Both the position numbers and the translations under genes were made by a program. Shown here piece after piece: positions 1 to 64,000 of a stretch of DNA of 64,000 nucleotides. The number at the start of each line of letters is the position of its first letter. Position 1 is the stretch's first letter. A model generated the notes under the pieces. That model saw nothing but the letters and a program-made list of their open reading frames with translations. It was not told the DNA's origin and did not search any database. Origin of the DNA: Podarcis filfolensis (lineage: Eukaryota); assembly GCA_964270895.1 (NCBI GenBank), contig OZ185439.1, one strand, 5' to 3'.

Positions 1-261
1 GAGATTAGGGGTGTCTTGCTTTATTGACTGAGCCACCCCAGCTCTACTGCATTTGTCCATATTGCACAGTTTGCTCCTAATACTAATGTCACTCTTAAGC
101 CTTTAGTCAGGCACCCTGTAAAATTAATATTGTCTACCATTTTTTGGTTGAGTGGGCTGTGTAGAAGGCACATTACAAGTCCTCCACAGCAGCTTAGCTC
201 TGTTTTGTTGGCAATGCATGCAGACTGCTAGCTATAGTCAGTGTTGCCATTTCATGTGCAC

Positions 262-322
262 TGCATTGCAGGGGTTGGACTAGATGATCCTTGGTGTCCC
301 AACTCTACAATTCTATGAATTC
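262..322 (+). mobile_element. CR1-type SINE/LINE 3' tail fragment
   Basis: ctgcattgcaggggttggactagatgatcc...aactctacaattctatga, the same tail as at 51528 and 53141. Confidence 0.75.
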
Positions 323-599
323 ATGAATGATGGCAACCATCCCATTCACAGATCCCTCTTTCCATTTTGGGCTTACCTTGACTGAACAATGCAAATTTAG
401 GATACACATAATAGTGGAAACAAAAGAGTATTCTGTTCTGGTTTTGAACCACTAATTTGTAGTTAATTGTTTGTTTTCTCCAAAAGAAATTAAGGAAGAT
501 ACAATACTGTTAAAGGGCAAATGCTTGACGCTGGTCTTTGGGTTTCTTAATGATGAACTTTAAAAAGAACTAGCTGTCTTCTGCTGTTGTCCTTCTCAG

Positions 600-701
600 G
601 AGGCGGCCCTTGCACCCAGCAATGCAGGGACTCCGGCTCCAGTGTTCTCTGCTCTTGCTTCATGGGCTACCAGCTTCAGCCTGATGGCTTCACTTGCGAA
701 G
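600..701 (+). CDS. FBLN1: Fibulin-1 exon 6 equivalent (EGF-like module 1)
   Basis: ttctcag|GA...GAAG|gtaaag, 102 nt, phase 1/1. Translates [33 protein letters not shown], matching human [33 protein letters not shown] as recalled. Confidence 0.95.
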
Positions 702-1072
702 GTAAAGAAAGGTTGCCGTTTGCTTTTCTTTTATAGTTTTGTCCTTTATTTAGAGAAATAACTCTGGCTATGTGTGTCCTGCTGCTCAAGTACTCAAAGT
801 AAGCTTGCGGAGTAAATCAAGAGAGGAACAGAACATAAGAGTGAGTTTGTGCACACATCATATCCCTGTGTTTAGGGCAGCACTAAAGCCTTGTTCCTGG
901 TGAAGCAGAAAGCCTGTATATCTCAGCGATACCACTTCAGTATGCAGGTGTGCACTTGCTCCACTGAGTGCTCCTTCATAAAAGAGCAATCGTGCACACT
1001 CTTGCACATAGAAAACTTGCTGGGAAAGTGATGCTGCAACACTTCTTCCTGCCATTTAGTTTTCTATATGCA

Positions 1073-1075
<3 letters not shown>

Positions 1076-1107
<32 letters not shown>
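1076..1107. repeat. (GT)16 microsatellite
   Basis: Read directly. Confidence 0.95.
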
Positions 1108-1108
<1 letters not shown>

Positions 1109-1394
1109 ATGCAAAATACTCTCCTACTGCCTGTTCATCCCAGCTACAGGTTATTAGATCAGTAAGAGTACGGCCCACGAAGGGCTTTAGATGTTGCAGG
1201 GAAGAACAGACAGTGCAGTTGCCTTATGCATCCTCTCTCTCCCTAAAGCCATTAGGTTTGAAGTCATGGCTTTAGAGAGAGAGTTTGGAGCTGCACAGGG
1301 ACCTCCTGTTACTTCAAGGAGGATTCTTTCCATGCTGCATTTCTTGCAGCCCAGCTTCCTCCAAGGAACTTGGTTTTTTGAAAATAGGGAACCA

Positions 1395-2250
1395 GTGACT
1401 GGTCCAAGGTAGCTCAGTAATAGTCGTAGCTGAGTAAGGATTTTTTTTTTTAATAATAGTATTTATTGAAGTTTTAAGTTTACAAAAAGAAAAAAGAGGA
1501 AACACCAAATTAAACAATAGCAAAACAACACATCACAATAAAAAACAGAAAAATAGAAACAATTAAGAAAAAAAGAAAAAAACCCAAATCGAACCTTCCC
1601 ATAACTTGTCTTTCATTTGCTTGTTTCCCTGACCTCCTCACACCTCCCTTTTTTGTATTCTAAGTCAATTATCCATTTCAGCAAATCCTTTCCCTCTCTT
1701 CAAATTTTTATCCTGAAAATTTATCTTGATCTTAATATAAGTTTACTTTCCCTCCTTTCACCAATTAACAGTCTATTTTTCTTAAATCTTTGTTACATTT
1801 TTGCTAAAATCACATAGATTCATTCCAACATCATTCTAACATTCATTAATTTTACAGTGTTTCTGTAAATAGTCTTTAAATTTCTTCCAACCTTCCTCCA
1901 CCGACTCTTCTCCCTGGTCTCGGATTCTGCCAGTCATTTCCGCCAGTTCCATATAGTCTATCACCTTCATCTGCCATTCTTCCAGAGTGGGTAGATCTTG
2001 TGTCTTCCAATACTTTGCAATAAGTATTCTTGCTGCTGTTGTGGCATACATAAAGTTCTGTCCTTCTTTGGCACCAATTGGCCGACCATGCCCAGGAGAA
2101 AGGCCTCTGGTTTCTTCAGAAAGGTATATTTAAATACCTTTTTCATTTCATTATAGATCATCTCCCAGAAAGCCTTAATCCTTGGGCATGTCAACCAAAG
2201 GTACCAAGGATTTGAACCCAGGTCTCCTAAATTTCCACCTATTACACTAA
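1395..2250 (-). mobile_element. MIR-like CORE-SINE split by the L1 insertion (pieces about 1395-1440 and 2206-2250)
   Basis: The rejoined minus strand reads ggagacctgggttcaaatccttactcagct...accttggaccagtcac (B box plus CORE), like the intact copy near 7800. Confidence 0.65.
1441..2205 (-). mobile_element. 5'-truncated L1-clade LINE (ORF2 C-terminus, 3'UTR, poly(A))
   Basis: Minus-strand WLTCPRIKAFWEMIY...(frameshift)...MYATTAARILIAKYWK...LEEWQ...WKKFKDYL. AATAAA(-) at 1462-1467 and T11 at 1441-1451. Candidate TSD AAGGATTT at 1436-1443 and 2206-2213. Confidence 0.9.
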
Positions 2251-3482
2251 GAAGTGGAGAATACTGCCCAGGATAGGAATGACGTGCACACACACAACAC
2301 ATACAGTGAAGAATCAGCTACTGGCCCCTTTTCTTCATCCCTTATTTGTCTCGCCTTATATCTCTGTGTAGAAGCTAATTTCCCCTGCTCCTTTCGGTGT
2401 CATGCAGCTTTCTCTGGCTGCGGCTGCAGCTGCAGGAGCTTTCAGAATTTCTCATGGCTTGCCTGCTCTCACGTGGCAAATGTAACATGTGACCAAGCTG
2501 CTAAATCCCTGAAAGCTAACATGGCATAGGATTAGCTGAATAGGAGGCTATTATATGCACTGGGGGTGCAGGGTGTCAGGACTGCAGCAAACATGAATTG
2601 AAATGGATCAGAAAAATCTTTGGCACTAGGGACAGAAAGAATATTACATCATCATCATCATCATCATCCCATCTTTTCCCTAGACCCGGGACTCAAGGCA
2701 TCTTACAAAAACTGAATCAACATGGATAAAACACCAAAAGCTAAAAACATATATAAGATAATTGTTTAAGAGCTAATTAAACTATTATTACATACTGGGT
2801 GTAACTGAGTTCTGTTATATGCACTGGGTCTTTTGCAGTTGACTAATGAGATGCAGATTTTTCAACTGAATAGGAGGAAATAGGCAACCTGCACATTTAT
2901 GAAATGATAAGAGGGATAAAAGAATAAACTTTTAGTTAAGATTGAGTTCAGAAAAACTGTGGCTCAGTTATTTGTTGGTTAGCTTTCTTAGCTCTGGGAA
3001 AGCAGAAATCATTATGCTGTGCATTTTCTTGCTCCGACCGCTGCCACCAGCGCCACCAGCGCCACCAGCAGCAGCCAGGGCTGTGCAGCGCATGCAGGCA
3101 GCAGGGAATCCACAGGATGGGATGTTGTGGCATGAGGTGTATTTTGCTGAGGATTAGCAGCAGTGCGTGGAATTTGATTCTTTTCCTCTGAAGAAACTGC
3201 CATGAGATTGGCAGGAGGTCAGCAGAGCTGGGGAAACTGGAGGGACATAAAGTGTATCTAACCAAAAAGGAGAAGAATGACTCTCTTCGTCAAGTTTAGT
3301 TTTGCTTTCCTTCCCTCTTTCTTTTATGAATATTACATGAGAAATAAGTTTTTGTTACTTTGAGAGTCTAAGGATACACACTGCTTACTTCCTGAACACC
3401 AGCGAGCATTCTCTGACTTCCTGATGGTCGTATGGTATGGCAAAGTTGCCGTTTCACATATTTCCCCCTTGATTATTTCTAG

Positions 3483-3614
3483 ATATGAATGAATGCCTTA
3501 CCAACCCTTGTGCCATTGGACAAATTTGTATCAATACAGCAGGATCTTTCCGCTGTCAGCGGGAGACCAGCTGTGGGACTGGTTATGAACTGACGGAGAA
3601 CAACCTTTGCAAAG
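3483..3614 (+). CDS. FBLN1: Fibulin-1 exon 7 equivalent (cbEGF module)
   Basis: ttctag|AT...AAAG|gtatgt, 132 nt. [44 protein letters not shown]. Confidence 0.95.
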
Positions 3615-4147
3615 GTATGTTTCAGACTTCTCACAAGAGAGATAGATGGTTGCTGTAGTTCTTAGCCGCTCCTAATGTATCCTGTTCTCTTGAAATTTGC
3701 TGTGTTAGGTCCAGTTCACACATAATGCAGGAAGCTTGTTTGCCAAATGTACACTAGTGTTTGCTGTAGTGTGTGCTACAAAGTGGGACACCTTTTCTCA
3801 TGCTGGGCTCTGAAATTAGAAGCCCACCCAGCTGAGGTGAAAATGAATTTGGGGAGCATTTTCAGAGTAGCGTAGGCAGGATAAGCCCTCCCACTGTTAG
3901 ACCTTATAAGTGTAGCCCTTTGCCAGCTTGATTCCTGTTATAGTGACTAATGCGGCTTTGGCACCACATGTTTGCTGCTATAGCACCTAGTTCTACCTTA
4001 ATCCTGCAGTGTGGTTATACCTTTAGAATAATAATTAAAAAACCCACATTTGGTCTGATTTGCTTAAATGTTGCTTGTGTCTGAAGCATGACAAGATGGC
4101 TCTGCAAGACCTTACGCTAACAAATTCTTTCTTTTGTGATGTACCAG

Positions 4148-4285
4148 ATATTGACGAGTGTGAGACTGATACTCATAACTGCCTCCCCGATTTTATCTGT
4201 CAGAATACTCCAGGATCCTTCCGTTGCCGACCCAAGCAACAGTGCAGGAGCGGCTTTATACAAGATGCACTGGGCAATTGTATTG
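4148..4285 (+). CDS. FBLN1: Fibulin-1 exon 8 equivalent (cbEGF module)
   Basis: accag|AT...ATTG|gtaagg, 138 nt. [46 protein letters not shown]. Confidence 0.97.
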
Positions 4286-4511
4286 GTAAGGCATGTTGCG
4301 CCTGAAAGCCAGTACCATTGAACTGGGTGTCATTCCTGAGAGGCTAGCTGCTGTTACAGCTGCCCCACTATTGCCACTGGGAAATTTCCTCCGTTTATGC
4401 TGCCCCTGCCTATGCTTTGCCTTTTCAAGGGAGCATGCTCAGTTAAGCTTTTAAGGTTGGTGTTCTGCTCTTAAAAGTTTCCCTTTTAATTTAATGTTTG
4501 TACTGTTGTAG

Positions 4512-4655
4512 ATATCAATGAATGCTTGAGTGCGAATGCACCTTGTCCTGCTGGACAGACTTGCATCAACACGGATGGGTCTTACGCTTGCCAGAGGAAT
4601 GTGCCAAACTGTGGGCGAGGCTACCATCTAAACGAAGAAGGCACAAGATGTGTAG
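4512..4655 (+). CDS. FBLN1: Fibulin-1 exon 9 equivalent (cbEGF module)
   Basis: ttgtag|AT...GTAG|gttggt, 144 nt. [48 protein letters not shown]. Confidence 0.97.
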
Positions 4656-6110
4656 GTTGGTACAAAGGGTCCATTTAATCCTGCATCCTTCCTCCTGGAG
4701 AGATGCCCCTGGAGAGGTCAGGCATGGTGACAGCCACCCCTGCCGTTGGTGCTCCCGGGTATATTGCCTCTGGACACAGAAGCTCAGGTCCGCTGTTGAT
4801 GGACCTGTTCACAAACAGCAACCTAAGCCAGAAGCCACTACTGCAACCTGTGGGTGTTGCATGAAAAAGTACCTAAATGTCCATTACATGAAGAAGTGAT
4901 GTTCACACCCTCCTTTTTGTTTTGTTTCCTTTTAAAAATTGCCGTATTTTAGAATAGAGCTGAGCCACAACAAGTCTTTTTAATGTCATTTTCACTTCTG
5001 CTATTTTCCAAGAGATTTTTTTGCTAAAAAATCTTGAGTGCTATATAACATTCCTAAATAAATATTTAGGACCCCAAAGGCAGTTTTTTAAAACTCTAAG
5101 GAGCTGTGTAATACTTACCCGAGTGATTGCCCCACAGGGCAGAGCTCAAAGAAGCTTCGGAACCATGGGAGCAAAAGTGCTGTGAAATACAGGGCCACCC
5201 AGACAGAGCAGGGCTCCATGGCATGTGCTGTCTCTCTCAGCCCAAGTGTTATTAGTGGCCGTGCACCGATCCCCAGCCCTGCCTACAATTATTAGGCTGG
5301 AAGCGCTGCCTAAGCTTTGGTTCTGTTTTCTTGGAGAGTTTCCAGCCCAAGGATTGCATAGTCCCCCTTGATCCTCAGGTTTCTCTGAGCAGTACTCAGT
5401 GGACCCATGGATCAGGTATTAGACAGATCTTTGGAGTCTTGAAAATCTGGAATCTTAAGAATAAGCTTTTTCATTGCAGTTTGCATGGCCTTGTCTGCCT
5501 GTAGTGCCCAGGACTTGGACAAAACGCAGAGAAAGGCTTTGAATTTTTTTACAGGTTTGCTTGACTGTTCAACAAAAGCTTCTTGGGTGTACTCACTTCA
5601 ACATAAATGGAAATTTTGCTGGAGTCTGCTGCATTATAGAATGTTTCCTTGGGTGTGTAATCAACATTAATATTTGCAAAGGAATCAACACAGTAAAGCA
5701 ATAAAATCTCAAGTTACGATAGCTCACAACAGATCAAGAACAGTCCCAAAATCTAAAAGTTATTTCTAGCAGCCGCTTAACATTCCAAAGACCAAAAGAC
5801 CTCCATGTGTTTTTGCAGATCATTTTAAAAAGGATAGAGAACTGGTCAAGGCAGCATTTGTCAGCAAAGATTCCCCTAGGTGGCATGGCAGCATCAAGAA
5901 TGCCCTAGGCCACATAAACACCCACTGTGCTCCAAGGACACTCTTGCCATGACTGGTCTATGTACGGTTGTGAGATGAGTTGGGAAACCCATGCACTCCA
6001 TGTGCAAACCTGTGTGTAGGTTCTCTGAACCAGAGCCCTTTGGTTTTTTCTTACTTTGTCATGTTATGCTTTCACCTCCAATTGTTTTTCTAACCCTTCT
6101 GTATTACAAG

Positions 6111-6239
6111 ATGTGGACGAGTGTTTGCCCCCGAATCAGCCTTGTGGAGAGGGCCACACTTGTGCCAATTCCCCTGGAAGCTACCGCTGTGAATGCCGAG
6201 CTGGCTACTATTTTGAGGGAATCAGTAGAACCTGCGCTG
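6111..6239 (+). CDS. FBLN1: Fibulin-1 exon 10 equivalent (cbEGF module)
   Basis: tacaag|AT...GCTG|gtaagt, 129 nt. [43 protein letters not shown]. Confidence 0.97.
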
Positions 6240-6524
6240 GTAAGTGACAGGACATGCATCGGCTCACGCCCTTCCTTTAGTTCAGCCATCTAACCCTTAA
6301 AAAAAAAGATAAATCAGTAGTATTTTGCTTTATTTGGGTATTCCTATGCCACACTTCACCACGAAGTCACAGGAAGGCATACACCACATTAAAACACACC
6401 ACTACATGTTTCTAAGAACAGTTGAAATAGCATTACAAAGTAAACAACAGCATAAACAAAAATAACAGAAATAACATAGAATAGCAATGGAGACAACGCC
6501 ATCACCATCAACAACGACAATACA

Positions 6525-6935
6525 TTTTATTATTTATACCCCACCCATCTGGCTGGGTTTCCTCAGCCACTCTGGGCAGCTTACAGCACATATAAAACAT
6601 AGTAAAACATCAAACATTAAAAACCTCCTGATGCAGGGCTGCCTTCAGATGTCTTCTAATAGTTGTGTAGCTCTTTATGTCCTTGACATCTGATGGGAGG
6701 GTGTTCCACAGGGAGGACGCCACACTGCCGAGAAGGCCCTCTGCCTGGTTCCTTGTAACTTCACTTCTCGCAGTGAGGGAACCAGCAGAAGACGCTTGGA
6801 GCTAGATCTCTGTGTTCAGTGGGGGTGGAGACGCTCCTTCAGGTATACTGGGCTGAGGCTGTTTAGGGCTTCAAAGGTCAGCACCAATGCTTTGAAATGT
6901 GCTCGGAAACATACTGGGAGCCAGTGAGGATCCTG
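6525..6935 (-). mobile_element. L2-clade LINE 3' fragment
   Basis: Minus strand encodes the ...VLTFEALNSLSPVYLKERL...TRQRAFS...LWNTLP-type ORF2 end, then a 3'UTR ending ...gggtataaataataaaat. Confidence 0.8.
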
Positions 6936-7137
6936 GCTCTGATATTAGGATACAACTTTTCAGCAGCTACCACGCTGACTTGCTACAATATGAATTGGGT
7001 CTAAGATAGAATAATGTGCTCAAGCCAAAGTTATAGTGAAGTGTGAATCATTCAGAAATTGACCAAAATGTTTTTGAGAACTCTCTGATTTATATGCTTT
7101 TCTTGAAATCTTCAGAATGACATGTTTATTTCTGTAG

Positions 7138-7263
7138 ATATAAATGAATGCCGACGATACCCTGGTCACCTATGTGCTCACAAATGTGAAAACACTGCTG
7201 GCTCTTATTACTGCAGCTGCACGATGGGCTTCAAACTTTCAACTGACGGGCGGTCATGTGAAG
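7138..7263 (+). CDS. FBLN1: Fibulin-1 exon 11 equivalent (cbEGF module)
   Basis: ctgtag|AT...GAAG|gtaaca, 126 nt. [42 protein letters not shown]. Confidence 0.97.
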
Positions 7264-7797
7264 GTAACATTGACAGTGCAATCGTATCCTTGCCTACCCC
7301 AAAGCACATTCCACTGGGTTCAGTAGAGCTTACTCCTGGGCATGCGTACAGCAGGGTTTCCCAAATGTCTGAGTTTATTGGTCTCTTCATGAGGTTATCA
7401 GCAACCCCAATCCAAATTCTTAGGAATGTAGATAAAGTTAAGTCAAGAAATATTGATATATAATCAACATTTATTATTAGTCAGTCACCATTACTAGGAA
7501 TCATAAAATACAAAATGTAAGGGATACTGTTGGATTGTGGAATAACCTTATTAAATACAGAAGTTCCTCACTGTTAAAGGATGCGCACTCTGTACATGCC
7601 CACGCCCTTTATTTCTGAGGCTCATAGTTTCTAATTAATTTTATCACACTGTATCTTGTAAGCTACTTTTCCCACCCTTTCCTCCCTTTTGACCCCTAAC
7701 TCTTTATTCACCCCCCTGCACAGCCTCATTGACCTCAGGGGATTAATACTGACCACCTTGGGAAATTCTGGTGTGGTGTATAGAATTGCAGCCCTAT

Positions 7798-7970
7798 AGC
7801 GTGAGTGTGAAGGAATGGTTAGACTATCAGGCCAGGACTGGAGAGACCTGGATTCAAGCAATGAATCTCGCTTAGCCATGAAGCTCACTGGATGACCTTG
7901 GGCCAATCACTGGATCTCAGACTAGCCTACCTCCCAGGTTTGTTGTGAGGATAAAAATGGATGAGCCATT
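7798..7970 (+). mobile_element. MIR-like tRNA/CORE SINE
   Basis: gagacctggattcaa...agccatgaagctcactggatgaccttgggccaatcac...ctacctc...gttgtgaggataaaa, typical CORE-SINE body. Confidence 0.75.
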
Positions 7971-8084
7971 TTGTGGTGTCTTGAACTCCTTGGATGAAAG
8001 CCAGGATATGAAAGGACAAATAAGGTTGCTGACAAATAAGGTAAAAAATATTGCTTTGCATTAATGTATTTTTGTTGGTTTCAG

Positions 8085-8204
8085 ACTTGAATGAGTGTGA
8101 AAGTAATCCCTGCAGCCAGGAGTGTGCTAATGTATATGGTTCTTATCAGTGCTACTGTCGTCGGGGCTACCAGCTGAGTGACATAGATGGCATCACCTGT
8201 GAAG
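8085..8204 (+). CDS. FBLN1: Fibulin-1 exon 12 equivalent (cbEGF module)
   Basis: tttcag|AC...GAAG|gtgggt, 120 nt. [40 protein letters not shown]. Confidence 0.97.
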
Positions 8205-8369
8205 GTGGGTAGCAATCATTATGCACACGGCTCATATTAACTTATGGAAGCTGCACTGTTCTAATGAAGACCATTGGTCCATCTATCCCAATGAGACTGG
8301 CAGCAGCTCCCCAAGGGTTCAGGCAGGGGAGTCTTCTGTGGAGGCCTCACTCCCTCACGTGGGCACTTG

Positions 8370-8620
8370 AAGAACATAGGAAGAGTCATGCTGGATCAGG
8401 CCATAGGCCCCTCTAGTCCAACATCCTGCTGTCATAGTGACCAGCCAGATGCCATGGGAAGCCTGCAAGCAGGTCTACAAGACCAGAACATCCCTCTCCC
8501 GAATTTGGGATACTCAGCAGCTGGTACTGAGAGGCATACTGCCTCTGACACGGGAGAGAGAACCTATCTGCCAGGGCCAGTAGTCATGGATTTGTCTGAT
8601 TCTCTTTTAAAGCCATCCAG
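8370..8620 (-). mobile_element. CR1 LINE 3' end
   Basis: aagaacataggaagag...ctggatcaggcc...tctagtccaacatcctg...ccagatgcc is the reverse complement of the squamate CR1 3'UTR with its TTCTTATG-type tail. Confidence 0.75.
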
Positions 8621-8896
8621 TAATGGGAGTGAATTCCAGTTTCTGCTATTCTTCCAGAAGCGTTCTCCTAGAAACTGCTGAAGCTTGCTGAATTGATTAC
8701 CTTGGAATTTTGAGGGGAGCGGGGATCAGGACTGTTTCCATGGAAGTCTAAGATCCAATTTACCCATCATTTAGTTAGGTGAAATGTAATGTGTACTCAA
8801 GCGTTATATCATCCATTCTGTAGAGGCGTAAGAGTTGAGCAACAAGGCAGTAAACAGTCTCTCGTGTACTTGCTAATTGGTGAATATGCTTTTCAG

Positions 8897-9028
8897 ATAT
8901 TGATGAATGTGCCTTGCCCACTGGAGGACATATCTGTGCCTATCGATGCATTAATGTTCCGGGGAGTTTTCAGTGTACTTGCCCCTCCTCCGGTTACAAA
9001 GTGGCCCCCAATGCACGAAACTGTCAAG
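8897..9028 (+). CDS. FBLN1: Fibulin-1 exon 13 equivalent (cbEGF module)
   Basis: tttcag|AT...CAAG|gtatgt, 132 nt. [44 protein letters not shown]. Confidence 0.97.
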
Positions 9029-9505
9029 GTATGTTTAAAGCATAATGATGTGCAAGTGTGACATTCATAGGAAAGAAGCTTGTGGTCTAGAGAAGGCAGA
9101 ATTCTTTTGTCATGTTCTGTTACAAAGAAAGAACTTCTTGATTGAATGCATTTGACAACGCATTTGACAAATCATTCCCAAAGTTCATTCTCTAAATGCT
9201 TCTTCACTGGCCTTCTGAATTCAGAAATTTCTTGTCTTCTTCTTAAGGGTATATCAAAACTGGCAGGGTTTTTTTGTGTATGACTAATGCACAATGTTGT
9301 TATAACGATGAGAAGCCTGGTGCAGTTCAGCTTGAGATCTGTCCCTCTTTGGAGGGAGCGGGTTACAGATGTTAAATAGCACAACAAATCTAAGATGTTT
9401 GTATTATCCCTGTTGTGTAGGGTTTCCATATCCAGACAGAAAAGTTGTTGAGGGGGGAAAATGCTGTTTTTGAGCTATTTTTAAGGAAAAGCGGCACTGT
9501 TGACA

Positions 9506-9623
9506 TAGGCTGCCATACGTTCAGATTTCCCCCAACATTTCCCCGATTTCCTCCTGGATGCTGCTACTAGCTGCAGTATTCCACATATGTCTGGGGAAAT
9601 CTGTATGACGTAGGGCAACCCTA
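9506..9623. mobile_element. Short hAT-like MITE (TAGGGTTGCC-type TIR)
   Basis: Left taggctgccatacgttcagatttccc; right gggaaatctgtatgacgtagggcaacccta (imperfect inverted repeat). No clean TSD. Confidence 0.6.
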
Positions 9624-9916
9624 CCGTTGTGGATGATCACTGCAGAATAATTTCAGACTGCTGACCACCCTGCTTGTATTTCTTTTTCTTTCCCCCTCCA
9701 CACTCACCTATATTTAAACTGGCAACTAAAGAGAGCCTTTCATGCATCTAGTCTATGGAAGTTTATGCCCTATCTCTCCGATAGGCTAGCTTTCTAGGTG
9801 GAGGGTTGTCCAATCTTGTGTGAAGTAGTCCAGCTGAGGCACAGAGCAAACTTCATCATTGCCAAATCTATACTCCCACAATAAGCATCCTCTGTCCTCC
9901 TCTCCTGCTTTTACAG

Positions 9917-10040
9917 ATATTGATGAGTGTGTTACAGAAACACATAGTTGCTCATACAATGAGACCTGCTTTAATATTCAGGGTGGTTTTCGCTGCCTTT
10001 CCCTGGAATGCCCAGAAAATTATCGCAAATCTGGAGATAC
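9917..10040 (+). CDS. FBLN1: Fibulin-1 exon 14 equivalent (last common exon, EGF module 9)
   Basis: ttacag|AT...GATAC|gtaagt, 124 nt, ends in phase 2. [42 protein letters not shown]. Confidence 0.97.
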
Positions 10041-10119
10041 GTAAGTACATTTCTTTCTTTCATTAGGCAGCCTGTACTAGTACCCAGCCGCCACCACCGC
10101 CACCACCATCATCATCAAA

Positions 10120-11200
10120 GTGAGGAAAGAAAGAAAAGAAAAAATGCAAATAAAACTAAAAATACAATAAGAAAAAAGATATAATGTAATACACTGAATA
10201 TAAACAATTACACTTCCATACATAATTATATAGATACATAAGTAATGTTATTGTCCTAAAATATATATGATTATTAATCATCTACTATATTCTGTATAAA
10301 CTCATTCCAAATATCAATATATTCATCCAAACAAAGTCTGCATCTATAAGCAATCTGTTCATATGTTGTGAGTGTTGTCATGTTGTCAGTCCTTTGGATA
10401 AGGGGATCATATCGCTATTCTTCCAGGCACTTCTACATGGCAGTTTATCTGCTCATACATGGCTAATTTTGCACAACACCCACATGGCACAGTCCACATC
10501 AAAATGATATACCATATTATTGGCCATAGTTAGGGCACGTAGAATCCATTTTCATTGTCTGATTGTTACAATACAATAGGCATCTCATTCAGAAAAATGC
10601 ACGAGGAGGCTGAATTCTATATGTATACTGCTTTAAGAAATAAATTACATGTATCAGATGCAGCCCAACAGCAATATCTGCAGCTACAATGTCTTGTAAT
10701 AGCCTTGTTTGGACCGGTGGCTTTCTCAGCTTCTGAGACACCAGAGATATTTGAACAATTGAACAAACTTTTTGAAACTAAAAAACAGTGATCACTGGAA
10801 CAGAAATTTGTTACTAACAAATAAGTTTGATATGAAGACTTTAAGAAATGATTAGAATAACGAATTGGGTTTTCCAATATTACCTAGACAATGTGAAAGT
10901 GTTTTAGCTTCTGTAGCAAAGGTATTGATGGATCTTAAATTACGACTTATACAACAGTGCTAGTACCAAACCTGACCAACTAAGCCACACAATGAGCACC
11001 CTCCCTTTATGTTCCCATCGATGAATGACACTCTGTCGTGGTAGTGAATTCTGTAGCTTAACAACATGCTTCTTAAATTGAGATAAAATTGCAATCCTGG
11101 GTCATAGACTGGCATGAGAAACAATGGATATGAAGATGACATATGTAGTCCATCTGTTATACCCACCGAAGTAAGCTTTTGCCAGTATAATATACTTGTC
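10120..11200 (-). mobile_element. Possible highly degraded L1-like relic
   Basis: A-rich block resembling the reversed L1 3'UTR at 1450-1620, followed by faint KWILRALTMA.. and Cys-rich remnants. No clean ORF. Confidence 0.3.
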
Positions 11201-11616
11201 TGGTTGTAGCTGCCTGCTTCTAAACATTTAATTCAAAAGCTGTTTGCTAAGAAAAGGTTAACAATGATGGGTATTGAGAGAGTTTAAAGTAAGCAAGGCA
11301 TGGGAGTGATACACAAACCCTTCATTTCTTGCCCACTAGGAAAACCCTGGGACTGGATATGTATAGAATGCACTCAGATTTATTCAATGAGCTCTGCCAG
11401 TTGTGTGGTGCAGTTCACTGAGTGAAGGCGTGCAGCAAGTTGAGGTGGAATGCCCAATGTCAAGCAAATAACTAGAAAGTTACTGCACTGCACAAAGCCC
11501 TAAACCACTGGATCCAAAGTCCCCGTGGATCCCCTGAGGGGCCTGATCCATGTGCCTGATCCATGTGCCTTTCACCTAAGCCAACCTGGAGCTGGCATAG
11601 TGAAAGCAATGCAAAC

Positions 11617-11747
11617 TAAGGTTACCAGACGTCCCTGTTTCCTGGGGACAGTCCCTGGATTTACAAATCAGTCCCCTGACAAAATCCATGGATTTAGTAG
11701 GAAGTAAAGTGTCCCCGGATTCATTGAAAAAAAATCTGGTAACCTTA
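11617..11747. mobile_element. hAT-superfamily MITE, 131 bp
   Basis: Perfect 13-bp TIR TAAGGTTACCAGA/TCTGGTAACCTTA. Perfect 8-bp TSD ATGCAAAC at 11609-11616 and 11748-11755. Confidence 0.92.
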
Positions 11748-12520
11748 ATGCAAACGCATGTTCTAATCTTCCACCCTGGCTAATGCAAGCCTGCAGGGCT
11801 TTCAGGGGGGCTCCGTATTCACCCCTCTCTCACCTGAATTTCATAGGCTTTGCCTAGGCTCTCAGTGCAGAGACGCCAGCTGGCGAGGACAACTGGGGGC
11901 AAGGCCTGAGGCGGAGCTGAATGGAGAGGCTGCGCAGCTTCAATGGCCAGCAGCAGCTCCTCCTCTGCCTCCTGGAGCCCCCACTGGGGGGAGGCTGCTT
12001 TGACCCTCCTGCCCCTCCACAGTAGGGGGGGAGGAGCTGGCCTCTGGAGCCGCACTGTGCTTCGCGTCTGCATTTTTGGACATAGGCCCCCCGACCCCAC
12101 CTCCAAAATATTTGGGGGACCCAAAAGGGCTCTGCCCCCAGGAGCTAGCGCCCCTGCTCCAGTAACTTACTCACACACCTCAGTGTGACTGGCCAAGTCA
12201 TGCCATGGTTGAGGGGAAGAAGGCATTCAGTTTGAGACAAGAAAGACACTGAGAGCAGCAGCAGTCAGGGATGCTGAGAGGCCAATTACGAATGCTGTAG
12301 GAATGCCTGACCAAAGGAGGGCAGCCCTTGATGTGTGCGTGTGACTGGAGCAGGGGGCAGCAGCACTAATACTTTTGCTTCCTTCTGCACCACCTAAAAT
12401 GTCAGGAGAAGCATGTGGGGGTTTGGGTGTGTGTGTGGAAAATTTGTGGAACTTGCCTGCCATTTCCGATTACTATGGTTGTAGGGAGACAAATGAGGTA
12501 AGTTTATTTAAAGATGACTT

Positions 12521-12904
12521 TGGCACTGTGGTCTAAACCACTGAGCCTCTTGGGCTTGCCGATCAGAAGGTCAGCGGTTTGAATCCTCGCTAAGGGGTGG
12601 GTGAGCTCCCATTGCTCGGTCCCTGCTCCTGCCCACCTAGCAGTTCGAAAGCACGTCAAAGTGCAAGCAGATAAATAGGTACTGCTCTGGTGGGAAGGTA
12701 AACGGCGTTTCCGTGCGCTCTGGTTTCTGTCACGGTGTCCCGCAGCACCAGAAGCAGTTTAGTCATGCTGGCCACACAACCTGGAAAGCTGTCTGTGGAC
12801 AAACGCCGTCTCCCTCGGCCTGAAAGTGAGATGAGCACTGCAACCCCAGTCGCCTTTGACTGGACTTAACCATCCAGGGGTCTCTTATCTTTACCTTACC
12901 TTTT
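12521..12904 (+). mobile_element. Sauria-type SINE
   Basis: tggcactgtggtctaaaccactgagcc...gttcgaaagcacgtcaaagtgcaagcagataaatagg...gggaaggtaaacggcgtttccgtg...(ACCTTT)-type tail. Confidence 0.92.
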
Positions 12905-13342
12905 ATACTATTTTCTGTTCCTCATAAGACTTCAAGGTACTTAAAACACCAGGCTCTCAGTGGATTGCCATTCAAACACTGACACAGCTCACAAACGATA
13001 AACTTCAACAGTGCTAAATTTGTGCTCTCTCCAAAGAACAAGGAATTTTGCATTTTTGGTTAATTTTTGTTCTTTATAAATGACCCAATATTTAACATTA
13101 AAAAAAAAGAACATTCATGCTCTGTGGCTTGGAATCAAGCCAAGTATAGTCATTGATTGTGCGGTGGGGGGGAGGGAGTGTTTTTGTGTTTTTTTAAACC
13201 AACCCCAAATGGTAAGCTAAATGATCAGAAATGAAACCCAAGAGTTTTTTTTTTTTTTGCACTAACATTTATTTTTCAGGTTTCTGTGACTAACACTACA
13301 ACTCAAGGCTGACGAGGTTGCAAAGAGCTCTTTAGAGCTATT

Positions 13343-13432
13343 CATAGCTGTCAACGTTTCCCTTTTTTAAAGGAAAATTCCCTTATTCTGAATAGGATTC
13401 CTCGCAAGAAAAGGGAAAAGTTGACAGCTATG
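13343..13432. mobile_element. 90-bp fold-back MITE-like element
   Basis: 24-bp TIR with 23/24 match: CATAGCTGTCAACGTTTCCCTTTT / AAAAGGGAAAAGTTGACAGCTATG. Confidence 0.75.
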
Positions 13433-13438
13433 GAATTA

Positions 13439-13664
13439 CAGTGGTACCTCGGGTTACATATGCTTCAGGTTACAGACTCTGCTAACCCAGAAATATTACC
13501 TCGGGTTAAGAACTTTGCTTCAGGATGAGAACAGAAATTGTGCTCCGGCGGTGTGGCAGCAGCAGGAGGCCCCATTAGCTAAAGTGGTGCTTCAGGTTAA
13601 GAACAGTTTCAGGTTAAGAATGGACCTCCAGAATGAATTAAGTACTTAACCCGAGGTACCACTG
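13439..13664. mobile_element. Tc1/mariner-type MITE (CAGTGGTACCTCGGGTTA family), copy 1
   Basis: TA|CAGTGGTACCTCGGGTTA...TAACCCGAGGTACCACTG|TA, with TA TSD. Confidence 0.93.
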
Positions 13665-15060
13665 TATTGTGATGCATGAAATCCTATCCTGCCTTTTTAG
13701 CTCAGCATTTGTTTCCCCCTCTTGGAAAACATCTAGTGACACCTACAGACAACCCATGGAATAGCAGCATGCTAGCAGCATCCCTAGGAGAATGTTGTGG
13801 GTTTGGACTCACCTCAGGCGCTTTAGTGTGCTGGGCCCCCCAGTATTGAGGTTACATGTCCCCACGGCACACTTCACCTCTGCCCATGCAAGCCAGAGGC
13901 CAGATTGGTCTTTCAGTGCTAGCTGCTTATAGTCATTATGGTGGACGACCTAGGCCTGAACTTTGGTCTTTGAAACCAGCAGTATCTGCCAGATCTCTTT
14001 GTGGCTACAGGATGGAACCATTAGCACACATTTAAGTAAACCCACAATGAAGTGTGTGGTGAATATACGGGGAACCAAACAATAAGATAAGGAGATTGAT
14101 GATTTCTAAACAATTCTAATTCGCCACAGGCAAATCTGCTTCCAACAATATATTTCAGAATCAGCAGAATTTCATTCTACATTTCCCACTATTTTTGCTT
14201 TCCAGCATTATTCTAAATCACAGGAAAAGGACAGCATGGGGCGTATTTAGAAATATGGTATGGGGATTCCCAGAAGCATCTGCATTGCATGGTCCCATCA
14301 CCAAAGTCTGACTACACGGGCAAAGGAAGAGAGGAGATTTGTTTAAAAGCAGAATCATTTGAGCTATTTCACAGTTGCAGTGAGGATTACTGCCCATTAC
14401 TCTGGGAGTTAATCACTATATACGGGGGGGGGGGGGTAGGGGGTGGGGGGGGGAGAGGTGGACAGAAGCTGCCCCATAAGCTATACATTTTATAGTTGTG
14501 TTTTTAAAAATTGTATCATGTTCTCGCAATGCTGTCAAGGCAGTTTTATTTTCCCAAAAATATTGCCCAATCTTAGGCCTCCATAAGCAGTACACCATTT
14601 GACCTGGAAGAAAGCCCTCTCTTTCATTCTATGGCCTGATTCTCATTGGAGTGGCAAACAGGATTTGTGGCCATACAGCTTCAGAATGCACGACTGAATG
14701 TTCCTGTATGCAGAAAAAAAGAGAAATTCCTTCACATACAAATCTAGCATGTGAGGGGGGATGATAGATAGCCTATAACACTAAGCTTTGGTGTCTAGCT
14801 TTATATGCAGATTGATTTGTTATTTTTTTATTGGGAAGCTGAGATTCAAGTATGTCTGACATGCTACACCCCAGACCCAGGTTGATTCCCGCAAGTAGAA
14901 TTAAGTGCGTAGGGCTAGTCAGCAGTTGCTCTGTGGTGAGGAAAAGACATCAGTCTTCCAGGTAATTCACTATGTAATATAATATTTGTATCTGTTTCCT
15001 GAAAGTGAGAGTGTGGCTGCAGATGTGGGGAGACCTGCACCCATGCTTCATCCTTGGGGG

Positions 15061-15215
15061 CATGGGCATAGCCAAGGGGGGGGCAGGAAGGGGCAGCTGC
15101 CCCCCCAAATTAATTAAAATATATAGCTAACTGAAGTTCTGCACCCCTAACAAAAGGTCTGCTCCCCCCAACAAAAGGCCTGCCCCCCCTAACAAAAATC
15201 CTGGCTACGCCCATG
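15061..15215. mobile_element. hAT-superfamily MITE, 155 bp
   Basis: 14-bp TIR CATGGGCATAGCCA/TGGCTACGCCCATG (13/14). Perfect 8-bp TSD CTTGGGGG at 15053-15060 and 15216-15223. Three internal ~20-bp repeats (gcccccctaacaaaagg). Confidence 0.92.
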
Positions 15216-15614
15216 CTTGGGGGTTTCCCGGACTGAAGACTCTTTTGCTTTTTTCCAAATACCTGATAAGACATACTCTCGATTTACCTGTGGAATGAAG
15301 GAAAGGGGGCTGCAGTCAAGGAACATGGAACACCCCACTTCAGAACACATTGAGATGGGAGGGGTTCTGCATACCCCAACGAGGGATTTTCAAAGTTAGC
15401 CTGGAGCCAATGGACTTTGGCTCGCTCTGCCCTGCTTATTAGGCTGTGCCAGCTCTGCTGCGTAAAACTCTGCCACTGAGCTATGATTCCTCCTTCGTTT
15501 CATGGGCCAGTAGGTTACAAGTCAAGATACGCTTGGCTTCTCTGCTTTCCTTTCCTTTCCTCCTTATGGAATGGTTGCTAATCCTCCTCCCTTGTCTTTT
15601 CACTTTTCTTGCAG

Positions 15615-15969
15615 TCGTTGCGACCGCTTGCCTTGTCACGAAAATATGGAATGCCAGAGCCTGCCCTTGAGAATAACTTCTTATCACCTCTCTTTTCCTA
15701 CCAACATTCAAGTTCCCATTGACATTTTCCGCATGGGCCCCACCAGTGCTGTCCCGGGGGATAAAATTCAGCTCTCCATCATCAGCGGGAATGAGGAGGG
15801 CTTTTTCACCACAAAAAAAGTCAGCAGCCACAGCCACGTGGTGTCAATGCAGAAGCCGATCACAGAGCCCAGAGATCTTCTTCTGACGATTCAGATGCAG
15901 CTCTTCCGCCACGGAACTGTCACCACCTTCATAGCCAAGCTGTTTGTCTTTGTCTCTGCGCAGCTTTGA
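15615..15969 (+). CDS. FBLN1: Fibulin-1 isoform C terminal exon (fibulin-type C-terminal domain III)
   Basis: Long pyrimidine tract, then ttgcag|T CGT TGC; phase 2 joins exon 14. RCDRLPCHENMECQSLPLRITSYHLSFPTNIQVP...GNEEGFFTTKK...FIAKLFVFVSAQL*, homologous to the human 1C tail RCERLPCHEN...KLFIFVSAEL. Confidence 0.96.
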
Positions 15970-16056
15970 TTCCTTGCATGCTGGCACCCCTTGCAGTTTC
16001 TCCCCCGCTCCCTTTCTCTCTTTTTTGACACTGGTTCCCTTCTTACCATTTAAAAA

Positions 16057-16062
16057 AATAAA
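16057..16062 (+). terminator. Polyadenylation signal for FBLN1 isoform C
   Basis: AATAAA 87 nt after the C stop codon, followed by GU/U-rich downstream sequence (gtttgagtgg...catttgcattttatttgtc). Confidence 0.65.
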
Positions 16063-19000
16063 GTTTGAGTGGTAAATCACTTCCTGCATGCTGTGCATTT
16101 GCATTTTATTTGTCACCACTCATTTTGCCATAGCATTTTAAACATTCCAGTTTTCCTGTTTACTTCTCATTTTGATGAGCTCTGCCTATACGTCAGCTTT
16201 TGCTGATAGATGCTGAAGACAGGGATAGGCAGCAAGCAGTTGGGGTGGCGTCAGGGGTGGGGGGCAGATCCTGCGTGCCCAACTCCCTGCACATCCCCTT
16301 TTAGTGGGGCACTTTAGCTGCTTTCTGCTGTAACAGCCAAGCCACAAGCAAAGGGCTATTTCATTCTCCACCAGCAGCGTAGTCTGGTTTTCTGGCACAT
16401 GTGTGCCAGGGGGGTGGGGCAGGGGGTATGGGTGGGTGAACGGAGTCCGCCACGCCGGGTGAGGCAAAGCGAGGGTGAGACCAGGACTGAACTGTGCATG
16501 ACTTGCATCCTTCTCACACTGCCCTGCCAGCCCTGCACCGCTTTGGGAGGCTGGGATCGCAGTCATTCGGATCAGATTCCAGCCTTGCAAAGCGCTGCAG
16601 GGCTGGCAGGATGGCAAGAGGAGCCAAATGCGCAGTGCCCCCTTAAAAAGGTGCCTGGGTCCATTGCCCTGGCAGCCCCCCCACTTTGCCCCTGTTCTCC
16701 ATGCCCCCATGGGAAAAGCAACTATTCTCTTGTATTTAACCACTTCAGCACCAACGAAGACATAGGCAAAGAGCTCTTAGCCACCCTGTTCCTCAGCCAG
16801 TTTCCCAAGAGACAGACAAAGGAGATTGAGTAGCTAGGGCATGGGGGGGCTTGCATGCTCTCTTTCTCTCTCTGTGTGTGTAAACTTTACCAGTGTCTCA
16901 TCCTGGGTGGGAGGATGCCAGTTGGCAAATCCAGCATTGCTGACCTTTCAGTCTTTACTAAGCTGAAAATGAGTTGTTGACTTTGACTGTAAGTCAGGAC
17001 TGGAGAAGTTCAGAAGTGTGTGTCATTTCTAGATTGAGTGGACTTGTTAAGCGCACCCCATAAATAACAATTAGGGATCTATTTTCACAGAAAGAATCAG
17101 GTGTGGGAACTATAGTTAAAATGCCGTAGGGCAATCCAGAGTTCATCATGGCTCATACAGGAGTGTTAAAGGCTTCCACGGACTTTTGTTCTGTATGAAG
17201 TAACTGGGCTTTCTCTGCTGCCCCAGTTACACTCTTGGGGGCAGCCGATGAGCCTGATCTTCACAGAGACTATTCGGGTGCTTGGTGAACTCTCCCAAAG
17301 TAGTCAAAATCTGTTCCTGAATTTTTTTAAGTCCCCTTTAAATCCTATGGCTGACATTGCCTAAGGTGAAATGCTAAAGTCTGATTGGAATCCACCTTCA
17401 AGCAGAACATATCGTTTCCTATTTATAATTACCACAACATAAGGAAAAAACTATGCAGAAGCTTTGTTGGAATCAAAGTGATTCATGCAGGGCACAGGTG
17501 TGACGGTAAACTTTCCTGAATATTCTGCACATTTCTTAAGAGAACTTTTTTGCCAGGGATAACGCACCCAGCTTTTATCATTTATGCATAATATTTAACT
17601 TACTGGCAATTCTTGGACCTTTTGCACACCTCGCTATGCCCCATCAAATGTAACCATTCATCTAGCAAGTGCTTCAAAGCATGTCCAATGGGTTGGCACT
17701 GTTCGATTTATGTCTGCACACATCCAAATCCACTAATGTTTTAGGACTTGTAGTAGTATTTGCATGGCATTCTGTTAAGGAGGTCTGATGTACAGAGCAC
17801 AAGTTCTTGGCACATCCTTAAAGGGGGATGTTTTCCATATTTCCACAGGCTAGATCCTACAAAATTATGTGCACTATGGTCAGGATATCCCATGTGCCAA
17901 AGAAATCAAAGCTATATAGTGAGAGAGAACATCATGTAGTTCAATGACATATACTCTTTGAATGATGTTAACTGGACTGCAGTTTTTGAGTTTTCACCAT
18001 ACTGCCCTGAAAACCTTTCAGTTATAAATGCTATTGTTAAACAATTCCCATTAACTTTAGTACATCCTGTATGTATCTCCAGGCTGCTTTGACAGAGCCA
18101 TGTAGATGTCTCAGCTAAATTCAAACACTTCTGTTACTTGGGCCAAATCAGGACCGTACATTAAACTGGACATCTTCAGTGTGGACCAAGAGGACTACTT
18201 CGGCCAAAGTTCGGAAGAAAAGTTCTATCAAAGTATCCTGAAAAGTATTGAAAAGCATAAGAGAATGAAGTTGGATGTACATCTCTGTGAAGTGCATCCA
18301 CAATTCAGAGGAGAGCAGACCTCTCAGCACAATTCAGAGGAGAGCAGAAATGACCACTTTGCAAATGCTACATAATGTTTATTCTCCACTTAATCCTTCA
18401 GTGTGGCGGCACCTGCACTGTGAAACTCTCTGCTAATTGATCTTAAGCAGGTGCCTTCACTGTATTTCCCCGCCCCCCCCCAGCACTTGGCAGAATTTTT
18501 GTTTGTTTAGGCAAGTCTACCCAGACATGCAAATTTGGCATGTATTTTAATGTGTAGTTTTTTTTCCATAATTTTATTTTTTACTTCTATATTTTGAAAT
18601 ATTTTAGGTCAGCTTGTTTTCAACATATGAGTTGACTGATAATTTTTAAGTATATTTCATATAAACTGCTTAGAGGTTTTGATGATTAAGTAGCATATAA
18701 ATCCTGTTAAATAAATATTACATATCTATGTGCATCACAGAGACTCTGCCCTCTGATCCCGTGAGCAGCCAGAAACATGCCAGGGAGGTAAACTGCTGCC
18801 TCAGCACCAGCCTGGCTGCTTCTGTTTCTCTTCTGTTCCAGCTCCCACCTTGCTGGCAACGGTCCAGAGAGCGGCTGCGAATCATAGACAGGATTGCAAG
18901 CCAAAGAGTTTGGGTGGAAGAAAAAAGAGGGGGGCTTGCCTGGCCTCGTTCTTGTGCTGCTTCTGCTTCACTGTTGCTGCCTGCTGCCCTTTGCTTCCCA

Positions 19001-20257
19001 CCATATTTATGGGATTTCATGGGATGCATATGTTGTATGATGCCAGATAATCCTCAGGCACATGGCACCACATCTCACAAACTCTCAATATTCTCTCCCT
19101 CCTTCCCTTTCCCCCCCTCTCTCACACACCCTAAATAATTCCTCTCCGCCTACTTTTTTAGTTGTATGCATAAACATTTTTAGCCATTGCAACAGATGCA
19201 TCTGCAAACATGTCTAGCATACTTGTCAGGCAGCCAGAGCTGGCCAAAGCTCATTGGTGACTGCACAGTCCTTTGCAAATACAGGCCCTTTAGCTCCAAG
19301 GACAATGTGCATCCATGGATATGTGGTCACAGGTTCATTGCGCGGTCAACTGTACACGATGCCTCAGCAAGCCAGTAGCAAAAACTAAAGCTTAGATTGG
19401 CTTCAAAATCTTTAAACGAAGCCTTATTTGAGCTACAAAATGAGGAACGCAAGACTTTGGCCCAGTGCCTTGCAAAATTCTGCTGCATTCTAGTATATTA
19501 CTGAGTGCATATATTAATCTAGTTGCCTTTAAAAACATACTGCAGTCCAGATTAAATCATATTAGATGGATAATTCTATGTTGCATCTAACTGGAACATT
19601 TAAATAGACATAATTATATAGCACCATTGGGGGGCCTGTCTGGATGAGAATGAAAACATGATTCCTTGCTTGAAAGATTTAACAAATTAAATGGAAAAGA
19701 TACCCCCCCCCAAAGTAGCAAGCAGAAGTTTAGAACAGGAAAGAAAAATATTGGAATGTGCCATGTTCCAAAATAGAAAATATTAAAATCAAGATTGGAC
19801 CATGCTTTAGAGGAAGAAGCACAAGGCCCATTTGTACATTGCTGGAGTAGAAGAAGAAGCCTGTCTGCATAACTGGATCTCATCTGTAAGGAGGTGCCAA
19901 GTGGCTGAGGTGTGTGAAGTGGTTCCTTATTATTTTAATTGTCATTTTGCAGTTTGTTTTAAAATGCTTTCATGCCATATTCCACTTGGGGAAGGCAGCA
20001 TAGAAGTCTCTTAAGCAATCCTCACGGGGAGAATCTTTTCTCCTTCTCTAAAAATAGCAGGTAATCCAAAGAAGCTGAATATATAGGAAAAATCAAGGCA
20101 AACAAAGGGAGCCCCCCCCTGCCCAGTGCATGGACTGGAATGTGCTGCCACTGATTTAAAAGGGAGGGAGACAGAAGCATGGAGTAAAGCCTATCTGCGG
20201 CTGCGCTGGAGGCAGGGGGCCTCCAATTGGTGTGGAACATGTGAGGACATTCATGTA

Positions 20258-20495
20258 CAGTGAATGTTATGAACTTAATTTGTTCTGGAGGTCCGTTCTT
20301 AACCTGAAACTGTTCTTAATGAGAGGTGTGCTTTTGCTAATGGGGCCTCTTGCTGCTGCTGCTGCGCCACTGGCACATGATTTCCGTTCTCATCCTGGGG
20401 CAAAGTTCTCACCTTGAGGTAACTCTTCCAGATTAGCGGAGTTTGTAACGTGAAGTGTTTGTAACCTGAGGCGTTTGTAACTCGAGGTACCACTG
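20258..20495. mobile_element. Tc1/mariner-type MITE, copy 2 (older, degenerate left TIR)
   Basis: TA|CAGTG...aacttaatttgttctggaggtccgttcttaacctgaaac...taactcgaggtaccactg|TA. Confidence 0.85.
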
Positions 20496-20516
20496 TATTG
20501 CAAATGGGTTTTGCAC

Positions 20517-20610
20517 AGGCATCTGGCTTGGCCGCTGTGAGACCAGGATGCCGGACTAAAGGGGCCATTGCCTGATCCAGCAGCCAGGCTCTTACGTTCT
20601 TACGTGCTTA
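20517..20610 (+). mobile_element. CR1 3' end fragment
   Basis: ggcatctggcttggccgctgtgagaccaggatgccggactaaagggg...ctgatccagcag...cttacgttcttacg tail. Confidence 0.7.
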
Positions 20611-22612
20611 CACCAGGCCTGGCCAGCGCAGAGGCTGAAGATTGCCTGCATACAGGGGCTGATGTGGCATATCCTTTTCCCTTTCTGGTCCAAAAGGAAG
20701 GGCTAAAGTTAGCAGCCTCATACGCTACACCATTTCACTAGCTTGGGCTCTGGCTTCTCCACACGAGGCTCCCTCAACCCTTGTTTCTTCCATATAGTGA
20801 TGCTGCATACCCTCCAACACTCCTCAGATGAAAAGAGGGACATTTCTCCCTCCCTCCCTCCCACTGACCCGCCTCAACCCCCCCATTGTTTGTGCCCCCC
20901 TGCAGAGCATTTCCACCACCACTACGGCAACGGTTTTATTTTATTCTTTGGTAAATTTACAAAAAAGAAAAACACACACTAATAAATACATTTTAGAAAG
21001 GGGCAAAATTAGGTGCAGATGCACAAAGCATTTTTTTAAGCAAGACTCCTTGTGCTCTGCTCCCCCTTACTCCCTGCCCTCTGCCTGCAGCAGCTTCTCC
21101 CGTCCTCCTCTCCCGCTTTCCAGCAGATGCCCAAGGGAGAGGAAACAGTCACATCCTGGGATTAAATCAAAAGCCAGGATGGCTTTTGTAATTCCAGAAC
21201 ACTTGGAGGGTATGGTACTGCCACCTTCTATTTGTTTCTTGCAAACCCAGTTCAAGCTATACTGGATTTATTTATTTTTGGCTGCCAACTGGATTTGGCT
21301 TGTTCAGATCTGAGCAAGTGTTGAGCAGTTGACTGCAAAACTTGCTCAATATAGCATAAAACCGTTGGGGGGGTTGGGAGTGGATGTGCCTTGAATTCAG
21401 TTTAAAAATTGTTAATGAGAATCCACCCTAAGTAGTTTTTTGGACAAATTGGCTTTAGGTTATGGATGAATAATGCTGGCAACATTTAAAAAAAGATCTG
21501 TTCTGATGGTGCGGGTGTGGGAATGGAAATTTAAATGAAATGGTTGCATATTAGTCATGCAGCCAATCCATTCTTCTTGGCTCCCTGCTAACACCTGCTC
21601 AGTTGTAATATTCTTATGCTACCCACAACATTACCTGGAAAGAGTTCAACTTGTATACAAAGGAGTTAGATAAAATCTGCAACTAAAACCCCAGAGCAAC
21701 CTCAGAAGCCCCCACCCCTTCCCGGTAAAAGCACAATTTCATTTCACATCTTCAGCTTGTTTCCAACTCCAACCTTTCCCCCAAACTTTAGTTATGGATC
21801 CTTTGAAGAAATTATTGCTTCCTGCTGGTATTCAGCCATGACCATTTTTTTCAGCTTCAATAAATAACAAGATGCTATCTTACTCTCATCTTGCCCCTGG
21901 TCCAAGGATGACTGTTGCCAAGTCCAAAACACTGAAACTGTTCTGAGCAGAAAAAGTAGGAAAATTGTTTCAGTCGATTTTTGTTTTTGTTCCATAATTA
22001 GACAGTTCTATACATAGCTTTATTCTATTTATATTTTATAGTTCACCTTCTCCCAAGGGATCAGGGAGTTATGATAGCATAAAGTGTCAAAAGAGTTCCC
22101 AGTCCAAAAACTCATTACTTGAACATAGCAAAGCCGATCACCTCTCCCTTGGTCTTCACCAAACTGCAGATCTTCATAAACCGTCCAGTCCTACTGGTGG
22201 AAGTTGCCAACTTCAGATTTCAAAAATTCTGCTACGCAGGCAGGACAAAGGTGGGGCCCACATCAGGTCAAAGCCTGGATTCTGGTGCAGGGTGAAGCTG
22301 TCCAGGTGGTCATTGGACTTGACTGTCCAGGGCAATTTCTTTAAACAATTTTTGTGACTTGTAGCTTTTCTGACCCAGTGGTAGTTGGATCTACCCAAGT
22401 TGCCTTTAGAATTAGTCCAGTGTAAGATGGATGCCCGAAACACAGATCAAACCCCAGAGGCTAGGAAAAATATACATACGCGTAGTATTTCACAGTGAGA
22501 TCAGGATCTAAAATAAGAATTTCCATCTTTACTGCACCTTGCTTGTTTGATCTTTGCAATGCGACACAACTGAATTTATGTTCCATATTTGTCTTTCCCT
22601 TCTCTTCCTCAG

Positions 22613-22755
22613 AGTCAGACATGAGAAGACAGATACTGTTCGCTGCATTAAGTCCTGCCGACCGAATGACGTCAACTGCATGTTAGATCCAGTTCACACC
22701 ATTTCCCACACAGTCATTTCACTGCCCACATTCAGGGATTTCACGAGGCCTGAAG
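22613..22755 (+). CDS. FBLN1: Fibulin-1 isoform D exon 15
   Basis: cttcctcag|A GTC...GAAG|gtaaac, 143 nt, phase 2/1. [47 protein letters not shown]. Confidence 0.97.
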
Positions 22756-23281
22756 GTAAACGCTTTTCCTCACTCTGCAGAAGTAGCCTATGGTATAAAC
22801 ATCCCAGAAGCTCCACCTACAGAAAGAATTGCTAAGAGCCGAACGCATAGCAAGGCTGAGAAGGTCTTGTCATCTGGGCAGCCCAGGACCTCCAGACCCA
22901 TTGCTAGGTCCCCGTCCCCCCCAATGTCCACGCTGCTGGAACGTAGCACAGCAGTCATATAGCAGGGGACCTATGCCTAAATTGCTTCCTTTTATGGTTT
23001 TATTTTATTTCAGGCATTAATATACTGTACTCCTTTTCAGGCCAACTTCAAAAAGCGATTTACATAATATTATTACAATAAGTATCAATGAAATGGAAAA
23101 ATGTTGTTGTAGTTGTTCAAAAAATGAAGTTGTTGTTTTACAAAAAACACAATAAAATTGAAAAGACAATGAAGAGGCTGTAATGGCTTTTTCTCTCCTC
23201 CCCTCAGGGCAAGATGGTTCTGCAGAGTTGCAGATGATGGGAGGGAAGGAATTAATTAACACACCTGTGCAGGTTCTAGGC

Positions 23282-23531
23282 CAGGGGTAGGCAACCTAAG
23301 GCCCGGGGGCCGGATGTGGCCCAATCACCTTCTCAGTCCAGCCCACGGATGGTCCGGGAATCAGCATGTTTTTACATGAGTAGAATGTGTGCTTTTATTT
23401 AAAATGCACCTCTGGGTTATTTGTGGGGTGTAGGATTTCGTTCATTCCCCCCCAAAAAATATAGTCCGGCTCCCCTCAAGGTTTGAGGGACGGTGGAGCG
23501 ACCCACGGCTGAAAAAGGTTGCTGAGCCCTG
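23282..23531 (+). mobile_element. hAT/Charlie-like MITE
   Basis: CAGGGGTAGGCAAC...GTTGCTGAGCCCTG termini. 8-bp TSD TTCTAGGC/TTCCAGGC (7/8). A second copy lies in reverse at 52669. Confidence 0.88.
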
Positions 23532-23803
23532 TTCCAGGCTGCAGGATGAGGGTCTGTCATTCCAGGGTCTTAGTACTCCTCTTGCAGTATTAAGTCACTG
23601 GCAAATGGAGCTCCTGCCCTTCCACCCCAGCAAGACTTTTCAGTAAGTCTCATGAAGGAGAAGACAACCTGAAGTATAATCTTGCTTTCTTATTTCTCTG
23701 CTTTAACTTTTCTGATTTGCAATTGCTGAACAGGTTGCACTGCACTGATTTAAATGTTTAATTGTTGCCATTTTTAGCTTACTTCCGGTATCTTTCCCCT
23801 CAG

Positions 23804-23935
23804 AGATTATTTTCCTTCGTGCCATCACGCCAGCATACCCAGGCAACCAGGCAGACATCATATTTGACATCACCGAAGGAAATCTGCGGGATTCCTTTGA
23901 CATCATCAAGCGCTACATGGATGGCATCACTGTGG
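23804..23935 (+). CDS. FBLN1: Fibulin-1 isoform D exon 16
   Basis: ccctcag|AG...GTGG|gtgagg, 132 nt. [44 protein letters not shown]. Confidence 0.97.
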
Positions 23936-24454
23936 GTGAGGAAAAAGTTCTCCTATTATTATTGAATTCAAGGAAATAATCAATAAACATTGGCTTATTG
24001 CATCCTTTATTAATTTTTATTTATTTATACATTATATACACCTAGCCTTTAGGGTTACAAATCCTACAAGGCATCTTACAAGCAAATTAAAGAAATAAAA
24101 ATGAAATCACAATATCAAATCAAATGATACTTTTTGCCTCCCCTGTTTGAAAAACAACGATATTTTTCTGTTCAGTGCCACCAAGTGAATGTATGGAGTA
24201 CACAGGCAAAGCTGAAGAAGCTCAAGCATGTGTATCTCTTTCCTAAATTGTCGTAATATTGTTACCGAACAAAAACAACACAAGAAGCTGCATGTTGATC
24301 TGCAATTCTCTAGAGAAGGAAAACCTGTCCTGTGGCTGTCTAGATGTTGCCACGATAAACCTCCAATCACTTCTGTTCATTGGTCATCCAGCCTGAGGAT
24401 GATGGTGGGGTTAGCTATTGAGAAGCAATTGTATTTTAATTTGTATTTTTATGC

Positions 24455-24529
<75 letters not shown>

Positions 24530-24530
24530 A
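24455..24530. repeat. Compound (TG)4(TA)21(TG)12 microsatellite
   Basis: Read directly. Confidence 0.93.
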
Positions 24531-26325
24531 TTCTTAATTAATTGTGTATACCACACTTCAGTCATAGATCTCAGGGCGGTCCACAGCATAAAAATACAAG
24601 ATAAACACACAAAACACACAATAAAGACAAGAACGAGAATGAAACAGTAACCCTCCCTAAGAGGCTTCAGTGTAAGTGATGCACATATCTGCTGAATGTG
24701 ACTATTCCTACTAACGTTGTCGCTGCTGCTGCTGCTGGTATCTGGGCAGACCAGGCTGCTATTTTGTGCACATTGCAAGAGTTGGACTAGTTATCTTGGT
24801 GATGGTCACATAACAAGAGTCCTTCTGTATTTTTGCTTTGAACTTATATGGATAGTAGTTTCTTAAATAAATATTGCTAGAAGCTGCACTGGGGTGAAAT
24901 AGCTGGCACACACAACATAGACAGGCACCTTTTGTAGCTCAGCCTGAAGGTGGCGCTGTTGGCTTTCCTGTCTTGTAGCAACCCAAATCCTTGTAACATA
25001 AATCTAGGTTTATTTCATAATTTATCGAGCAGAAATGTGAGGCTGCATGCCAAGAGGCAACATGTTAATGCAGGCTTATAAGCTCCCACGTCTTAAACAG
25101 AGTTTGTTGATGAAAATGACAGTTAAATAACTGGAGGGTTGTTTTGTGTTTACGATGAAGATTATGTAAAAATGGTGGACGGGGTTCTTTGCTTTCCTTG
25201 TTTATATGCTACTGGCCTGCTTTTTGCTGTGATGGGTGGGGCTCTTTATTGTATTGTGGTCAATGGAAGGACTTGAGGGTGCTCCTGGAGAAGAAGGTAT
25301 TTCTCTCTGTGACCTGAACGTTGTCTCTCCTCGCAGCATCTCTGTCAGGCTTCCCTCTCTTCACCAAGAGCACCCACAAGGCCAGGGCCTTAGCTTTCCC
25401 CACAGAAGTGAATGGCAACCATTCGCTTAAACAGGATAAAAAGGGCTCCACTCAGATGCCAATCCCTGCGCTTTGCCATCCCAAACCTTTGAAAACCAGG
25501 CCTGCTGTTATCTGCATGGCTTTGCAGAGCAGCTGGTGGCCCTCCAGGCTCAGGAACTGGAGCCCAACATCTGGAGGGGCACCAGGTTGGGCAACACTGG
25601 GCTACGGCTTGAGACTTTTAGATACTGTTTAAAAATTGCCCCACGTTTCTGTCCAAAATTTGACATCCACAGTAGCTGATAACAAATGGAATAAAGCAGA
25701 CAGAAAAACTATAGTAAGGATCGAAGGACCAATTTCTCCAAAACTCCCCTGAGCTGCCAGCCAGGAAAAGAAGCAAAGATGTCAGTAGCTGTCCTCCTTC
25801 CCTGGGAGGTACAATGGAGGTGCAGCTAGAGACTGAAAAAGCACTTTCACGCATGGCTGTCTGGCAAATTTCAGTCAGCAGCAGGAGAAGATGATCAGAT
25901 CTCTGATGCTGAGGGCAAGAGAAGCACGTGGCATGGGAAGAGGCAGCTCTTACATCTTGAGTAGTTCTTTTTATCTGCATTAACCACTATAAATGGCACC
26001 CAAGGCACCTGCACAAGTTGAAAATAAACAGCTCCTTCAGGTGACCTGTTTACTGAGCCTTTATCCTGATTTTATGCAGCAGTTATACAATGCCTGCTCT
26101 TTGTTGAACATCCATTCCAATTGATTTGTTGGGAGATTATACATTTTCCCATCAACCAATCATTTCCCCACACATTTTAATGCATTTCCTCCTCACTTTC
26201 CTAACTGTGAAAGGTGGTGGTGTACCCTCCCCCAGTGGATTGCTGCACCAGAGTGCTTTAATCCACTTTAATTGCACAAACTGATATTGTCCAGAATGCA
26301 ACTGAATCCTTCCTGAAAACCAGTA

Positions 26326-26543
26326 CAGTGGTACCTCAGGTTAAGTACTTAATTCGTTCTGGAGGTCCGTACTTAACCTGAAACTGTTCTTAACCTGAAG
26401 CACCACTTTAGCTAATGGGGCCTCCTGCTGCCGTCACGGCACGATTTCTGTTCTCATCCTGAAGCAAAGTTCTTAACCTGAAGCACTATTTCTGGGTTAG
26501 CGGAGTCTGTAACCTGAAGTGTATGTAACCCGAGGTACCACTA
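26326..26543. mobile_element. Tc1/mariner-type MITE, copy 3
   Basis: TA|CAGTGGTACCTCAGGTTAAG...TAACCCGAGGTACCACTA|TA. Confidence 0.92.
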
Positions 26544-29264
26544 TAACCACCTCCAGGGGAACCTTGTACTTAAGAGTTACTAAAAGCCAACAATAAAAAG
26601 CAGCAGCCCGTTGAGTGAAAAATGCCCCACAAGCCAGATCAGTCCACAGGAAACATCCTTAGAACGCAAATGTCTTCGCCTGATGGCAAAATACTGTTCA
26701 AGGGCGGCTGCAGGGGAGCAGGAGAGATTGGTTTCCTTGGGGAGTGCATTCCACGATGCGGATGCCACTTTGAAGAATGGCCACTCTGTGCCCTCCTCAC
26801 GGAGCTCCCCTGGTTGAAAGAGGGGAAACAAAGAGGAGCTTTGTAAGCACAGATGACTATCATACCATTGGTTTACAATATATACCGATATGTAAACAGA
26901 CATTTCAGGTTCTGTCTCATTGCTTTCTGCTGTATGAGGATCACTCTTTGGTATTTTTGCTTAAATGGCTCAATCTCTTCGCCTGACAAGCTCCCCTTCC
27001 CGCTGGGGTTGCCAGGTCTCCCAAGCTCTGATGGTTAAAGTTCTGGAGCCTAACTAGGGAAGAAGGGGGTGCAACACAGCAAATGGCCAGAGATATCGTC
27101 TTTGGGATCAGTGGGCAAAACCCCACCACATTTGGGGGCTCAGGGCAGAGCCTGATGGATAGGGAACACCTATACAACTATGGTTGGCAAAATTATCTGT
27201 CTGGCCCCCCCCATATTCTAAGCTTTGGCACAGAAAACAGTTTCTGGGGCTGAGCCCTGGTGAATTTTGGCTGTGATTTATCTGTGCCCTCAAAATTTAG
27301 CTCACTTTAGCCTAGGCTGGTGATGGTCACAATATACATGCTGTACCAGGCTGGGAAAGAACTAGACATGCAGGATTCTCCTGCTGATTTCTAAGCTTGG
27401 GTTCCGAGACCTGGCTGGCCCCTTTGCAAAGAGCCCCAAAGTTTAGCAGTTCATTCTGCAAGATATTCCTTGTAGCCTTAAATCACGGCTGAACTAGGGG
27501 AAAGGGTAAACAGAAGTAAAGCCTCAGCTTGTTCTCCTTAAGCCTTTTTACAGACTTTCTGCTACATACCTTTTTGTTTTGTTTAGTTCCGCCCCCCCCC
27601 CTCGTACCTTTTAACCAGCTGTCAATGAAGAATTCGTTTTCAGCTTGTACAAAAAGGTCCTATTAAAGCCTGGGGTATTAGAGAGCACTATGCAGCTTTT
27701 TCCCTCTGCTCTGTGTTGGGGTTCCGTAATACCACCTGTGTTCAGGCAGGGCATTCAACTGCAGGATGTTTTCTCTCCTTTTCCTCCCCCCCCCCCGGCC
27801 CCAACCAGGCACTTACACACTTACGTTTGGTTAATGGAAAATGAAACTTTTGCCCTTGAACATTGCTGTTAGTAGGAAACTTTTTCTGAAACCAACACCG
27901 TCAGGATATTATGATGGGGCTCACATTCGAAGACTGGCCCTATAGCAGGCATATGGTTGGGTAATCACAGGCTTTCAATCTACTTTCTGTCTGACGGCAT
28001 TTAATTTCTAGAAAAAGGAGACGTCAGGTGTGTTTCGGAACCCCTTTTCCCCAGCAATCAAACTCCAGGGCTCTTCCTGCTTCCTCTGATCCTGCCTCTT
28101 TTCACTGGGAAAACCTGCTTTTTACCACTGAATTGGATCGACGCTTGCTCCGATTCAGCGGTCAAGTGTGGCCATTCCCAGGGAAAAGAGGTGGAGCAAA
28201 AAGGAAAACCACTCTGACCCATGCCTAGAAAGCAGGGGACATAGTGGTAAACCTCTCAAACTTGTGCTTTTTAGTGTAGACAAACAAATCCAAAATTGTA
28301 TTAGGAGAGCATTTATCGAAAGCAAGAGGAGACAGTGGCGAGTCAATGGTCCTCTGCATCCACGGCCATCTGGTTTTGTGCCTTACTGTTCCAGGGCTCA
28401 GTTTAGGCACTAAAAACAGATACTGGAACTGTGCCCTGATGTGCTCTGGCATAAATTAGGCCCTGCAATTAGCCTTATGAAAGCATAGCAAAATAATTAT
28501 TCCTCTCTTCATCTGCATAGCCAGAACTGTGCGCAGGTATTAATTCTGCAGAGAAGGCACAGAATAGAGAGTGGGATGCTGAATTGAAGCTGAGTCAAAG
28601 GGCTTCTTCTCACATAGCAGGCAGAGGAGGCTTGCTTTGTGTCCAAGGGCTTTTCCCCCTTGCCCTGAGCTTTCCCCACAATGCACCACTTTTTACCACC
28701 GAATTGGAGCAAATGTCAGTTGAGGATTTCCACAGATTCCCGTTTGCTCTGATTCCGCTTTAAAGACTGGAAAACTCTGGAGCAAAAAAGGGGTGCTTGG
28801 AAGGGGAGCTTTAACTAGCAGAGCAGGCCTGGAAAGAGCAGAGCAAAGCTAAGTGTGACTAAGACCAAACTGGGGGCAAGATGATGTAGAAGCCCCCTTT
28901 CCTAGTCTTATTCTTGGAATTTGGTCAGGAATTAGAATGCACAGCAGCTGAAAAGGATTCGTTCTTCAGAAATTCTGCTTAAAATAGCAGCTCTCATCTC
29001 TAGGTAATGATGGATGGATTGTGCAATGGCTTCTGGGCCCAATCCTCTGAATTAGCCCTTTATTTTCCCTGGTAAATTGAATCACGCAGACGTGGCCTGG
29101 TGTGTGCCATGGTGCGGCTTATAGTCAAGAAATGGTCAAGGAGTGGCACTTGCCACAGCCTTGGTGACATGACTATGCTATTCAGTTATGAACAGGATCC
29201 TGCTCTCTCTCCCCCTCCACTCCCTCTCTTTGTGTCTCCCCTGAAACTAGAATTTGGGGCTACC

Positions 29265-29590
29265 CAGCTATATTGATTGGCAGTGGAATTAGGTAAAAAT
29301 AAGCACTTCTTTACACAACACATGATTAGTTTGGATGGTCCACAGTTGTAAGATGTGGCAGTGGTGATGAGGTTCTTTAAAAAGGATAGGTCTATCAATG
29401 GATATTAGCTATGACAGATGAAACCTCCATGTTCAGAGGTAGTAGAGCTGAATACACTGACAAAAAGATGTGGGTGTTGCCTTTATGCCTTTCCTGTAAA
29501 CTTCTGAAATAGTCAACCTGACCACCGTTCGAAAAACAACACTGGACTAGATGGGCCTTTGGCCAGTCCAGCAGTTTTTATGTTCCCATG
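29265..29590 (+). mobile_element. CR1 LINE 3' fragment (ORF2 end plus 3'UTR)
   Basis: attgattggcagt...aagcacttctttacacaacac... through ctggactagatgggcctttggcc...tttttatgttc. Confidence 0.7.
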
Positions 29591-29659
29591 TACTTACCAA
29601 AGCTGAAATGGCGCTAAATAATGTGCAGCAAGGGTGTGTCCCCATAATTATTTGCAAAT

Positions 29660-29705
29660 TTGCAAATTTGTTTGTCTTTAAGGTGCCACAAGATTCTTTG
29701 CAATA
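29660..29705 (+). mobile_element. Short Penelope-like (PLE) terminal remnant
   Basis: aaatttgtttgtctttaaggtgccacaagattctttg resembles gttggtctttaaggtgcta in the 60.1-kb element and sauropsid PLE ends as recalled. Confidence 0.45.
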
Positions 29706-30711
29706 CGTGCAGTGTGGTTTGAACTCTCCAAATTCCATATTCAGCGTAAGGCTAATGTTCCATCAGCACAAGGGTTTTTCTTGTGCTGTGTAATTTTCTC
29801 CCTCTCTCCTCTCCCCACGTGCCCCCTTAATCTGTTCTTGGGGTTCCCCCCACCCTCCAGAGCAGATTTAGAGATGGTGGGGGGGCAGGAGGAGGGGAAG
29901 TCCTGTTGCACTAGTGGGAATCCTTGCACTGGCTTCCACTAGCAGTATGATTCAGTTGAATATGGCCCAACACATTTTTATTAAGTATGTCCCAATTAGT
30001 GCAACCAAACTAACCAAAGCAAAATATTTCATGGTATGGTGAAGAAAATTAGTAAATCCAGAAAGCTGAGTGAGACATGAATACAAACACAAATGTTGCA
30101 TTAAGAGCGTTGTCCCATCTAATTGACATGGACTGTGTGTGCTAAGATGTCAGAGTCCACTTTTGGCACAAGAAGGAAACAGGAGTCCGCAACCTCAACT
30201 GATGCAATTGGCAGGTAACATTTAGCCTTTTGGTTGGCCAGTCTTTCCAGAATAGGTCCCTGGCTCCTGCTTTTGTATAGTTCAAGTGATCTGCTTGCTT
30301 CACTTCAGATCTAGTGGCCTCGGGGATCCTGTGCTGGATTCCAGGTCTAGATTCTGGGACGATGCTCTGCAGCTCCGCATATTGCCAGCTCAGGAGTATT
30401 TGCGAGGAATGAGTTAAACAACAGAATGGCTCTTTTAAGTTTAAGATGCAAGGTTATTAGCAAACTGGCTAAGTGATACAAAATACAAGCAGAAACCAGA
30501 CATGAAGGTGAACTGCCTGAGGGGCTGACATATTTTGAAGGCGGGCAAGAGGGAGGGAAATGTAATTATATCTTACAGCAACATAAATGAGCCAAAAGAA
30601 TACCTTCAGCATCTGTCTGCAGTACCAGAAATCCCGATGAGGAGAAGCGTTAGAAGACAAACAATGCTAAGTTTAAAACCAGCGCCCTCCTGGCACTTGC
30701 AATGAGCAATG

Positions 30712-31185
30712 TTAGATAATCTCTATATTTTCCCCATTCTTTTTGGAATTTTTGTTTAGATCATCCCCTAATTGTATCTGTCATTTTGGCCAATTCAAGG
30801 TAATAAAATAATTTATCTTGCCTCTCTTTTTTTGTTGGTACTATCTCTTTTTTCCAATTAAGATTCTCGCTACTGATGTTGCATACAGGAATATTCTCTT
30901 ATTTTCACTTGCAATGTTGGAGTCTAATATGCCCAGCGGAAAAGCTTCTGTCTCTCTTTTTTTTATAAAGGTTTGTTTAAATATTTTCTTCCGCTTATCA
31001 TATACCATATCCCAGAAGCTCTTAATTTTATTACAGGTCCACCACATGTGTAGCAGCGTCCCCTCTGCTTGATTACACCTCCAACACATTTTGGATTTTG
31101 TTTTATACATCTTGAATATTTTGCTAGGTGTTATGTACCATCTATAAAACATCTTTAGAAAAATTTCCTTTATGGCTCCTGCTTC
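30712..31185 (-). mobile_element. L1-clade LINE ORF2 C-terminal fragment
   Basis: KMFYRWYITPSKI...CWRCNQAEGTLLHMWWTCNKIKSFW...YATSVARILIGKK zinc-knuckle region, continuing YLELAKMT...EWGKYRDYL. Homologous to the 1441-2205 element. Confidence 0.88.
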
Positions 31186-33234
31186 CCTTCTTTGCCACCT
31201 TCTGCAAGGCCAAATTTTATTTTCTCTTTTTGTGCAAGAGCACAAAAAGAGCTACTTTAAAAATAGAAACATCATGGATGTGCCTCCAGCAACAGCCAGT
31301 GAGAAAAGGAAGGCTGTATCCTTTCCCTTTGGCTAATGAAAACCAAATGGAAGTAGTGGTTTCGGTAGCAGGCTGTGTGGCAGGAAAGCATCACCACACA
31401 TGGAAGAAAACTCCACACCTACACCACATGCAGCGTGCAATTTTGTATTGACTTTTCTGCCCTTATTCAATTATTCACGGATTGGGATAATTCAGATTTA
31501 TCAGAGAGGAATTGCGGCTGTCACTTGAATGAGGAGGATTTCATGAGAAGGATATTTAAGAATAAGCATAGAAGAGACACAGGAAGCTTCAGCTCCACAT
31601 TAAACTTCAGTGTGGATGAGCCCAAAGTTATTAGCCAAGAAAACCAACAACCTTTATATCAAGCTCAGCAGAAAATGCCCAGTTCTCTCACTCTCTTGCC
31701 TCCCACTTTTGGTTCTGGCCCCTCACTGTGTGACCTGACATGTGTGCCTCACTCCCACAGTCTAGTCCAATCTTTGGGAGAAGTGGGTTTGTTGCACGAG
31801 ACCTCCCAGTCACCAATTTGTCAGTGTGTGATTGCCTCCACGCAAAGAGAGTGATGGTTTGGAAGGGCCTTGTGACTGACCTCAGACCAGAAGTGTGGCA
31901 GAGTGAGCCTTCAAACTGTGAGCCCTGGTCTCCCCTGTTTATCGAATATTTTTGCCAGGGTTGGTTCTTGAAGACCAGGTCATTCTCCAGGCACTAGGAT
32001 GATGGTGTTTGTCATGCTTGCCTTGAAGAGAGTCTTACAAGCCCTTGAGATTCACATGACTGTATCAGGAAATCTTGGCACCTTCACGAAGCAAGAGTTA
32101 CTCACTGAGCTTTGTAACATTTGTATACCAGAGTTCCAGTGCAGTGTTGTCAAGTTCCACTGATGTGCCTCCTCAGATGAGGCTGCATGCTGGGCCCAAG
32201 GGCCTTTGCCTTGCCCTGTTGCAGGTAGAGTGGCAGGCTGTGTCTGAATAAAGGCAGGTCTGATCCTGCTGCTCTCTCAGCATGGTTGACAGATGCAGCA
32301 TCCCAGCCTGGAATGTACCTGTTGACAGGAGAGCGATGTTGTCCTTCTTGCTTTGACACAGCAACTGACATAGCACAGAAAGTGAAACTTCAGTGCATGT
32401 AACTGTAGTTGTTATTTTAGCCTTAGTTCTTGCATTTCCCCCGCTCCCAGGATGGCTAGCTACCCATAAAACACAACAGTTAAAACGGTGCTGAAAATCG
32501 CAACAAAAACCCAACATTTTCACCCCCCCAAAATGGGACTTCAGTGCTCATCAGCAGGGTTGTGCCCAAGCACTGGACCTTTGGCACTGGACCTTTGCCA
32601 AGTGTCAGAGTGCCGGAATGAAAGGCTTTCTGGCGCTCAGCAGTCGGATGCACCGGAGCTCTGGTGAGACCCTGCTGGCTTGCACCACAACAAAAAACGG
32701 GAAATCCCAGGATGCAAACAGAAGCTGGGATTGGCTTCTGTGATTCCCGGATGTCCCCCTTAAAACAGGACAGTTGAGGGGTATGTAATACAGCCCCACA
32801 CAACACAGTAATCAAAGGCATAAAGTAATCAGTGCTGCAGTTGGCTCAATAGGACAGGGGTGTGGAAGCAAATTGTCTCCCCTATCGCTGTGGGTCAAAA
32901 CTCAGAGAAGGGTGGGGTTATCCAACTATCAATCACCTGACGGTGATGTCCGGTGACCCTTTTTCACCTCTATGGTTTGAAATCAAACTATGTGGGGAAA
33001 TGTGCAGCTTGCAAAATGCTTTGAAAGAACCAAGTGCCAGCTGATACTTGGGTCTTGTGGAGCACTTTGCAAGAGGCTTTGCAAGACCCAGTGATCAGGT
33101 GAAGGTCAGCTGGGGTGTGGTATGGGCCAAAAATGGCCTTATGGGCCAAATGAGGAGGCCTGAGGGGCTCCATTAGGCCAGAGGTCCCCCCCTTCAGTAA
33201 GGCCACTCTATGATCTGAAGGCCTGTGCAAATAA

Positions 33235-33620
33235 ATAGGTTTTTAGCTGTCACTTGAATGAAAATCAGTTTGGGGCCACCAGATCTGTACAGGGAGGGAA
33301 TTCTGCAGACGGTGCTGCCCCTGAGAATGCCCTACAGGGCTCCCCATCAGATCTGAGAACCTGGGTTGACAGGTGAGAGACGCCACCACATAAAGTACTT
33401 TGGGTCTAAGCTCTTCAAGTCATTATGTACCTTGAATTGGGCCTTGATAAAGAGACCAATCTTGTCACTGGAAGTCCATGTGGCCTCACTGGGAGGAGGG
33501 CCTATGCCCAGTTTCAGATTTAGATGGAGGTAGCTTGGCTACAGTAATCCAGTCTCTGAGAACTTCCCGGTTGTATTTCTGAGATGCCCTCCACATTGGA
33601 CTTCTCTTGAAGAGCGCTAC
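33235..33620 (-). mobile_element. Old L2-clade LINE fragment
   Basis: Minus-strand RLDYCS (L2 RLDYCN motif) and downstream aattcaaggtaca...agggcattctc...aattccctcc remnants. Confidence 0.55.
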
Positions 33621-33761
33621 AAGGACACTGCCCATTTGCTGCTTGGGGCAGCAAGGTGGCATTGCATGACCCCAATTGGCAGAGTATTGCACTGGCTGCC
33701 AGTGGGCTACCAGGACTCTTTAACCTCTTTAACTTGTCCCCAGTGTTGATGCTATAACAGA

Positions 33762-34926
33762 GGTTCACATCTTCAAAATCTCTGCTGAGCTGAACATTTT
33801 GGTACAGAGTTGCTTCTTTCAGTTATTGGAATCCAACAGTGGCATTTAATTTAGAAAGACATGTAGAGTTTAAGGAAAGATTATTTGATATATATTCCAT
33901 TTCCCAGTTCATACTAGTGGTGGGGTTTTTTTTGGGGGGGGGTGATCTGATTTTTGCTGACCTTTCAGCCTTTGTGTAGTTTCAAACAAAGCCCTGACGA
34001 AAAATGAGTTGCTATTCTACTAGGACTCCAAATCTGCATCCAAAATGTATGCTAGGCAGCCATGTCTCTTCCAGCTTGACCCGCCTCCACTCCAGTATCC
34101 TGAATATTGCAATAAGCAAGATGTCAGGCAGGAGAGGATAATAGGGTAACAAGAGCAGAGGAGGAATAGACAGGAGAAGCCATGGCTGCTTCATCTCTGA
34201 CTGGATCAAGGAGGGATCCAACCTTGCCTACTGACCAGGGTATATGCAGAGTGAGAAAGAAATTGTCTGGATTAAATGATTGCATCCTATGGATTCACGT
34301 GTCATAGGTTAGAAGCTAATGCCAAAGAGAGAACGCGCTTCCATAGCCAGGGCTGTATTCCAGGGAGATTCCCTAATCCTCCACCCCCATCTCAGTTCCT
34401 GCCAATACCAGTCAATTTTATAAGAGAGGGGAATCCGTCCAAGGAAATGAATCTTATGTGTAACATTTTAGGGACTGGGGGGGGGGGGAAGGATGCTTAA
34501 AAAGAGAGGTGTGTTTATGGAATATGGCAAGCAAAATGAATGTGGTGAAAAGTCTGCTATTTCTCAGCATGCTGAAGATATTAGTCAGTATTTAAGTAGG
34601 ACAAAACTCTAAGGTCATCACGGCATTCAGAAAAAAGGGTGCTGACAGCTGGCATAAGCAAACGTTTATCTCTCCCATCAGATCCTAAGCCAATGTGTTC
34701 TTAGGGAATTGGTAGGAGACTGCTTCTGGAATGCCATACACGCTGCCGAGCTCTCCACTTTTGAAACATGACCTCAACTAAGATCTAAATGGGACACATA
34801 TCAAATAATCCTTCCTTAAACTGTACGTTTCCTTCCAAATTAAATGCCACTGTTGGATTCTAATAACTGAAAGAAGCAATTCTATACCAAAATGTTCAGC
34901 TCAGCAGGGGTTTTGAATATGTGACC
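33762..34926. repeat. Dispersed inverted repeat pair (arms 33762-33902 and 34787-34926)
   Basis: Hand alignment gives 125/141 identical, with 1 gap and an 884-bp spacer. Confidence 0.92.
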
Positions 34927-35927
34927 CTTCCTTATTCTGTATTTTGCACTTTCAGAAACTGACAGTGTAGGAGACAGTCAGCCATGTGTTCTGTTCATGG
35001 CGGAGGGCAGCAGACTGCAGGGAGAGAAGCAGAAGATGCTGTCAGGCAACCACAGGCCAGAGCCCTGTTAGTATTGGGGGTTTTCATAGCAGAAAGCAGT
35101 TTGAAAGGCAGATTATATGCAACTATATATAAAATAGTCACCGAACAATATATATGACCAGCCAGCAATAAATATCCACTGGGCAGCTTACAAACAATAT
35201 TTAAATTTCTTTTTATTATTAAACTCAACAATCAGTAAGACAGCACCTGCAACCCCCTGTTGCAGCTTCTGGTAAATGGATTTTGTGGGGGGTTTTCTTC
35301 TTAAATTATTTCAAAAATCTGTTTATCCCAACTTAACAATGAAAGGAAAGGAACATTGGTGTTCATTGTGGCAATCAAAGCTTCTCTGAAGCTACAGTCT
35401 TTTTCCAAGTTTAGTTGCTTGTTTCCATTGTGAACAGTATATTTTCTACAGAGGAAGGCACCAGGGGTGGCCTATCCTGTTTTGGCACCTGAGATCAAAT
35501 GGTAAGGTGCCCCCACCATGGCGTGCTTACCAGGACTGTGCAGAGGTGGCTTCCAGGTTCTGGAAGTAGGGCTCCCCCCTTGTGTGTGTGTGGGGGGGGA
35601 AGAGGCACCCATGCCACTGCCAGAAAAGTGAGATGTGAGAAAAGACAGCAGCAGCAAAATCTTGTGCAGAGTCCTGTGAGATCTCGCAAGAGCTCTTTAG
35701 GATCTCATGAGATTTTGCGGGGCTCTTGCAAGATCTTGCCAGAACCTGCTGCTGCTTCTCCAGTGATGGCGGATGGGGGCCTGTTGGGGGTGTGTGCTCC
35801 ATTGAGATTCTGCTGCCTGAGGGAGGTGCTTCAATCTGCCTCATGGGAGGGCTGGCCTTGAAAAACACAAACCTTGAAATGTGCAACAAGTGGGTGAGGT
35901 AAGAGCTTTCCCACTCCAATATCTCTC

Positions 35928-36081
35928 TGCTCCAGTGGGAAGGTAAACGGCGTTTCCGTGCGCTGCTCTGGTTCGCTGGCCAATAGTATGTCAGCTCCCT
36001 CTGCCAATAAAGCAAGATGAGCGCCGCAACCCCAGAGTCATCCCCAACTGGACCTAATGGTCAGGGGTCCCTTTACCTTTA
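35928..36081 (+). mobile_element. 5'-truncated, internally deleted Sauria-type SINE
   Basis: gctccagtgggaaggtaaacggcgtttccgtgcgctgctctggttcg...gccaataaagcaagatgagcgccgcaaccccagagtc...ggtccctttacctttaa. Confidence 0.9.
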
Positions 36082-37237
36082 AGAGTTGAGTACCATTAAT
36101 GCATCTTTCAGATTCACTACAGTTTTCATAATAAATGTTTAAAGATTTATTGATAGCTAGAAATGCCACCCAAGTTTGAGAAAGTGACATACTCTGGAGC
36201 CAAGAGGGAAATGGTTTGAGGGCATTACAAGCAAACAAAAATCTTCTGCTACACTGTCCGTGGAACTTTTCATCACTTGTGGTAGTGGAGAGCAAACCTT
36301 TTTGTATAAGGAAGAAAACAGAGCCCATCAATGTCCCTATGTGCTTAAGAAAAAAACAAAAACAGTGTCTTTAATACTTTCTCAACCTCTGAGCCGCTCA
36401 CTTTGTGTTCAGCTTCCATGAGATAGACACGTTTCTGGATTTGGTTAATTTGGTTATTCTGAAACACCATGTATGTAGTATATAAAGGGGAAAATTTTAA
36501 ATGTTAATGCTTTTTCATTGTTATTTCCATTATTTATATATTGATTTACTGCATGGCGCTTTACAAAGCAAACAAAACAAAGTGAAGTGCAAAAGAGGCC
36601 TCTGCCCTGATTAGCCTACAGCCAAAAGTCTGCCACCAGGAGAGTCAGGAAAGGAACTAACCATGCTCTTCAGAAGGTCCCCTGCTCCTGCAGCTACATC
36701 TACTTAGGCCTTATTCTGCTGGAGATGAGGACCAGCAAAGCTCGCCCAAAGGCACCATGGAAGAGGAAGGTTTTAGCCTGGGGTGTGAAGGGCGAGAAGC
36801 CACCTCCCAGGTGTTCTCAGAGGCATTGTGAACACATCTGCAAATGGCTCTTTGTTTGCAGCATATTCAGTCCACCCTTCTCTTTAGAAACTACATTCAT
36901 GGTGGCATTTTTCTCCATAGTGTCTTCTAAACTTCCTTGCTGCCACAGCTTCTTGTCTTCACCACCTGGAGCAGGGCATCAATGAATTGATCTTCATAAC
37001 TGTGTCATTTCATGTGGTTGGGAGCAGTGCTTAAGATCCTCTGGTCCCAAATTACTTTAAAATAAAAGCCAGTCCTCTGAAACAGACTGCTAAAACAGCA
37101 GAGCACCTCTCCTGAAGGCCCCATTCTTCCTGTCAACAGCCTGGTAGTCGCATTGTAGGCAAACTGAAGTTTTCAAACTTGCCTCCAAAGGTAGGTTTTT
37201 GTACAGAATATTACAGGAATCTAACCTGAAGGGGTTC

Positions 37238-37305
37238 CTGCACTGCAGGGGATTGGACTAGATGACCCTTGGTGGTCCCTCCCAACACTACTCTTCTATA
37301 ATTCT
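37238..37305 (+). mobile_element. CR1-type SINE tail fragment
   Basis: cctgcactgcaggggattggactagatgacccttggtggtccctcccaacacta... Confidence 0.7.
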
Positions 37306-37524
37306 GCGACCAGGGCATGCATGATGACTATGGCCTGTTGCACAGCCTGGGAGATAGGCTGGAAGCTTGTGACACTCCATAACCCAAAGGCCACAGAATG
37401 GAATAGCCACATCCCCTGTGGGAAATGACCTGACCAGAAGGACTAAGGTCATTACTCAGTATGGCAGAGCTGAGCCCAGTTGTATTTGTGGCACTAATTC
37501 TTCTTCCTCCTCCTCAACCCACAG

Positions 37525-37664
37525 GTGTGGTTCGCCAGGTGAAACCCATCATTGGCCCCTTCCATGCTACCTTGAAGCTGGAGATGAACTACGTCATTGG
37601 AGGGGTTGTCTCACACCGCAACGTTGTCAACGTGCACATCTTTGTTTCGGAGTACTGGTTCTGA
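37525..37664 (+). CDS. FBLN1: Fibulin-1 isoform D terminal exon 17
   Basis: ccacag|GT, 140 nt to [49 protein letters not shown], near-identical to the human 1D C-terminus as recalled. Confidence 0.97.
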
Positions 37665-37915
37665 TCCGCCTCACCACCTGGGTGGAAGCAGGAGAGCTCC
37701 CAAGTGAAACTCTACCACAAACTCATAGAAATGTTATGCACACCTTTTGGGTCAGGGAGGGGTGAGACAGGGGTTGGGAGTGAGACCAAATAGCTTTCTT
37801 TTCAAGTAACATTTCTGGTTTATAGTTTAATTAAAGGACCAATAGCAAACTATCTAAAATAGAAGTAGGATGGAGCAATAACCTTTGAGTCTGATCTAGC
37901 TGGATTGTATATACA

Positions 37916-37921
37916 AATAAA
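37916..37921 (+). terminator. Candidate proximal poly(A) signal for FBLN1 isoform D
   Basis: AATAAA about 250 nt after the stop, followed by GT-rich tagtgtgtc. ATTAAA also occurs at 37830-37835. Confidence 0.45.
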
Positions 37922-38694
37922 TAGTGTGTCCAGCTCCCTGTCCTTCTATGGGGTTTTAAATTCTGTTTTGCTGAGGTCTTTTAGTCAGGGTGCTGCATGC
38001 AAGATTTTGCAGGATCAGAGCCTTGCCTGCCCTCACCCTCCCTACTTCCACCTTCTTGAATGCCTTGCCTGGCTATCAAATTAATTTTTTTCATTGTAAA
38101 AATCCAGAAATCACCTCTGATGAATTTGGGGCATAACCAGGGCTTTTGTTCAGCTCAGTTCTGGCACCAATGCCGTTATAAGAGAACAAGGGAGGTGCTT
38201 TTTGTGAGTTCTGGCACCTCTTCTTTTAGGAAAATAGCACTGGGCATAACTGACCTCAAAAATGACCCCCCACCACACATATTCCACATATATTCTCTTG
38301 CAATGAGTGGGGGGTGGGTGGGTGGAGTTCTCTAGTGCTTCAAAATAGGTGTGTATTTTGGGGTTTTTTTATCTGAAAGTTTCATTAAAAGGCATTAGCA
38401 TCAGGTAGGCCCCAACTAAAGTAAATGGTAGAAAAATAAACACTGTATATGCCAAGGTATTGAGGGGCTAAATGACCCCAGTATTGGGGAAAATGTCACT
38501 TAACCTGATGTGAAATCAGCTGCTAAGAGAAGGATGTGCTCATGATTCATTGTCTTGGATCCAAACTCCAAATGGCACTTTGGGTTTCCCCCCAAACAGC
38601 AACCTCTCATGTCACAATGCAGTCTGCTTTTTAAACAGAGGAGAGTTTCAAAAGCAGTCTGTGATATGAGAGCCTGCTGCTTAAAGCAAAAAAA

Positions 38695-38745
38695 GAAGAA
38701 GAAGAAGAAGAAGAAGAAGAAGAAGAAGAAGAAGAAGAAGAAGAA
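38695..38745 (+). repeat. (GAA)17 microsatellite preceded by A7
   Basis: 17 uninterrupted units counted. Confidence 0.95.
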
Positions 38746-39489
38746 AGTGCAACAGGAACAAGCAATAATCTTTTTTGAGCTTGCCTAAGGTAGGGCTGCA
38801 GGCCTTTTCTCCATCTTCTTTTAGCTGTGCATCATGAAGGTTTAGAACTGAAGGGGGAAATGTGTGAATTTGGTACTCCTTAATCTGCAAGATCCCCAAA
38901 GGCATTAACAACTCAAGGCATTGCAGATCCCAGATACTACTCTAGAGTTACACCTCTTAGGCTAGAAAAGGAGGGGGCCCTTCCAGAGTGGGGGGCCCTG
39001 ACCGCTGTCCAGGGATGGCAGGTTCTGACTCCCATCCTGTAGACTAAACTACTTTTAGTGGCTTTTGAGATCCCCATTTCTTTGGTGACAAACTAGAATG
39101 AAATCAACAGTGCAGTGGAACCAAGTAATTCGAAACCTTTATGCCATGATCCAGCAGCAGAGATATGTACATAGAAACAGTACGTACCTATTGTGGATAC
39201 ATACTAGATTGGGATTGGTGTTTTAGAAGCTAAAATTATTTTTAAAATTAGTCATGGTGAAGGGCCCAATTCAGTTGCAGTGATGGGCTGCAGAACAGCT
39301 GGTTGCTCCAGATGTGGGTGGACATCACATTGAGGCACATCCCAAAGAGTCCTCCCACTAGGGCTCAGGTGAGCATGGATTTAGGCCACCATTATGCACA
39401 CAGGAGGGCTTCTTGCTGGGTTGGAGCAATCGTGTATGAGGCTTCTTATGTATCATACTGAAGTATGACCCAGTAATGTAATGAAACTC

Positions 39490-39553
39490 AATAAATGAGT
39501 GTTGTTTGTATCTATAGTTTCTCTCAACCATGTATCGTTTTTAGGAAAATAAA
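39490..39553 (+). terminator. Candidate distal tandem poly(A) signals for FBLN1 isoform D
   Basis: AATAAA at 39490-39495 and 39548-39553, with upstream TGTA motifs and downstream GU/U-rich tracts (gagtgttgtttgta; ctttttctttttttaac). Confidence 0.5.
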
Positions 39554-39662
39554 CTTTTTCTTTTTTTAACAGTTGTTCATCCAAGTTCCCTTAATTTTGA
39601 CAATATAACTGAATATTCACAATGTGCATTATAAGGAATAAGCAGTCAAGAGTTAAGGGGTA

Positions 39663-39714
<52 letters not shown>
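39663..39714. repeat. Compound (TG)n(AG)n microsatellite
   Basis: Read directly. Confidence 0.93.
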
Positions 39715-39715
<1 letters not shown>

Positions 39716-39842
39716 AACAGAAGTGAGGGGGAGAATTAAAATGGAAGTTAGTGTTAAGACTCATTAGTGGAACCTCTGAAGATTGCCATCCATCCATGGT
39801 CTATTGGTCTGACCAGGCAGATGTGGAGAAGTAGGTGCAGAG

Positions 39843-39978
39843 CAGTGTTTCTCAAACTTGGGCCCTTAGCTGTTGTTAGACTACAAATCCCATCATCCCT
39901 AGCTAGCAAGTCCAGTAGTCAAGGATGATGGGAGTTGTAGTTCAACAACAGCTGAGGGCCCAAGTTTGAAAAATACTG
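39843..39978. mobile_element. Fold-back hAT-like MITE, 136 bp
   Basis: CAGTGTTTCTCAAACTTGGG.../...CCCAAGTTTGAAAAATACTG; the 56-bp arms match at 50/56. Confidence 0.88.
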
Positions 39979-41579
39979 GTACTAGTGCAGAGAATGTCCT
40001 TGGCAGGGAGCAGCCTGAGAGGGAGGATGGGGACCCTACTTCTTTTCCTGTAGATACTAGAGAAGGGGAGGCAGTTCCACTGTTCCCCGTTCTGCCCATT
40101 TTGTGGAGTGGAAATATCCCCTAGCAACAGGGGAGGCTGGACAGCTAGAGTAGGAGGAGCCAGCTGGGCTGACCTCCATTCCGTCGCCAAGATGGTACCA
40201 CCTCTGGTCGTTGGGAACAAACACCCCCCCCCCAAGGCTGCCCCTCCAAGCAAACCAATCTTGTGAGGAGAGTCTTGCAAGTGAGCAAGCCGCATCTTTC
40301 TTATAAAAGCTTTAGAGGACACTGAAGCTAGAAGTATATCTTATGACCATGCTGGGACAGTGAGGGTGTACATACAGAGCATTGCTTGCTAGATTGAAGT
40401 GTACAGAGCATTATCTGCTTGCATGGAATTTCTGGGGTTCCTGAAGCTCATGTTCACACGTGCCAGAATTTCAAGGCAATGCTTGCTTCTACAGTAGCCA
40501 GCTTTTTTTATATATAAAAAAGAAAATACATCCTATGCTCAGGTCACCGGTGAACCAAATGAAGATAATTCCCAGCTACTTGAGATACGTATTAACCTAG
40601 ATCTACTATTTCTTTAGATTTTATTTAAATTAAAAAAATATTCAAAAGCAAATGAACAGTTTAATGTATAGCAGAAGGGCTGTGCTTATTTTTAATTAAC
40701 AGGACTTGGAAAACCTTATTCCTGAGATCCTAGAGAGGTCTCTCTCCCCCCCCCCCCAGTATCTTGTTCCATTAGCATTTCTTAATTGCAGTTTACATGC
40801 TGACTTATTTATTTTAATATGTGTATTTACTTAATTAGGATAGAGATTTGTAACATTTTGGGATCACTCCCAATCAATTACCGTAATGTACACCATCCTC
40901 TCCCACTTCCTTCTTTTCTAACCAAATAATACATAATGGAAAAGGGCCTTGAAAACAGCATGTTCCTGGGAAGTAACATACTTTTAAAAATATTATTTTA
41001 CAGTTACAAGCAGTTTTGTTCTGATGTCCTAAGAAGATAGGCTGATCTAAATTTTTAAACATTTACTGTACTTGCTTGTGCCCATGTATTGTGCCAGAAA
41101 GTAAATTAGATTATTTAAAAATGCTTAGAAGGGTAAAATATTCATCTGTTTTAAGTCCATCTTTGATTTAAAGTACAGTAATGGCAAATTCCCCAAAGAT
41201 ATAATAAGATTATTTGTAGTTGTTATTTATAAATGCCAGTAATTTGAGTGGGTCTAATGGGGGAACTCGTATCCATGAATTTCTCCATGGCATTTAACCC
41301 ACTATTTTGGTCACTGCAATTTCAGCTTGTTTTTCTGTTAACATGATGCTCTATATTGTTCTGTCAAAATTCTCTGTTGGTCAGGCCTCCTTTAAATGAA
41401 GGCACCACAGTAGCACAACCCGAACTACTGGATGCCACAGCATAAAGCAGAAATAGGCAATGCACTAATGCACCTAGTGCAAGATGACTATAATGTCACA
41501 ACCCTGTTCCAGCTAGGGGCCATAAGAGGACAGACATAAGCATGAAGACATCTGTAGGGCCATAACTGGAAGAGGAATA

Positions 41580-41807
41580 TAGTGGTACCTCGGGTTAAGT
41601 ACTTAATTCGTTCCGGAGGTCTGTTCTTAACCTGAAACTGTTCTTAACCTGAAGCACCACTTTAGCTAATGGGGCCTCCCATTGTAGTCCAACTCCCTGC
41701 AGTGCAGGAATCTCAACACACAGGGCCCCCCCTCTATTCTTGCATTGCAGGGGCTGGACTGCATGACCCCCGGGTCCCTTCCAACTCTAAGATTCTATGA
41801 TTCTAGA
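41580..41807. mobile_element. Truncated Tc1/mariner MITE (copy 4, 41580-41679) abutting two oppositely oriented CR1-type SINE tails (about 41684-41712 minus, 41740-41807 plus)
   Basis: TA|tagtggtacctcgggttaagtac...ggggcctcc, then tagtccaactccctgcagtgcagg and tgcattgcaggggctggact...ttccaactctaagattctatgattcta. Confidence 0.8.
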
Positions 41808-42393
41808 TACCTTTGGCTCTTTTCAACAACTCATCTCTACAAATTGGCTACAGCTCACCACTCTTTTAATTTTGTTAGGGGACAGAGAAATGATCTGTAG
41901 GAGATTTAGTTTTAAAAAGACCCCAGAAAATTCATTCCGATCTTATTCCATATTGTGAGGAAGTTACCCCATCAGCGACCTTTCAGAGACGTATTGGGGT
42001 ACTGCATAGCTTGGCAATGACTTTTATCTTCATAGTATCAGGAAACCACTGGGTAAGGGATGGGTGAAAGGTCAGTGGTTAAAGGTAGGACCAGAGGAAG
42101 CACATGAGCGCTCTAGCTGCCAGGATCCAGAGGCATGCAAGTTCTAGCCCCACAGGTGTGTTTGTGTGAAACTGAGGGGGAACCTTATCTGAGGACAAAG
42201 CCTCCAGCAATCTCTATGTGAGCACAAAGCCTCATCCCCTCATGTGCCAAATGGCGCCACAGAAAAGGAGCATCTTCAGCAGCTGCCCACTTTGGGATGC
42301 TTTGTTTCTTAACACATTCGTTGCCCACTTTGTGACATTTAGTGTGTGGTAGTTAAGCAGAAAATGATTAACTTGCATTCGTGGTTCTGATCC

Positions 42394-42398
<5 letters not shown>

Positions 42399-42449
<51 letters not shown>
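42399..42449. repeat. Compound (TC)14(AC)11 microsatellite
   Basis: Read directly. Confidence 0.93.
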
Positions 42450-42450
<1 letters not shown>

Positions 42451-43220
42451 CCTTTATTGAATGGGCACTGAGGTTGTAAAGGTGAGAATTTGCTCCTCAT
42501 TCCTTTAAGCCTTCTGCACAAGGCACAAACTGGGCTGTGCTAGAAAATTTCTCAGATGGACACCTTAGCCTTTCTTAAGCCGGCTGAAGTTCCCAAGGCC
42601 AGATTAAAACCTCTAAGCACTTAAAAGATGTTGGTGCCCCCATATATATCTAATTCAAAATATAAACATTAATAAACCATAAAATCAAATTTTATTTTTT
42701 GAAATAAAAAAAAACCTTCAGTAAGATGGAAAATAATGTTTATTTTCCTATACTTCCACTTTATTTATATTTGGATAACAAAAATAAAACAAAGCTAGTA
42801 TCTAAAAAGAAGAAAAAGGGGGGAAAGGAAAGAGGGAGGGGAGAAACAGCCCCCCAAACCCAAAATTTTATATTCTATCAACCTTCTGTCTTAATCTTCC
42901 ACATCTTCCCAGCTCCTACCTGGGACAGGCTCCCATCATTCTCAGCCTGAGAAAAAGCACTCTATTCTGTCTCTCACACAGATCTCTCTTATCAATCTTG
43001 TCTCTATATGAATCTTCATATCACATCTTTCATATCATACTTATAAGTAATATTATTTATTATTAATTTAGATTTATTTATATCCTGCTTTTTAAACTGC
43101 AAAGTCTTTCATCGGATCCTCAAAACGAATCTTACATAACACATTTGTTTCTATATTTAGTAGGGATGAGGCATTCAGCCTGCCTTGTTACATGGTTGTT
43201 CTGTTGGGATTTTTAATATA

Positions 43221-43432
43221 CAGTTGTACCCTGGATCTCAAATGTCTTGGCTCCCAAACAAATCGGCTCCTGAATGATTGAAACCCAGAAGTGATTTTCG
43301 ATCGATTTTTGGAAACCGAATGTCCGGCACAGCTTCCTGCAGCCAATTGGAAGCCGTACTTTGGTTTCTGAACGTTTTGGAAGTCAAACAGACTTTCAGA
43401 ACGGATTCCGTTTGACTTCCAAAGTATGACTG
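43221..43432. mobile_element. Tc1/mariner-type MITE, second family
   Basis: TA|CAGTTGTACCCTGGATCTCAAA...TTTGACTTCCAAAGTATGACTG|TA (TIR 16/22). Internal 13-bp hairpin ttggaagtcaaac/gtttgacttccaa. Confidence 0.75.
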
Positions 43433-43734
43433 TACTTCAGTTGAGAAAATGAACACTCAGCTGAGCAATTTGTGACAATTAATGTTAAAAATCTGGCAAT
43501 TAATTTTTTTTGTGGCACCTCCCCCCTCCCTTATTTTGCTTAGTGGTTAACCCAGCTCTGTGGGAACACCTCTTCTGGATTCCTCTTTCTTTTGTACTTC
43601 TGAAGGCCCCAAGAGCTACAAACAACACAGGATATACCTAATCTTAGTCTATCTGAGATTGTGGCCTTCAGATTTGAATCCAGCTCTGTGAAGCCCCCCC
43701 CCCCCCCCCCCGTTTGGCCTCCAAAGATTAAGGG

Positions 43735-44145
43735 TGTCACGGTCCGGTCTACGGGCGATCAAAGTCCCAGCTGAGGACGTCAGGACCGGGGGCAAGATGG
43801 CAGGGTGGGAGCAGGAACGAGAGTCCAGAAGCCAGGGATCAAAGGGACAGGAAGCAGGGAGTAACGAAGTCAAGGGTCCGAGGGTCGAGAAGCAAGGAGT
43901 CACAAAGCCGAGGTCCGAGGATCAGGAAGCAAGAAGCAAGTCAGGAAACGTGTTGCTGTGGCAAAGAGCCACAGGGAAATGCTGACCTTATATCCCTTCC
44001 CAGCTCTTGCCACCAAGTGCAGTGAGTTACCAAGCGGCCTCACCTGTGCAGCCGTGCCTTGCCTCTCCAGAACAAACTCAGGAAGGCCCCAGTTCTGCAA
44101 AGCCCTACTGGTCACAGGGCCTGGCTCCTGCACGCACTCCTGACA
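43735..44145 (-). mobile_element. Probable solo LTR (411 bp)
   Basis: TGTCA...TGACA termini. 5-bp flanks AAGGG/AAGAG (4/5). TATA-like GATATAAGG on the minus strand near 43986-43995. Relatively CpG-rich with short internal direct repeats. No canonical AATAAA seen. Confidence 0.6.
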
Positions 44146-46347
44146 AAGAGTATTAACTTATCATGGCTGTGTTCCTTCATCTACCAGAAAAGGTCTTTCA
44201 GTTTAATCAATGCTGCAGATGCCCTGATAGTTGCTGGTGTCCCACAGCTGGGCGTCCTGGCTTGGGATGTTTCTTTTTGTGAATGACAACACTGCTACTT
44301 ATGTACTGTAGACAAATGTGTTCCTCACCCTTTCATTCATTGATCCAGCCTATGAGCTATGACTCAAGACATATGATCTCAGAGACTCATCATACTCCAT
44401 TGGTCAAATGTGGAACAATTGGTAGATTTCCCCGCCCTATCACTGACCTCAGGGCTTATCTGAAAGACCACCCTGTCCTCGGATAAGGGGTGACTTCAAA
44501 TTACATATTGCAGTTGAATTGTTTTGTGACTGCCAGAGTTTGGGGGCAGAAGCAGAAATAATGATAAAAAGGCATCAGTGTAATGGATATCTTCATAACT
44601 CCATAACTGCAGTTTAGGCTTTGGAAATTACCGATATGTGCTTTAAGGAAGGCTAACCAGAAAGTATTAGATGGTGTCTTAACTGTTGCCAGCTGTGTAG
44701 CATTTAGAAATTAGAATGGAATGTTTTGCCATTCCTATGTGGCGAAATGCTGGCCCTGAATATTTGATAAGCCCTCCAAATCTACAGTGTCTTTCACTGA
44801 ATGTGCATAATTTTTGTTCAGGTAAAGATGACAATGGAACTTACAATAATTATTCCTTTCCACTTGATGCTCCAAATGCTTACAGTGAAATGTTAAATAT
44901 CAGTGAAGGAAGAAACCTAGTGCGCAGAAACAATGGCACTGAAAGGGCAGAAACCAGCAGCTCAGCCTTGGCCCAAAGGTGAAAGTATTCAAGAAATGAT
45001 GCTCCAGATGAGAAAGCAAATAAAGAAAAGATGGACAATTTTCCGACAGAGAGGAGGGGGAAATGAGGGGCAAGGCTTAATCTCAAGGTTTAAAAGCAAC
45101 AATAATAGACAAACCAAGGAGAGTCATAAAGATCCTGCCAAATTGTTTTGGAATGAGGAAAGTGAATTCCACATATAAACGACACTCTTCTGCATGTACC
45201 ACAAATAAGTTCATGTGCAGCAAAGTATGCACAAAACAAGTACAGCCTAGTTTCATGATCCATGCACACTGCACACCTCCCATGGGGCATGTCTGGACTT
45301 CTTCAAATTTATTATCGTTATTATTTCAATATAGAATCATAGAGTTGAGTCACCTAGTTCAACTCACTGCAATGCAGGAATCTCAACCTGTGTTGGTCCC
45401 CCATCCATATTCCACCCCTCCCGAAGGTGCCAAACTATTACTGTTAAAAACATTTCTGTCTCATATTTATGCTGCCTAGACTAACACTCAAAGTGGCGAC
45501 CACAAGTTATAAACCAATAAAATCTAGAGCCAGAAGAAAAAAGAGAGATGTTGGGGGACAGCAATCCATCAATCAACTATGACCATGAGTAAATTAACTC
45601 CTCCAAATGTTTTAACTAATGGAGGTTCTGGGAGTGAAACTCCAGGTAAACCTTAACTGCAAGGTTTCAAGGTATAACCCACCTACACAGCAGAACCATT
45701 AATCAGTACTTTAGTACTGTCACGGACTGCAAAGTAATCACTGCCAATTTATCCTTTCAGCACCAACAAACTGTCATCATCATTTTATATTTTGGGGGCC
45801 CTGAGGCATTTGCAACATTGGCCAATAATGACTCATACTGTATCACCACCCCTAGTTACAGTTGTTTATTAGAAACCAATAGGCAGGAATGTACTGTTCA
45901 ACTATGGAGAGGCCATAGATGGAAAGAAAAGCAAACCTATTTGGGGGATGGAAAAACAAGGATTTGCAGAGTGTGTTTGAGTTATCTAGATTAATGGCAA
46001 ATGGTGACTGATGTATTGGCCTGTATAGTAACATGTATTCTTTCTTTCAGGTCTCCCACTAATTGCACAAGTTGGTGGATCATTTTGGACAATCCTTCCT
46101 GACTTTGGCCTAGAACTAGATTATGGTTTATCTCCCCCACTCCTCAGAGGCTAAGATTGACAGGTGGACAGAGCTGCCCACCTGCCAATCACCAGACGTC
46201 AGGTGACCTATTCTGCCTTCAGATGTGGTATCTTGCCCATGGTTTAATAGCTCCATAGAAGAAGACATTTCAGCTGCTGTAGCTTGAATGACAAGCATTA
46301 GTGTTTGTGCAGTGTTTTACTGATCTGTAAGTAGTAGTAGTAGTAAT

Positions 46348-46736
46348 GGGATGAGGGTGGCACTGTGGTCTAAACCACCGAGCCTCTTGGGCTTGCTGAT
46401 CGGCAGGTCGGTGGTTCAAATCCCCTTAACAGGGTGAGCTCCCGTTGCTCTGTCCTAGCTCCTGCCAACCTAGCAGTTTGAAAGCACGTCTGTGTAAGTA
46501 GATAAATAGGTACTGCTGTGGTGGGAAGGTAAACAAGCGTTTCTGTGTGCTCTGGTTTCTGTCATGGTGTTCTGTTGCGCCAGAAGCAATTAATCATGCT
46601 GGTCACATGACCCAGAAAGCTGTCTGTGGGCAAACGCCAACTCCCTTGGCCTGAAAGCGAGATGAGTGCCACAACCCAATAATCGCCTTGGACTGGACTT
46701 AACCATCCACGGGTCCTTTACCTTTACCTTTTACCT
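46348..46736 (+). mobile_element. Sauria-type SINE, full length
   Basis: gggatgagggtggcactgtggtctaaacc...cctttaccttttacc tail. Sits between (TAG)n and (TAA)n tracts next to an L2-type 3' tail. Confidence 0.92.
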
Positions 46737-49700
46737 AATAATAATAATAATAATAATTTTATTATCTATACCACACGTATCTGGCTAGGTTTCCCTAGCC
46801 ACTCTGGGTTGCATTAGTGTGGTTGCAATGCACTAATGAAACACTCCAAAAAAAGCACTTTTTTCATATATGCCGGTGCATCAATACGTAGTGCTGCTGC
46901 ACAAATACATGGGTGCACTGATAAAAATACAGCATGGTAAAAAAATTTCAAGACTATCCCAGTTATGCTGGTATTCATGAGTAGTGGAATTGCTGTTGTA
47001 CAAAAGGTACAATAAACTGAGTGCAAAGAAGGGAAGATTAGGATCCCTTTCCAAATGTATAGCCATTTTCCCCTCTTGCTTCTGAAAGGGTGAATTAGGT
47101 TCACATTTAAAAGCAAATGTCTCTCCAACCCTCAACTAGCTAGTAAGTTTTCAGAAACCACTAGTTTGTTTGGTAGTGTTTTGCTTATCTGCTCCAAAAT
47201 GACGTGGGGTTGTTTTGAGCCCCAAGAAGGCACTTCTGTGCAAGGACTGAGGTGTATACGAATACTCCAAAGGAAGATTAAGCATGGGAAAATATCTGCA
47301 GCCAATGTCAAAAGAGTGACCTGCAAAAGCTGGTTTCTAGCACAAAGATTAGTCCTGCAAGTGAGAATGTATTGCTGCTAAAAAACCAGCTTTATCAGCT
47401 TTCTGTCAGCAGCTATCACCAGCGCTTCCTTTCCCAATCAACGTGAGCTGTGACCTCATCATTGCAAAGGTGAAACTGTGACAGGGATTAGAGGCTAATA
47501 AAGAGCAACAAGGTAGTGGGACTGAACAAAGATGAGACTGTTGCACAAAACAACTCTTACTCAGAAAGTTACAAGGGAAATGTGAGTAGAAAGGCCATAG
47601 GCAACACTGCCCCACCAATGAAACCAAGGTCTCCAATGCATAAAAGCACCCTGCCAACTTTTTTTTTTTAAAGTAGGGTTAGGCTGGCTTTGTGATTTGT
47701 GGGTATTCTTCTGGGATTTATTTATTTATTTTATTGTTTATTTTCACCCTGCCTTTCCTACGAAAACCTATAAACAGCAGAGGTTAAACCCACAATCAAA
47801 ATCAGAAGGCAGTTGAACCAGCTTCCAACAAATTTCCAGTGTTTAACAATAGTAGTCTTCTGAAAAGGAAGAGAAGCCGGGGCAGCTGTTTCAGCAGGGA
47901 AGTTTCCTCTCCCCAATCCGCAAACTCCATTGAGCAAGCTGGCTGCTGTGAGTCACACTAAATCAAGCTTCTGGGGGCTCTTCAGTAGAGTTCCATATCA
48001 GCAAAAAGAGAGAGATGTTCATTTAAGCTATCGATTTAAATAATTTCCTACTGATTCCTATTTATGCATTTTCTAAACAATGGTGCAAATCTGACCATTA
48101 AACAAACTCCTCGCTATACTGCTAAAACTATTTTTCATTTCAGCAAGTAGTCCCAGACTTAGTTATGCATTCTCAGTTTTTTTCATGTTGCTTATTTTAT
48201 CTGCATATTATTGACTATTATTTTAGAAATGGGGCTAACAGACACAGCAAAGGTGCAGAAACTCTAATAATGGTTGGGCTGTCTTTCCTTATGGTGAAGG
48301 AAAAAGGAGAGAGCAGTCAGGGAACCAGCAAAATACACCAGATTTGAGTTTACTGAATGGAAAAAGATGACTCAAAACACTTCCTTGGATACCTACAGCA
48401 TTCATTATAGTGTTTGGAATGGATTGTTGGTTTAACTTCTTGTGCTGGAAGATTTTCACTCTCGCTGTTATCTTCGGGGGGTTACCCAAACTTATCCACC
48501 ATCCACAGCTTGTGCGCTATTTTGTTACTTGTAAGGATAATGAGGTACCGCTACAGTAGAGACTTGGCTGTTTTAACTTTTTCCTGATTTTGGTCTCTCC
48601 AAGAGGTGGAGCTAGAGGAGTAGATTTCAGCCTCTCCCTAAGGTTCACCCTCCCCCATTTAACACGTTTGCTGTACAGCTTTTAAACCAAGCGGAGATAA
48701 TCATCAACCCAAAGAGCAATCACTGAAGATAGAAACTTTGTAATTTTGATAAGAGTCATGGTATGCTGCCAGATTTGCACCGATCTTTCTAATAATGCCA
48801 CACAGCAGCAAATTTTCAAGCCTTTGCAAAATTTGGAGACTTTCTAGTCTGACAGTTTTGGAATTCCTAGAAACAGTTAGTAATTGATTTTCCCATCCCC
48901 ACAGCTGCACCAAAAACCAGTTTCAGATACACTACTGGGTAGTAATTGATATTGGATTGGAAATATAGGAAAGCCAAAGTAAAAGTAAATTATGCGATCA
49001 GATTTCCCTCTCCCTCCAATAAAACTAAAAGTATTGAATCCAGGGGCGGGGGAAAAAGGAAACAGCATTTTGGGAATGGACGGCACAGTTCCCCAGTGTT
49101 CTTCATACTCTCCACCTTCTCTTGGGGAGGATCTAGTGTGCGTTCCAGAGCTGGCACAATATCTTTTGGCACCTGAGGTGAAAAACAGAATGGCCCTCTC
49201 TTCCTGCTAGGGAAGAAGGGGTGAGTGAAGATCTGCATCAGGAATGGGGGGGGGATAAAGATCTACATTGGGAGCAAGGAGGGGGAGACCAGCAGCACCT
49301 CTTATTCACCCTATTCACCTCCTATTCACCCCCTCTTAGAAGGGGCTCTGGGAGGGCTGCCAAGAAGGCGGCAGATCAGACCTCTGTTGTTGCTGCCACC
49401 TGGGCAGTGAACATGCATTTCTTGGAGGCTGGATCTGCTGCCCCCGTGGATCCTGACGCCTGAGGCAGTTGCCGCACCTTGCCTCATATGTGCCTCTGTA
49501 AGCCAGGGTGTATATAACCACTTGGCAAACTGCTCATGTGTATTATACCATTAAAGGGCAATGAGCACTTTACCTCATGTCAGGAGCAAATGTGTTGTAA
49601 AATCATAACCTGTAACCAACCCGGCTGAATGTAAAATTTACATAACTTGGTCTTCTATTGATAATGGAGTTCAGAAGCCAAATGCATTTACATTTTAGCT

Positions 49701-51441
49701 AGGAGCACTAGCTCATGTATGGCGAATGGTTCTTGGTCCAGGAATTGATCTGGAGAGCCCACCTGTATCTTCACGAACTGCATCTTCACACAGTAATGGA
49801 AGAAGCTGCCTGTTACTTCCCAAGACCCTTTCCTCCACACTTGCTGTTAGGCAGAAATTATTAACATTCCCAGGCTTCAACAGACAAGAGAAGTGGATCG
49901 CCAACAGGACCCAGGAACAGGGCAGAAGGCGGCACTGACTCCTTCCCCTTCAAACTGGTGCCAGTAGGTTTATTGGACAACATTGTGTTCTGTGCTGTTT
50001 CTAAACAAGAAAGGCGCATTTTCTACTCATTTTCGTGTGTACATAAAGTACAAAGTAGTGGAAATAAAAAACAAATCTCTTAAGAGAGTGGAGTACAAAC
50101 AGCAATCATTTTTTCTAGCTTCACAAAAATTGTCTGTAAGACACTAGGGCTGCAATCCGACACCCACTTATCTAGGAAAAAGCCCCAGAGCCACGGATGC
50201 CATTCTAGAGTTTTCTGAAGCATCCAGAAAGCAAGTGTTGGAAGTTAGATATTGTTCAAGGGGGGGGGGAGGAAAAGATCAAAAATGGTCCATTAAAGAG
50301 AAGCCAATTCATTATTTCTTCCTTCACAAACAAAGAAAACAAGGAAAAGTGTTCTCAAGAGAAACTGTATGCCTTTCTTTAAGAGGGTGCACTTTAGATC
50401 AAGGATAGACTAAAATCTGTATGAAGTTGGAGTTACTAAGGTAACGATGCATTTTTATGAATACCAAAGCAAACAGATGAATAAACCTTGGGTCAATCAT
50501 TAATTCATATTACTATTTTTTAAACTTTGCTAGAGTGATTTAGGTACCATACTTCCTCTTTATTTGATATTACATATGGTATTATTTGATTTAAAAGCAA
50601 ACACTTAACACTGACTTTAAATAAACACTGTTGTCTTTCTTCCCATATTACACTTCTTTTGAAATGTTAAGTTACTGATCATAGTGTGTATGTGTTTTAA
50701 GCTACAAAAACGGTTTCTGATTCAATAAGGTAAAGAATTGATGATTGAGACGAGGGTTGAAAATGCTAAGCTTTTACCAAAAAAGAAAAGAAAAAGAAAA
50801 AAGGCAGTGTATCAAGCACCAGGTCAAAGTAAAAGATTTGGGTAGATAATAATGAAATAGAAAATGCAGAGAATTTGCATTCTTCTGACATTAAATGTGG
50901 TTATTAGATCTTTAAAAGCATAATGTGTACTTGGAAAGAAGTTCTTAAGGCTACTATGTTAAGCACATACTTACTGGAGAGTAAGCCCTGTTCAACTCAA
51001 TAGACTTACTTCTCAGCAAGTTCATATAGGATTGCACTGCATACAACCCTCTCGTGATTTCTAAATACTGTTGGTAAATAACAGATAACTTGAATCTTAA
51101 CAATTTGTATGTGGTGCATGTTGAAGATCAAAGATATATTCACATGGACCATGATTGTCTTTTGTTAGAGCTGTTAGAATCATTTGTGAATGAGGTGAGG
51201 CAGGAAATGTACTAAAGTTACTATGAGAGCGCCATCAAATAGTGGAAAATACAACTTCTTCCTTTTGAGTTTTATTCCACCAAATCCTTTGTTGTTTTGT
51301 CTCTACTTATTCACATATTAGCTATGTCTAGTGACTTATTTAAAAGTTCCATAACACCATTTCAGTAAACAGCAAGGCAATGCAAACTCTCAACATTATC
51401 ATGAACAGTCTTAACAATAAGAACCATTTCCCTACAACTCT

Positions 51442-51596
51442 GCCTGCCCTCTAACTCAGTTGGTTAGAGTGTGGTGCTGATAACCCCAAGGTTGCAGGTT
51501 TGATCCCGTATGGGACAGCTGTATAGCCCTGCATTGCAGGGGGTTGGACTAGATGATCCGCAGGGTCCCTTCCAACTCTACAATTCTATGATTCTA
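51442..51596 (+). mobile_element. tRNA-Ile-like-headed SINE with CR1-type tail
   Basis: Head ctaactcagttggttagagtgtggtgctGATaac...aaggttgcaggtttgatccc. Tail cctgcattgcagggggttggactagatgatcc...ttccaactctacaattctatgattcta. Confidence 0.85.
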
Positions 51597-51629
51597 GATC
51601 GTTCACAAGAAACACTGATCAAGATCAAC

Positions 51630-51780
51630 CTGGAAGTTGGAGTGAGGTGTTGTTGATATGCTGATGACACCCAACTCTTATCCCTTTCATTAAATTCAGG
51701 TGAAGTTATTGACATGGTATTGGTAATGGACTAAATGAATCTTAAATCTGACTGTTGGCGGGTGGTTTGTCTGTCCTGCT
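51630..51780 (+). mobile_element. L2-clade reverse transcriptase fragment
   Basis: GVRCC*YADDTQL from 51639 (YADD catalytic motif, preceded by an in-frame stop). Confidence 0.7.
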
Positions 51781-52668
51781 TAAAATATAAAAGACAATAG
51801 ATCCTTAAAAAATAGCGGGATGAGGACAATCGTGTAAAAATACCACAGCTCTATGAAGAAAAGACCTAAAGGGACCTTGGTATCCCCAGTCCTAGTCTAA
51901 CTCTAATTACTAACACCACACTGGCAGCATTAGCCACTAAAAGCTGGCAGCTGGCAGTCCAGAACAAACCAAATGTTTTTTCCCCCTGAGGTGTGAGGTG
52001 AGCATTTCACAACCAGGGTACTGCCAGCTGATTTTAGAAGATTGGATAATTCAGCATCTGAGAAGGTCTGAACCTCCTCAGCAACAAAGACTTACCGCTA
52101 CAACCAAGAAGACCTGCTGCTTGGCCACTATGTGCTCCTCCTCGGGTGGCAGGAGGGCCCAAAGAGGAAAACCTCAACAATCAGACAGGTTTGTGGGGGC
52201 AGGTCCTAAACTGTACAGGGTTTTATGGTTAAAAACATAACTTGAAGTGTGCCCAGAAATAGATGGGAAGATGTTTTAACATTGCTGGGATGTGCTCTGA
52301 CCAATTCACATGGAGAGAGAATCCATGTTTCAGAGGGGATAATTCTGACCTCCCTCATGTAAAAGCTCCACAATCCTACAGGATATATTTGCCAGTTCCC
52401 TGAACAGATTCTTTCAATGAGTAATTAGCTTCAAGCAGCATGAATGGGCTAGTTTTCTATCAAGAGAGTAAATTTTAGCTGACAAATTAGACAGATTCCC
52501 TAAGGCAACAGCTATGCATCTTTGCCATCTGCACTTAAAAACATGATTTATAATGGAGTCCTGTTTTCTGGGCACTCCTTTCTTCAGGAATGAAGCCTAC
52601 ACTGCATCTTAGATTTCTAGGTAGGGTGATCATATAATCCTGCATTTTCCATTTCCTTTGGTTTACGC

Positions 52669-52913
52669 CAGGAGCCAGCAAACTTTTTCAGCAGGGGGCC
52701 AGTCCATTGTCCCTCAGACCTTGTGGGGGGCCAGACTATATTTTGAAAAAAGAAAGAAAAAAGGAGTTCCTGTGCCCCACAAATAACCCAGAGATGAATT
52801 TTAAATAAAAGCACACATTCTACTCATGTAAAAACATGCTGACCATCCGTGGGCCAGATTTAGAAGGTGATTGGGCCAGACCTGGCCCCCGGGCCTTAGT
52901 TTGCCTACTCATG
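52669..52913 (-). mobile_element. hAT/Charlie-like MITE (inverse copy of the 23282 element)
   Basis: Shares ccccacaaataacccagag..ttttaaataaaagcacacattctactcatgtaaaaacatgct. Flanks GTTTACGC/GTTAACAC (6/8). Confidence 0.85.
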
Positions 52914-53062
52914 GTTAACACAAAATATAATGGCCACGTTACCCAATTTAACATGCTCTTTTAAGATCCATCAGCATATTCTTGGGGGGGGGATTCCCCC
53001 TGCTGATATTTCCTGCTTGTGCATGGATGGTATGGTTTTGGACACAGGAATGTGTCCAACAG

Positions 53063-53203
53063 AGGGATCACTCAGTTGGTAGAGCATGAGGCTCTTAATC
53101 TCAGGGCTGTGGGTTTGAGCCCCATGTTGGGTGAAATATTCCTGCATCGCAGGAGGTTGGACTAGATGATCCTGAGGGTCCCTTCCAACTCTATGATGCT
53201 ATG
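53063..53203 (+). mobile_element. tRNA-Lys(CTT)-like-headed SINE with CR1-type tail
   Basis: Head ctcagttggtagagcatgaggctCTTaatctcagggctgtgggtttgagccccatgttgggtg. Tail cctgcatcgcaggaggttggactagatgatcctgagggtcccttccaactctatgatgctatg. Confidence 0.85.
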
Positions 53204-54320
53204 TGGAGCCTTGGATATTCCTCTTACCATATATGATGATGAGAAACAGGGTTGGGGGCAAACCTGACTAGAGCTGATGGAAGTCCACAACATCTGGAGG
53301 GCTCTGAAGGTGAGGCTGATAGATATGGGAGTGAAGCTAGCATTCAAAAATGCCTGCCTCCCACTCGCCCACCCCATTGCGATCTTGTGTCCTAGAAAAG
53401 CAGCCTAGCCTACTTTCTTCTCCCTGTCTCCTTTGCTCAGCACCCTTTCCCTCACTTGCTTGGCATCTAGTTTTGTGTACAACCTTCATTTACTAAAAGA
53501 GCAAGATTGTCCTTTTAATTATCTTCTGCGTCCCACTCATGATCTGATCCAGACAGTAACCACAGTCCACAAATTTTCTCCCCTTATTTCCCACTGCAGA
53601 GAAACCGCACATCCTACATCCATGCAGCAGCAATCCCATTCTTTTCATACTCACAACACATCAAATCCCACAATAACTCTGCGTCTCACGGCAACTCCTC
53701 TTTTTAAAGCCATGCCACAAAAAGAACTGTTTGTGTGTGTTTTGGTAAGAGTGCACTGGGAAGGAGGAATGGGGCTGCTGTCAACTTCTGGGCGTGATCC
53801 ACTATAAAGTACAGATGGACTAGTTTTCAAATACATTTTATTGTGTAGACGGTTCCCTAATGGAAGTGAAACCCTATCTCCATTGTGAAGATGTACTCTT
53901 GCATCAAGCTGGCATGTATGGGGATTAAATGCAGCAAAGTCCCATCCTGGGCCAATGTTTGATCCTTATCGGTCTTTGACAGCAACATGAGCTTTTGGTC
54001 TTGTTTACACCTTGGCAACACCTGAATGTCTTCTTGTGTTAATAAAATATGACTGAATTTAATTTTATGGAACGAGTGGGGAGGGCATTTACGATGTGGA
54101 AGGGTTTGAGGGAAAGAAGATGGAAAAAGAGCAGGGCGAGGCATGCATATGTGAAAATCCAGTGATGAAGTCATCATGGATTCAAGTTGAAGCAGCAAAG
54201 TTATTTTCAGCTTGGGTGCGGGAGCGGCAGCAGTTGTGAAATGTGTAGAATGTAACACACTAGAGAGGTGTGGGTGGGCAGAGCTATGCATAAGAATCGG
54301 CAGTACAACCTCATAGCTGT

Positions 54321-54484
54321 ACATGGGGAACTGCCTTATAGTGAGCCACACCGCTGCTCCCCCGGCCCAAGATGGTCCCTGACACTCACCTTTTCCAGCC
54401 CTGCTACCCGAAACCATTTTGCCTGGGATGGAACTTGGCACCTTCCTCATCCCAAGTATGTTCTCTGCCATTAAGCTATGCTCC
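54321..54484 (-). mobile_element. tRNA-headed SINE (TAAGGCAGCTTCCTATGT-type tail family)
   Basis: Minus strand ggagcatagcttaatggcagag...ccaagttccatccc...tataaggcagttccccatgt. Relatives near 8268-8335(-), 57500-57620(-), 57750-57915(+) and 61505-61570(+). Confidence 0.6.
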
Positions 54485-55759
54485 TCTAGGCTGCCCTGTA
54501 AGGTAGCGGCTACAAAACCCACAAAGCTCCACACATCTAAAAGGCCAGGGTGGGAGCACAAAGCTCCTCCTGCCATTAGCAGTCCTCACACATCAGGATG
54601 ATGTATTTCCAGTAATTAAGGCGGCTTAATAGTAAAACACTTTTGGACAAATGCCATATTGACATACTTAGCAAATTTAAGGCTACATCAGTTTTCAAAC
54701 AGAAAAGAAACAAGTGGCAAACTCAAACAGCTGCCATGGGCGGCAGAATCCCAAGGGGCAACATGGGCCTGCTGGCATTGTGTGGCTGTGGTTTCATGTG
54801 AGACCTTGTGAGAGCTCTGACAGATCTCACTGGAAGTCACCGCTGCTGCAAGACTCAGGTAGGCAAGGTTTGGGAGGGGGGCACACTCCCATTTTGTCTC
54901 ATGCTGCCCCTGACAAGTAGGGCCCTGCAACAAAAAGCTGTCGTGTGGAGGCTCCCAGCCACTCTTCCAATTCAGCTTCCCCCTGGATTTTTGCCCTTTC
55001 AAGCCAGTATTTCATGATGAGGATGCTCAGTCTTTAATGGACTCTTTTCTGGGGTTTAAAAAAGAGGGTGGGGTAGGGCGGGCACATATGTGCTCAAGGG
55101 TGTTTTAAGAGTGCACAATGAACACTTGTGCTTGAATTGTTTAATTTATCCATTGATGTTCATGGGCAGCCTGGCCTTCCATCCCTCAGTTTCTCAGTGT
55201 GAACCACAGTCACCTATGCAGAAGGAGATGGTTCTTTCAAGGTATGTGTGTCCTTCTCTTTGGCCTCTGCATTCAAGCCCATCCTCTACCTATAGGCAGT
55301 GTCCTCCCCCCACCTGTAGCCAATACTGTACTCCATTACCCTGAGTTGTTAGAGGGAACTTACAAGGGTTTTCAACCCCATGGCACCTGGTTTCAAAATA
55401 TATATTTTTTGTGCACCTACAAACCTTAGATTTCAGCAAGACAGCCCATAGCTCATAGGGATGGTGAAGCTCCCTGAGCATAGGAAGAATCAGATTGATA
55501 TTAGTATTTATGATATCTTACAGTAAATAGTTTTCATAGTTGGGTGGAAATACATGTGCAAATTAAAATAAGCACACCCTGTCATAGGAGAACAGCCACA
55601 GAAGGAAATATAAACTGGTTACATGTAAAAACACAGAATACATTTTAAAAACCTTCTTGGCGTTCAAACTCTTGAATTCCTGTTTTTCCTCAGGAGCAGC
55701 TATGGAAGAAGGGCTAACTTTGAGAGGAACTCGTCTTCCTCCCTTGCCAGGGAAGTGGC

Positions 55760-56360
55760 GAGCTGGGCTCCCTCCTGCCCCTTCGGGAGAGTCTCCTGCG
55801 GAAGGTCGGGAGCAGGAGGACTGGCGCAGGAGCTGCGCCCCCTTCTCCTTGGGCGCGAGTGGGAGCCGCGTCGCGCGTGTGGAATCAAAAGCTGCGCTGG
55901 CTGGGAAGCGAGGCCACGAGGCCCCCGCCTCCCGCGAGAAGCAGGCAGGAAAGGGCGGGGATTCCTCCCTGGCGAGGCCGCGGAGGGCGAGCGGCTCAGG
56001 CCCAGGCCTGCCTGGAGCGGCGGCGGCGGCGGGGCGGAGCGAGGCCTCGAGCCGGGCGGCCATGGCGTCTTCGGAGGCGCCGCCCGGGGAAGAAGCAGCA
56101 GCAGCGGCGCTGCTGGCCGCCCTGGCCGCGCGGCTGACGGGGAGCGCCGAGCAGGAGGAGCAGGCCGCGGCGCCCGGTCGCCTGGCAACCGTGGGGCAGA
56201 TCGCGGCCCTCTTTCGCGACCCGGCGGGCAGGTGAGGGCCGCGGGGGGCTGGGGCCGGGCTCCGTCACGTGTGGACGCGCTGCCGCGTGTCTTCCTGCTG
56301 GGGCGGGTGTGGTTTTGCCTGCGTCTCGGAGGAGGGACGGGACGAAGCAGGCGTGGGGGG
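55760..56360. promoter_or_regulatory. CpG island / ATXN10 promoter and exon 1
   Basis: Abrupt very GC- and CpG-rich block in otherwise CpG-depleted DNA. GC boxes (GGGCGGGG near 55953; GGGGCGGAGC at 56031-56040). No TATA box seen. Confidence 0.9.
56062..56231 (+). CDS. ATXN10: Ataxin-10 coding exon 1
   Basis: Strong Kozak GCGGCCATGG. MASSEAPPGEEAAAAALLAALAARLTGSAEQEEQAAAPGRLATVGQIAALFRDPAGR; ALFR..R matches human ALFKEQRNR. Donor AG|gtgagg is phase 2, as in human. Confidence 0.85.
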
Positions 56361-57749
56361 GGCTCGCTTCCTCCTCCTCTAATTCTTCTTGGCGATTTTG
56401 TAAGGAAGCCTCCAGAACCTTCAAGTCCCCCGTTTCTCCCTGCAGTTGGGCTTATATCTCTGTCTGTCTAGAAATACAAGGCGTCCAAAGTTCATGCTGC
56501 TTCTCTTCGCTCGGCTGGATGCTGTGGCTTTTTGTAGGCGGAAGTTGCTTGGTGGGGTATAAATACTACTACTGCTACCGCTACTAATAACAACAACAGT
56601 AGCACTAATATGATTAGTTATACCCCACCCATCTGGCTGCATTCAGCCGCTCTGGGCCGGTTCCAACACGTATGAAAACATAATAAAACGTCAAACATTA
56701 ATAATAACAATCAGATCCAATACAGAAAAGTCACAATAACTTTAAAATAAGTAACTTATATCAAATAAAGCAATATTCAATAGTCGATTAGAATATAATG
56801 GCAAATATTAAAATTAAATATCAGCAAATAATAAACAGTTTCCACTTGGGAATTGCAATAAACAATTACTAAACTGTAATTAATAAAAATCACAATGCAT
56901 AAAATATCAGAAAACATACAGAACCATGTATTTAAAAATATATCTGAATTTCTTTACAGTGAAAAGTAATAATACGATATAGCTTTATTATTATAATAAC
57001 AAAGCTACAAATCTTATGTAGAAGATGCTGCTTTTCAGCATCTTGCAGGTTCCGTGTACATTCCTCACCCTAGTTCAGACAGTTTAAGAAGAAGCATACT
57101 AAGAACCAGTTCTTTGACTCCAAGCTTTTTCTTTTTTGGTAACATAGTTTTTATTCATTCTCATATTGTAAAGCGTTTAACATTAAAGTGTATGACATGC
57201 AACATTTACATAAAATTAAAAATAAAGCAGCAAGAAACACAGAGTTAAATGTTTCTGAGTGTATTAGCAAAATTATGTCAAAGTGTATCTATCAAAATTA
57301 TTACAATTATTACGGATATGAAATGATGCATAGTAACATGTAATGACCATAACTAACATGTATTTTGTATTAATAACAATTAGAATTTATAGGAAGGGGC
57401 AAGGGAGAGGACCAGGGGGAAAAATAAAAGACATGGTAATAAAACTGCTAGCCCATTTGCACATGCCTGCCCAGGTCTTTGGATACTGGGAGCCATGGAA
57501 GTGTCCTTACACTGAGGCGGACTGGCTACACGGAGCGGCAGTGGCTCTGCCAGCCCTGCCTGGAGGCTGAACCTGGGACCTTCTGCATGCAGAACAGAAG
57601 CTTTGCCCCTGGGCTGTGCCATGCAAGGAGGTGTGTCTGCAGTTCCACTTTAGGAAAATAAGTCTGTGGGAAATACTGAAGTACACATCAGTCCTGGCTT
57701 AATCTTTTAAAATTTCACATCTTGTCTTCATTCTGTGGCTCCACAGGAA

Positions 57750-57915
57750 GGAATGTAGCTCAGTGATAGAGCCAGTTCTGCATGGAACTTCAGTCCTGTT
57801 ATCTCCAGGTAGTGCTAAGAAAAATTCCTCTCTGAAACGTTGGAGAGTTCCTGTCTTCCCTTGGGTAATCCTGAGCTAGCTGGATCAGTGGTCTGAAGTC
57901 AGCTCCTTATATTCC
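57750..57915 (+). mobile_element. tRNA-headed SINE, same family as the 54321 copy
   Basis: gtagctcagtgatagagc...tctccaggtag...tctgaaacgttggagag...ctgagctagctggatcagtggtctga..cagctccttatattc. Confidence 0.65.
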
Positions 57916-58225
57916 AGTTCAGGCATCCATCGTCCCCAGAGCTGCTGTGTTTCAGCAAGATGGTTTCATCATATCCTAAGGCAAGCGATGCAGCCACCTT
58001 GGTGAAGCTAAGCAGGTCTGGGTGTAGTCAAAGCCTGATGGGATACTGCCTAGAAGCTCTACTTAACTTGAAAAGTGGGTGTAATAAACAAACAGAATAA
58101 TTCACCTTTTGACTTGCCCTGGGAACTTAAGTTCAGAATTTAGAATAACTCGCAATTTTTATGAATTCTCTTCACAATTTTATGAAGCTTGTAGAGGCTG
58201 GAGAAAATACCTGAGTTCATGGGTA

Positions 58226-58576
58226 AAGGTAAAGGTAAAGGGACCCCTGACCATTAGGTCCAGTCGTGGCTGACTCTGGGGTTGCGGCGCTCATCTTGCT
58301 TTATTGGCCAAGGGAGCCGGCGTACAGCTTCTGGGTCATGTGGCCAGCATGAATAAGCCGCTTCTGGCAAACCAGAGCAGCGCACGGAAACGCCGTTTAC
58401 CTTCCTGCCGGAGCGGTACCTATTTATCTACTTGCACTTTGACGTGCTTTCGAACTGCTAGGTTGGCAGGAGCAGGGACCGAGCAACAGGAGCTCACCCC
58501 GTCGCGGGGATTCGAACCGCCGACCTTCTGATTGGCAAGTCCTAGGCTCTGTGGTTTAACCCACAGCGCCACCCGT
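58226..58576 (-). mobile_element. Young full-length Sauria-type SINE in ATXN10 intron 1
   Basis: Reverse complement of the Sauria consensus with many CpGs retained. Perfect 11-bp TSD GTTCATGGGTA at 58215-58225 and 58577-58587. Confidence 0.95.
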
Positions 58577-58786
58577 GTTCATGGGTACCTATAGTAAATA
58601 TTTCAAAGCCAGGGTAACCCTTTATTTGCTATATTTTTTCTATCCCTATCAAGTACAAAATATGCAAAACAGCTTGGATTAGCTTTTTAAAAAAATATTG
58701 CATGGTACAAATGATATTCTTCTTTCATGTATATTTTTTTAATGTACTGTTGATGCTGTCTACTTTATATTTATTTTTCTTTCCAG

Positions 58787-58978
58787 GGAAAAAGCATCAG
58801 AAAGCCTATTCCAAGATCTCCTGCAAATTTTGAGGAAGGCATCTTATGAAATTGATGTAACCTACAAGCAAAATAATACACTGGAACACACAGATTCATT
58901 GTTCTTGTTGGTATCAGAATGTTTCAGATGCCTTCGGAATGCTTGTGTTCAGTGTACCAAGAATCAGAACGTTATGAG
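58787..58978 (+). CDS. ATXN10: Ataxin-10 coding exon 2
   Basis: tttccag|G...ATGAG|gtatga, 192 nt. EKASESLFQDLLQILRKAS...SECFRCLRNACVQCTKNQNVMR; ECFRCLRNAC is the diagnostic ataxin-10 motif. Confidence 0.96.
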
Positions 58979-59956
58979 GTATGATTATTGCCCCCATACT
59001 TGCATAGTTTTTTAAATGTTAAATTACAGTAACTTGTTTCACCCAACTGAGCTCATAGCCGATTTAACTTTTGAAGCAGGCTCTCTTTGAAATACATTTC
59101 ACTCCTCACTAGTTCACTTCACTTTGCTGTATACTCTTGGCGTTTGAGTGGAAACCTTGTGAGTGAATTGTCCACATTTGTTAAATTGTGTGGCTCAGGC
59201 TAACTGACCAGTGTGTAATCATTATATATCTACATATTCTCTGAAAGTAAATTAATCTGCAAGAGAATCAAGGGTGCATGAACACAAGATTTATTCTGAC
59301 AACTTTTTTCTTTGATTTGCTCTTTTTAAAATACTCGTGAAGTGAGATTTCATAGACTTTATCTTCACCAAGTCTTGTGATTATTTAAGATCTGATTTTT
59401 TTTTGTTAGTCTTGCATCTGGATTACTTAATATTTGTTGGCTGCAAGGATGTGCATTTTATTTGCCCCTGAGGTCGGGTGAATTCTGGGGTGTTCTTCAT
59501 GGGATTTAAAGTGCACTGCAGCAGGGAGCGTTGTGTATCCATGAAGGTTCCCTGCACAGTTGAAAACCCGGATTTTCTAGAATTGTCAGTTGTGCAGGGA
59601 GCATTCATGGCTGGACAAGGATCCTCAGTGCAGAAGTGCACTTTAATCATGTGAGGGGTCAGAACAAGTTGTTAGTTATTTTGAATCTTTATGTGACTCT
59701 TTATCTCTTGCCAGCTCCTCACCATGAAACCCCCCTCCTGTCTGTTTTCTCTCCTGGTGTGCCTTGCCACCTTAGGACTTTTTATATTCATTCCTTTTCA
59801 TAATTGCCCAGTATGACCTCCCTTTCCTAGACTTCTCTGGGCCTGTTGTTTTTTAAGCTACAGTATGTTCTTTCCAAGTATTTTTAAAACCATCTTCCTC
59901 CCCTTGGCTTTTCTTCCTACTCAGCCCCTTTCTGTCACTCTTACCTTACTCAGTCA

Positions 59957-60146
59957 CAGATAGGTAGCCGTGTTGGTCTGCCATAGTCAAAACAAAAAAA
60001 AATTTTTTCCTTCCAGTAGCACCTTAAAGACCAACTAAGTTAGTTCTTGGTATGAGCTTTCGTGTGCATGCACACGAAAGCTCATACCAAGAACTAACTT
60101 AGTTGGTCTTTAAGGTGCTACTGGAAGGAAAAAAATTTTTTTTGTT
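59957..60146. mobile_element. Penelope-like element (PLE) terminal fragment with fold-back inversion
   Basis: gtagccgtgttggtctgccatagtc...ccttccagtagcaccttaaagaccaactaagt..ggtatgagctttcgtgtgcatgcacac resembles sauropsid PLE pseudo-LTR ends. Perfect 12-bp TSD CTTACTCAGTCA at 59945-59956 and 60147-60158. Confidence 0.85.
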
Positions 60147-60326
60147 CTTACTCAGTCAATTACTCCTAGGGGAGTTCACCACCACAGAATTTATTTATTA
60201 CATTACAATATGTATTACAAATTTAGGACTTTATATTATGATACAGCTTTGTATAAAGCACTGGCTTCTCTGCTTTTTTTTTTAATTTCAGAGAATTTTA
60301 AATTTAAAACTGTTCTTTTATAACAG

Positions 60327-60409
60327 AAACCTGGGGCTAATTGAGGCATCTGTACACTTGATCCAATTACTTCACAAATTAGAAACTAACCTGGAGTCAT
60401 TATTGACAG
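60327..60409 (+). CDS. ATXN10: Ataxin-10 coding exon 3
   Basis: taacag|A AAC...ACAG|gtaaga, 83 nt. NLGLIEASVHLIQLLHKLETNLESLLT, compared with human NLDTIGVAVDLILLFRELRVEQESLLT. Exon 4 is not found in the window. Confidence 0.93.
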
Positions 60410-60625
60410 GTAAGATATTGCGGGGGCTACGTACATAAGCCCACATAGCTACTAACTTACAGACATGTTTACTTGCCTGTGTGCTCACACATACCTAAGA
60501 AAAGACAACCCTATTCCAGCTGAACAAAAAGACTTTACATGTCCAGCCTCCATCTCCATGTTGTAGAACTCTTAGAACTGTGGAACTGTCCTGATTTCCC
60601 CCCGATGCTCTGTGGCTTTCTTGTA

Positions 60626-60854
60626 CAGTGATACCTCGGGTTAAGAACTTAATTCATTCTGGAGGTCCGTTCTTAACCTGAAACTGTTCTTAACCTGAAG
60701 CACCTCTTTAGCTAACGGGGCCTCCTGCTGCCGCCGCACCGCCAGAGCACAATTTCTGTTCTCATCCTGAAGCAAAGGTGCTATTTCTGGGTTAGCAGAG
60801 TCTGTAACCTGAAGCGTCTGTAACCTGAAGCGTATGTAACCCGAGGTACCACTG
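60626..60854. mobile_element. Tc1/mariner-type MITE, copy 5, inserted in a CR1
   Basis: TA|CAGTGATACCTCGGGTTA...TAACCCGAGGTACCACTG|TA. Confidence 0.93.
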
Positions 60855-61150
60855 TAACTTGAAGCCATTGGTTTGCGTCCTACCCTTTGGAGCAGGAGAA
60901 AACAAGCTTGCTCCATCTTTCATGTGACAGCCCTTAAGATATCTGAAGATGGCTATCGTATCTCCTCTCAGTAGCCTCTTTTCCAGGCTAACCATACCAA
61001 CTCCCTCAAGGCTTGGTTACCAGACCTTTGATTATCTTGGTTGCCCTCTGCACACATTCCAGCTTGCCAATGTCTTTAAATTGTGGTACCCAGAACTGGA
61101 CACATTATTGCAGGTGTAGTCTGGCCAAGGCAGACTAGATGATACTTTTA
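60855..61150 (-). mobile_element. CR1 LINE ORF2 C-terminal fragment
   Basis: SLEKRLLRGDTIAIFRYLKGCHMKDGASLFSPAPKGRTQTNGFKL(Q), the canonical CR1 ORF2 end. Continues CAAGAAAG beyond the MITE (about 60617-60625). Confidence 0.9.
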
Positions 61151-61814
61151 CTTCCTTCACTCTGGAGCAGTATGCTCTTTATGAGAGAGAGAGTTATTTC
61201 TTTATTCTGTTACAAAGCCAGAACATCTTGCTAGCTAATTGCCACCGTGGCAGTGTAAGGCCTTGGGGTGCTGTTGCACTCCCTCCAAATGCTGTGGGAC
61301 TGCTAGTTGCTGCCCTCAGGAACTCTGTACAATGAGATCATGCTCTGGGAGTGCCGGCTGACCTCCAGATTAGCATGTTGTGGCACTTATTAGTGCCAGA
61401 TGTGCTGATGATGGATACTGTTACAGGTCTCTATACCAGCAGACTAAAATCAAAAGACTTTTCTTTGAGAGCAGGTGTTCTTTAATTTTGCAAGCTTGAA
61501 ACTGAGCGGTATAGCTCAGTGTTAGATAATGTGTTCTGCATGCAGGCAACCCCAAGTTCAATCCCAGTCAAAAGGATGGGGTTAAGGGAAGACATTAACT
61601 GTCAAGGTCCCTCAAAGTTGGAGAAGCTGATTTTGTTGTGGTTGCCATATTTATTATATTAAGTGATCATTTTACCCTGTTCAAGGAGGTGCACATCAGC
61701 ATTCATTAATGAAATATGAAACCTGAGTAAACAGATAAAACAGCAATGGAATTAAATGATAGGTGAAGATAGAATAATTCCAAACTATTTCTCACCAAGA
61801 GTTCATGTAATCAA

Positions 61815-62015
61815 AACAAGGTTTAACTTGATGTGAAAAGACAAGATTAGGTGCCAAGCCAATTCTCTGGAGAGGACACAACCTGGATGTTGACACAGAA
61901 AAGGCTTTGTATCTTAGTAGCCACCTTCTGTTATCAGGTTCATACAGAAGAAAGCACCCTGTTTTACTTAAGTGCTTTAGGGCTTTATAGGCCATCACCA
62001 GCACTTAAATGAACT
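61815..62015 (-). mobile_element. Degraded L2-clade fragment
   Basis: FKC/VLVMAYKAL...YEPDNRR.LL...KAFSVSTSRL remnants. Confidence 0.55.
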
Positions 62016-62126
62016 TTTCCACAATATTCTAATTTTTCGAGTTTCACCTGTAATTCAAGCATGTCTGAATGTACTCTACCTATATTTAAGTGGCATAATT
62101 TGGGACCTGCATTTCTTCTAACCAGG

Positions 62127-62657
62127 AATAATAATACCTTTATTGTCATTGTACAACTTGTGTACAATGAAATTAAACGAGCCTCCCCCCCAAACACTTA
62201 ATCTCATTACACTCTCTGTGCTTATCGAACAACACACCACTTCGCAAGTCAATTGCGCTATGTTATTTTCCGTTCAACAGCCTAACAGCCCACGAATAGA
62301 AGCTGTTTTTTAGCCTGTTGGTATGGCTGATTATACTTCTATATCTCCTGCCCGAGGGTAGAAGATTAAAGAGGTGATGGCCAGGGTGTGAGTCATCCCT
62401 GAGAATTTTTCTTGCTCTCCTAAGGCAACGATTCCTTGCAATGTCATCTAGTGGACTCAAGGGACAGCCCATGATATCATGTGCTGTATCCACCACCCTC
62501 TGTACAGACTTTCTGTCCATGTCTGTCAAGCCAGCATACCACACTGTGATACAATATGAAAGGACACTTTCTATTGTGGACTGGTAAAAGGAGTTCATCA
62601 ATTGTTGTTTAACATTATTCTTTCGCAAGACTCTGAGGAAATGGAGTCTCTGTTGGG
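62127..62657 (-). mobile_element. Rex1/Babar-type LINE 3' fragment
   Basis: Uninterrupted QQRLHFLRVLRKN...FYQSTIESVLSYCITVWYAG...SHPGHHLFNLLPSGRRYRSI...RLKNSFYSWAVRLLN. The 3' end has a cattgtac..gtacaatg hairpin, AATAAA and a (TAT)n tail. Confidence 0.85.
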
Positions 62658-63474
62658 AAAGAATACAGTAAAATCTTTTAAGTTAATTATCTTGATGGCT
62701 ATGTATTTCTCTCTCATCCAGTAACATCTATTTTAAGTTTTTATTGTGGTGTTCATAATGTGGGTAGGAAAGTCCAGAGTGTCCCAACAGTTTGGAATTG
62801 GTAATGCACACACTGAAGTGGTATGCCTTATGTGCCTGGCAGATGCTTTTACCACTGCGGCTGACTTGCGGGGAGGAGTTTATTTTTAACGATGTATTAA
62901 TGAATAAAGCAGCAGAAAAGGAAATACCGTGCAAAGCGCTGTGACTTAAATAACTGCTGTCTAATATCTGGTTAAGTCAAACTGCAATTTGCAATTTGCC
63001 ATGAGAGCAAGGCATTTTTATATAAGGGAACAGCCAAGTCCCTGCTCTAAAAGTTTTAACCCATTTTGTTTACTGTTCCTGCTTTCATGTTTACTTAGAT
63101 CTAGCAATCTTAATTTAGAAGCTGTTCAATTAACAGCTTCTATATTATGACCAATTTGCATACGACCAATATGCAATTATATATAATGAAGTTTAAATCA
63201 TATTTTTTAATATTGTTCTAGAATATTTATTCAGTTAATGGATTGAGTTAGTATTGTTGACTTTGTGAATTGTATTATCATTCTGTACAATTTAAAACCA
63301 AACTGTATGTGATGTAAACTGTATCATTACATCCATTAGGCAGGTTATTTTAAAAAAGAAAATTGCATCAGCTGAGGAGGAAGCTGGTAATTAACCAGTT
63401 TGTAGCAAGTATGAAAGGGGAATATAATCGTTTTTCCCCCTGCTGCATTCCTGAGGAAAATCCCTTTTCTAATA

Positions 63475-63887
63475 CAGTGGTACCTCGGGTTAAGTACCGT
63501 ATTTTTTGCACCACAACACTCACTTTTTTCCTCCTAGAAAGTAAGGGGAAATGTCTGTGTGTGTTATGGAGGGAATGCCTACGGGTGGCATGCCTACGGA
63601 TTTTCCTCCTCTAAAAATTACGTGCGTGTTATGGTCGGGTGCGTGTTATAGAGCGAAAAATACGGTACTTAATTCGTTCTGGAGGTCTGTTCTTAACCTG
63701 AAACTGTTCTTAACCTGAAGCACCACTTTAGCTAATGGGGCCTCCAGCTGCCGCCGCACCGCCGCTGCACGATTTCTGTTCTCACCCTGAAGCAAAGTTC
63801 TTAACCCGAGGTACTATTTCTGGGTTAGCGGCATCTGTAACCTGAAGCGTATGTAATCTGAAGCGTATGTAACCCGAGGTACCACTG
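63475..63887. mobile_element. Tc1/mariner-type MITE, copy 6 (host of a nested MITE)
   Basis: TA|CAGTGGTACCTCGGGTTAAG[TA insert TA]CTTAATTCG...TAACCCGAGGTACCACTG|TA. Confidence 0.93.
63497..63665. mobile_element. Nested TA-targeting MITE (CCGTATTTTT TIR), 169 bp
   Basis: 27-bp TIR matching at 22/27. Duplicated TA at 63495-63496 and 63666-63667. Confidence 0.9.
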
Positions 63888-63967
63888 TACTAATAATTAT
63901 ATTGTGAGAAAATCCCCCATTTGCACCTGTTAAATACCCCAAGATAAATTTCATTTTTTTGCAATTA

Positions 63968-64000
63968 ACGCGGGTGGCGCTGTGGGTAAAACCTCAGCGC
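63968..64000 (+). mobile_element. 5' start of a Sauria-type SINE cut by the window edge
   Basis: acgcgggtggcgctgtgggtaaaacctcagcgc. Confidence 0.75.

Follow-up and report, generated by a model that had tools for sequence, protein, structure and literature searches.

The stretch of DNA analysed here, hereafter the window, comprises 64,000 nt of contig OZ185439.1 from Podarcis filfolensis (assembly GCA_964270895.1), and all positions are given in coordinates of this window. It includes an intron of 1348 nt in a gene that we take to be ATXN10-like, because the peptides encoded on its two sides resemble human ATXN10: the upstream exon ends with ...SECFRCLRNACVQCTKNQNVM, and the downstream exon reads NLGLIEASVHLIQLLHKLETNLESLLT. 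The exons were read singly, without a joined spliced model. Inside the intron, direct reading of the sequence reveals an insert of 190 bp (59957-60146) between two perfect copies of a 12-bp target-site duplication (TSD), exactly as it had been described in an earlier note on this DNA (Table 1). The same note had placed the insert 180 nt upstream of an exon, which is correct as well: exactly 180 nt lie between the end of the insert and the start of the next exon at 60327, directly behind the AG acceptor. Together with one TSD copy, the insert amounts to 202 nt and thereby to approximately 15% of the short host intron. Approximately 300 bp further upstream, the same intron carries a second, 141-bp element (59506-59646) with 23-nt terminal inverted repeats (83% complementary) starting from TTAAAGTGCAC, another internal inverted pair of 51 nt and TTAA ends. 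This element looks like the relic of a MITE-type DNA transposon.

Table 1. Features at the insertion site (window coordinates)
Feature	Position	Strand	Remarks
Host intron, 1348 nt, holds the insert	58979-60326	+	GT donor at 58979, AG acceptor at 60325-60326; coding exon ends at 58978, next exon 60327-60409
Left copy of the 12-bp TSD, CTTACTCAGTCA	59945-59956	.	12/12 identical to 60147-60158
34-nt tail, long arm only; element 3' end in sense orientation, ends ...CAGACCAACACGGCTACCTATCTG	59957-59990	-	Absent from the right arm; length fits PLE tails
Left palindrome arm, element sense strand is minus	59991-60068	-	Pairs with the right arm at 77/78 positions
Axis 14-mer GTGTGCATGCACAC, self-complementary; shaped like hammerhead helix II (closing pair G10.1...C11.1, CAUG loop)	60062-60075	.	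Longest self-complementary stretch of the 119-nt unit
Right palindrome arm, element sense strand is plus; ends at +78 without tail and adjoins the TSD directly	60069-60146	+	Sequence reading
GAAAGCTC: putative GAAA box, palindromic AGCU (minimal helix III) and C17	60076-60083	+	Mirror copy at 60054-60061 (minus); fits the published minimal PLE hammerhead form
Right copy of the 12-bp TSD, CTTACTCAGTCA	60147-60158	.	12/12 identical to the left copy
ATT immediately 3' of the inferred top-strand nick (between GTCA and ATT)	60159-60161	+	Weak evidence: ATT or AAT at ~2% of positions

Most of the insert is a palindrome without any spacer. It is perfect over 132 bp (60003-60134, 66-nt arms) with the axis between 60068 and 60069, and it reaches 156 bp (59991-60146, 78-nt arms) when a single mismatch at arm position 67 (A6T9 in one arm versus A7T8 in the other) is tolerated. 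In these respects, rereading the sequence gave the same result as the earlier note, including the extension with one mismatch (77 of 78 arm positions are complementary). A point missing from that note is that the arms of the insert are unequal, since the left one measures 112 nt (59957-60068), tail included, and the right one only 78 nt (60069-60146). On each DNA strand, the arm that is joined to the target 3' end has cDNA, i.e. antisense, polarity. The axis itself is the 14-mer GTGTGCATGCACAC, which folds into a hairpin (5-bp stem, 4-nt loop) and is followed by GAAAGCTCATAC on both strands, so that the self-complementary axis with identical flanks reported before was found again. Within the 119-nt unit (window 59957-60075, minus strand), GTGTGCATGCACAC and A6T6 are the only self-complementary stretches, and GTGTGCATGCACAC is the only one that contains GC. 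Perfect palindromes with arms of at least 10 nt occur in the 64-kb window only at the insert and at a (TA)n microsatellite.

We are dealing with one young retroelement insertion that is flanked by TSDs and has a Penelope-type layout. That the event is young follows from the identity of the two TSD copies and from the arms, which differ at only 1 of 78 positions; together with the TSD around the whole unit, this agrees with the recent single event postulated before. Moreover, the whole palindrome lies inside one perfect TSD, and its short arm adjoins the TSD without any extra base. Hence, the palindrome was made at integration and not by later replication fold-back. The AT content is 58% within +/-50 bp around the insert versus 56% in the window as a whole, and an ATT stands directly 3' of the inferred top-strand nick.

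Insertions with such an anatomy have been described for Penelope-like elements (PLEs). Their tails comprise 30-40 bp and are frequently confined to a single end (Craig et al., 2021; PMC8557442). In rotifers, PLE units flanked by inverted pLTRs were found in TSDs of 9-10 bp, with a 31-bp tail on one pLTR, and palindromes were observed at the inverted junctions, which were read as a result of self-priming (Arkhipova et al., 2013; PMC3846280). The corresponding features are present at our locus: a short and perfect TSD (12 bp) encloses the whole insertion unit; an inverted, 5'-truncated copy exists, i.e. two copies of the same terminal segment are joined head-to-head by their 5' ends; a tail of 34 nt (59957-59990) is found on the long arm only; and the inverted junction is formed by a palindrome, the 14-nt self-complementary axis. 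TSD, head-to-head copies, one-sided tail and junction palindrome all match published PLE anatomy, and the Penelope-type insertion proposed in the earlier note is right in kind. By its layout and half-hammerhead form, the insert appears to represent the 3'-terminal part of a short Penelope-like retroelement in the head-to-head form typical of PLEs.

In the PLE insertions of Arkhipova et al. (2013; PMC3846280) and Craig et al. (2021; PMC8557442), the TSD likewise surrounds the whole unit, with 8-10 bp there versus 12 bp here, and head-to-head inverted copies, a junction palindrome and a 30-40-bp tail at one end only are common to them and to our locus. In contrast, the present insert is minimal; it contains neither an ORF nor a direct pLTR and consists of only 112 + 78 nt. 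The head-to-head layout of PLEs has been known since these studies of 2013 and 2021, and our locus is a tidy but ordinary example of it. What it adds is the junction palindrome, which to judge from its sequence has the form of hammerhead helix II, a link that we did not find in the two PLE papers compared (PMC3846280, PMC8557442).

The resemblance extends beyond the helix. The predicted helix II is closed by G10.1-C11.1 and directly followed by GAAA (GUGUG-CAUG-CACAC then GAAA), and the palindromic positions 15.2-16.2, corresponding to a minimal helix III, as well as an H at position 17 are also present (A-GC-U then C). The discovery of PLE hammerheads is later than the 2013 paper of Arkhipova and colleagues. 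Compared with the minimal type I PLE hammerheads of Cervera and de la Pena (2014; PMC4209133), the insert shares the long helix II, G10.1-C11.1, GAAA, the palindromic 15.2-16.2 in an AGCU without real helix III and the C at H17, but it is confined to the 3' half, with neither CUGANGA nor the 5' strand of helix I. A descriptor of the 3' half-motif of the minimal hammerhead matched only the insert in the 64-kb window, with a chance expectation of 0.067 per window, which is in line with the earlier view that helix II, the GAAA box, AGCU and a cleavage-site half are to be seen here. The minimal-hammerhead descriptor detected no complete minimal hammerhead in the 64-kb window. Likewise, no CTGANGA exists on either strand of 59945-60158, as had been stated before for this half of the motif. 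The scan with hammerhead covariance models that had been suggested did not return the family: Rfam hammerhead models gave no match, neither in the whole window at the gathering score nor in the insert region at E <= 10. Both the absence of CUGANGA and the lack of an Rfam match are as expected for a 5'-truncated copy. Some miRNA-family models of Rfam matched at 60010-60127, all below the gathering score, and were dismissed as an artefact of the long perfect hairpin. The insert thus appears to carry the 3' half of the minimal PLE hammerhead form, specific within the window, while the CUGANGA half is absent.

Lacking CUGANGA as well as the 5' strand of helix I, this copy is not able to act as a ribozyme. 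Self-cleavage would need the missing 5' half, and the 3' half would also be locked in a hairpin of 76 bp. What the earlier note described as killing the ribozyme amounts to an ordinary 5' truncation. Regarding the intron RNA, folding of the insert region predicts a stem of 76 bp with -135 kcal/mol, versus -43 +/- 3.9 kcal/mol for shuffled sequences (z = -23.7). The long dsRNA stem anticipated in the earlier note is hence predicted, but with 76 bp in the fold instead of ~78 bp. A perfect RNA hairpin of this length 180 nt 5' of a coding exon could attract RNA editing or processing.

To understand how such an insert may arise, the PLE PAc (Poseidon_Ac) of Anolis carolinensis is instructive. Its reconstitution in vitro demonstrated that both target strands are cleaved and extended, with a preference for 5'-ATT-3', and that reverse transcription starts internally at two sites, the sequence between them corresponding to the ~34-nt tail; the hammerhead cleavage site precedes these sites by roughly 55 and 82-89 nt (Frangieh et al., 2024; PMC11167929). 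At our locus, the predicted cleavage site precedes the two arm ends by 63 and 97 nt, so that these are also 34 nt apart. Furthermore, in both cases the hammerhead overlaps the start of the unit, and the inferred starts at our locus are separated by about as much as those of PAc (~34 nt). However, PAc belongs to a different family, and its consensus (taken from the supplement of the 2024 paper) has no sequence similarity to the insert outside the hammerhead core, so that only the geometry is compared. To equate +78 and +112, counted from the axis, with the two PAc start sites would be an analogy across families. Head-to-head products and their junctions were outside the PAc study (PMC11167929). 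The ATG in the helix II loop of the insert opens a frame of only 9 codons; hence, the source element was probably non-autonomous, or its layout differs from that of PAc.

Among the possible origins of the palindrome we favour, with a probability of roughly 45%, that two cDNAs, one from each nicked target strand, annealed at helix II. According to this scenario, the endonuclease of the element would introduce nicks into the two target strands at a distance of 12 bp, and reverse transcription of the element RNA would be primed by each 3' end. The top-strand 3' end (...CAGTCA, nicked before ATT) would start at +112, tail included, and the bottom-strand 3' end at +78, without the tail, while both cDNAs would run to the 5' end of the RNA. 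Identical antisense cDNAs could pair seamlessly only at a self-complementary sequence, and the only GC-containing one would be the 14-nt hairpin of helix II. The cDNAs would anneal there and each would be completed on the other one, which would result in a spacerless palindrome without anything 5' of helix II, including the CUGANGA half. That the palindrome can be seamless is due to the CATG loop, which is itself self-complementary. The ribozyme helix would then matter only as a palindrome, and catalysis would play no part.

The start of the short arm provides some evidence for priming on both strands. The 12 RNA bases just 3' of it (+78) agree with the TSD at 7 of 12 positions (P = 0.014 in a post hoc test). 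Such a likeness would be predicted for a bottom-strand 3' end that had paired with the RNA to prime at +78. This likeness between target and RNA past the short arm and the 34-nt difference between the arms fit two-strand priming at least as well as the fold-back of a single cDNA. Counting against it, the RNA would have to be removed, and synthesis would have to halt in helix II or else 3' flaps be trimmed away, steps that are not known from PLEs. Furthermore, we deal with one copy and nothing statistical, and the ranking above the fold-back of one cDNA is weak. The single mismatch between the arms is neutral in this respect.

Priming from both strands recalls the twin priming of L1, which leads to 5'-inverted LINE-1 insertions. 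In both cases, the two target strands would prime cDNA in one integration event and the inversion lies inside one TSD. However, twin priming on one L1 RNA inverts a different, more 5' segment and yields no palindrome, whereas here both arms represent the same segment, positions 1-78 from the axis, and an inversion of the L1 type was rejected for this reason.

Nearly as likely as two annealed cDNAs is the model of the earlier note, in which a single cDNA snaps back. Priming would occur only once, at +112 on the top strand, then the cDNA 3' end ...GTGTGCATGCACAC would fold (5-bp hairpin, 4-nt loop) and prime itself, and the self-copy would stop at +78 and be joined to the other side of the target. 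In accordance with it, the join is perfectly symmetrical and located on hairpin-forming sequence, and of the two arms the primed one is the longer, a condition for this model. It is also general knowledge that hairpin-primed synthesis of the second strand is a classical behaviour of reverse transcriptases. In classical cDNA cloning, the 3' end of the first strand folds back and primes its own copying, and the loop is cut away in vitro, whereas here the fold-back would be fixed in the genome. For PLEs, junction palindromes were interpreted by self-priming already in 2013 (Arkhipova et al., 2013; PMC3846280). Hence, the ribozyme-helix-templated route to palindromes that the earlier note regarded as new is not new in kind. 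However, a stop at +78, just one tail length short, would be a coincidence unless one additionally assumes, for instance, that the tail was still covered by protein or RNA. Moreover, the likeness between RNA and target beyond +78 (7/12) stays unexplained and is difficult to reconcile with the snap-back, given that the right TSD consists of nothing but target sequence (12/12). With n=1, neither of the two arguments is decisive. Fold-back and self-priming at helix II hence remain plausible in view of the symmetrical join on a hairpin, but they are not the sole mechanism that fits, as two-strand priming does so as well.

The other explanations are much less convincing. It is improbable that the source was already palindromic, i.e. 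that transcription (perhaps read-through) of an older head-to-head copy gave a hairpin RNA that was reverse-transcribed and inserted as a whole. Non-autonomous PLE derivatives are known (bioRxiv 10.64898/2026.07.22.740005), but the short arm adjoins the TSD without any flank carried over, that it ends at +78 would once more be due to chance, and the reverse transcriptase must have read through a perfect RNA hairpin of 76 bp. Even less credit can be given to a false inverted duplication in the assembly or to a replication fold-back that happened at the hairpin of an ordinary truncated copy after insertion. Complex PLE insertions often trouble whole-genome shotgun assemblies, especially those from short reads (Craig et al., 2021; PMC8557442), but neither event would be expected to recreate a perfect 12-bp TSD around the whole palindrome with the short arm meeting it exactly, and the one-sided tail is a published PLE feature. 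Finally, a DNA transposon of the foldback or MITE type, made up of long terminal inverted repeats only, would likewise be short, palindromic and flanked by direct repeats, but it is the least likely origin given the asymmetric ends with 34 nt unique to one arm, the TSD of 12 bp, which is longer than usual for DNA transposons (general knowledge), and the arms, which carry a 3' hammerhead half-motif and the tail geometry of PLEs.

Coming back to the annealing of two cDNAs, the locus offers a small and clean example of PLE integration, in which both nicks, both arm ends 34 nt apart and the seamless palindromic join can be read to the base. It would tie the two start sites and the two-strand extension known from PAc in vitro to a genomic product. 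More speculatively, helix II could be the place where head-to-head Penelope insertions are preferentially fused throughout this genome, its stem serving as the pairing site for two cDNAs or for one; we regard this generalization as rather doubtful at present. If true, it would account for the inverted architecture of Penelope-like elements, which has long been puzzling, and, moreover, provide a structural, non-catalytic reason to conserve a long palindromic helix II.

Pattern searches, blastn-short, nhmmer and the minimal-hammerhead descriptor revealed no other copies of the insert's family in the 64-kb window. One match at 38745 was spurious, as it belongs to a (GAA)n microsatellite. Exact and gapped patterns searched against collections of metagenomes, viral contigs and bacterial and archaeal genome contigs gave nothing, or chance matches in microbial coding sequence, and a full-text search of the literature with sequence strings of the family yielded no relevant paper. 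Regarding other repeats of the window, a perfect (TA)n microsatellite of ~42 bp is present at 24462-24505 and the long (GAA)n microsatellite extends over 38690-38745. Two tRNA-like matches (51445-51518 and 53070-53125) barely score at the Rfam gathering level (30.0 and 29.8 bits), and ARAGORN reports no tRNA gene there; they are probably the heads of tRNA-derived SINEs. On the minus strand at 29664-29693, a short fragment shares 16 of 18 bases with the AGCACCTTAAAGACCAAC segment of the unit. The similarity does not extend beyond ~30 nt; possibly this is an ancient remnant of a related element.
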